Shown here: positions 1-57,948 of the stretch, piece by piece
Layout: each line of letters opens with the position of its first letter
How positions within the stretch are numbered: the first letter of the stretch is position 1
Source of the DNA: a virus
Taxonomy: Duplodnaviria; Caudoviricetes
IMG/VR virus record: IMGVR_UViG_3300043448_000583
Location: 1 to 57,948 of that record
Direction: 5' to 3' (one strand)
DNA: 57,948 nt
Notes under the pieces: model-generated
Told to the model about the DNA's origin: nothing
Seen by the model: the letters and a program-made list of their open reading frames with translations, nothing else
Databases searched by the model: none
Translations under genes and position numbers: made by a program

Positions 1-13
1 AGGTGTATTAAAT

Positions 14-2227
14 CTATCGTAATCCTGCTATTTTTAAGATAGCACCCAATTCACCACTTTCTCTAGTTACTGGCTTGCCTTTTGGTGGAGGCGCTGTGGC
101 ACCATCTGGAGGACTTGGTACATTATTGGTCACAGGCTTAAACTTGGGATTAGTTGGCTTTGGAGGTGATGATGGTTTATTATATGCCTGTGCACCACCG
201 CCTGCTCTTGCGCTTCCATAATTTGGGCTCATTTGTCCGCTTACAATACCTTCTTCTGCGCCTTGGTCAAAACTTGGTGTTTTAATACCTGATAATTCCA
301 ACATACGAGCCTGTTCATATCGTGAGTGATGACGCTCTTTAAGTTTGCTCATTATACGACCACAGGCACCTTCTACCATACGATCAAACATTTCTGCTTT
401 AGGATGTTTTGGATCAATACGATATTTTTCCTTTAACTCCTTACACATCTTTGTGACAAAGCCTTCTTCACCAATAGTAAATGTACCATTGTTCTCATTG
501 AAGAACCCACTAACACGACTAAAGATTTCATCTACTATACGGTGCATCATCTTTCCTTCCATCATAGGGGCAGGATTTGGTACCATTGGTCCTGGTGCTG
601 CTCCACCGGCTGCTGCCATAGGATCCATTGGAGGTGCTGCTGGTGCTGCCATATCAGGTGCAGGCGGTGCAGCGGCTTCAGGAGGAGGTGCTGCTGGTGC
701 TGGGGCAGGTGGTTGTGCGGGTGGGGGAGGAGCTGCTGGCACTGCGCTTGCTCCATCAAATCCTAAACGATCACTTAAGTCTGTTCCATTCTCTGCATCA
801 TAACTTCTTAAAAATTCATTAATGATTGGTCTAGCATCCATTTCATCTAAACCTAAATCAGCTAACAGAGCAAATGCTTTATTAAGTTTTTTCTCATCAA
901 TCATTCCGGCAACACTATCTATAGCATTATCACCATTTGTACCTAATGGAACTTCACTGGCAAATAATTGTTTCAATTGTTCCATTGCTTGATTTTGTAC
1001 TTCCTCATCACCACTAAAAACATCATCTGTTTCACTGACAATTTGATTCAAATACTGTTCAAATGTACTAAATTCTTTAACGTCTTTTTCCTTACCTTTC
1101 ATAGCCTGCTTGGCAAGATGTTTAGCACGACTTTGTCCACCATGTTCGGCCTTGTCACCGGCATCTTTCTTTTTCTTAGGAGGATCAGGATCAAATGGTG
1201 GATCATTTTCATCATACTCTTTATCACCTTCTAGGATATCATCTGCTGATAACTCTTTAATAGGTATTTGTGTTTCATCAACTAACTTATAGATATATGG
1301 AAAGGCATCTTTAAGTTCTTCATTAAAACTACGTACGGTTAGTCTATCAACCCAATCATTTAATATATCTTCTGGGACTTCATTCTTTTCCGCTACACTG
1401 AAACTTTCTCTAAACTGACCGTAATATTTTTGTGTTTGTAGTGCGTGAATTTCTTCTTTAATACCAGCTATACGCTCAATCACTTTTTCCTGTACAGTGC
1501 TCATATTCTCACTGATTACAGGACTACGATCAACATAATTCTTGAATATTCTTAACTTACCTAATTCTTCACTTAGTCCAATAATATAGTTGCCAATATC
1601 ATCAAAGAAACTACCACCTTCGCTGATATGGTGAGCCATTGCTCTGGCACCATTTAAGTGTTTAATTGGATAGCGAAAACGTTCTCCTATGCTGTTTTCC
1701 ACATAGATATTTTCAATATGTTGAGTACGTCCGTTTGGAGCATTAAAGTTAATAGGCTGTGTGTGCCTTACTATAATCTTTGCTTCACCCATTTCTTGGT
1801 AGCTAGTCTTGCTAGTACCAAATAATTTTGATTCATTCATATTACCTTCCCCGATAGAGTGACGTCTTACTAGATTACTTTGACTTGGGTTTTGTGCGTT
1901 AAAATTAAGTCCATGTGTTTGAGCAAATTTTGGTAATATGCTACGGATAAATCTATCCCAAGACCTACTTTGAACCTGTTCATTCCAACTAACATCTAAT
2001 CCAGGACTGCCATCCCCTTCTTCTTTTTCGTTTAGACTGACTGTTACATTAACTAATTTTTCACCACTTTCATCTACAAAATCAAAATTAAATTTACGGG
2101 CATCTTGATCTTTAAGATTTACTCCATCAATAGGTTTATCGTCTGCTGTACTCTTTTTTAGACTGGGAAATCTAGTCTGTAATTGACGACCCAAATCTAC
2201 AGCTATGCGTTGAAAATTAGCACTCAT
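14..2227 (-). CDS. Large acidic head-associated protein (putative prohead-core or capsid-internal protein) with a Pro/Ala-rich linker
   Basis: 737-aa ORF directly downstream of terL with a late promoter 5 nt before the ATG. It has several hydrophobic-X-E sites resembling T4 gp21 protease sites (MNES, ISEN, ILEG, VSET, MMEG), RMLELSGI and ILKIAGLR motifs, and a PAPA-rich tract at ~560-745. Function is inferred. Confidence 0.45.
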   Translation of the reverse strand: MSANFQRIAVDLGRQLQTRFPSLKKSTADDKPIDGVNLKDQDARKFNFDFVDESGEKLVNVTVSLNEKEEGDGSPGLDVSWNEQVQSRSWDRFIRSILPKFAQTHGLNFNAQNPSQSNLVRRHSIGEGNMNESKLFGTSKTSYQEMGEAKIIVRHTQPINFNAPNGRTQHIENIYVENSIGERFRYPIKHLNGARAMAHHISEGGSFFDDIGNYIIGLSEELGKLRIFKNYVDRSPVISENMSTVQEKVIERIAGIKEEIHALQTQKYYGQFRESFSVAEKNEVPEDILNDWVDRLTVRSFNEELKDAFPYIYKLVDETQIPIKELSADDILEGDKEYDENDPPFDPDPPKKKKDAGDKAEHGGQSRAKHLAKQAMKGKEKDVKEFSTFEQYLNQIVSETDDVFSGDEEVQNQAMEQLKQLFASEVPLGTNGDNAIDSVAGMIDEKKLNKAFALLADLGLDEMDARPIINEFLRSYDAENGTDLSDRLGFDGASAVPAAPPPPAQPPAPAPAAPPPEAAAPPAPDMAAPAAPPMDPMAAAGGAAPGPMVPNPAPMMEGKMMHRIVDEIFSRVSGFFNENNGTFTIGEEGFVTKMCKELKEKYRIDPKHPKAEMFDRMVEGACGRIMSKLKERHHSRYEQARMLELSGIKTPSFDQGAEEGIVSGQMSPNYGSARAGGGAQAYNKPSSPPKPTNPKFKPVTNNVPSPPDGATAPPPKGKPVTRESGELGAILKIAGLR

Positions 2228-2238
2228 AGTAATATTTA

Positions 2239-3816
2239 TTAGAAACTTTGGGAAAGGAAGATTGGTAATGGCGCAACAAAATCATCCTCTGTGTGTACAC
2301 CGCTGAGGCTTTCAAACACTCTAGGATCCCAATCTGCTACTAGATTACTCATTCTACATAGTAATAATAAAGCACTGACAAGATCATCGTGTTCACCCTC
2401 TTTAGCTTTGAAAGTAAAGCCATGTGCTATAAATGACTTTAATTCTGTGATCATAGGGCGACTGGCTATATCCATTTGTCCTGTCTCTATAAGAGCTTTT
2501 AATCTAGCACAAGCAGCAATTTTAGCACTATGCGTGGTGTTAAATCCTTTTCGAAACTTGCGTACATGTCCTTTGCGTATTGGTTCGCTTACCATAAGTC
2601 CAGGAAATTTTTCTTCACCTTGATCACGTATAACAACAAGTCCTGCCTCACCTACGGTATTATTTTCTATACTCCAATAAATGTTGTTTGGGTTTACTTT
2701 TTCAGCTAGATGATCTAATATATCTTTTAATACCTTAATCTGACCCTGTATTGGTGTAATATTATGATACCACTCTGCTATTTGCTTGAATGTAGGAAGT
2801 TCAAACACTACAATAGCACTATAGTTTCCACCAGTACCTAAACTAGGATCCAATGCTACAAGATATAGCATTTCTGGATCTATCTTACGATACCAACGTG
2901 TTTGCCCCATTTTCCATATAGGATCACGTCCAACAAGTTCACTTAATCTAATACTGTTGATCAGCGTTTCATCATAGATCAAGAACTCACAGCCATATTC
3001 ACGACGGAAACGTTCTTCACCAATACGACCTTGTTCTTCTCTAGCCCACTTCTCATCACGATCTGGGTGTTCATTCCAACTACAAGTAAACGGGAAGAAT
3101 CCATTCAATCCCAGTTCTGCCTCATTGCCAAACTCGTCAAACTTATTATTAGCTTCTTTCCATATATTAGCAAAAGTATCCTCATCACTGTTTGGGGTAC
3201 TGGTAATAATAGCACGACCACCAGTTGCTAGTGTTGGAGATATTGAAGTCCAAAACTCGTCAGCAATATTAGGTGGAACGAAAGCAAACTCATCACAGTA
3301 TAGTAGGGATATGGACATACCACGACCAGTATTACCAGTAGTTGTAGCACTGACAATACGACTACCGTTATCAAATTCTATACTACCTTTGTTATAGTTT
3401 ATAACACCACAACGTATAAAATCAGGACACAATTCATAAGCATAACGTAATCGTTGCATAATTTCGTATGCACCAGTGTATTTGTGTGCTGCTATAAGAA
3501 TTGTTTGATCTGGGTTAAACATAGCATACCATAACAAATAACACACAGCACAGGTAGTTTTGCCCATCTGACGTGGTAGCATATTAACTGTGAACCTATG
3601 ATTATGATAGGCATGCATGAGCCTTTCTTGAAAGTCAAAAGGTTCAAATAACAACTTACCTTGTACAGGATGTTGAATATAGTAGAAGTTTTTGCTAAAA
3701 TGTAGATATCCAGTATCAGGATCGCTACATAGTAGCAAATCCTGAATCTGTTGTTCTGTAAATTTTTCTTTCTTGTGTGCTTTTTTAGTTAGTACACCAT
3801 CTAACGACTTAACCAT
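2239..3816 (-). CDS. terL: Terminase large subunit (T4 gp17-like)
   Basis: Walker A PRQMGKTT, Walker B LLYCDE, coupling motif ITSTPN, RNase H-like nuclease motifs VALDPSLG and HDDLV; 525 aa, uninterrupted. Confidence 0.96.
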   Translation of the reverse strand: MVKSLDGVLTKKAHKKEKFTEQQIQDLLLCSDPDTGYLHFSKNFYYIQHPVQGKLLFEPFDFQERLMHAYHNHRFTVNMLPRQMGKTTCAVCYLLWYAMFNPDQTILIAAHKYTGAYEIMQRLRYAYELCPDFIRCGVINYNKGSIEFDNGSRIVSATTTGNTGRGMSISLLYCDEFAFVPPNIADEFWTSISPTLATGGRAIITSTPNSDEDTFANIWKEANNKFDEFGNEAELGLNGFFPFTCSWNEHPDRDEKWAREEQGRIGEERFRREYGCEFLIYDETLINSIRLSELVGRDPIWKMGQTRWYRKIDPEMLYLVALDPSLGTGGNYSAIVVFELPTFKQIAEWYHNITPIQGQIKVLKDILDHLAEKVNPNNIYWSIENNTVGEAGLVVIRDQGEEKFPGLMVSEPIRKGHVRKFRKGFNTTHSAKIAACARLKALIETGQMDIASRPMITELKSFIAHGFTFKAKEGEHDDLVSALLLLCRMSNLVADWDPRVFESLSGVHTEDDFVAPLPIFLSQSF

Positions 3817-4445
3817 TATCTAACTTTAATTTCTTTGTATAAATTTAGTAAACGATAGCGTAAGTTTTCACTCATCTGCTGCATGGGGTTATCACCACCT
3901 GCTACTTTAGGAAATGTCTTTTTTGGTCTATCTAAACCTTCACCGCTACCATCTGTTCCTGACATACGATCAAATCCTGCGGCCATACGTTCCTGTGGTT
4001 CATTAGAATATTCTTCATCCACATCTGGTTCACGACCAAACATAGGTTTTTGTCCATCTGAATCATCATCGCCGCCCATGTCATCACTTGGAGGTTCATC
4101 CCCACTATCATCCATGTCTGGACTACCATCTGGACCCATATCAGAACTATCATCTTGGCCATCTGATCCTATGCTTAATATACCGCCTGCTGGTCCTGCA
4201 TCTGGATCATCCATTCCCATGCCACTGTCGTCGCCTTTGCCTTGTAGAATGTTTAGTAGTTCACGTATACCTTCTGCACCACTAGCGTTCATATTAACAC
4301 TCATAGTAGTTGGACGTTCGTCCATACCACCTATTGGGCTCATACCCATCATGCCACATTCTTCTACTGGCTGTTCACTTTCGTTTAGGATTTGGCGTCC
4401 TTGATCTAAATCTGCTATTTTTTTATAAAGTTTGTTAAAATCCAT
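3816..4445 (-). CDS. Acidic low-complexity protein, putative scaffold or internal head protein
   Basis: 209 aa, rich in D/G/M/P. LNES, VEEC and MSEN are possible processing sites. Its stop overlaps the terL ATG. Confidence 0.4.
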   Translation of the reverse strand: MDFNKLYKKIADLDQGRQILNESEQPVEECGMMGMSPIGGMDERPTTMSVNMNASGAEGIRELLNILQGKGDDSGMGMDDPDAGPAGGILSIGSDGQDDSSDMGPDGSPDMDDSGDEPPSDDMGGDDDSDGQKPMFGREPDVDEEYSNEPQERMAAGFDRMSGTDGSGEGLDRPKKTFPKVAGGDNPMQQMSENLRYRLLNLYKEIKVR

Positions 4446-4446
4446 G

Positions 4447-5004
4447 TTAGCGTCCTTTTTCTTTTGGTGATGATCCTGTAGGCACGCTCTTGGCTAATAA
4501 CTGATCATTTACACCTTTAACTTGTTCACCTGCGTGTTTTACTTTACCCAACTCTTGTAAGAAGCTAAGTCTTTTATCTCCTACAAGATGTTGATAATTG
4601 GATTCTTCGTATGGTTTGCTCAATAAAGCTTCTGTGCTTGTACCAATTCTTTTATATGCTTCTATATTATTAGTTTGTTCTGCGTCTTCAGAATCAGTTT
4701 TAACTCTGATACATGATGTGTGTACTCTTAGCTTTTCTGCTAGATATGTAGCTAATTCTACTGTGTTAGCAGGATAGTTACAGGTAACATCAAATATATT
4801 TACATGAGTAAATTTTTGATCAGGAAAGTCTAAAGGAGACTCTGTTATAGGAGTTCTTTTAGGTTTACTTACATTAGTACAGTCAAATTTGTTCAAAGCA
4901 ATTTTCATTTGCTCACTGACTTTTTTATCGACTTCACCTGCGATCTTTATTTTAAAACTATAAGTTTTTTTACTTTCTGAAAGGTATTCTTTAAATGTAC
5001 TCAT
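4447..5004 (-). CDS. Hypothetical head protein with a T4 internal-protein-like N-terminal capsid-targeting sequence
   Basis: N-terminus MSTFKEYLSES resembles the T4 IP signal MKTYQEFIAE; late promoter at 5023-5030. Confidence 0.45.
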   Translation of the reverse strand: MSTFKEYLSESKKTYSFKIKIAGEVDKKVSEQMKIALNKFDCTNVSKPKRTPITESPLDFPDQKFTHVNIFDVTCNYPANTVELATYLAEKLRVHTSCIRVKTDSEDAEQTNNIEAYKRIGTSTEALLSKPYEESNYQHLVGDKRLSFLQELGKVKHAGEQVKGVNDQLLAKSVPTGSSPKEKGR

Positions 5005-5025
5005 ACTATTTCCAATATAGTATAT

Positions 5026-5502
5026 TTATTTCATATTTTTAAGTTTTTCAAGTAAGCTGTTTCTGTCAGCAACAATATATCCATCACCTGGAATATTAAT
5101 ACCCTTATTGGTATCTGATTCAGCATCTTGATCTAACTTAGCTTTTTTCAATTGTAATTCTATCATTCTGAGTTTTTTGTCTACCTTCGCAGCCTTAGCT
5201 TCTATAGCATTTTTAAGCATGGTACCAGCTACTTCAAAAATACGACCACTATAACGTGCTTCTACATTCATGCCCAAGTCCATTAGATCATCATAGGCAT
5301 TTGTAGCACGATCGGCTAGTTCATCAAACTCATTATCACTCAAGTCACCCAAGCCTTTAACCTGTGGCAACGCAGCACTGATTTTATCAAACTCTGCTAT
5401 GTCTCTTAAGAAAGTTTCTGGCTTGTTTTTTTCTTTCTTTTCTTCACTAGCAAGTTTTTTACTTTCTGGTAAATTTAATACTTCTTCGAGCTTTTTTGTC
5501 AT
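5026..5502 (-). CDS. terS: Terminase small subunit (T4 gp16-like)
   Basis: 158 aa, helical. GRIFEVAGTMLK and C-terminal ADRNSLLEKL parallel gp16-family motifs; lies close to terL. Confidence 0.65.
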   Translation of the reverse strand: MTKKLEEVLNLPESKKLASEEKKEKNKPETFLRDIAEFDKISAALPQVKGLGDLSDNEFDELADRATNAYDDLMDLGMNVEARYSGRIFEVAGTMLKNAIEAKAAKVDKKLRMIELQLKKAKLDQDAESDTNKGINIPGDGYIVADRNSLLEKLKNMK

Positions 5503-5509
5503 ATTTTAT

Positions 5510-5947
5510 TTATCGACGTCGACCTTGGTGGAAAATATCTGTTTCATTCAAAACTCTAAAGTTTAATCCAGAATTTTTACACCATGTTGTAGCTGCTGCC
5601 CATTTAGCTTGATTTACTACGAAGGAACTAGCTCTAGCATGATTGTTTCCTACCTTTTCCATTATCTGCTGATTTTGAGGTTTAATCTCTATAATTTCTG
5701 TCAACATCTTTCCTTTTTTATCTATATATTGTATAAAAAAGTCAGGAACATAAATTGTTTGTCTACCTGATAAAGGATTTTTGTAAGGTATTTTAACGGG
5801 TTCACTGGCCCAACGTTGTATACTTGGGTTATTATCACAAAAGTTCATGAATGCCCATTCCCAACTACTACGGTATGTTGGGGTTCTCAATCCAACATAT
5901 TTTTCTGGGTGTTTCGGGCTAAATTTACCTTTGGCAAATTTGCTCAT
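5510..5947 (-). CDS. gp4: Head completion nuclease (T4 gp4-like, TnsA-N PD-(D/E)XK fold)
   Basis: Motifs KY.G...YRSSWE, WASE, YVPDF, IEIKP, NQAKW.AA. Confidence 0.9.
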   Translation of the reverse strand: MSKFAKGKFSPKHPEKYVGLRTPTYRSSWEWAFMNFCDNNPSIQRWASEPVKIPYKNPLSGRQTIYVPDFFIQYIDKKGKMLTEIIEIKPQNQQIMEKVGNNHARASSFVVNQAKWAAATTWCKNSGLNFRVLNETDIFHQGRRR

Positions 5948-6297
5948 ACAAGAATATTGCGACTCTCAAAACTAGTGTCTTTTTTTGAGTTTTTATATCC
6001 TAACACACTAGTTTGAATTCTATAATAATTTAATATTTGTGTAACTATTTGACCTAATTGTACGTTGGTAAAACTTTTAAGTTTATCTAATAATTCAAAA
6101 ACATTTACATTATCAACTCTAGCTTGATTTAATAAAACTATGCCTGTGGTACGAGCAGCTTGTTCCTCAAATCCCCTACGCATAAAAAATCCAAGTACAG
6201 CGTCTATTTGGTTACTTGGAAAACTAACTTCTGTACTGAAATAATTATCAAAGAAAACTCTAGTTTCTTTTGGGTCAGTATTTGTTGGTATGTTCAA
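5944..6297 (-). CDS. Hypothetical protein
   Basis: 117-aa ORF with 4-bp ATGA overlaps to both neighbouring genes. Confidence 0.7.
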   Translation of the reverse strand: MNIPTNTDPKETRVFFDNYFSTEVSFPSNQIDAVLGFFMRRGFEEQAARTTGIVLLNQARVDNVNVFELLDKLKSFTNVQLGQIVTQILNYYRIQTSVLGYKNSKKDTSFESRNILV

Positions 6298-7367
6298 CCT
6301 CCACCTCCAAGATCTGTATTATTATTTAAATCACTTCTTGGAGCTGCTATTGTTCTGTTAGAAGTGCCTGTTGTAATTCCAGGAAAGGATGTACCTTTTA
6401 AAGCACTGAATCCGGCAGCAGCCACGCCTAATCCAACATTAGTGGCTAAATTATTCACTTCATTTTTAACAGTGCTCTTTTTAAGACTTTTTGCGTTTTT
6501 CACAGTGTTCACAGCAGCAATGGCGGCATTTAAAACATTACCCTTGCTCCATTGATCTGCGGCTGTTGCTACACCGTCAAATACTCCACCTACTCCAAAG
6601 ACGGTACTTGAACCACCGCCTAATGGACTTAATGGACTAGGCACTTTATCATAATGATCCTGTGCAAATCCTAAGATTTTTCCACTATCAACAGTGCCTA
6701 TATCATAGTGTAATGCTTCATAGACTATGGTCATTTGACATTCTGCACCTTGACTTCCGTTGTCACTCATGTTAGCAGTGTCGTGTTGAAAGTTTTGAAT
6801 ATGAGGATTTTTTAGTGTGTAACTAACAAATTCTTTTTTATTAATTTGATATAAAATTATTTCATTAAAAAAGGGTATAGTTGAGTTGTTATCAAATCCA
6901 TAGGTATTAGAAACTGTACCCCAGTTTCTCATAGCATTTCTTTTATAGCTTCCAGGATCTTTTGAAGTTATACTATCTGAATAATAATAAGCATAATAAC
7001 TTTGCCAAAGCATATTAACAATATTAGCTCTATCATCATGAAACCTAAAAGTCATCGGTCCAAAATCATGAGTTGTTTGAATAACTTTTTTTCTATTATA
7101 CTGATTAAGTGTTTGCGTTTTTATATTAATTTTAGGAAAATCAACTTGTTTTACCAATAAACCTAATTCAGTTCTATGTCTTTGATCCAGTTGTGGGAAC
7201 TTAACCGTACTAGGATTTATTTTAAAAAAACAATGAAATAGAAATTTAGCTTTAGGAGCAAGTCTAAAATAGTCGTCAACAAAGGTTCGTGCGGCATGCT
7301 GCCAATCACCCATTTGACCTTTTGGACTTAAAAATCCACTAGCTACGCTACTTAAAAATCCTGCCAT
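6294..7367 (-). CDS. Tail-tube-fold protein (gp19/gp54-like baseplate tube initiator)
   Basis: LVKQVDFPKI...NQYNRK...PMTFRFHDD and MTIVYE tube-fold pattern; adjacent to the tail tube gene; perfect TATAAATA upstream. Confidence 0.65.
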   Translation of the reverse strand: MAGFLSSVASGFLSPKGQMGDWQHAARTFVDDYFRLAPKAKFLFHCFFKINPSTVKFPQLDQRHRTELGLLVKQVDFPKINIKTQTLNQYNRKKVIQTTHDFGPMTFRFHDDRANIVNMLWQSYYAYYYSDSITSKDPGSYKRNAMRNWGTVSNTYGFDNNSTIPFFNEIILYQINKKEFVSYTLKNPHIQNFQHDTANMSDNGSQGAECQMTIVYEALHYDIGTVDSGKILGFAQDHYDKVPSPLSPLGGGSSTVFGVGGVFDGVATAADQWSKGNVLNAAIAAVNTVKNAKSLKKSTVKNEVNNLATNVGLGVAAAGFSALKGTSFPGITTGTSNRTIAAPRSDLNNNTDLGGGG

Positions 7368-7371
7368 ACTA

Positions 7372-7379
7372 TATTTATA
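7372..7379 (-). promoter_or_regulatory. T4-type late promoter TATAAATA, 4 nt before the ATG
   Basis: Minus strand reads TATAAATA-TAGT-ATG. Confidence 0.75.
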
Positions 7380-7417
7380 ACCAAAGATTATAATATATTA
7401 TAATGATTTTTAGTCAA

Positions 7418-7443
7418 CAAAAAAGGGCCTAAGCCCCTTTTTG
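7418..7443 (-). terminator. Intrinsic terminator after the tail tube gene, possibly bidirectional
   Basis: Minus strand reads CAAAAAGGGGC-TTAG-GCCCTTTTTTG, 12 nt after the stop at 7456. Confidence 0.85.
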
Positions 7444-7455
7444 TATAGGATATTT

Positions 7456-8127
7456 TTAGCCGCCACCAAATGATGTTTGACCAGGAGCAGTTGCCTGACC
7501 ACCACCAGCTTGACCACCTAACTCACGTAATACTCTGCCAACTGTAACGCCAACACCAGCACTATCAACTGGGACTTGTATACAGTTATCAGGCTGTATA
7601 GTAAGATCAATAGTTTGTGGAGCTGCTTCTTGATAACTCAATGATTGCCAATTAGCCTGTGTAATGTAGCAACCTAGACATTCCCATCTTTCTAAAACGC
7701 CGACTTCAAATGCGCCATTACCACCATCTAATACTTCGATTACTAGTTTAAATTTGTAGTCACCACTGGCACTGGCACTGGCTTGCTCATAGAAGTCAAA
7801 TTGTTTCTGCATTTGCTCACCAACTAGCTTGCTTACAAAGCCTTGCTGATCGTCTCTTAAGCTGACAGCAATAGCCTGCCAACTTGGTTTACCAGCATAA
7901 TTAATCTTACTGTTGTATGTATGAAGTTCTTGATTTTGAAATTGAACATTGGGCTTGGCTGCTGTAGCAACTTGTTTGGTCAATTCATAAACATTTTGTC
8001 CTGTACCAAAATTTTCAAAAGTAAGTCTGAAACGATATTTTAGTTTAGGCATTAAAGTACCTTGACTACTAGCACTTTGATTTGTTGCTAAAGGTACTGT
8101 AAATTTATTTAAACTTGCTACTGGCAT
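7456..8127 (-). CDS. gp19: Tail tube protein (gp19-like)
   Basis: LMPKLKYRFR, YAGKPSW..I.V.LRDD, VLERWECLGCYI; directly downstream of the sheath gene; GGAG Shine-Dalgarno (SD) and late promoter GATAAATA at 8148-8155. Confidence 0.85.
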   Translation of the reverse strand: MPVASLNKFTVPLATNQSASSQGTLMPKLKYRFRLTFENFGTGQNVYELTKQVATAAKPNVQFQNQELHTYNSKINYAGKPSWQAIAVSLRDDQQGFVSKLVGEQMQKQFDFYEQASASASGDYKFKLVIEVLDGGNGAFEVGVLERWECLGCYITQANWQSLSYQEAAPQTIDLTIQPDNCIQVPVDSAGVGVTVGRVLRELGGQAGGGQATAPGQTSFGGG

Positions 8128-8157
8128 AGTATTAACTCCGTTTTAATTATTTATCTA

Positions 8158-11100
8158 TTATAGTCCGCCAATTTCACCAGTGTTCTTCAAACGCAATGGA
8201 ATATAAATGAATTCAACTGCTTTTACTGGTTCTATAGCAATATCTACATACAGCTCATTTTTGTCAATTCTACTTGGTGTATTGTTACTCTCATCACACA
8301 CTACAATGTAATCATATAGAGCCCTTTGTCCAACTAGTTCAAGCATTAGAGCATCACAGGCACTCTTGATCTGATCTCTAGTGATTTTATCATTTGGTTC
8401 AAAGATATATGGTTTAGCTAAAATATCTAATTGTCTACGTAGATAAACTACTAGTCTTGCTACATTGATTCGATCAAGGGCACTGTCTGCTTTAGCTCTA
8501 GTCTTTTGTCCATAGTTAACTAATCCAACACCTGTAAAGAATGTAATAGGATTAACTTTAACTTCATAAAGAGTATCACGAGCAGCATTGCTTAGAGCAA
8601 CTACAACAAATTCGCCTTCTTTATCAACATATCCTACATTAGTTGCGTTTGTAATACCGCCTCTACGTGTACCTGCTGGAGCGAACCATGGGAAGCTGAC
8701 ACTGTCACTTAATGCTATAGTTCTTAACATCATATGACTTGGTGGTACAACAATATTGTTACCAAAGTTATCACTTGTGAAACCCCATGGATAAAACATG
8801 GCTAGATATTCATCATAGCTTGCTCCTCCAAAGTCATTGTCTTCCATAGCTAGTTTTAAGTTATCACCCCAAGATTTCAAACTTGTTGCGTCTGGGGTAA
8901 GTCTAGCTGGTGTATCACCTACAACAAAGCCTGTTAGTGCTCTATCATAATTTAGGCTAATTAATTCACCAATAAGTTCTGGATATCCTGGGCAAGCTAG
9001 TAAATTGAATACACGAGCTTCTTCACGAATATCTCTTGAACTGTTGGTCACTGCCTGTAGTGCTTGTACTACCACTCTACGCTGTGCCATACGACCAAAA
9101 TTACCAGCACCGTTTTCAGCACGGCCACTAATTGTAACCCAACGATGTTGGTAGTAGTTACTCATTGGAGCATTGTTCATTCTTGGGTTATCTGCGTCAA
9201 CATCAATATAATTTTGTCTAAATTCTTTTACATTGAATCCACTGCGACGCATATTCCATAACAACATTCCCCTAGGATATAAAGCAGGATCTGGAGCATC
9301 TGGATCTAGGAAATCACTGGATAGTAGATCAGCGATTGTAGAATTAACATCACTACCATCTACATTCCAACGTGCATCAGCAAATAGTACTCCATCTTCA
9401 CTACTTTGATCAGTCTTATCAACTAATACCCATCTTGTAGCAATAGGACCTAACTTAGATGCATCAAATCTATAGATCATTGGATAGTTTTCTAAATCAC
9501 TAGTATCAATCCATAAATCTCCATCTTCTAATTGTGTTCCATCACTTTGTAATACTGGTCTTGACGCACCAACTAATGGGCCATTAGGATCAGTGCTTGA
9601 AAACTGATTAGCATAACCTACCCATGTGTCACCATCGTGTACCATGATATCTACTTCATCAACTACACTACTGTACCATACTTTACCATCTGCTGTTAGT
9701 GCTTGTGGTGAGGTAGTACTTGCTGTGAATGATAGTGGTTCCCAATGAGTTATCATCCAACCATTACTACCATCTGGATATGCTTGTAAATCTGGGTTGG
9801 CTACAGAAACAAATAATGTTTCTATAAGATCATTACTTCCCCAATTACCATCATTAATTCTTATTTCACCACCTAGTCTATGACTTAGTACAAGTCTATT
9901 AGCATCATCAACTTCTGCTATAGTATTTGTAAGACCCATACTATTGATAGCAGTAGCTATGATTTCTGCGTCATCTGCTGTATTTGTTAAAGTGAAACTA
10001 GTATAATAAAACCAAGATAATTCTTTAGACCCAGCTGTTGATTCTCTAATTTCTAATGTCCTGTTGCCTGATCCTAAAGTACCAGTCTTAATAATCTGAC
10101 TTGTAACCTTTGATGGACCTGCTGCTCTTTTTCTATATAATTTAAAATCTGCAACTGCTTGTGGGTCTCTCCACCACCAATAACTATAGAAATTTTCTTC
10201 AGAATTTACTTGACAATAAATTGCGCCTACAGGTATGTTAACACCGCCAGCTCTATCTAAATTGTAAATTGCTTCATGATTATTTTCATAAAGAGGAGAA
10301 TTTACAACTTCCCAAATTTCACTTTCACTATTATATCTCTTTAGATTTAATCTTGTTCCGCCATTTGGTTCAGTAGTTTTAATCCAAACGCTACCACTTG
10401 GTCTTGGTTCCTGATCTGTTCTTCTAAATGGTGGTACTTGTGTATGCGGTGTCATAGCCAATGATGGTCTATAATAATCGCCTGCTGTTAATCCTAGATC
10501 ATTTAGAGCAGTACCACCAAGTGTAAATCCATTGTCACTAGTGACAAAAAGAACTAGTCTTCCACTGGCACTTAATCCTGCTGATGCATTTGATCCAGGA
10601 GGTAATTCAGCATTGATTTCATTAACTATATCCTGTGTAGTTGTTCCACCACCTACACCATTAATAGTAACTGTTTGGCCATCTACAATTATGGTTTTAT
10701 TAATAGAACCAGTAATGTTAGATAATGTGCTTACAGCGACTGGCCAACTCTTTGCCCAATCACTGCTACCAACTACTACCCAAGTACCTGGGTCAATACC
10801 CTCTACAGCATTACCGGCACTCTTAAACCAAACAACATCTGATCCTGAATAACTTGTGTCTAAATTCATTAAACTTACTACAGCGTAGTCACCAATAGCA
10901 CCTACACTACCTTTTGGTGTATAATCACCGTTGGCAAAGTCAACTACTTTGGCAGTATCTGTAATTATGATAGCATTTTTCTTTGTGAATGTTTGGCCTT
11001 TTCCTGTACCCTTAGGATCTCCATTCCATTCAAATACTCCCCATGTACTATTGGCAGTATCTAACCAATATGTTCCATTATTAGGAGCTGCTTTAGGAGC

Positions 11101-11475
11101 ATCTGCTAAAGGATTAATTGACCCTAAATCCACATCAGCACGGACAACATATGCTCTATTGCTGACACCAAGTAAACTATATGCTGCTTGTAATCCATAC
11201 TCGTTTTGTTCACCTGCATGAATTGGATTATTGTTAGCGTCAGTTTTGAAAATAGGAATACCAAATGTTTCAGCCAAATCTCTTTGACTGGTGATAAGGT
11301 ATGCTAATCCTGCGTTAGCTTTTAGTGTTCCTGGTGCGATTCCGGTGTTAGCACCATTTGCTTTGTTTTCTTGAGTTGCTACTATAATTAAAGGTACTGT
11401 GGCAGGCGCAGCTGGTGTGTAAAAACTTTCATCGACTACGGTAACGGCTACGCCAGGTGAATTTAGTTGGGCCAT
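8158..11475 (-). CDS. gp18: Tail sheath protein (gp18-like) with large internal insertions
   Basis: N-terminal LNSPGVAVTVVDES; C-terminal WFAPAGTRRG, RINVARL, FEPND..TR, VCDESNNTP, IEPVKAVEFIYIPL; AGGAG SD. Confidence 0.95.
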   Translation of the reverse strand: MAQLNSPGVAVTVVDESFYTPAAPATVPLIIVATQENKANGANTGIAPGTLKANAGLAYLITSQRDLAETFGIPIFKTDANNNPIHAGEQNEYGLQAAYSLLGVSNRAYVVRADVDLGSINPLADAPKAAPNNGTYWLDTANSTWGVFEWNGDPKGTGKGQTFTKKNAIIITDTAKVVDFANGDYTPKGSVGAIGDYAVVSLMNLDTSYSGSDVVWFKSAGNAVEGIDPGTWVVVGSSDWAKSWPVAVSTLSNITGSINKTIIVDGQTVTINGVGGGTTTQDIVNEINAELPPGSNASAGLSASGRLVLFVTSDNGFTLGGTALNDLGLTAGDYYRPSLAMTPHTQVPPFRRTDQEPRPSGSVWIKTTEPNGGTRLNLKRYNSESEIWEVVNSPLYENNHEAIYNLDRAGGVNIPVGAIYCQVNSEENFYSYWWWRDPQAVADFKLYRKRAAGPSKVTSQIIKTGTLGSGNRTLEIRESTAGSKELSWFYYTSFTLTNTADDAEIIATAINSMGLTNTIAEVDDANRLVLSHRLGGEIRINDGNWGSNDLIETLFVSVANPDLQAYPDGSNGWMITHWEPLSFTASTTSPQALTADGKVWYSSVVDEVDIMVHDGDTWVGYANQFSSTDPNGPLVGASRPVLQSDGTQLEDGDLWIDTSDLENYPMIYRFDASKLGPIATRWVLVDKTDQSSEDGVLFADARWNVDGSDVNSTIADLLSSDFLDPDAPDPALYPRGMLLWNMRRSGFNVKEFRQNYIDVDADNPRMNNAPMSNYYQHRWVTISGRAENGAGNFGRMAQRRVVVQALQAVTNSSRDIREEARVFNLLACPGYPELIGELISLNYDRALTGFVVGDTPARLTPDATSLKSWGDNLKLAMEDNDFGGASYDEYLAMFYPWGFTSDNFGNNIVVPPSHMMLRTIALSDSVSFPWFAPAGTRRGGITNATNVGYVDKEGEFVVVALSNAARDTLYEVKVNPITFFTGVGLVNYGQKTRAKADSALDRINVARLVVYLRRQLDILAKPYIFEPNDKITRDQIKSACDALMLELVGQRALYDYIVVCDESNNTPSRIDKNELYVDIAIEPVKAVEFIYIPLRLKNTGEIGGL

Positions 11476-11504
11476 TGTTAGATTTCTCCTAAATCTTGCT
11501 CAAG

Positions 11505-11560
11505 TATTTAGCGGAAAATGGCAAAAAATACCGGCTAGATTGTGGAGAAGTCTATTTATT
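11505..11560 (-). promoter_or_regulatory. Two tandem late promoters upstream of the sheath gene
   Basis: AATAAATA at 11553-11560, overlapping the kinase stop codon, and GCTAAATA at 11505-11512. Confidence 0.55.
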
Positions 11561-12227
11561 AAGATCCTGTACTGTACAAATAAGCTACCTTTCCATCTGA
11601 TGTTATAGTAGGTTTGTTTATAACTAGTGTTTCTATTTTATTGTATAGGTCATCTAAACCATGATTATTATCTAATACTAGATCAAAATCAGTACCGATC
11701 CATTTCCACTCACTGGGGTGAATTCCTATGTCTGTCATAATTTTTAGGGCACGTTTATCCCCTAGATTAGCATCAACAGCAGTATCGTACCAATCAGGAA
11801 GTTCACCCCGTTGTACCCATACTATGATACCATCGTTTTTCTTAATGGCGCCTATCTCATTGGGGAATCTACAATCGCTTATAACCACACTATCGTTGCT
11901 ATTTCTTAGCTTATTTTCAAGACTAGCAATCCAAATATCATCATGAAATCCTTGACGACAAACTTCTGTACCCCAGTTTTGTAGTACCCAACGTGGGGTA
12001 ATTTTCATCCCTAAACGACTACTCCACCAAAAATCCACCTGCTCACGCCATTCTCTGCTCTGTTTGGTGCGACCTTCCAACATATCTCTATCCCAGCCAA
12101 ACACAGCGGCTACAGCATCTTTTAAACTGCGAGCAAAACTTTCCCTACGAAACTCATGGAAATTAACTAGATAGTCAGCAATGGTATCCTTACCACTACC
12201 AATAAGACCGCAAATACCCACAATCAT
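11559..12227 (-). CDS. Deoxynucleoside monophosphate kinase (T4 gp1-like)
   Basis: P-loop GLIGSGKDT, FA..LKD, TPR.VLQ.WGTE, ISDCRFPNE, HPSE. Start reassigned from 12275 (TTG) to ATG 12227, which has an AAGGAG SD at 12234-12239. Confidence 0.92.
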   Translation of the reverse strand: MIVGICGLIGSGKDTIADYLVNFHEFRRESFARSLKDAVAAVFGWDRDMLEGRTKQSREWREQVDFWWSSRLGMKITPRWVLQNWGTEVCRQGFHDDIWIASLENKLRNSNDSVVISDCRFPNEIGAIKKNDGIIVWVQRGELPDWYDTAVDANLGDKRALKIMTDIGIHPSEWKWIGTDFDLVLDNNHGLDDLYNKIETLVINKPTITSDGKVAYLYSTGS

Positions 12228-12246
12228 AGTATACTCCTTTTTCTGT

Positions 12247-12275
12247 ATATTATGTGAATTCATGTGTAAAGTCAA
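12247..12275 (-). promoter_or_regulatory. Sigma70-type promoter for the dNMP kinase gene
   Basis: TTGACT (12275-12270), 17-bp spacer, TAATAT (12252-12247). Confidence 0.65.
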
Positions 12276-12277
12276 CT

Positions 12278-13045
12278 TTATCCGATAATAAAAGTGTATC
12301 CTGTGCCACCGGCTACGTAGGTGTCTATCTCTTTTTCCAATTTCTCTATTTCTTCTTTGGCTGATGCTTTTAGGTCTGCGCCGTTAAGGCCTCCAGCACC
12401 ACCAGGGCCTGCTATTTGACTAAACTTACCTCTAGCTTCTCCTAGCATTAATTTACAATTGGCCAAGGTATAATCTTTGAACCATGGGGCAGCATATGGG
12501 TCTTGTAATAAGATATAGTCTGGTCTATGATTATACCCTCTAATTAATACTTGTTCACCATCCCCATAAGCACGTTGAAGAATACGTAAAGTATGTGTAG
12601 TTGGTATCCATTGAAACTCAATAAAAGCACCAAACATACGTCCTACTAATTCTTGATATTGAGCAAACATATCGTATGTTGCTATACCACCTAGCATAGT
12701 ACTATTCAATAGATATGTGTTCGTATAGGCTAGGTTAAATGGCTCAAACTGTGTGCCACCACTACCACCTGCTGTACGACTACCTATAGTGCGACGAAAT
12801 ATACTACGCACTTCTATGATTTCTTTAGGTAATCTATAATCGTTAGTATCTTCCTTAAGTTCTAAAAAATAGTAAGCTTCTTCTACAGCGTTAGGGCTTT
12901 TTTGACGATATTTGGCTATAGCACGATCCAGAGCTATTTCATAGTGATCTGGGTCTAATTCTACATCAACCATACCATCACCCAGCATGGTTCTTACATA
13001 TTTGTAAACATTTTCACGTTCTATTAGGGTAGTAGATTTTGACAT
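12278..13045 (-). CDS. gp13: Neck protein (T4 gp13-like head-tail adaptor)
   Basis: LG..MVDVELD, W.KDY.LA.CK..LGEAR.KF..I.GP.G...LNG..L..A..E...LE, C-terminal FIIG; GGAG SD. Confidence 0.85.
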   Translation of the reverse strand: MSKSTTLIERENVYKYVRTMLGDGMVDVELDPDHYEIALDRAIAKYRQKSPNAVEEAYYFLELKEDTNDYRLPKEIIEVRSIFRRTIGSRTAGGSGGTQFEPFNLAYTNTYLLNSTMLGGIATYDMFAQYQELVGRMFGAFIEFQWIPTTHTLRILQRAYGDGEQVLIRGYNHRPDYILLQDPYAAPWFKDYTLANCKLMLGEARGKFSQIAGPGGAGGLNGADLKASAKEEIEKLEKEIDTYVAGGTGYTFIIG

Positions 13046-13061
13046 ATTTTGCTCCGGTACT

Positions 13062-13083
13062 GTATTTATTTGTCGATAAATAC
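13062..13083. promoter_or_regulatory. Back-to-back divergent late promoters for gp13 (-) and gp14 (+)
   Basis: GTATTTAT-TTGTCG-ATAAATAC: AATAAATA on minus (13063-13070) and GATAAATA on plus (13075-13082). Confidence 0.7.
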
Positions 13084-13086
13084 CAT

Positions 13087-14388
13087 ATGCCCCGCCTAAG
13101 CCTATATCGTCCAGAACGTGGAAATGATTTTAAATTCATAGATCGACAGATCAGTGAAATGTTTCAGATTGGCGGCACAGATTTTTATCTACACAAGTAT
13201 ATTGGTGTTAACACGGCTCCAGAAAATGCCACATTAGATCAGCCTAATTATGCTGAAACTAAAGAAACTAACATACAAGATTTGTTGCTATTGGAGAATC
13301 GTGACAGAAAGTATGACCCCAGCATTTATAAAATACGGGGCCATTACCAAGTTCAAAACTTGGATTTTAATCTCAGCCAATTTGGTCTTTTTATTGATAA
13401 TGACACAATATTTGCCACTGTTCATATCAACGATTGGATTAGAACTGTGGGGCGCAAACCATTGATGGGTGATGTTTTTGAACTCCCACACTTGGTCGAT
13501 GAATTTGCTCTTAACGATTATAACATTGCCTTACCAAGGTACTTTGTCATAGAGGATGTTGCTCGTGCCAGTGAAGGATTCAGTCAAACTTGGTGGCCAC
13601 ATTTATATCGAATAAAATTAAAGAAAATAATAGATAGTCAAGCATTTGCTGATATATTGGATAAACCAGCAAAGGAAGGAAGTGATCAAACCCTTAGGGA
13701 GATACTCAGTACTAAAGGTGCAGAACTTCAAATTAACGATGCTATATTGGCTCAAGCTGAAGCAGATGTTCCAATGAGCGGATATGAGACTAGGCAGTTC
13801 TATACATTGGCTGTTGATGAAACTGGTAATCCTGTATTAGAAACTGTGGATCAAACAGATATAGATGCTAGCTCAACTGGATTAGATGCTAGTAGAATAA
13901 ATGGTAGGCCTATTCGTAATGGATATTCTGGACATTTAGTTGGGGACGGTTTTCCACCGAATGGTCATGCTTTTGGTCATGGTGGATCATTTCCCAGTGA
14001 ACCATTTTTAAATGATTATTTTTTGAGAACTGACTTTTACCCTAATAGATTATTTAGATACGATGGGACAAGATGGGCTAAGATGGAGGATGCTGTTCGT
14101 CATACATTGACTAATGCTGATGCTAATTTTGCTAATCCTAGAGGTGTATATGATATCAGCGTAAATTATGGCTTGAATGATCTTGTTACTTTTGGTGGAA
14201 TAGAATATGTTGCTAAAATTAATAATATTGGACAAGAACCTTTAGATAATCCTACAGTATGGCGTCAAGTTAGGAAAACAGAGAAAACCAGTTTTATTAA
14301 CAATACCAATGTCAATACTATAAATGGTGAACAAGTTGTAGAAAGAGTCAGTTTAAGTAAAGCTCTAAAACCTAAGGCAGATTTATAA
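13087..14388 (+). CDS. gp14: Neck or head-closure protein (T4 gp14-like) with a C-terminal extension
   Basis: LSQFGLF, GRKP..GDVFELPHL, WWPHLYR; position between gp13 and gp15. Start reassigned to ATG 13087 (MPRLSLY), 4 nt after GATAAATA; the 13039 TTG start would overlap gp13 and the promoter. Confidence 0.7.
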   Translation: MPRLSLYRPERGNDFKFIDRQISEMFQIGGTDFYLHKYIGVNTAPENATLDQPNYAETKETNIQDLLLLENRDRKYDPSIYKIRGHYQVQNLDFNLSQFGLFIDNDTIFATVHINDWIRTVGRKPLMGDVFELPHLVDEFALNDYNIALPRYFVIEDVARASEGFSQTWWPHLYRIKLKKIIDSQAFADILDKPAKEGSDQTLREILSTKGAELQINDAILAQAEADVPMSGYETRQFYTLAVDETGNPVLETVDQTDIDASSTGLDASRINGRPIRNGYSGHLVGDGFPPNGHAFGHGGSFPSEPFLNDYFLRTDFYPNRLFRYDGTRWAKMEDAVRHTLTNADANFANPRGVYDISVNYGLNDLVTFGGIEYVAKINNIGQEPLDNPTVWRQVRKTEKTSFINNTNVNTINGEQVVERVSLSKALKPKADL

Positions 14389-16019
14389 TGCAGTTTTTCT
14401 ATGACGGTCAGATAAGAAGATATCTTCTACAAACTATGCGTTTGTTCAGCAATTTTGTGGTAAAATATGGTGATGGTAGATTGATGCAAGTACCTGTCAT
14501 GTATGGTGATCAGGATAAACAAGTAGCAACTATACTAAGACAAAACAGCGAAAATAAAGTTAATTCTATGCCTAAAATCGCTGTATACATTTCCAATTTA
14601 GAAATGGACAAGGAAAGATTAGCTGATCCTACATTTGTTGGTAAGGTACATATCAGAGAAAGAGCTATTGAGGATGGTGAATATACCAGCGCACAAGGTA
14701 GTAATTATACTGTAGAAAGATTAATGCCCAGTCCTTATAAACTTACAGTAAAAGTAGACATTTGGACCGGCAGCACTGAACAAAAATTACAAATTTTAGA
14801 ACAAATATTAATGTTGTTCAATCCTAGTTTAGAAATACAAACCACAGAAAATTTTGTAGATTGGACTAGTCTAAGTGTGGTTTACCTAGATCAAGTTGAT
14901 TTCAGTAGTAGAAGTATACCTGTTGGTGCAGAGATACCCATAGATATAGCATCATTGACAGTTAGTATGCCAATATGGATAAGTCCCCCAGCTAAGATAA
15001 AAAAATTAGGCGTAGTAAACAGTATTCTAATGAGTATGTATACTAACATAGGAGCACCAGCTACTGGGTATATTGATGGATTTGGTCAAGATCCAAACGA
15101 AGGTACCAGAAATTTATACGACGTAGTCCCTATACCAGTTCAAATAAATGTAGTTGATTATGATATCATAGTGTTTGGTGGATGTGCTAAAGTTTATCAA
15201 CCCAATGCTGCTGGAAAAATAATTAATGGTTTGGACGATCCAGATCTTGGTAGTATGGAGTCTGTAAATTGGGAAGTTATATTATTAAAACATCCTAATA
15301 CCTATACTCCAGGTGAAAGTAAAATTTTTCTTCGTCAGTTTAACGGAAATGAAGTCGTAGGTACTATTGCTATAGATCCTTTTGATTATACTTGTCTAAA
15401 TATAAATTGGGATCCAGATACATATCCAAGTAATACAGATATAAGTAGTTCTCTTAGACCTAATAGTCCTGGAACATTTGATGCTATTATAGATCCTCAG
15501 ACTAAAGGACCAGGAAGTGGGCTTCCTCTACCCACAGCAGGTACAAGATATTTGATTATTAATAGCATAGGAGCAGGTATTAGAGAAACTATAATAGCAG
15601 AAAACAGCAGTAATAGAATAGATACTACAGTAGATTTTGACCTAGTAGATGATGTTAAAATTTTTGTCAATGACTCGCCTGTTTCTTTTAATATTTTCAA
15701 TGTTGATAACAAACTAGTAATTAGACTAAATCAAAATGTCGCTGTTGATGACGTAATTTTATATATTTTAAATCTTAATTCAGATGGCCCCGATGCTTGG
15801 AAAAATTCTGATGGTACAGACTTTATTGCCAATGCCAATGATATAATTGAATGGACTGGCTCACGATGGCAAGTTATATTTGACAGTACAACTTCAAGAA
15901 ATGTCATTAGATATCTAACAAACATATATACTAATGTCCAATATAGATGGGATGGCATTAGTTGGACAAAAAGTTTTGAAGGACTATATCGTAAAGGTGA
16001 TTGGCGATTAATTTTATGA
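14388..16019 (+). CDS. gp15: Tail sheath stabiliser/terminator (T4 gp15-like) with C-terminal extra domains
   Basis: MQFFYDGQIRRY...F, VPVMYG, MPSPY.L...DIW, QILEQIL.LFNPS. Confidence 0.85.
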   Translation: MQFFYDGQIRRYLLQTMRLFSNFVVKYGDGRLMQVPVMYGDQDKQVATILRQNSENKVNSMPKIAVYISNLEMDKERLADPTFVGKVHIRERAIEDGEYTSAQGSNYTVERLMPSPYKLTVKVDIWTGSTEQKLQILEQILMLFNPSLEIQTTENFVDWTSLSVVYLDQVDFSSRSIPVGAEIPIDIASLTVSMPIWISPPAKIKKLGVVNSILMSMYTNIGAPATGYIDGFGQDPNEGTRNLYDVVPIPVQINVVDYDIIVFGGCAKVYQPNAAGKIINGLDDPDLGSMESVNWEVILLKHPNTYTPGESKIFLRQFNGNEVVGTIAIDPFDYTCLNINWDPDTYPSNTDISSSLRPNSPGTFDAIIDPQTKGPGSGLPLPTAGTRYLIINSIGAGIRETIIAENSSNRIDTTVDFDLVDDVKIFVNDSPVSFNIFNVDNKLVIRLNQNVAVDDVILYILNLNSDGPDAWKNSDGTDFIANANDIIEWTGSRWQVIFDSTTSRNVIRYLTNIYTNVQYRWDGISWTKSFEGLYRKGDWRLIL

Positions 16020-16453
16020 AAGATCGTATTGTTTGTAGCGGTGCATTATTTTATGCTAAAAAAACTGACAGAATTTTATTACTACAAAAATCTAAAGGAA
16101 AACACAGTGGAACTTGGAGTCTGGTAGGTGGTACTACTGATTCAGGTGAAAACGCTTGGCAAGGTCTTGTTAGAGAAATTAATGAAGAAATAGGCTTTAT
16201 GCCTAATATAATGAAGTCAATTCCTTTAGAAACATTTGTCAGTAACGACAGTGTTTTTAACTTTCATACTTTTCTCTGTGTAGTTCAAGATGAGTTTATA
16301 CCTAATCTAAGTGAGGAACATAGTGGCTGGAGTTGGACCAGTATTGATATGACTCCAAAACCACTACATCAAGGATTACGTAGCAGTTTATCTAGTAAAC
16401 CTATTAAAAATAAATTAATAACTGTATTCAACCTTCTCAAGTTGATCCAATAA
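16016..16453 (+). CDS. Nudix hydrolase
   Basis: Nudix box GGTTDSGENAWQGLVREINEEIG, plus LSEEH..W.W. Probable start is ATG 16016, an ATGA overlap with the gp15 stop. Confidence 0.9.
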   Translation: MKDRIVCSGALFYAKKTDRILLLQKSKGKHSGTWSLVGGTTDSGENAWQGLVREINEEIGFMPNIMKSIPLETFVSNDSVFNFHTFLCVVQDEFIPNLSEEHSGWSWTSIDMTPKPLHQGLRSSLSSKPIKNKLITVFNLLKLIQ

Positions 16454-18307
16454 TCTAATTAAACTGAACTTATTCATAACATGAACATTCAAGGAATTAG
16501 TTTTAATTAGAGTATATTCTCCTCTATGTTTTTCTTTTTCCAATAAAAATTTCATTTCAGTTTCATTATATTCCAGCAATAAATCTCTATCAGTTGTATA
16601 GTATAAAGAGCCTGGTAAACTATGAGCCCAAGTTCCTTTTTGATAACCATTCATAATGTGTATGCCTATACTATAAGCATAATCATTTCTATATAAACTA
16701 TGCTCAATTTGGTATACATGTCTGTAATAATTCCAATTATCCTGTATATGACCTAGTAAGTTAAAAAAGGTTTCTGTATTTTTATTTTTCTTAAAAAAGA
16801 ATACTGTAGCCCAGTAAAAGTCCACACCTTTATCACTTACTGTATGTAATCTAGGATCATGTCTATATCCAGTTAAATCTTTAGATTCTTTAAAAATTAA
16901 AAAATCATGTGGTTGTTCCCAACAATATTTTAAGTTATCGTTATTAATATAATAGTCGCAATCAATTACTAAAGTTTCATTGTAAGGGCTAAGTTCAAAA
17001 CTTTTTATTCTAATATCATTTTTAAATTTTAATCTTTTGAAACTTAGACTACCATCAAAATATCTTCTATATTGAGGAGTACTTTCAAATACAACTTCCC
17101 TTTCTCTCGTATCTTCCCATATATCATCTCTAATTTTATTTGGTATTCCGTCATAATTCACCGTACTTAACCAAAGAGTTCTATTATAAAGTAAAATATC
17201 ACCTTTATTAAACTTATCTATACTAGTTAGATCTTTTACATTTTCAATTAGTATGTCATACATGTTTGCAAGAAAATCTATATTTTCACTATGATCAGTA
17301 TGACACCTATATAGTGTATTATTATTCCAAACATGCTGCCCTGCCAAATAAGGAAGATTTGGATACCATTTATCAATATCAATACCTTGATATACTGGGT
17401 CTAAATCTTCTAAATTATAATTTGTTGATATTTTTTGACCAAAATCAATATTTGATATCCATAATTTTCTGTCATGAAATCCTAAATCACCTTTTTTAAT
17501 AATAGAAGTGTTATCCAAATCTATCACATTTTCAATCATTATGATATATCTATGTTCACTAAATGTATCTGATTCTGTATAACCTATTTCACATCTATAA
17601 ACATTATTGTTATAATATACATGTTGTCCTTTTAAATAGGGTAGATCTGAATACCATCTGTCGATATTAATACCTTCATAAACTCTTTCAAAATCTTCTT
17701 CTTTAAATTTAAGTAAATTGTCTTTAACTTTTAGCCATAAAGATCTACGATTTAGAATTTTGTCACCAATTTTGATTTCATCTAAGTCATCGTAATCAAG
17801 AATATTTCCAACAATTATATCATATTTGTCTATACTAAATTTATCCTCCTCTTCATAGTCAGTATGACATCTATATAAATTTTTTTCATACCAAACATGT
17901 TGTCCTTTTAGATAAGGTAAATTAGGATACCATTTATCAATATCTATGCCATCATATATTTTTTCATAGCAATCATCATCTTTATATTCGTGATGAACTA
18001 ATTCAATTTTTTCAACACCTTCTTTAAATTTATGCCATATTGTTCCTTTATAAAACGCTAGGCTATCTATATCATAGTTTTGACTGCTGCTCCAATTTTG
18101 TATTTCTGTTTCGTGAACAATTTTGATTAATATATCAAAAACTTCCTTATAATCTGGATATTGTTGTTTCAACCAATCAGCACTGTCAGTAATAATTGAA
18201 ATTGGCAAGTTCAAATGTTTTTTAGCTTGTTTTGCAGCATGATAGGCTATTTTAACATAATCTACCTGTTCATTATTAAGAGCGTAAATTATAATGCCTT
18301 TACTCAT
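16415..18307 (-). CDS. GT-A-like nucleotide-sugar transferase interrupted by a ~340-aa repeat insertion
   Basis: N-terminal KGIIIYA.NN...DY.K.A...A and PISIITD; C-terminal SPY.ETLVIDCDY (DxD), YWAT.FFF.K, RNDYAYSI, HVMNK. The middle region holds three tandem aromatic repeats. Confidence 0.6.
   Translation of the reverse strand: MSKGIIIYALNNEQVDYVKIAYHAAKQAKKHLNLPISIITDSADWLKQQYPDYKEVFDILIKIVHETEIQNWSSSQNYDIDSLAFYKGTIWHKFKEGVEKIELVHHEYKDDDCYEKIYDGIDIDKWYPNLPYLKGQHVWYEKNLYRCHTDYEEEDKFSIDKYDIIVGNILDYDDLDEIKIGDKILNRRSLWLKVKDNLLKFKEEDFERVYEGINIDRWYSDLPYLKGQHVYYNNNVYRCEIGYTESDTFSEHRYIIMIENVIDLDNTSIIKKGDLGFHDRKLWISNIDFGQKISTNYNLEDLDPVYQGIDIDKWYPNLPYLAGQHVWNNNTLYRCHTDHSENIDFLANMYDILIENVKDLTSIDKFNKGDILLYNRTLWLSTVNYDGIPNKIRDDIWEDTREREVVFESTPQYRRYFDGSLSFKRLKFKNDIRIKSFELSPYNETLVIDCDYYINNDNLKYCWEQPHDFLIFKESKDLTGYRHDPRLHTVSDKGVDFYWATVFFFKKNKNTETFFNLLGHIQDNWNYYRHVYQIEHSLYRNDYAYSIGIHIMNGYQKGTWAHSLPGSLYYTTDRDLLLEYNETEMKFLLEKEKHRGEYTLIKTNSLNVHVMNKFSLIRLLDQLEKVEYSY
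17160..17960 (-). repeat. Three tandem 92-96-aa intragenic repeats (CBM5/12-like aromatic modules)
   Basis: Y.GI.ID.WY..LPYL.GQHV.....Y.C occurs three times, with Trp codons at 17930-17932, 17654-17656 and 17366-17368 (periods 276 and 288 nt). Boundaries are approximate. Confidence 0.85.
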
Positions 18308-18650
18308 TCATTAAAGCCTTTACAGATCTACTTTTTTTAAGACTTTGGTAATCATTAAAATAATTGTTTGTAGATATAAAATATTGATCTACGATATTAT
18401 CAAGGAAATCTGTCAAATCATCTACACGAATTGGTAATTCATTATCATCGATAAGAACAATATTTTTAATATTTCCTAAGTCAATCAATGTTTTTACAAA
18501 TGTGATTAGAGATTTGTCAATTTTAAATGTGCCACCAGAGTGATAATAAACACAATCTGTTTGGTATTTTTCTTGTAAACTTCTTTTTTGATTATTTAGA
18601 GTTACCATAAAATTGGCAAACTCCAATGCTTTTTCTAAACGTTCATCCAT
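18300..18650 (-). CDS. Hypothetical protein
   Basis: 116 aa, AGGAG SD, late-promoter variant GATAATTA at 18670-18677; overlaps the start of the glycosyltransferase gene. Confidence 0.75.
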   Translation of the reverse strand: MDERLEKALEFANFMVTLNNQKRSLQEKYQTDCVYYHSGGTFKIDKSLITFVKTLIDLGNIKNIVLIDDNELPIRVDDLTDFLDNIVDQYFISTNNYFNDYQSLKKSRSVKALMNE

Positions 18651-18700
18651 GATAACTCCTAATTTTTAGTAATTATCTAAGAATTCAGTCTAGTGAAAAA

Positions 18701-19525
18701 TTATGGTCCAGATGAGGTTGCTATTCCTGGAGCTGATACTGATACATTAGAACCAGAAGCTGTATATGACTTAACTGCGCTGGTAGTGGTTCCCTCTACA
18801 TTTTCGTCAATATTTCCAAAAGTCCCATCATCATTAAATGAAATATTTATTGTTATAACTGTACTAGTTTTGCTGGCTGTAATAGTTAAATCATTTCCAG
18901 AATATGTTCCACTATCAACATATTGGGCAATTTGTGATGCTGATCCTGATAAACTAGCCCATGTACTACGAGTAATTACAACACCATTTCCACCTATGCT
19001 ATCAAACAGTGATCGCCATCTGCCACCTTTAGTTGTTCCAGCAGCCACGTCAATACTAGGTAGTATTCTAATTTGTCCGCCAGCGTTAAAAAAGAATCTA
19101 GCATGTTCTGAATTATTAAATGTAGCTGTTACCACATGAGTTCTAGTTCCATTCCAATCACTGAATGTAGGTGCTACGCCGTCTACTAATGAGGCCTGTG
19201 CTGATGAAAGATTCAATCTATTGGTATCCAATGTAGAAGATTGACTGCTATATGTACTCCAATCACTGGCGTAAATAACACCACCGCTACTTACACTAGG
19301 AGCACTACTGCCGCCATTTGATTGATGATAACTAATTTTATCTAAATCACTTTTTAAATTTTGCATATGACTAGCAGTTATTGTATTTCCAGCAGCAACT
19401 TGGCTACTAGCAACTGCTTGTCCATAACCCCTATCCCCAGATCCTGTGCCCAATATGTTAGCTACCGTAATTTGAATAGTATTATAGTCTGCTGCTAATA
19501 TTGTATTCCCTACACCGATAGCCAT
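18701..19525 (-). CDS. Virion structural protein (S/T/G-rich, fibre-associated)
   Basis: 274 aa, ARFFFNAGGQI motif; perfect TATAAATA at 19542-19549 and GAGG SD. Confidence 0.6.
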   Translation of the reverse strand: MAIGVGNTILAADYNTIQITVANILGTGSGDRGYGQAVASSQVAAGNTITASHMQNLKSDLDKISYHQSNGGSSAPSVSSGGVIYASDWSTYSSQSSTLDTNRLNLSSAQASLVDGVAPTFSDWNGTRTHVVTATFNNSEHARFFFNAGGQIRILPSIDVAAGTTKGGRWRSLFDSIGGNGVVITRSTWASLSGSASQIAQYVDSGTYSGNDLTITASKTSTVITINISFNDDGTFGNIDENVEGTTTSAVKSYTASGSNVSVSAPGIATSSGP

Positions 19526-19544
19526 TAAATATTCCTCATTTTAT

Positions 19545-21422
19545 TTATAGTATAATACATTCGACCAACTTAACTTCTTGACTATCATTACTTTCTAATG
19601 CTATAGCAAATACATCACCAGAATATACAGGACTAACAACTGCTGCGCCATCTTCACCTGCTATTAATTTTTGACCTTTAATTACAGCACCTCTGACCTT
19701 AACTGGTACACGACCTTTTAGAGCCACTGCTGTTCCACCTTCTAAGTCTTTATTCATTAAATAAGCTGGGTTGGCACTGACTGCTCCAATAGCTCTACGA
19801 CCTACTTGGCAGGCTGTGACTTCTTTCTCACCACCTACCATTAGCACAGTTCCAACTTCATATGCTTTATCAGCTAGATATTTTTCTGCCAAGTCAGCAT
19901 AAGCAGCTGAGTTTGCTTGACCGTTAAAAAACCCAGCAGTTAAAGTGTTACTGTTAGGATTATATTTTAATGTACTAGTATCAATTTTTAATTCTTGAAA
20001 ACTAGAAGTACCTGATACAAATGTTATGTAATGATCTGTATTAATTAAATTAGCTTGAGTGACTTCGATCTCAGTAGCACTACCCGTACTTACTAAATCT
20101 GATATGGGTCTCCAATCTAATGTATTACTAGGTCCTACTGTTAGTACTTGATCTTCACTACCTAAAGGTAAAAATGCTGTATTATCTGTCGCTGATTGAT
20201 ATACTATAGAACCTAATCCACCACCTTTTAAATCATCGGCGAAGTTGGCTATCCCTACAAACCTATTAGCATTAATATTTCCACTAGAATCTCTAGCAAC
20301 TACTTTGTTAGCCTGAGTATCTACAGATCCACTTAAGTATGTACCACCTACATTTAATGCTGCTGCGTAATCAGCTGTACCTGTTAAGGAACCAATAAAT
20401 TCTAAAGCGTGAACAGCACTGAATTTTTGATCACTTCGACCTAACTTACTAGAACCCGCAACTCCTGGTAAAATATCTTTACCTTGCATTCTTAAGGCTG
20501 CTGCTGTAACTAAGTCTGTACTTAATTTAGTTTTAAAAATAATTTCTGCGTTGTTGATTACATTTTCAAAAGTTGGGTTTCCGTTGTCAATAAAAAACTT
20601 TATATCATTATCATTACCTACAGTCAACCCACTGTCATCAAAAAATACACCACCAGTAAATTCTGGATTTTCTTTCTCAATAAAATCATCGGCTGTATAT
20701 GTTGCACCATCAATACCCACAAGTTTTAATGCTGAACTTGATGTGCCCCAAAATTTGTAAAATCCACTAGTTTTTCCAAAATTTTCATTATAATAAAGAT
20801 CTGGATCTGATTCATTTACTGTATGACTTTCACCTACATTAGTTCCTATAAGATTAACACCTTGCCTAATCACAGTGAATGTAGGTCTTAATGATGAATC
20901 TAAAGCTAGAGTAAATGTAGTACTACTGATTATGAAAACTGTTTGGTTATTGACTAAACCTTGTACTACAGGATGTGTTATATTATTTGTGTCAACTACA
21001 CTGATACTTTTTAGCTCAGTAGTTCCTGCGTTTTCAACAGCCTGAGGACCGATTAGTGTAAATGCGCTGCCATTCCAAGTGTATAATTGTTTAGTATCAG
21101 TGTTAAACCAAAAATCACCCACAGTCATTCCGCCGGGTTGAACGTCACCTACTTCTGATCCACCTGCTACTCTAAACTTAGTACCATCAAAAAATTTTAG
21201 TTTCTTTTGGCTGCTATCATACCAAATTTGACCTGCTATTTTACGGGGTGGCTCACTGGTTCCTGCGAAATTTTCCAGTAAATGTACTAGATTTTCGTTC
21301 TGAACTTCGCCATAACCAGCGTAATTTCTACCTATAAGCTTGATATCTAAGGTATTATCAACGGTTCCGTCTTCAACTACCGCAACAATAGCACCGTTAT
21401 ACCTATTAATATTATATGGCAT
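19545..21422 (-). CDS. Tail fibre/baseplate protein with a C-terminal intramolecular-chaperone (peptidase G2-like) domain
   Basis: N-terminus shared with the two upstream paralogues (L.G.NY.GYGE..NEN..HLLENFA...P..GQ.W); C-terminal YADLAEKY...VSANPAYLMN...VALKGRVPVKV. Confidence 0.65.
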   Translation of the reverse strand: MPYNINRYNGAIVAVVEDGTVDNTLDIKLIGRNYAGYGEVQNENLVHLLENFAGTSEPPRKIAGQIWYDSSQKKLKFFDGTKFRVAGGSEVGDVQPGGMTVGDFWFNTDTKQLYTWNGSAFTLIGPQAVENAGTTELKSISVVDTNNITHPVVQGLVNNQTVFIISSTTFTLALDSSLRPTFTVIRQGVNLIGTNVGESHTVNESDPDLYYNENFGKTSGFYKFWGTSSSALKLVGIDGATYTADDFIEKENPEFTGGVFFDDSGLTVGNDNDIKFFIDNGNPTFENVINNAEIIFKTKLSTDLVTAAALRMQGKDILPGVAGSSKLGRSDQKFSAVHALEFIGSLTGTADYAAALNVGGTYLSGSVDTQANKVVARDSSGNINANRFVGIANFADDLKGGGLGSIVYQSATDNTAFLPLGSEDQVLTVGPSNTLDWRPISDLVSTGSATEIEVTQANLINTDHYITFVSGTSSFQELKIDTSTLKYNPNSNTLTAGFFNGQANSAAYADLAEKYLADKAYEVGTVLMVGGEKEVTACQVGRRAIGAVSANPAYLMNKDLEGGTAVALKGRVPVKVRGAVIKGQKLIAGEDGAAVVSPVYSGDVFAIALESNDSQEVKLVECIIL

Positions 21423-21451
21423 TACTCAACCCCTTTCGAATATTTATCAAA

Positions 21452-24433
21452 TTATGTTCTATCATAACACCACCCGCGCACAGAACCTGTGTAAACTAGT
21501 GTAAATGCTAGTCCTGCTGTACTAAATGCCACAGGATCTGTTACTGATGCACCATTAAATTTTTCCCCGTTAAAACGTAGATATAGAGGTCTAGCCACTG
21601 TCAACCCGTTTCTATCCATAAATCTTATGGTGTCACCAACTTGTGGAGTAACACTTTCTAGCCCTTGTGTCCAAGGAGGAAGATATACTTGTACGTTATT
21701 AACACTATTGTCAATAAGTAAATTTTCTCCTGGTCTAGAATATTTTATAGCGTTTCCAGGAGTAATTTTCCAAGTTGGTTTAAAATAACCTGAAACTAAA
21801 ATTTCACTGGTTGTTCCGCCTAGGTTAATTACGCCACTTGGTTCACCGCCTATGTTTAACGTTGTAACTGTGTCAGTAAACATATTAATAGTGGTCAAAC
21901 CTGTGGTAATTTCGTCATCAATCCTTAGATTATCAACACGTAAGTTTGGCACATTAAGTCTGGTTACACCATCACCACCAATTGGACCTACCATGTTGCC
22001 TGTTACTAGTACATCACCATAAACAGTCATACTATTACCAACTAGACGTACTGTAGTGCTAGCTTCAATTTCGTTCCTAATATCGTCTTTATATAAAACT
22101 CCCACACCACCAACTACTGCCGAAGTGTCTAGTTCTGGCATGATCAATTTGTTTCTTATAAGAAAATTATTTCTAGCAAGAATAATTGGAAACTGAGTAT
22201 AAAGAGCTGTTTCTACAGGTTGATAAACACTGGAGTCTTCTGCTACTGTTCCAAGACCAATTTCAATTCTTTTGGCACTGGCTCCCATGTTCATTTCTTG
22301 AACAAAGTCAGGAATAAAGTCAAAGAATGTAGTATTGACGCCTGTACTGATAACTCCTCTGAATACACTGCCTGAGGAAACTTCACTGGTTATTTGTACT
22401 TCACCTGCCACACTACCAACAATAAGTTCCTTGCCTACTCTTACCCTAGTTAGTCCGCCGCCACCTAATTCAATGGTATTAGCAGCACTACCCACTGTGA
22501 TAATACCACTCATATCAGTGTTAAAAATAGATCCATTTTGAACACCAGGTGGACTAATAATATCACCACCTTCAACAACTAAGTCACCACTAAATGTAGT
22601 TTCTCTAGCATTAATTCTTACATACTGTTGTAGGCCAGTTGGGTTACCAATATTGATCTGTGTGCTTCCAGCTCCAAAATCAATTGTACGGGCACGATTA
22701 TTAAATAATTGTACATTGTCACCAGTGCTATCTATTATGGCTGTGCTTGCTCCATTGCCTACAGTAACTTTTCTTAAAACATTTAAATTATTTTGTACAA
22801 TAGTTTCACCTGATGGATCACCAGGATCACCTACGGTAATTAAACTGGCTTCACCACCAAATGCTATAGTATTTGTATTTTCATTTAATACTTCAAAAGT
22901 TCCTACAAAACCTGGAGCTATTGTAATTTTATTAACACCATCAAATCTTAACTCTTTTTCAAGTATTAGATCTTCAAGGGCTCTTGTTGGTTCTGTGAGA
23001 ACAACAGCACCATCTACAGCACCAATTTCTAAGTTAGTCGTCGCACCAACAGCTCTTATGGTATTATCAACAATTAGCACACTATCAACTAGCATGTCAC
23101 CAGTAATACCCAATGTACCTGCTATGCTAATATCGTTGGCAAAATTTACACTGCTTGTAGGACTACCTACGTTTATAGTATTAGCTGCTTGACCAAAATT
23201 AATAGTTTCAGTAGTGACATTAAGTAAATTAAAATCTGTTGTTGTAGCTAATAGATCACCACCTTCAATGGTCAAATCTCTATGTACAATTAGGTTATTG
23301 TTTACTGTGGTTTCACCTGTACTAGCACCTATATTAACTTCTGTAGCAGCTCCACTAAAATTCACTGTGGTCGCTGTGGTATTAACAATATCTATTTGTG
23401 TACTATTTGTAACTATATTTTGTCTAACATTAAGATTACCATTAACGTCTAATCTTTCTAAAGGATCTGTGTTATAAATTCCTATTCGTTCACTGCCAGC
23501 ATCTATAAAAACTGCCTCTTTACTACCACTAGAGCTTTTAGTTACTAGTGCTAGATCTTGATTGGTAACATTATTTTTTATATTAACTATTGGTATAACT
23601 GTAGGATTTGTATCGTCTATCTGATTTATTTCAACAGTCAAGTTACTGGCATAACCTAATGTGATAGGAACAGCCACTGGATCTAAGGGATTATCTTTAT
23701 TATTACCTGTTAGAGTAATTCTACCATCTACATCGCTAGTACCAGTTGTTTGAACAAAGTTTCCTACATTAATAGGGACACCGTCTTTTACCAAGTTTTC
23801 AGCATTTACAGCAGTGCCGTGATACTTGAAATTTTGATTTACTACATTGAATCCTCGATTTACGTTGCCACTATATCCTTCAGATCCTAGTATTTTACCT
23901 TCGCCAATTTGATAATTTGGAGTAAAGACTATATCTGAAAATACGCCTACTAGTACATTTCCTATTTTAAGTTTTACGACATTTCTTTCAATACCGTTTA
24001 TATCAATTATGGTAACAACTTGATGTCCACTGACACCTTGTTGGGCAGTATAAATTGGGCCAGCTAGAGTGTTAGCAGTACCGTCATTAAAGAACAATTG
24101 TCTTGTTTGATTATTGATCCAAAATTCACCTGGTGTTAAATTAGGACTTGTTGTTCCTACCACAGGTCTATTAAAATCTTTAAATTCAAGACCATTATAG
24201 ATTTTTAATCTTTCAACACTAGTATCATACCATAGTTGACCTTTTAATGGATTGCGTGGTTGTTCGCTGTTGGCAAAATTTTCTAGTATTTTAACAAAAT
24301 TTTCATTAAAATATTCACCATAATTAGGTGTATTTTTACCAACTAGAGCTACATCAATAGTAGTTCTATCTACATTGTTGTCCAGTACATCAGTTAAAAT
24401 AGTACCATTAGTCTTATTGATTGTATATGGCAT
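21452..24433 (-). CDS. Tail fibre/baseplate protein with a C-terminal T4 gp9/gp10-like domain
   Basis: Paralogous N-terminus; repeated N..A.TINFG.A...I.IG units; C-terminal IDNS....VYLP...VGDTIRFMD...NGEKFNG...LVYTGSVRGW. Confidence 0.6.
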   Translation of the reverse strand: MPYTINKTNGTILTDVLDNNVDRTTIDVALVGKNTPNYGEYFNENFVKILENFANSEQPRNPLKGQLWYDTSVERLKIYNGLEFKDFNRPVVGTTSPNLTPGEFWINNQTRQLFFNDGTANTLAGPIYTAQQGVSGHQVVTIIDINGIERNVVKLKIGNVLVGVFSDIVFTPNYQIGEGKILGSEGYSGNVNRGFNVVNQNFKYHGTAVNAENLVKDGVPINVGNFVQTTGTSDVDGRITLTGNNKDNPLDPVAVPITLGYASNLTVEINQIDDTNPTVIPIVNIKNNVTNQDLALVTKSSSGSKEAVFIDAGSERIGIYNTDPLERLDVNGNLNVRQNIVTNSTQIDIVNTTATTVNFSGAATEVNIGASTGETTVNNNLIVHRDLTIEGGDLLATTTDFNLLNVTTETINFGQAANTINVGSPTSSVNFANDISIAGTLGITGDMLVDSVLIVDNTIRAVGATTNLEIGAVDGAVVLTEPTRALEDLILEKELRFDGVNKITIAPGFVGTFEVLNENTNTIAFGGEASLITVGDPGDPSGETIVQNNLNVLRKVTVGNGASTAIIDSTGDNVQLFNNRARTIDFGAGSTQINIGNPTGLQQYVRINARETTFSGDLVVEGGDIISPPGVQNGSIFNTDMSGIITVGSAANTIELGGGGLTRVRVGKELIVGSVAGEVQITSEVSSGSVFRGVISTGVNTTFFDFIPDFVQEMNMGASAKRIEIGLGTVAEDSSVYQPVETALYTQFPIILARNNFLIRNKLIMPELDTSAVVGGVGVLYKDDIRNEIEASTTVRLVGNSMTVYGDVLVTGNMVGPIGGDGVTRLNVPNLRVDNLRIDDEITTGLTTINMFTDTVTTLNIGGEPSGVINLGGTTSEILVSGYFKPTWKITPGNAIKYSRPGENLLIDNSVNNVQVYLPPWTQGLESVTPQVGDTIRFMDRNGLTVARPLYLRFNGEKFNGASVTDPVAFSTAGLAFTLVYTGSVRGWCYDRT

Positions 24434-26430
24434 TAGATTTTCCCAGTGTATATAATGTAATGACTACCTATTGAAATCTTAGCTCGCCCTGTACCTGAAG
24501 CAGGATTAGCATTAGGTATTCCAGTAATAGAATCCGTGGACCATGAAGTTATGAATACTACATTTTTAGCAGCAATGCCACTAAGACCTAAAAGTGTCCA
24601 ATCAGTTGTACCTACTTCTGTTATAACATATTCAATACCCCATTTTAGTTTACTAGCCTCGTAAGTTGGTAATTGATCTGTTAGGTCAGGTAGAGCAAAA
24701 GTACTTAAACCAGATCTAGGACCAACTAAATCTTCTAGTGCTCTATAATTGTATCCAATTACATTATATAATAAACCATATTCAGTTTGTAACTTTTCGT
24801 CCCCATCACATAGTAGATAGCCTTGAGGTATTTTTGATATAGATCCTGAAAATAATACTATTGTCCCAACGGGCACAACCGCTATAGAATTTACAATTGA
24901 TGATTTTTTTATTCTATAAAGCTGATTAGCTCTTTCTAATAATAAAACATCATTGCTTAAAAATGCCGTAGATTCAGTTTTGGTGCTGATAACATCTTGT
25001 GATAACTGTGTATTTAGAGTTAAATTATTACCTGCTGTTTGTACACTTACTGTATTAGAATCTACATCACCAGATAATTGTAAAGTTATAGCAGTGGCCA
25101 AACCTGTACTAGTTCCTGAAACATTACCAAAAAATCCAGGATTAGAACTAGCATAAAAAGTACCTCTAAAACTTACTGGTTCAGTCTCAGTTCCAACAAA
25201 GTTAGCATAGATAGTATTAAACTTTTTGCCGGCTGTTCCTATATCCCATACAGCATTTTGAGTAGGTTCTATATCATTTACTGTGGTTAATCCTCCAACA
25301 TTGATATTACCGCCTAAATTTATATCTTTGACAACAACTAATCCCCCTGGAGTACTAATGCTATTACTAGCATCACCAGTAATTATTACTCTGCCATTGG
25401 TTTTTATATTACCATAAACATCCAAACTTTCTTCAGGAGCTAGATTATTAATACCAATGCTACCACGTTGAATATCGTCGTTGGTTGAACTGACACGCAA
25501 TATAGTTTTAATAGCATTAGATTTACGTAATCTTAAATCTATTGTTGATCCTGCGATTTTATTGTATAAAAATGATCCAGTAGATTCTGTGCCTACATTA
25601 AAACTTAGATCACTACCAACACTTAGTCCATTATTACTTCTAATATTAATACCAAAATTAGTTGTACTGGTTTTATCGCTGCGTAGAAAGTTTTTAGCAT
25701 CTACAGTTTCATCACCTATAACCAATGTTTCTGCTTTTTCAGCTAGTCCCCAAAATTTAACCCCTGCGGAATTTAAATTTAAGGTAGATGTAGTAAGATT
25801 GATACCTTCTTTAATTAAAGCAAATCCTTCAATTAAACTCTTAGGAGTAAACTCAGTATCACTAATTATGGCAACTCTACGTGTTTTTACGTATACACTG
25901 AGTATAGGTCTTACTACATTATTACTGGCATCTACAATGAGTTCAACTTCTACACCAGTTTTTTCACCTGCGTTATATTGTGGTCCAATTAAGGTCCACC
26001 CTGTGCCATTATAAATGTATAACTGTTGCTTGGCTGTGTCTACGTATAGATCACCTAATTTTAAATTTGTACTTACAGCACTTTCAATAGTAGGTGCTTG
26101 AGCTGATTTTTTAAGTACACCTAATGGTAACCAATTACTGCCATCAAATACTTTAAGTCCATAGCTATCTAGACTGGTGCTAGCCAATGTATCATTGTTT
26201 ACTAGTGCGTTTGTATTAAACCAAAGTTGTCCTTGAACAGGATTATCTGGTGGACTGCCAAAAGAAAAATTTTCTAATAAATGTACAAAATTTTCTGCGA
26301 CAATTTCGCTGTAGCCTTGATTATATTTTTTACCTATGAGAGTAAGGGGTGTGCTTGTTTGATCTAGATTCGTATCTGCTATCTGTATTGGAGTTTTATT
26401 TTGATCAGTGTAATTGATATTAATAGTCAT
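24433..26430 (-). CDS. Tail fibre protein with a phage tail-collar domain
   Basis: Paralogous N-terminus; C-terminal VPVGTIVLFSG...PQGYLLCDG...LYNVIG...TFALPDL...YIIYTG. Confidence 0.75.
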   Translation of the reverse strand: MTININYTDQNKTPIQIADTNLDQTSTPLTLIGKKYNQGYSEIVAENFVHLLENFSFGSPPDNPVQGQLWFNTNALVNNDTLASTSLDSYGLKVFDGSNWLPLGVLKKSAQAPTIESAVSTNLKLGDLYVDTAKQQLYIYNGTGWTLIGPQYNAGEKTGVEVELIVDASNNVVRPILSVYVKTRRVAIISDTEFTPKSLIEGFALIKEGINLTTSTLNLNSAGVKFWGLAEKAETLVIGDETVDAKNFLRSDKTSTTNFGINIRSNNGLSVGSDLSFNVGTESTGSFLYNKIAGSTIDLRLRKSNAIKTILRVSSTNDDIQRGSIGINNLAPEESLDVYGNIKTNGRVIITGDASNSISTPGGLVVVKDINLGGNINVGGLTTVNDIEPTQNAVWDIGTAGKKFNTIYANFVGTETEPVSFRGTFYASSNPGFFGNVSGTSTGLATAITLQLSGDVDSNTVSVQTAGNNLTLNTQLSQDVISTKTESTAFLSNDVLLLERANQLYRIKKSSIVNSIAVVPVGTIVLFSGSISKIPQGYLLCDGDEKLQTEYGLLYNVIGYNYRALEDLVGPRSGLSTFALPDLTDQLPTYEASKLKWGIEYVITEVGTTDWTLLGLSGIAAKNVVFITSWSTDSITGIPNANPASGTGRAKISIGSHYIIYTGKI

Positions 26431-26431
26431 A

Positions 26432-27040
26432 TTACACTCCTAAAAGTCCAGTTAAACTTTGAATTCTTACAGTATAATCAATTTGTATAAGTCTGTTTAA
26501 ACTTTTTTGTACAGGGTGAAATACCACATGCGTTAATAATCTTTTCTCACCAGATTCATTACTAGTCACTAGGCCCAATTCATCAAATACATACAGGCTT
26601 TCTGAACTATTAGTGTTGTCAAATGCTTCTTGTCCATTAGGCTCACCATAGTCCAACAAACAGGTGATAAAAACATCAGTATAGGTAGTACCAGTCACAT
26701 GTCTAGTTTCAATGTAATTTCTTACAGGATTAAGATTAACACTGCTAGTATCATCAACTACTTTACTATAAGTTTGATTATACAAGCTAGCATTAATACC
26801 TGTAGTATTTGGGGTCAAATATGTAATAATTCCTGTGGGATCTACAGCAGTTCCACCGTTACCAAAGGCCATTTCTGATATGATACCACTGCCACTATTT
26901 GCTATGCTATTGGCCAGTGCCACGCTCATATTCTCGTAATGTATGGCATTTCGTTTATTGATGTAGATTTCTTGAGATTCTGGATCCCAAATCTTAATAT
27001 GTCCTTCTACATGAATACCGCCTAAATCTCTATTTTGCAT
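26432..27040 (-). CDS. Putative baseplate or fibre-attachment structural protein
   Basis: 202 aa with MAFGNGG, FDELGL, LLTHVVFHPVQKS and IDYTVRI; late promoter at 27059-27066; context only. Confidence 0.5.
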   Translation of the reverse strand: MQNRDLGGIHVEGHIKIWDPESQEIYINKRNAIHYENMSVALANSIANSGSGIISEMAFGNGGTAVDPTGIITYLTPNTTGINASLYNQTYSKVVDDTSSVNLNPVRNYIETRHVTGTTYTDVFITCLLDYGEPNGQEAFDNTNSSESLYVFDELGLVTSNESGEKRLLTHVVFHPVQKSLNRLIQIDYTVRIQSLTGLLGV

Positions 27041-27086
27041 GTTTTTTCTCTATCAAAATATTTATTATAATTAAAATATGCTAGTA

Positions 27087-42770
<15,684 letters not shown>

Positions 42771-42771
<1 letters not shown>

Positions 42772-45700
42772 CAATAACTCCCTAAGTTACTTACAACATT
42801 TTGTTGACTTACAATATTACTGGTGGATGTAATTGCTCCACTGGCCATAATGGCACTTGCTGTAATAGATTCAATAATTTCAATATCATCGCTAGTAGCA
42901 CCATTTATAAAAATTTGATTATTTTCAGCAGGTATTTCAAACAGACTTCCAAAAGTTAATGATGCTGATCTAGGTACTATGAGAACATTGACTAGATAAG
43001 GTGTTGTTCTATTCATTATGTAGGCAACTAATTCACTAAAATAAAAACTTTCTCCGAAATCCCAATTATCTAATGTAAAAAATTCATTAATACTGGCCAA
43101 TACTCTAGCTTTAATATCATTGTCACTTATAATTTGTTCTGGATTTTTAACTAGTTTAAAACTTGCCTGTAAATTACTACTGGCTTTAGAACCGAATAGT
43201 ATTTTGTATTTTACTGGATGATATATTACTTCATCACTCATTGCTTTAATTTTGTTTAAGCTAGGGCTTAAGGTCAAGGATAAACTATCACTACTTGGTG
43301 GTAGTGGTTCTTCAGATATTGAACCTGCTATCCATCTTCTAAATTCTATATCATATTGCTTGGTTAATATATAGATATCAATTAAATTGACGTGTCCTGG
43401 ATCAATTCTGTTTTCATAATCACTACTGTGTACATATTGAAATTTAAGATCCCCTCTACCTTGATAAACTTTATAATCTAAATTATAAACAAACCTGCCT
43501 AAATTATTATCCCATCTTGCCAAGTTATTAGATTCAACTATATAAAAATATTGATTATGAATTTTTTCACTGATAAGAATATCATTTAAACTATTTTTAA
43601 TAATTATATTAGAGCCTTTTTTGTATCTATAATCATACTGTCCTGTTATAGTCTCATATTTTTCTAGTGCTACAAATTTATTTAAATCCACGCTTAAATC
43701 TTGATTTAATGGTTGTACTAATTCTTCAAATAAATCTGGATTATCTACAACGCCATCAATATTGCTATCGTAAAAACTAATTTCTATCTTTTTAGTGTCC
43801 ACATATCCATCTAAACCAGTATATTCTTTAACAATTTCCCAAGATAAATCATAAGTAAATTGATTGTTTAGGTTAGGTTTTTTATTAATGCTTAATACAT
43901 TGATTTTATCTTTTACAATGGTATTAGTTTTTGTATCAAATACCTTGTTAGTTCCATCAAAATAAAATCTTATTTGTTTGTCACTTTCAAAAATATATCT
44001 CAATTTTCTAGTTTTTACAGTATAATACTCTGTATCAGTAGTGAATAAAATTAACCAACTTGAGTCTAAACTTTGTCCAGTTAAATCTCCAGCTTTGCCT
44101 ATACTAAATGTATTTGTTATATTGAGATTATTGTCAAATATCACAGCCCATTGTTTAGATTCTATATCATATCTTATACCAAATGGTTTGTTAGCAAATA
44201 TTAGACTGACCATTGTTGTTATTACTTTTGAATCTAAATTAGTTCTCCATATAGGAATAATTTCATCTATTATAGATCCTGTTGGAATCTCTACATTTAG
44301 TGTAACACTACCATCACCTGTAGTTAATTCTGGTGTAAGACCAAGGTCAACTATGTTAGTTAATCTTGTCCACAAATAGTTAGTGGTGTTAGAAGGTTGT
44401 AAAGATACACCATCATAATCAACTAATTTATTGCTGTTAGTTTTGTCAAATAATTTTCCAGTAGGGGCTTTAAATCTAATTAAACAGCCTACTTCAAAAT
44501 GACGTAATATAGTGGTAGCGTCGTATCCTACAATGTCGTTACTAAAATCTATTAAGTATCCAGTAGAATAATTTGTACCTGAAGTTTTTTTAACCCATCT
44601 ATAGTTCAAATCAGAACTGACTGGTATTCTTCCAAACTTATCATAATAAAAATTTCTTAGACTTGTTTCTTGTAAAATAGGAATTATTTTATTATAAATT
44701 ATTCCTTCAATATCTACAGTGGTGACAAATTTAAATTTCATACTTTCATCATATTCTTCTTTATAAAGTATGCCATCATCGCCAAATAAATTTATACTGC
44801 TGTATTTTCCTGTAGGATCTGTAAGATCAAAATATCTACTGATTCCACTACTAGTTCTGTTTACACTTTTAATTTTTATAATATCCTGATCTACACTTAA
44901 GGGACTTATATTATAATCTTCGGCAGTAATCATTCTGCTTTGAGTATAATAAGTAGCAGGTGCTTTGGCCTTAATTTGATCGTTAGATTCAGTAGGACTA
45001 CTATTATTAATTGAGCTTACCAATCCCATTGATATGCTTAATACTTCTAATTGCCCAGTATTACTAAAATAACTGAACTCAATAGTTACATTTTTCATAT
45101 CCTTAGGATTTATTGTATAGCTTAAGCCATTACTAGTCCTATAATATATTTTAAAATCACCCTTAGGCAAATTACCAAAAACACCATCACTAAATGCCAA
45201 ACTAATCCTGTCATTAGTTCTTGTTATAACACTATAGATGTTTCTAATATTTTTATTAATACTATTATAGATAATATTATTAGCTTCAAAGTTACTGACC
45301 TGTTGCCAATAGTCTGTTTCTAATCCATTGTTGTCTAATTTGTATAACCATACATCGGTATCATTAATATTAACAGCATTAATATCCACAATTTCATTAG
45401 TACTTGGTTGCCCAATATTAAAACTACCTGTGTTTAATGTACCTTGTTTGAAATGAGAAAAGAATCCAGTATTATTACTGGCACTGCCCTTACCATCATC
45501 TCTATAGAGAAAACTTAGATCTTTACCTATTAACGGTGGATCTTCAACTATTGAATTATCTTGAATAATTGTGCTGACAATTTCAAAATTCATAGTTCTG
45601 CCATCAATAGCTTTATTAAATGCGTATATAGGAACCACTGTACTGGCTGTTTGGAACCTATATTGTTCTGTTGGAATATTATAAATTACTTCTTTGGCCA

Positions 45701-46220
45701 AGGGATTTCCAAATTGAGCTGTATTAGGCAGGGCTGAATTAATTACTCTCAAAAATTGATCAAACCAATCATTATTTGAAGGATCATTCCAAATAATTTC
45801 TTGACCTGCTAGATTACGTCCATTTACATCAAAAATATTTTCAGTTGTACTAATACTGGTCCATTTAAGTAATCCAGATGCAGGTCTATTTCTTTTAGCA
45901 TTATAGCTCAGTGTACGTGCTAATCTTAATATGCTTTCCCTACGTTCTGCTAGTTCTAAAAAATTTTCTCGGGCATTTAGGTCTACACGAAATGCTATGC
46001 TTTGTCCTAAAAAAGCAATCATATCTATTAGGGCTAGATATTCACTACTTTCAATATAATCATTAAAATCTTCTGGGAAATTTTCACGTAAGTAATCAAT
46101 CATTACCCTACGTAGATTCTCAAAATCATAACTCTGAAAATCTGCGTTACGAAAACTTTGATATATTCTACGCCAGTCTTCAGCTACTAGTAATCTATTT
46201 TGTCTATCAGTTGCCGACAT
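42771..46220 (-). CDS. gp6: Baseplate wedge subunit (T4 gp6-like)
   Basis: DFE.LR..MIDYL...FNDYIESSE..ALID.IAF, ENFL..A.RR.S...LA..L.Y, F.DG.FG..P, ES..QIK..AP..Y.TQ.RM.TAEDY, WDFG..FY.SEL. Confidence 0.9.
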
Positions 46221-46266
46221 CGTTTTTCCCTTACTGGATATTTATCGTAGCTCAAAAACTACTAGT

Positions 46267-46707
46267 TTATCCAACTATACCTGCGTTTTGATCGAATCTA
46301 TAGCGTAGTGTTTCACTAATATTGTAGGGCAAGTAGGTCAAATCACATTCAATTTGTATACCTGTTTCATAGGCTGTTACAATAATATTTTCACTTTGAA
46401 TCCTAGGATCATAATTTAAAATAGTTTCTACATCTTTTAAGATTATATCACGCACTTCTTCGGTCAAGGGTTCAAAAATAATGTCCCAAATTATGGTTCC
46501 AAAGTTAGGGTCACTGAGTTTTTCACCCTTTCTAATATGAAAATGATTGAGTAAATCTTGTTTAATTAATGAAAAATCATATAAACTGTAATTTTCACTA
46601 TCCGCACTTATAGTACTAAATCCTCTGTAAGTTCTAGGTAAAGGTGGAGTGTCCCTAAAACTTCTACCATTGACCTGTAACCTATCATATAATCTTTGAA
46701 TAGCCAT
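46267..46707 (-). CDS. gp25: Baseplate wedge subunit (gp25/GPW family)
   Basis: IKQDLLNHF.IRKGE...PNFGT.IWD.IFEP and YDPRI motifs. Confidence 0.92.
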   Translation of the reverse strand: MAIQRLYDRLQVNGRSFRDTPPLPRTYRGFSTISADSENYSLYDFSLIKQDLLNHFHIRKGEKLSDPNFGTIIWDIIFEPLTEEVRDIILKDVETILNYDPRIQSENIIVTAYETGIQIECDLTYLPYNISETLRYRFDQNAGIVG

Positions 46708-46715
46708 AAAATTAT

Positions 46716-48356
46716 TTACTCTTTCCTAGTTTTAGCGAAAGTGTCCACTTTTGTTGTATATTTCTTAAAAAATTCAGGGGTCAATAAGAAATCACTGTTA
46801 TCCTCATATCTTCCATCAATGTCCCTATCTGTTTTTTCTGGTTTAAATTCTAATGGATCTAGGTTCTCATGATGAGGCCAAGGTTCCATAATTGGTACAC
46901 GACGCATGATAGTTTCAAATAATGTAGCACCTTCCTGATCTGGTACACTATACGTTTTAAGCACTAAGGGTTTTTCTGCTTCCTGTGCCTGTGTAGCCTG
47001 AGCTGCTCCTGGGCCATTCATATGAATTACGCCACCAGTTTCAATTATAGCTGCTGCTCTAGTTTCATTAGCTCCACCACTGGTTTGGTAGTAATAACCA
47101 CCTATGCTTAAGTCATTGTTACCAGCTACATAATGCTTAAAATTATTAGTATGATAAAAATCCACAGCCCCCATGACCTTGTGTTTATATTCCTGCTCAT
47201 AGGTCATGTCAACTTTTTGTACTACTTTTACTTTATGATTTCCGTCCACCATTAAGATATGATCCTTAATGACCTGTGTGTGCATTTCCTCTAAAACTCT
47301 TATATTAAAATTACGACCAGCCTCAAAATTTATATCTCTATCCGCACGTAGATTAAAATCTTGTTTGGTATGTATGCTGATACTGTCCTCACAGAATACA
47401 TCCATTTTACCATCACTGGTCAATTCTATCCAAGCAGTGCCCCTAGCATTGCCTATATAGATTAGATCTTCGCTGTTGTGTAATAGTATTTGATGACCAG
47501 TACGTGTTCTAATCCGTATAAGCTCGTTATGAGGTATTTTGGCATCACCCTTCTCACCTTCTTCCACACTGGCATAATCTGGTGGGCCTTCACTAGCCTT
47601 AGTTTTTCGTTCAAACTTGTCATCACCATCATCCATGACAAAGCTTGAACCACCTAGTCTACTCACAGGACCTCTAACTATTTCATGTTCTTTTTTACCT
47701 ACTTTGCCTTTGGGCCCATTTTTGTCTATTGGTCCAGGTGTACTAATTCCATATACAGCACTTGGTATATCTCTACGGGCACTACTAGTTGTAATTCCTC
47801 TAATATCATCTAATATTAGACCTTGCGCTTTAAATATTTCTGCGAATGGATGCTGTGGCTTTTTAGTTCTTGTAGTATCTTTTGGTATAGATGTTTGTAA
47901 TTTTTTATTATATTCTCCTACTGGGACACGTTCTTCTATGCCATTTTCAACAAAACTTGTGGCAGCATAACCAGGTGTCATAAAGTTCATACTGAGATCT
48001 GGTACACAGGCTAGCCAATAACCTTTTTTAGGATCTCCATCTATAAAAATTACTATAACAGTGCTACCTACATCTGGAGGGACCATCCAAAATCCATAAC
48101 TTTTTTGTGTGCCATCGTAGACGTTTTCCATACTACAGTATTCAACATCACTTACACCCATAAAAGGACTGGCATATTTTACAATGCGTAATTGACCTTC
48201 TGATTTGTCATCATTACCTGCTTGACGTAGTAGTTCTACTTCAAGACTGCCCATGTACTTGGGATCTAAATGACTGACAACTTTGGCCAGTAAGGGGTAT
48301 GGTTCATTGTTATCCGAATCAATCGGACCCCTAGTAATTTCAGTAGTGCCGCTCAT
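46716..48356 (-). CDS. gp5: Baseplate central spike (gp5/VgrG-like OB-fold plus beta-helix); no lysozyme domain evident
   Basis: DP..MG.L.V, SYGFWMVPPDVG..V.V.F..GD, IRTRTGHQILL, beta-helix repeats, IHMNG. Confidence 0.8.
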   Translation of the reverse strand: MSGTTEITRGPIDSDNNEPYPLLAKVVSHLDPKYMGSLEVELLRQAGNDDKSEGQLRIVKYASPFMGVSDVEYCSMENVYDGTQKSYGFWMVPPDVGSTVIVIFIDGDPKKGYWLACVPDLSMNFMTPGYAATSFVENGIEERVPVGEYNKKLQTSIPKDTTRTKKPQHPFAEIFKAQGLILDDIRGITTSSARRDIPSAVYGISTPGPIDKNGPKGKVGKKEHEIVRGPVSRLGGSSFVMDDGDDKFERKTKASEGPPDYASVEEGEKGDAKIPHNELIRIRTRTGHQILLHNSEDLIYIGNARGTAWIELTSDGKMDVFCEDSISIHTKQDFNLRADRDINFEAGRNFNIRVLEEMHTQVIKDHILMVDGNHKVKVVQKVDMTYEQEYKHKVMGAVDFYHTNNFKHYVAGNNDLSIGGYYYQTSGGANETRAAAIIETGGVIHMNGPGAAQATQAQEAEKPLVLKTYSVPDQEGATLFETIMRRVPIMEPWPHHENLDPLEFKPEKTDRDIDGRYEDNSDFLLTPEFFKKYTTKVDTFAKTRKE

Positions 48357-50698
48357 ATGGGCATCAGTCCATTAGCTAGAGCTTCAGCTTCCTTACCTTC
48401 AAATGGATTTCCCTTACTATCAATATCTTGATTCAACATTCTATACATTAATAAATTTTGAGTAAACATGCCTTTATCAAATACGCTTTCAACTTGTAAT
48501 ACTCTATATAGCCCACTGAATTGAGGGACTATAGGACTTCCAAAATCATAACTACCTTTTTCATGGTTGATATCTACTGGGTTCCTAAATTTCATATTAA
48601 CATAAACTTCACCTTGCTGATAATTAATAGCCAAGTCTGAATTAATTCCTTTTTTATCACTGGCCTGTGCTGTATAATTACCCATGCCACTGTCACCTAT
48701 ATAAAAAGGATCTCCCAATATAGTCATAGCTAATTCGATCATATCACCACCACGGGTAATAGCATTATGGAATTGTCTAGCAGCTAGGGTAGCAGGATCA
48801 TCAGGTGTTGGACCACCTGCGTTAGCTCCCACATTCAACTGATCTGTCATATTTTGAGTTTTTAAATTGTCATCTTCTAATAATGGATTCACAGGCTCTT
48901 GTTCGTTTGTAGGTTGATTATTTTCTTTTTTACTATCAGTGGCCACATCTGCTTGTTGATTTCTTCTTTTTACATCTATATTACTTTTTCCACTATCAGC
49001 ACTTAGACTATTATAAAATCCACTTTTAAAATTAATATTAAAGTTAATAATTTCTATATTATTACCTGTATAAATGTACTCATAATCTTTAATAGCTTGC
49101 TCTTTTAATCTTTTTATTCCCACTGGACTTTGATCAGGAGTTAAAAATCTACTATGATGTACAGGATAAGGTATTACCCTAAACACACGTATAGTAGGAT
49201 ATCTACCAGATACTAGCATATTGCTATCATTTTTAATAATATAAACCTGTGTATCTATACGCCACCAACTAACATAACCGTCATCATCTAAATTTTGTAA
49301 AGCGTTCCTACCATAGTCGCTGCCCAGTAATATTTGATTAATAATTGTAGGTATATCTGTTCCAGATTTAAAACTTGCCTCACCAGAATTAGTCTTGATG
49401 GTCACACTACCTCTGACATAAACTTGTTTCTTCTCGTCCCAAACTAATCCATCTTTAGCAAAACTAGCACGATCTTTTTTACTGGCATTATAGCCTAATG
49501 GTGATCTTCCTAGAGAATTGATATTTGTTTTTTGTTCTAAATTATATCCATCTGGTGCTTTTTCTACATTTAACTGTCTTAAAATATCACCATTGTTACT
49601 TTGATCATTTGGATTTACTGTAGCACCTTTTTCTTTACTGCTGTCATTATCTGAATAATTTCCTTTTAGACTGTCCACATTTATAGGAAATAATATCAAT
49701 ACTTGATCAGCTACTTTTAATTTTTGTTTTTTAGCCTGTTCTTTTAGAGCATTATTAACAATAATCTGTAAACTTTTTGTACCTTTTTGTAACATTTCTT
49801 GTACAGTTGCGCCTTCTATTTGAATATCACTTTTAACTGTACTGAGTTGTTTACTATAAGCAACTTCATTCCAAGGAACTGCTGTACAATCATACTTACT
49901 TCCCTCGGTACTGACCTTCATATCCAGTTCAGTGATCTTCATAGGAAAATGTTTAGTTGCTACTTTTTCAGCACTGACTCCTTGCTTTTGAAAATCCACA
50001 TGACCAAAAAATTCTAAAGTAAGTAACACTGGCATTTCGACCCAATTTTTATATCCATTTTTCTTAGCTGCTACGCTGAGACTTTGAAAAAATAAACCTA
50101 TGCTGTAAGGTTCTACAACACTAAAGCTCAACCCAGTACTGTTGGTATTACCAGTATTTTTTTCTAAACCTATAACACCTGTGATTCTAGCATTTTCAAT
50201 AAAAAAGTCATATTTGCCAGTTGGGTTACTTGGTTTAATGGCATAAGGAGTTAATTCTGGTCTATCATCAGGATTGCCACTGCCGCTTTTTATTATGATG
50301 TCATGTATGACGCCTTTTTTATAGGTCAAGTCTGGAAAATTGAAATCATAAGGACTTAGTACGCTTAACGTCCAAATATAATTGTAACTAGCGTATTCGT
50401 GTAGGGGATTTTTTAAAGGAAAAGTCAAGTTAGGATCTAATTTTTTGACTTCTCTACCTTGAACATTTTCTATATCTTGTAGTGGCCCAGGTGGTGTAGG
50501 AAAATCCAACCCTAGTAAATTAATATCTAACCCTGGAATTTGAGTATTAAATTGGCTACCAAATGCTTTGGCAGCTCCTTTCATTTGATCCATGGTTTGA
50601 TTAAGACTGCCCACAATCTGAGTATTACTCACTGTGTTAATTAAATTTTGTTTAGCTTGATTAAGTGTGGCTTTTAGAGGATTAGGTAATATGGCCAT
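48353..50698 (-). CDS. Putative baseplate hub protein (gp27-like)
   Basis: Lies between the LysM/gp53-like gene and gp5; NPLH.YASYNY, EPYS..FF, I.GDP, FSGLY.V..VES.F..G.FTQ.L. Confidence 0.6.
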   Translation of the reverse strand: MAILPNPLKATLNQAKQNLINTVSNTQIVGSLNQTMDQMKGAAKAFGSQFNTQIPGLDINLLGLDFPTPPGPLQDIENVQGREVKKLDPNLTFPLKNPLHEYASYNYIWTLSVLSPYDFNFPDLTYKKGVIHDIIIKSGSGNPDDRPELTPYAIKPSNPTGKYDFFIENARITGVIGLEKNTGNTNSTGLSFSVVEPYSIGLFFQSLSVAAKKNGYKNWVEMPVLLTLEFFGHVDFQKQGVSAEKVATKHFPMKITELDMKVSTEGSKYDCTAVPWNEVAYSKQLSTVKSDIQIEGATVQEMLQKGTKSLQIIVNNALKEQAKKQKLKVADQVLILFPINVDSLKGNYSDNDSSKEKGATVNPNDQSNNGDILRQLNVEKAPDGYNLEQKTNINSLGRSPLGYNASKKDRASFAKDGLVWDEKKQVYVRGSVTIKTNSGEASFKSGTDIPTIINQILLGSDYGRNALQNLDDDGYVSWWRIDTQVYIIKNDSNMLVSGRYPTIRVFRVIPYPVHHSRFLTPDQSPVGIKRLKEQAIKDYEYIYTGNNIEIINFNINFKSGFYNSLSADSGKSNIDVKRRNQQADVATDSKKENNQPTNEQEPVNPLLEDDNLKTQNMTDQLNVGANAGGPTPDDPATLAARQFHNAITRGGDMIELAMTILGDPFYIGDSGMGNYTAQASDKKGINSDLAINYQQGEVYVNMKFRNPVDINHEKGSYDFGSPIVPQFSGLYRVLQVESVFDKGMFTQNLLMYRMLNQDIDSKGNPFEGKEAEALANGLMPI

Positions 50699-50700
50699 AA

Positions 50701-51003
50701 TTATAATCCAAGTACTTTCATAAGACTACTTTTTTTAGGTATGTAAATTTGTACTCCTGGGACAAAATCAAAAACAGGATCTTCTATAACATCTAAATTT
50801 CTTTGTAAAAATACCCACCATAAATTTTGGCTTCCATATAGATCGTAGGCTAATAAATCTGGTCTATAGGCATATTGACTTTCTATGGTGTATAGAAAAT
50901 CATCATCCTCCGCACTTACAGGTCTTATGGTCAATATGTCCAACTGATCACTAAGAACTCTAGTCAAATACCAAGGACTTAGGTTAGTATAATTCGCAGC
51001 CAT
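50701..51003 (-). CDS. Baseplate wedge protein (gp53-like, LysM-like)
   Basis: Y.YRPDLLAYDLYG...LWWVF..RN...DP.FDF.PG..IYIP. Confidence 0.8.
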   Translation of the reverse strand: MAANYTNLSPWYLTRVLSDQLDILTIRPVSAEDDDFLYTIESQYAYRPDLLAYDLYGSQNLWWVFLQRNLDVIEDPVFDFVPGVQIYIPKKSSLMKVLGL

Positions 51004-51959
51004 CAGATATAACCTTGGTCAACATAGCCACCATTTAGGAACTTTTGTAAGTTGAATTCTCTTACCTTAGTTCTACTATAGACTGGCATTACTGTTATAG
51101 TAATACTGCTTTGAGTAGGCACATGACTTTCGTTGGATTTACTTTTTTTACTAGGACTTAATGCGGCACTTCTTGGTCTACCATTATTAAATTTATCCAC
51201 AGCACCCAATAAAGAAGCTCCTATTCTACCTGCTTGTGTATTGGCAAAAGCATTTTTTACACCTGCCTTGAGCATGGATTCAAAACTTAATTTATTTGTA
51301 GGATTGTTTAAATCCATTTCATTATCATTGTTTTGAATGATGTTTTCCATCAGATTAGTTTTAATATAATCAACTTCTTTAGGCAATGTAATACTAAAAC
51401 TTTTGACAACTACTGGTATGTTTTTAAATACAAAGTCACCGTAGGCATTAAATAACAATATAGGGGGAGGGTTACCAGAATCTGGACTAGAACCTGTAAA
51501 CATTTTGGTAACTGTTCTTAAAAAATGTACAGTAGCCAACCAATATTGAGCTTGAACAGCATCCTCTACAGGAAAATCACCAACAATTTGTATATCGCTA
51601 ACTCTACTATGTTGATAGGTTACAAATTGATAGTTTTGGTGAACTATAGGCTGATCAGTATAATTGGCACTGTGATTGATAGATATCGTAGGAGTGTAGG
51701 GAAATATTAATCCACCAGCATCAATCAATGGCTTTATAGTTGCGGGTTTATCCTGAAAAATTTTCATGGGAGGAATACTAAGTCTAACACGCCAATCCGT
51801 TGGATCATCACCATATGTAGCCGTTGATGGAGCACTGGGTTTTATAGGTTCTCCACCTTTGGGAATATTCATTGATCGAACTTGAGATAAAAGATTTGAT
51901 GCGGCCCCTAATGCGGCCCCAACAGCAGCAGTTTTTAAAGCATTGCCCAATATAGACAT
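51003..51959 (-). CDS. Baseplate tube cap or initiator (gp48/gp54-like tube fold)
   Basis: G.IFPYTP.I, FLRTVTKMF.G, GNPPP...F.AYG..VF.NIPVVV.SF...LP..VDY; late promoter at 51980-51987. Confidence 0.6.
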   Translation of the reverse strand: MSILGNALKTAAVGAALGAASNLLSQVRSMNIPKGGEPIKPSAPSTATYGDDPTDWRVRLSIPPMKIFQDKPATIKPLIDAGGLIFPYTPTISINHSANYTDQPIVHQNYQFVTYQHSRVSDIQIVGDFPVEDAVQAQYWLATVHFLRTVTKMFTGSSPDSGNPPPILLFNAYGDFVFKNIPVVVKSFSITLPKEVDYIKTNLMENIIQNNDNEMDLNNPTNKLSFESMLKAGVKNAFANTQAGRIGASLLGAVDKFNNGRPRSAALSPSKKSKSNESHVPTQSSITITVMPVYSRTKVREFNLQKFLNGGYVDQGYI

Positions 51960-51979
51960 ATTTTTATCCCCTTGGCAAA

Positions 51980-51987
51980 TATTTATT
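51980..51987 (-). promoter_or_regulatory. Late promoter AATAAATA for the baseplate operon
   Basis: 20 nt upstream of ATG 51959, with an AAGGGG SD in between. Confidence 0.65.
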
Positions 51988-52015
51988 TGACTTTTAAATG
52001 TGTGTAGTTTATAAT
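51987..52015 (+). promoter_or_regulatory. Near-consensus sigma70 promoter for the gp55-gp47-gp46 operon
   Basis: TTGACT (51987-51992), 17-bp spacer, TATAAT (52010-52015); AGAGG SD at 52023-52027. Confidence 0.85.
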
Positions 52016-52035
52016 AACTAAGAGAGGATTATTTA

Positions 52036-52857
52036 ATGAGTGTAAATTATCTTAATAACAAAGATTTACTAGAAGAAATTCATAAGAGTAAGAATACTTA
52101 TTCTAGCTATACTAAGCCAGAATATCATCAATACGATATTATTCTTACTGGTTTGGATAAAATTAATATAAGAACTGTGGCTGAAGCCAAGCGTAATCGT
52201 GCCAAAAGATTAGGGGACGAGGAATATCAGCGTAGGAAACAAGCAGGGGAAAAGGTCAAACAAGCCGAATGTGAAGTAGATTATAAAAAAATGATTAAAA
52301 CTGATCTAATTTTTAGAATAATGACCTACGAACATATTCCAGTGAATAAAACACGTAAGAAAAGTCAAAAAACTGAAGCAGATGGGCATGATCGAGTAAA
52401 TTTCCCACCCTTCCAACATTGGAAATTTGATGAAAACGATGAATTAATCTGCGTAGGGAAGAGTCATTGGCGGGGTGGAGTTAAAAGCGGTAAGTTCAGT
52501 AAAGATCATGGACAAATAACTAACACACTGGCCCGTATGTATATCAAATTATGCGAACGATATGCTACCCGTGGTAATGTGCGTGGCTATACCTATAACG
52601 ATGAAATGCGAGCACAGGCTATACTACAACTCACACAGGTTGGACTACAATTTAATGAAGCTAAATCGAACAACCCATTTGCTTATTTTACTGCTGCTGT
52701 TACTAACAGTTTTGTACGGATAATCAATATTGAAAAACGTAATCAAAATATTAGGGATGATATATTAGAAATGAACGATATGGCACCAAGTTATACTAGA
52801 ACTAGCAATGCTGAACACACAGCCAGCTTGAAAAGGTATGAGAGAGAAGAGGAATGA
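52036..52857 (+). CDS. gp55: Late-transcription sigma factor (T4 gp55-like)
   Basis: NYLNNKDLL, N.RGYTY.DEM, F...KS.NPFAYFT....NSF.R....EK; gp55-gp47-gp46 synteny. Confidence 0.9.
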   Translation: MSVNYLNNKDLLEEIHKSKNTYSSYTKPEYHQYDIILTGLDKINIRTVAEAKRNRAKRLGDEEYQRRKQAGEKVKQAECEVDYKKMIKTDLIFRIMTYEHIPVNKTRKKSQKTEADGHDRVNFPPFQHWKFDENDELICVGKSHWRGGVKSGKFSKDHGQITNTLARMYIKLCERYATRGNVRGYTYNDEMRAQAILQLTQVGLQFNEAKSNNPFAYFTAAVTNSFVRIINIEKRNQNIRDDILEMNDMAPSYTRTSNAEHTASLKRYEREEE

Positions 52858-53864
52858 GTTTATTTAAAAAGGCAGCATTTTTTACAGACATACACTTTGG
52901 TCTAAAATCTAATAGTCAGACACACAATCAAGACTGTGAAGATTTTGTAGATTGGTTTATTGCTACTGCCAAAAAGAATGGATGTGACACTGGATTCTTT
53001 TTAGGCGATTGGCACCATAATCGCAATAGCCTTAATATTGTTACTATGGATTATAGTCTTAGAGCTTTGGAAAAACTGGGCAAAGCATTTGACCAGTTCT
53101 TTTTCTTTCCTGGTAATCATGACTTGTATTACAAAGACAAGCGAGATATTCATAGCGTAGAGTTTGGCAAATATATCCCAGGCATCACTGTCGTACATCA
53201 ACCCATGACATTAGGTGAAGTTACTATGTGTCCTTGGCTAGTAGGTGAAGAGTGGAAAACTGTAGGACGTAAGGATGCTCGCTATATTTTTGGTCATTTT
53301 GAACTGCCCAGTTTTTATATGAATGCCATGGTACAGATGCCTGATCATGGCGAGATACAACTTGATCAGTTTAAAAAGTATGAACTTGGCCTAAGTGGGC
53401 ATTTTCATAAACGCCAAAATAAACAGAACATGCACTATATTGGTAATGCCTTTCCACATAACTACGCAGATGCTTGGGATGATGACAGAGGTATGATGAT
53501 CCTAGAGTGGGGAGGTGAACCAGAATATCACGCTTGGCCTGATCAACCTACATTCAGAACTGTCAAATTGACTCAACTTATAGATGAACAAGAACGTATA
53601 ATAAAACCTAAACAACACCTCAGAGTATTATTAGATGTAGATATCAGTTATGAAGAAAGTGGTCATATTAAAGAAGAATTTTTTAACAAATACGAGATTA
53701 GGGAGTTAACTTTGATACCTGAAAAACGTGAAGTTGAATTTAGCAGTGATTTAGAAATTAAACATTTTGAAAGTGTAGATCAAATTGTGATGAATCAACT
53801 GACCAGTGTAGAGAGTGATACTTACAATGTTAAACTATTAATGGACATTTATAATAATTTATGA
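52854..53864 (+). CDS. gp47: Recombination nuclease subunit (T4 gp47 / Mre11 / SbcD)
   Basis: Metallophosphoesterase motifs TDIHFG, LGDWHH, GNHD, GHFE and SGHFH. Confidence 0.95.
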   Translation: MSLFKKAAFFTDIHFGLKSNSQTHNQDCEDFVDWFIATAKKNGCDTGFFLGDWHHNRNSLNIVTMDYSLRALEKLGKAFDQFFFFPGNHDLYYKDKRDIHSVEFGKYIPGITVVHQPMTLGEVTMCPWLVGEEWKTVGRKDARYIFGHFELPSFYMNAMVQMPDHGEIQLDQFKKYELGLSGHFHKRQNKQNMHYIGNAFPHNYADAWDDDRGMMILEWGGEPEYHAWPDQPTFRTVKLTQLIDEQERIIKPKQHLRVLLDVDISYEESGHIKEEFFNKYEIRELTLIPEKREVEFSSDLEIKHFESVDQIVMNQLTSVESDTYNVKLLMDIYNNL

Positions 53865-55633
53865 TTAAGATACAGGATCTTAGTGTTAAGAATTTTATGA
53901 GCGTGGGTAATCAAACCCAAGCCGTCGACTTCGGCCGAGAGCAATTAACTTTAGTATTAGGCGAAAATTTAGATCAAGGAGGTGATGATTCAGGAAGCCG
54001 CAACGGCACCGGGAAAACCACAATCGTCAATGCTCTAAGTTATGCGCTCTACGGCCAAGCATTAACCAACATAAAGAAGGATAACCTTGTTAACAAGACC
54101 AATGGTAAGGCCATGTTAGTCAAGTTAAATTTTGAAAAGAATGGTGTTGAATATCGTATTGAACGTGGACGTAGGCCCAATGTGTTTAAGTTTTTTGTCA
54201 ATGGCTTAGAACAGGAAGTCATTGATGAAAGTCAGGGTGATGTAAGAGAAACACAGAAAGACTTAGATGAACTATTAGGTATGAGCCATGATATGTTTAA
54301 ACATATTGTGGCATTGAACACATACACAGAGCCATTTCTAAGCATGAGGGCTGCGGATCAACGTATGATTATTGAGCAGTTATTGGGTATTACCTTGCTC
54401 AGTGATAAAAGTGAAAGCTTAAAAAATCAAATAAAAGAAACTAAGGATAAAATAGTACAGGAATCTTCTACAATTGAAGCAGTCAAACGCAGTAATGAGC
54501 GTATTGAACAAAGCATAAACAGTTTATATTCTAAACAACGTGCTTGGCTCAGTCAGCAGGAACAAGATTTAGAAAAGATTGCTAACAGTATTTTAGAACT
54601 ACAGAGTATTGACATTGAACAGGAATTAGGACAACATAACAAATTAAAAAGTTATCTTGAACTAAGTGCTCGTATCAACAGTCTTAATAAAGAAAAGGCT
54701 ACATTAGAGACTGCTGTTAGTCAAGCTGAACGTAATGTTAAAAATTATACTCTTGAATTAAAAAAGTTAAAAAACAATAAATGTTCTAAATGTGATCAAA
54801 ACTTGCCAGGGCATATGCACGATGAACTAATAGCCGAAGCTGAAAATAATTTAGATGAAGCACAAACTTATCTTAACAATGTGGATTTTAAATTGATTAA
54901 TGTAGTAGCAGAATTAGATGAGATTGGTGATATAAATGGTAGACCTCAAACATTTTATGATACTGTAGAAGAAGCATTGAAGCATCAAAATAATCTTGCT
55001 ACATTAGAAAAAACATTATTGAATCGTAGTGAAGAAGTAGATCCTTATCAAGAACAGATAGATGAATTACGTAATACTGCCATACAGGAAATCAGTTGGG
55101 ATAATGTTAATGAACTTAATAAACTAAAAGAACATCAAGAATTTTTACTCAAGTTATTGACCAGTAAGGATAGTTTTATTCGTAAAAAGATTATTGATCA
55201 GAATTTGGCCTACTTGAATAATAGACTAAGTTATTATTTGGATCGTATGGGATTACCTCATCAAGTCAGTTTCTTAAATGATCTCAATGTAGAAATTACA
55301 CAGTTGGGTCAGGACTTGGACTTTGACAACTTAAGTAGAGGTGAACGTAATAGATTAATTTTAGGATTAAGTTGGGCATTTAGAGATGTATGGGAAAGTT
55401 TATACCAAAATATTAATCTATTGTTTATTGATGAACTTATTGACAATGGCTTGGATGCTAGTGGGGTAGAAAGTGCTCTTGCTGTATTAAAGAAAATGGC
55501 CAGAGAGCGTAATAAGAATATCTATTTGATCAGTCATAAGGATGAATTAGTTGGTCGTGTAAACAACGTATTAAAAGTTATTAAGGAAAATGGTTATACC
55601 AGTTATGCTAACGACTTGGAGATCTTGGGGTGA
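53861..55633 (+). CDS. gp46: Recombination ATPase subunit (T4 gp46 / Rad50 / SbcC)
   Basis: KNFMSVGN, Walker A NGTGKTT, coiled coil with CSKC zinc hook, signature LSRGE, Walker B LLFIDE, ISH. Confidence 0.96.
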   Translation: MIKIQDLSVKNFMSVGNQTQAVDFGREQLTLVLGENLDQGGDDSGSRNGTGKTTIVNALSYALYGQALTNIKKDNLVNKTNGKAMLVKLNFEKNGVEYRIERGRRPNVFKFFVNGLEQEVIDESQGDVRETQKDLDELLGMSHDMFKHIVALNTYTEPFLSMRAADQRMIIEQLLGITLLSDKSESLKNQIKETKDKIVQESSTIEAVKRSNERIEQSINSLYSKQRAWLSQQEQDLEKIANSILELQSIDIEQELGQHNKLKSYLELSARINSLNKEKATLETAVSQAERNVKNYTLELKKLKNNKCSKCDQNLPGHMHDELIAEAENNLDEAQTYLNNVDFKLINVVAELDEIGDINGRPQTFYDTVEEALKHQNNLATLEKTLLNRSEEVDPYQEQIDELRNTAIQEISWDNVNELNKLKEHQEFLLKLLTSKDSFIRKKIIDQNLAYLNNRLSYYLDRMGLPHQVSFLNDLNVEITQLGQDLDFDNLSRGERNRLILGLSWAFRDVWESLYQNINLLFIDELIDNGLDASGVESALAVLKKMARERNKNIYLISHKDELVGRVNNVLKVIKENGYTSYANDLEILG

Positions 55634-55890
55634 AACCTCCACGTGATGAAGAACTCCATGATCGTTTAATGGATGCATTTAGGCGATATTTTAAGGCAAA
55701 TCAAGAATGGGTTGAGAAAGGCACACGTAGGGCAGGATTAAAAACTAGAAAATTACTCAGTGAAATTAGGCATATTGCTATAGAACGTCGTGAAGTAATC
55801 ATGCAATGGCGTTATGAAATAGACAGAGAAAAGGCAGAACGTAAGGCACTTCAAAAGGCAAAGAAGAAAAAGGTTGATGACAATATATAA
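55630..55890 (+). CDS. Small basic protein resembling the histone H1-like Hc1 family
   Basis: 86 aa; EKGTRRAGLKTRKLLSEI resembles the Hc1 G-N-K-A-A-G-x-R-A-R-K pattern; Lys-rich tail; GTGA overlap with gp46. Confidence 0.5.
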   Translation: MKPPRDEELHDRLMDAFRRYFKANQEWVEKGTRRAGLKTRKLLSEIRHIAIERREVIMQWRYEIDREKAERKALQKAKKKKVDDNI

Positions 55891-55893
55891 TTG

Positions 55894-56331
55894 ATGTCAT
55901 GGACTTATCAAGGCCAATTAGTTACAGAAATTCCAGAAGAGTATATAGGCTTCGTTTATCTTATTACGAATACACAGTCAGGCCGTATGTATATAGGCAA
56001 AAAGTTGGCACAGTTTGCAAAAACAAGTTACAAAATAGTAAAACTAAAAAATGGCACTAAAAAACGTAAACGAGTCAGAGGCAAAGTAGCAAGTGATTGG
56101 CAAGATTATTATGGCAGCAATGATGAACTCAAGGCAGATGTACAGAGATTAGGCACTGAAAATTTCACAAGAGAAATATTATATTATTGTACTAGCAAAT
56201 CAGAATGTAGTTATGTTGAGGCAAGAGAACAATTTTCAAGGCGTGTATTAGAATCAGACGATTATTATAACGGGCACATTCAGGTCAGAGTTCACGGCAA
56301 ACATATCAAAGGCAAAATTTTACACGGTTAA
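55894..56331 (+). CDS. Stand-alone GIY-YIG endonuclease with a basic insertion
   Basis: GFVYLITN...YIGKK, YYGS, F.REIL, catalytic E in YVE, YYN. KLKNGTKKRKRVRGK insert; no C-terminal NUMOD/HTH domain. ATG at 55894 (TTG 55891 is the alternative). Confidence 0.88.
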   Translation: MSWTYQGQLVTEIPEEYIGFVYLITNTQSGRMYIGKKLAQFAKTSYKIVKLKNGTKKRKRVRGKVASDWQDYYGSNDELKADVQRLGTENFTREILYYCTSKSECSYVEAREQFSRRVLESDDYYNGHIQVRVHGKHIKGKILHG

Positions 56332-56673
56332 GGCTTGGCACTGGCCAATTTCAAGTGCCCCTATACCTGGACCCAGAGTCGCAGGGACGGAAAACTCACC
56401 GCCGTAGTGAGTACTCAGCCACTACCCGCAAGGATGACGATCACTTAAATGCCGTGATTTGGCTGTTTGAACAGAATTCAAGGCTAAAAGACGCTGAATA
56501 AGCACGTTAGTATATGGTGATAGCATACTGTATAGTAACCGCCGTTGTTGAAGACTGTGCTCGAGGTACCGGACAACCGCCTCTGTAATGCACTAATGCT
56601 ATGGACTGAGCAACTCGCATAATGTTCCTTTCGCCCTCGGATGGGCGAAGAGTGACGTCACAATCTGCATAAT
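56332..56673 (+). ncRNA. Candidate large structured non-coding RNA (unclassified)
   Basis: No ORF of 60 aa or more; 148/300 G+C in 56341-56640 against AT-rich flanks; at least ten consecutive or nested helices and a GCAA tetraloop. Boundaries and transcription are unproven. Confidence 0.65.
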
Positions 56674-56676
56674 ATT

Positions 56677-56719
56677 AAGAAAAACAAAAAGCTTTTTAGG
56701 ACGATAAGTCCTAAAAAAG
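56677..56719 (-). terminator. Hairpin with a U-rich tail on the minus strand (probable minus-strand terminator)
   Basis: Perfect 10-bp stem TTTTTAGGAC-GATAA-GTCCTAAAAA (56693-56717). It is followed by GCTTTTTGTTTTTC only on the minus strand. Confidence 0.5.
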
Positions 56720-56743
56720 AGTGAGCGTAGCGCACTCTCAATT

Positions 56744-56751
56744 AATAAATA
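56744..56751 (+). promoter_or_regulatory. Late promoter AATAAATA, 4 nt before ATG 56756
   Basis: ATAAATACCATATG is identical to the context at the gp14 start (13076-13089). Confidence 0.7.
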
Positions 56752-56755
56752 CCAT

Positions 56756-57712
56756 ATGAAAATTTATGAGATCGTCTCTGAAGAAAAAGTGGATGAAGGA
56801 GTACTTGGATTAGCTGCTCGTGGACTAGCTAGATTGGTTCGACCTGTTGGTAGTAAAGTTGACCCTTCTAGTGTGGCTAGTCAATATGGTACAAGATTTG
56901 GTGCTATGCGTGGTGCTGCTCGTACTAGTGCTCACTTGAAAAACATTCCACTTATAGGCAATACTCTACATAGATGGAATATTAAAAATTCTGTAAGAGC
57001 TTTTGAATTAGCTAAAATTGAAGTAGCTAGGACTATTACTAATAATTTGGGTAAAGATTTAATGGACATAGTTTTGTTATTCAATTTAGGTGATGCTGTA
57101 GTAAACTATTTTGCTGCTAAAGAAGTTTTGGATAATGCTAACCCACCTGTACCTGACTATGAAGTAAAATTAAATGAGCTAAGAGGAATATTGGTTGCAC
57201 AAATTCTAGCTCCAGGTGTAGCTGTAGGTATGACTAAGGTTGCTGGTGGTTTGGCAAAAATTATCCCTCACCTAATGACCAAAATACCTGTCAAGTCTGT
57301 GGCCAAATCAGGAGCCAGTACAAAATTAGTTATTGATGCTCTTCAAAAAGTTAGTGCTGCCAGTCTAGTTGGATTATTGACTACAGAAAAAGGTATAAAA
57401 TTAGTCACTGATTGGTTAGGTACCAGTGTCACACAAGGATTAGGTGCAGCCACTACGATGTTATGGAATTTATGTGAATTTTTATATGCCGGACTTCAAG
57501 TAGCAGGTGTAATACCTAAAGATGATAATCAACAAGCAGATAAAGAAAAATCAGCTGCTGGATCAAAAGAAAAAGATAAGGCAGGAAGTTCAACCCCTAG
57601 TGCCAGTGATATAGGCGGTGCTGTAGCTCAAGGTATGACCAGTGGTGGATCTGTGGATGATATAGCTGCTAATTTTATAGCTGGTCAATTGGGTAAGAGT
57701 TTATCAAAGTAA
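56756..57712 (+). CDS. Ala/Gly/Leu-rich helical late protein, putative capsid-internal (ejected) protein
   Basis: 318 aa; N-terminus MKIYEIVSEEKVDEG resembles a cleavable targeting leader; several hydrophobic helices; late promoter. Confidence 0.45.
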   Translation: MKIYEIVSEEKVDEGVLGLAARGLARLVRPVGSKVDPSSVASQYGTRFGAMRGAARTSAHLKNIPLIGNTLHRWNIKNSVRAFELAKIEVARTITNNLGKDLMDIVLLFNLGDAVVNYFAAKEVLDNANPPVPDYEVKLNELRGILVAQILAPGVAVGMTKVAGGLAKIIPHLMTKIPVKSVAKSGASTKLVIDALQKVSAASLVGLLTTEKGIKLVTDWLGTSVTQGLGAATTMLWNLCEFLYAGLQVAGVIPKDDNQQADKEKSAAGSKEKDKAGSSTPSASDIGGAVAQGMTSGGSVDDIAANFIAGQLGKSLSK

Positions 57713-57948
57713 AGGTAGACCACTGCTCTTAGTCATTTCAATATTATTTTTAACTATACCGGAAAGTATTTGTCTATCATCTGCGCTGTAGACATGAAAT
57801 AATTCATGTGCTGTCACTCCACCTCGCATATACCAGCTTAGTGTAAATATATCATCCTTAATTTGCATAACAGAATTGTCGTAGCTTTTAAGGAATTCTT
57901 CTAACTCAGAGTCCGGCAAATAGATTAATTTCTGGCGAAAAAATTTGC
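57704..57948 (-). CDS. gp51-like baseplate hub/tail assembly chaperone reading frame, probably entered by -1 frameshift
   Basis: SWYMRGGV...ELF...DRQIL..IV..N motif. The frame is open to the window edge, there is no SD before TTG 57919, and a slippery AAATTTTTTC lies at 57946-57937. Confidence 0.5.
   Translation of the reverse strand, partial: KFFRQKLIYLPDSELEEFLKSYDNSVMQIKDDIFTLSWYMRGGVTAHELFHVYSADDRQILSGIVKNNIEMTKSSGLPLL
57925..57948 (-). CDS. 3' end of a truncated upstream gene (…ANFFARN*), probably gp26-like hub chaperone
   Basis: GCA AAT TTT TTC GCC AGA AAT TAA; only 8 codons are visible. An FF near the C-terminus is typical of gp26-like proteins (inference). Confidence 0.35.
   Translation of the reverse strand, partial: ANFFARN

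What the first reader, a model, noticed from the sequence alone, without database searches (positions are those of the whole stretch)
56332..56673. Large, densely structured non-coding element directly after a stand-alone GIY-YIG nuclease gene
Seen: this is the only long non-coding stretch in a gene-dense 58 kb. It starts right after the GIY-YIG stop and is ~49% G+C. Pairings: GGCACT/AGTGCC (56337-42/56354-59); CCTG-GAC/GTC-G-CAGG (56366-85); ACTCAC/GTGAGT (56394-99/56407-12), whose loop CCGT could pseudoknot with ACGG (56387-90); CAGCCA/TGGCTG (56416-21/56460-65), enclosing CC-GCAA-GG and ATCAC/GTGAT; TTGAA/TTCAA (56467-81); GCTAA/TTAGT (56483-87/56507-11); long-range ATAGCAT/ATGCTAT (56520-26/56596-602), enclosing GTGC/GCAC, GAGG/CCTC and CGG-ACAA-CCG; and TTCGCCC/GGGCGAA (56630-49). 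The GNRA loop and G.U pairs favour the plus strand. I could not match it to tRNA, tmRNA, RNase P, or group I/II intron cores. Inference: a multi-domain phage ncRNA at the end of the gp55-47-46 operon, possibly a ribozyme, a scaffold or a nuclease partner.
Basis: partly seen in the sequence, partly recalled or inferred. Interest (0 to 1): 0.88.

Follow-up and report, generated by a model that had tools for sequence, protein, structure and literature searches.

The report
Full-length Polynucleobacter-1 twin-box phage RNA
The gene-free stretch behind a small nuclease gene of this uncultured giant T4-like freshwater phage encodes a real, knotted non-coding RNA of about 400 bases; its first third is an orphan motif catalogued in 2010, and the rest carries one short word twice for a reader that is still unknown.

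Summary
Window 56332-56755 is the only long ORF-free stretch, with 49% G+C against 34% for the window.

Bases 56333-56468 (+) are a full-length match to Rfam RF01718, the Polynucleobacter-1 RNA (106 bits, cut-off 37). So the element is not an unknown family.

The catalogued model covers only the first third. In 47 non-redundant phage copies the conserved, covarying RNA runs on to about 56738. It adds five helices and two pseudoknots (92% of cells paired against 78.6% shuffled; 0 of 500 shuffles reach it).

Two 22-nt twin units (56603-23 and 56652-73) flank a hairpin. They carry the same 7-letter word, which changes in step between phages.

The RNA closes the sigma-55/gp47/gp46/GIY-YIG operon. 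It is not a leader of the next gene.

Function is unknown. No complement of the word turned up in cis, in four phage records or in three bacterial genomes. Identical nucleases go with different words.

This scan found the same RNA before on other DNA.

No paper in the searched library extends the motif beyond its 2010 listing.

The parts
51987..52015 (+). Sigma-70-like promoter TTGACT-17-TATAAT in front of the operon that ends with the RNA
   Evidence: 11 of 12 consensus letters. This is a consensus match only. The genes from 52036 to 56331 abut or overlap.
55891..56331 (+). Small stand-alone GIY-YIG nuclease gene (146 aa, catalytic domain only). Its stop lies 1 nt before the RNA.
   Evidence: PF19835 SegE_GIY-YIG, E 7.6e-34; phrog_447. 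AF2 model pLDDT 81.9; best meaningful fold hits are the I-TevI catalytic domain, prob 0.95-0.97, E 0.18. A homologue lies upstream of the RNA in 78 of 89 loci.
56333..56468 (+). Domain 1: Polynucleobacter-1 RNA (Rfam RF01718), helices P1-P6
   Evidence: 106.3 bits against a gathering score of 37, model positions 1-141 of 141. P1, P3, P4 and P6 have changes on both sides.
56469..56492 (+). Linker with the conserved single-stranded AAGGCNAAAAGA (56481-56492)
   Evidence: Nearly invariant columns in A1. RNAalifold pairs GGC with the P3 loop, without two-sided changes.
56493..56602 (+). Domain 2, not in Rfam. It holds a small hairpin (about 56493-56502), a long hairpin 56507-56537, pseudoknot 56520-26 with 56596-602, pseudoknot 56544-47 with 56574-77, helix 56557-60 with 56590-93, and helix 56563-67 with 56579-83.
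   Evidence: Conserved at 72-94% identity in 75 of 89 loci. Helices 7-13 are 86-100% paired, and 26 of their 33 pairs have changes on both sides. Mutual information.
56603..56623 (+). Twin unit R1: GGAC, spacer, CAA, CTC, then the box GCATAAT (56617-56623)
56630..56649 (+). Hairpin between the twin units (TTCGCCC / GGGCGAA)
   Evidence: Present in every relative, with C-G, U-A and A-U variants. Folded.
56652..56673 (+). Twin unit R2: GTGAC, spacer, CAA, TCT, then the box GCATAAT (56667-56673), 50 nt after its twin
   Evidence: The 7-mers are identical in 42 of 47 aligned rows. Of the other five, three are misaligned, one has R1 deleted and one differs by a single letter. The best mutual-information partner of each variable position is its twin.
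56693..56738 (+). Two 3' hairpins (56693-56717 and 56718-56738). The second carries the AGCGTAGC motif that recurs in phage and bacterial relatives. Probable 3' end of the RNA.
   Evidence: The 56600-56745 stretch folds with z = -3.39. The motif is seen in types A, B and C and in bacterial copies. Terminator-like only on the minus strand.
56744..56751 (+). AATAAATA box 5 nt before the ATG of the next gene (56756-57712). It marks where the next, separate unit begins.
   Evidence: Read. The same box sits 4-9 nt before the ATG in about 12 of 46 distinct downstream genes. That it is a T4-type late promoter is recalled, not tested.

Best explanation
SHOWN. Window 56333 to about 56738 (+) is the full-length form of the Polynucleobacter-1 RNA. 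It is a non-coding RNA of about 400 nt with these parts:
- The catalogued 136-nt 5' domain.
- An uncatalogued second domain with two pseudoknots.
- Two twin units on either side of a hairpin.
- Two 3' hairpins.

It is the last element of the late-sigma/gp47/gp46/small-nuclease operon of a large family of uncultured freshwater T4-like phages. It is not the leader of the next gene.

INFERRED. It acts as an RNA in trans. The ornate 5' domains are an exchangeable scaffold: three different 5' architectures carry the same 3' module. The working part is the twin-box module. That module holds out two identical single-stranded words of 7-9 nt, each behind xAA-CUC or xAA-UCU, to one common reader.

The two words may be exposed by cuts in front of each box, which would give two sibling RNAs with the same 5' word.
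For: Identity:
- RF01718 at 106.3 bits, full model.

Real RNA structure on the plus strand:
- 47 non-redundant copies give 92.0% paired cells against 78.6% shuffled.
- 49 of 70 pairs have changes on both sides.
- The covariation score is 0.393, against 0.153 for shuffles and 0.04-0.08 for slid partners. No shuffle of 500 reaches it.
- G-U variants are frequent.

Not coding:
- Segment lengths differ by 1-2 nt between relatives.
- ARAGORN finds no tRNA or tmRNA.

Spread:
- 89 of 100 pattern hits in viral contigs are copies.
- The second half is conserved in 75 of 89.

Operon end, not a leader:
- The flanking genes are conserved (gp46 in 80 of 89), but the next plus-strand gene is not (2 of 89).
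- In 11 loci a convergent baseplate-cluster gene ends right behind the RNA.
- Downstream genes are hypervariable, and several have their own AATAAATA box.

Twin words:
- They are identical in 42 of 47 rows, with 12 distinct words in the loci scanned.
- Each variable position's best partner is its twin 50 nt on, with mutual information 0.52-1.00.

The module is shared by types lacking RF01718 (L233, L284, L237, L300) and by bacterial copies with other words.

Contigs from RNA libraries of two studies cover the nuclease gene and the RNA.
Against: - There is no direct evidence for transcript ends, processing, stability or any partner.
- The runs laid were assembled contigs, which cannot show starts, ends or strand, and DNA may be present in them.
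- Single-sequence folding is not better than shuffles for the whole element.
- A 7-nt word is too short to find a target by search, so the seed idea is untested rather than supported.
- Every search for a longer complement failed.
- The conserved CUC/UCU difference between the units has no explanation in this model.
- Tight linkage to small nucleases could still mean a protein partner.
Confidence: 0.6

Rival explanations
1. The RNA is the partner (scaffold, guide or regulator) of the small nuclease encoded just upstream, and the two form a ribonucleoprotein.
For: - The nuclease stop lies 0-31 nt before the RNA.
- A GIY-YIG homologue is upstream in 78 of 89 RNA loci.
- By my reading, about 61 of 75 nuclease-anchored loci have the RNA directly behind.
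- In the L036 clade an unrelated PDDEXK nuclease sits in the same place (PF24608, E 9.7e-28).
- The nuclease is a bare catalytic domain with a long basic beta-hairpin.
Against: - All phage loci share one syntenic block, so linkage may be inheritance.
- 6 of 75 loci have another gene in between, and 6 of 75 show no RNA in the 1-2.5 kb held.
- 12 bacterial copies have no adjacent nuclease; they sit beside DUF6641 and, in two loci, a short tyrosine recombinase.
- L068 and L077 have 100% identical nucleases but different twin words.
- The PDDEXK protein hits a family labelled Holliday-junction resolvase. This fits a recombination role beside gp46/47 that needs no RNA.
Confidence: 0.2
2. The RNA is a self-processing ribozyme, and the twin units are its two cleavage or ligation sites. 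This would release the roughly 50-nt hairpin segment or give two products with the same end.
For: - Invariant stretches in a pseudoknotted core (CCTGGAC and CAGGGAYGGAAA are invariant in 47 rows).
- Two sites with the same flanks and word.
Against: - No internal guide complementary to the word exists.
- No ribozyme family hit at E up to 10.
- Types B and C keep the twin module without domain 1.
- No joint across the segment appeared in RNA contigs, but contigs drop rare forms.
Confidence: 0.1
3. The twin units are read as DNA, as iteron-like or crossover-like repeats for a replication or recombination protein. The RNA structure is a separate or priming function.
For: - Repeats that must match whatever their sequence are typical of recombinase overlap regions and iterons (established knowledge, recalled).
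- Short tyrosine recombinase genes lie 0.85-1.0 kb downstream in 2 bacterial loci (PF00589, E 1.5e-24 and 2.2e-25).
- The RNA sits beside the phage recombination genes.
Against: - The region is G+C-rich, not an AT-rich unwinding element.
- The structure is strand-specific with G-U pairs.
- The 47-79 bp between the sites is too short for duplex looping (inference).
- No further copies of the unit exist in four phage records.
- No recombinase is present in the phage loci.
Confidence: 0.08
4. It is a cis element of the operon only: a 3' UTR that stabilises or terminates the nuclease mRNA and shields it from the convergent late genes.
For: - It sits at the operon end, followed by hairpins.
- UUCG-type hairpins occur in relatives.
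Against: - About 400 nt with invariant motifs, two pseudoknots and twin words is far more than a stabiliser needs (inference).
- Bacterial copies stand between divergent genes, not behind an operon.
Confidence: 0.07
5. It is a cis-regulatory leader or riboswitch of the downstream gene. The 2010 table rated this 'probably cis-regulatory'.
For: Table 1 of PMC2864571 rates the motif RNA 'y', cis-reg 'y', switch '?' (passages seen). In the window a plus-strand gene follows 18 nt after the last hairpin.
Against: - In 11 loci the next gene is convergent.
- The downstream genes are unrelated to each other apart from a short N-terminal motif.
- An AATAAATA box lies between the RNA and the ATG.
Confidence: 0.03

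Closest known systems
Polynucleobacter-1 RNA motif (Rfam RF01718; Weinberg et al. 2010, PMC2864571; table row and passages seen)
   Same: Window 56333-56468 matches the whole 141-position model at 106 bits. The habitat also agrees: the paper lists fresh water/estuary, and the RNA runs that hold the stretch are labelled freshwater.
   Different: - The model stops after the first third.
- The paper lists Burkholderiales and rates the motif probably cis-regulatory. Here it is carried by T4-like phages (89 viral contigs), runs on for about 270 more conserved nt and is not a leader.
- The paper's supplementary files, which hold its gene contexts, could not be opened.
Large ornate orphan RNAs of bacteria and phages (GOLLD, ROOL, HEARO; recalled, not compared beyond Rfam)
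   Same: Several hundred nt, many helices and pseudoknots, often phage-borne, found by comparative genomics, function unknown or only recently found.
   Different: No Rfam hit to any of them at E up to 10. None is known to me to carry twin words.
T4 segB, a free-standing GIY-YIG gene inside the tRNA gene cluster (PMC2330249; listing and abstract start seen)
   Same: A small GIY-YIG nuclease gene sits next to structured RNA genes in a T4-type phage. This suggests conserved RNA genes may simply be good neighbours or targets for such genes.
   Different: The nuclease here is not sporadic. It is present in 78 of 89 loci and is more conserved than gp46 (for example 68% against 52-54% identity in L019 and L003).
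Type III toxin-antitoxin pairs such as ToxIN (recalled)
   Same: A nuclease gene sits beside an RNA with direct repeats that carry the nuclease's own cut sites.
   Different: Here there are only two partial units in a 400-nt RNA, the RNA lies downstream, the nucleases are DNA-type folds, and it is a core syntenic gene of a lytic phage. Nothing was tested.

Membership tests
Polynucleobacter-1 RNA (RF01718) | Score at or above Rfam's gathering threshold over the whole model | tested here: met
   106.3 bits against 37, model positions 1-141 of 141, E 4.5e-22.
Polynucleobacter-1 RNA (RF01718) | The model's helices are kept by compensatory changes in relatives | tested here: met
   Helices 1, 3, 4 and 6 have 5, 6, 4 and 5 pairs with two-sided changes. 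Helix 2 is invariant.
Polynucleobacter-1 RNA (RF01718) | Position in a 5' UTR (the 2010 rating 'probably cis-regulatory') | tested here: not met
   The next gene is convergent in 11 loci, the downstream genes are unrelated, and the next gene has its own AATAAATA box. This is a tentative annotation, not a defining trait of the Rfam model.
Polynucleobacter-1 RNA (RF01718) | Length and extent as catalogued (141 positions) | tested here: not met
   Conservation and covariation continue for about 270 nt more.
Group I / group II introns, RNase P, tRNA, tmRNA, known ribozymes | Match to the family's covariance model or to ARAGORN | tested here: not met
   Apart from RF01718, nothing reaches its family's gathering score among the four matches at E up to 10 in 601 nt; the other three are RAGATH-19, Spd-sr07 and an L31 leader. 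ARAGORN finds 0 genes.
CRISPR repeat-like decoy (lead from a recalled likeness of the bacterial R2 unit) | Match to a CRISPR-DR model | tested here: not met
   No CRISPR-DR hit at E up to 5 in L221, L162 and L109. Rfam's set of repeats is small.
RNA-guided nuclease systems | A guide segment with a complementary target, and a nuclease that needs the RNA | tested here: inconclusive
   No 12-14-nt complement other than the RNA's own sites in 4 phage records and 3 bacterial genomes. A 7-nt word cannot be searched. Dependence on the RNA is not testable with these tools.
GIY-YIG nucleases (for the neighbouring gene) | GIY...YIG motifs with conserved Arg, Glu and Asn, and the alpha/beta fold | tested here: met
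   PF19835, E 7.6e-34. 46 invariant columns include G19, Y22, Y33, G35, R93, E109 and N126. Fold nearest to the I-TevI catalytic domain, weakly. No solved relative by sequence.

The most novel reading that the evidence does not exclude
The twin-box module is a programmable specificity element. Two identical 7-9-nt guides on a swappable RNA scaffold direct a small DNA-breaking or DNA-joining enzyme (GIY-YIG, PDDEXK, or a short tyrosine recombinase in bacteria) to a matching site. That would be a new kind of RNA-directed DNA transaction in giant T4-like phages and bacterial islands.
Probability: 0.05. Interest if true: 0.9.

Novelty: new variant of a known kind. Interest (0 to 1): 0.55.

Why it matters
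If the reading holds, an orphan motif filed in 2010 as a probable leader of Burkholderiales is really the first third of a 400-nt knotted RNA. That RNA is a near-universal gene of a large group of uncultured giant freshwater T4-like phages: more than 590 viral stretches carry the linked nuclease.

Twin words that must match whatever they say are rare in RNA biology. They point to a reader that tests identity.

For databases, the Rfam model should be extended. Two relatives without domain 1 need models of their own.

Tried and rejected
Searches and tests that gave nothing, or that I rejected:

- blastn of 56300-56760 against deposited phage genomes: no match.
- Relatives of the 318-aa downstream protein in viral contigs: none. 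It also has no Pfam or PHROG family.
- Minimum-free-energy z-scores of the whole element and of its second half are not significant.
- A helix between the two spacers of the twin units is rejected: own pairs average 4.30 bp and cross pairs 4.27 bp.
- An internal guide for the word: none. The only recurrent site (about +130) is a strand of helix P4 and fails in the window's clade.
- Complement of the word or of the longer unit:
  - In the window, 4 complement 7-mers against 6.8 expected, and no 10-mer.
  - In four phage records, only the RNA's own two sites plus chance-level degenerate hits.
  - In three bacterial genomes, only own sites at 0 mismatches that fit the genome's own word, with totals like the controls.
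- Translational bypass between matched words: I considered it because the boxes lie 50 nt apart. I dropped it because no frame runs into R1, and the bacterial words hold no stop.
- CRISPR-repeat likeness: no support.
- The 86-aa basic protein against DUF6641: no likeness. Its only Pfam hit has E 0.11.
- PDB by sequence for the nuclease: nothing relevant. Foldseek: nothing at E 0.001 or better.
- RNA runs: only assembled contigs were served. They cover 55900-56751 in three runs of one study, and 56032-56189 plus 56401-56471 in one run of a second study. They show no joints, starts or ends. The lack of cover beyond 56787 means nothing.
- L026 has an unrelated 144-codon frame upstream with no Pfam family.
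- One call failed on a mistyped search term and was repeated correctly.
- Supplementary files of PMC2864571 were not opened. They may hold the gene contexts behind its 'cis-reg y' rating.

Full report
WHAT IS THERE

The window is an IMG/VR virus record of 57,948 bases that CheckV rates 16% complete.

The genes from 52036 to 56331 abut or overlap on the plus strand. In order they are:
- A late sigma factor (phrog_12791, E 2.6e-75).
- An SbcD-like gp47.
- An SbcC-like gp46 (Pfam).
- An 86-aa basic protein without a family.
- A 146-aa GIY-YIG nuclease (PF19835, E 7.6e-34).

A near-consensus TTGACT-17-TATAAT lies at 51987-52015.

With frames of 90 aa or more masked, 56332-56755 is the only long uncovered stretch. 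Its G+C is 49% against 34% for the window.

THE KNOWN PART

A scan of the whole window against Rfam gives one match at gathering level. It is RF01718, the Polynucleobacter-1 RNA, at 56333-56468 (+): 106.3 bits against a cut-off of 37, over all 141 model positions (alignment).

The 2010 paper that defined the motif lists it as RNA 'y', cis-regulatory 'y', switch '?', with taxa 'Burkholderiales, fresh water/estuary'. I saw the table row and legend passages. The supplementary files were not opened.

Full-text searches found no later work on it:
- 'Polynucleobacter-1' returned 1 paper.
- 'RF01718' returned 3 papers, two of them genome reports by their titles.
- 'Polynucleobacter' + 'RNA motif' + 'phage' returned 1 paper.
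- GIY-YIG / structured RNA / T4-like returned 60 papers with two of the three terms. None of the 15 listed concerns it, judging by titles and abstract starts.

THE NEW PART

A pattern taken from two invariant stretches of domain 1 found 100 stretches in IMG/VR. Of these, 89 are true copies by nhmmer.

The window's second half (56469-56760) aligns at 70-94% identity, in the same place, in 75 of the 89.

Of the 90 copies (window included), 83 had the full 420 nt. They fall into 47 clusters at 95% identity, and one sequence per cluster was aligned (A1).

I wrote a 70-pair structure from Rfam's helices plus the pairs with the highest mutual information and counted it on A1:
- 92.0% of cells are standard pairs, against 78.6% in shuffles.
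- 49 of 70 pairs have changes on both sides, against 33.2 in shuffles.
- The covariation score is 0.393, against 0.153 for shuffles and 0.04-0.08 for slid partners.
- No shuffle of 500 reaches any of these measures.

The structure was partly derived from these same sequences, which favours it. However, the seven domain-2 helices have 26 of 33 pairs with two-sided changes.

Domain 2 holds two pseudoknots:
- The loop of the long hairpin (56520-26) pairs with 56596-602.
- GTTG (56544-47) pairs with CAAC (56574-77).

Segment lengths between anchors differ by one or two bases among relatives, so no reading frame is kept.

THE TWIN UNITS

Two units flank the hairpin 56630-49:
- R1, 56603-23: GGAC-spacer-CAA-CTC-GCATAAT.
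- R2, 56652-73: GTGAC-spacer-CAA-TCT-GCATAAT.

By alignment column the two 7-mers are identical in 42 of 47 rows. The five exceptions are:
- One row with R1 deleted (L028).
- Three misaligned rows that carry twins at other offsets (L059, L019, and L036 with 6 letters, and A1 read by eye).
- One true single mismatch (L089).

Twelve different words were seen in the loci a strict detector caught: 107 of 301 sequences scanned, with 2 hits for the scrambled control context.

Each variable position's best mutual-information partner is its twin 50 nt downstream (0.52-1.00). For 56617 the next best is 0.27.

The three letters before CTC/TCT and the GTGAC-type head also tend to match. The CTC-versus-TCT difference is constant from phages to bacteria.

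WHO READS THE WORD

I tested several candidates. None fits.
- In cis: no complementary segment in the RNA or 500 nt around it.
- A helix between the two spacers: no better than cross-pairings.
- In the genome: the 12-nt complement of a unit occurs only at the RNA's own two sites in four phage records of 164-400 kb, apart from chance-level degenerate hits. The 14-nt complement does likewise in three bacterial genomes.
- The nuclease: L068 and L077 encode 100% identical GIY-YIG proteins over the aligned length but carry GGATAAT and AGATAAT. Their RNAs are alike in domain 1 and differ in domain 2. So the RNA gene is a mosaic, and the nuclease's sequence does not set the word.

CONTEXT

By tblastn, homologues of the window's proteins lie upstream of the RNA in the 89 loci as follows:

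| Protein | Loci of 89 |
|---|---|
| gp46 | 80 |
| GIY-YIG nuclease | 78 |
| gp47 | 64 |
| Late sigma factor | 46 |

Many loci are cut by contig ends.

Seven loci of one clade have a 176-codon frame in place of the GIY-YIG gene. L036's copy is a PDDEXK endonuclease (PF24608, E 9.7e-28; phrog_244, labelled RusA-like resolvase). The other six were not scanned.

The next plus-strand gene is conserved in only 2 of 89. A convergent small gene of the baseplate cluster lies 0.44-3 kb downstream; its neighbour in L057 is PF12322. In 11 loci that gene ends directly behind the RNA. So the RNA closes a transcription unit and is not a leader.

Anchoring on the nuclease instead gave 593 viral stretches that encode a relative, of which the best 80 were kept. 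Of the 75 with 200 nt or more downstream, nhmmer places the RNA right behind the gene in 49. My reading of the other 26:
- 12 have a divergent RNA in the same place: type B such as L233, type C such as L284, and two with a divergent domain 1.
- 2 have type C twin boxes about 0.6 kb on.
- 6 have another gene in between.
- 6 show nothing in the DNA held.

Types B and C lack an RF01718-scoring domain (1 of the 15 loci scanned reaches the threshold). They keep the twin module and a 3' hairpin with the AGCGTAGC motif.

BACTERIAL COPIES

Two are phage-like copies on 1.5-2 kb contigs of a Bacteroidetes bin.

Twelve are a distinct subtype in betaproteobacterial genomes and a few MAGs. RF01718 scores 85-96 bits in the three I scanned. 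Nine of them show twin units with other words; L127 and L129 diverge from the RNA after about 120-190 nt, and L178 runs off its contig.

Their neighbours are a divergently oriented DUF6641 protein and, in L114 and L168, a 192-204-aa tyrosine recombinase 0.85-1.0 kb downstream. There is no nuclease next door.

EXPRESSION

Five RNA-library runs of two studies hold part of the stretch. Contigs of four of them were laid; they cover the nuclease gene and the RNA at 90-99% identity. These are contigs, so they show presence in RNA libraries and nothing about ends, strand or level.

READING

Settled:
- This is a real plus-strand structured non-coding RNA.
- It is the full-length form of a catalogued orphan motif.
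- It is carried by a large group of uncultured freshwater T4-like phages.
- It lies at an operon end.
- It has a twin-word module that is the most widely shared part of the family.

Not settled: what it does.

I commit, at about one chance in four, to a trans-acting RNA whose two identical words meet one nucleic-acid reader by short pairing, perhaps after cuts in front of each box.

The nuclease-partner idea (about 0.2) keeps the non-homologous nuclease swap in its favour. The nuclease may instead belong with gp46/47 as a structure-specific recombination enzyme (inference).

PRIOR NOTES OF THIS SCAN

One search shows eight earlier follow-ups on other genomes that reached the same core reading: a full-length Polynucleobacter-1 'twin-box' phage RNA with an unknown reader. 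I reached the match, the extension and the twin words before opening those notes.

- The nuclease-identity test.
- The whole-record complement searches.
- The rejected spacer helix.
- The leader test.
- The PDDEXK label.

Noticed in passing
window 56744-57712; first plus-strand gene after the RNA in L002-L101: The genes behind the RNA differ widely (81-493 aa, 46 distinct N-termini). Most begin with the same short motif, M-K/R-I/V/L-x-E/D-I/L, often followed by an acidic L/V-D-E, and about a dozen have AATAAATA 4-9 nt before the ATG. This looks like a hypervariable late-gene locus with a shared N-terminal tag. It is reminiscent of the capsid-targeting peptide of T4 internal proteins (recalled, not tested). 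Bacterial loci carry proteins starting M-R-I-S/N-E-I near the RNA too.
   Followed up: partly
L036:8259-8777 (and the same place in L039, L046, L083, L014, L037, L042): One phage clade has a PDDEXK endonuclease (PF24608; phrog_244, labelled RusA-like Holliday-junction resolvase) where the others have the GIY-YIG gene, between gp46 and the RNA. Only L036's copy was scanned.
   Followed up: partly
L068 and L077 (viral contigs): The GIY-YIG proteins are identical and domain 1 is near-identical, but domain 2 and the twin word differ. A recombination break therefore lies inside the RNA gene.
   Followed up: partly
L028:11193-11612: A natural deletion removes most of domain 2, unit R1 and the hairpin but keeps R2 and the 3' hairpins. 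The contig may represent a defective or variant RNA.
   Followed up: no
window 55630-55890: An 86-aa lysine/arginine-rich protein gene lies between gp46 and the nuclease gene. It is conserved in 36 of 89 loci and has no Pfam or PHROG family. It is unlike the bacterial DUF6641 neighbour.
   Followed up: partly
L114, L155, L168, L162, L180, L213, L217, L221 (bacterial genome contigs): The bacterial subtype of the RNA stands between a divergent DUF6641 gene and, in L114 and L168, a 192-204-aa tyrosine recombinase made of the catalytic domain only. L180 and L127 are two loci of one Limnohabitans genome; L127's copy diverges after about 190 nt.
   Followed up: partly
window 56692-56737, minus strand: The two hairpins after the RNA score as intrinsic terminators only on the minus strand, where T runs follow them. 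They could stop read-through from the convergent late genes.
   Followed up: no
window 55891-56331 (protein residues 40-66): The AF2 model of the GIY-YIG protein has a long two-stranded beta-hairpin carrying the basic run K-L-K-N-G-T-K-K-R-K-R-V-R-G-K inserted in the catalytic domain. This is a possible nucleic-acid-binding arm.
   Followed up: no
L278, L285, L257, L282 (viral contigs): In these relatives the GIY-YIG gene is followed at once by a 287-383-aa membrane-like protein (weak Tetraspanin-family hits below the cut-off). No RNA is found in the 2-2.5 kb held.
   Followed up: partly
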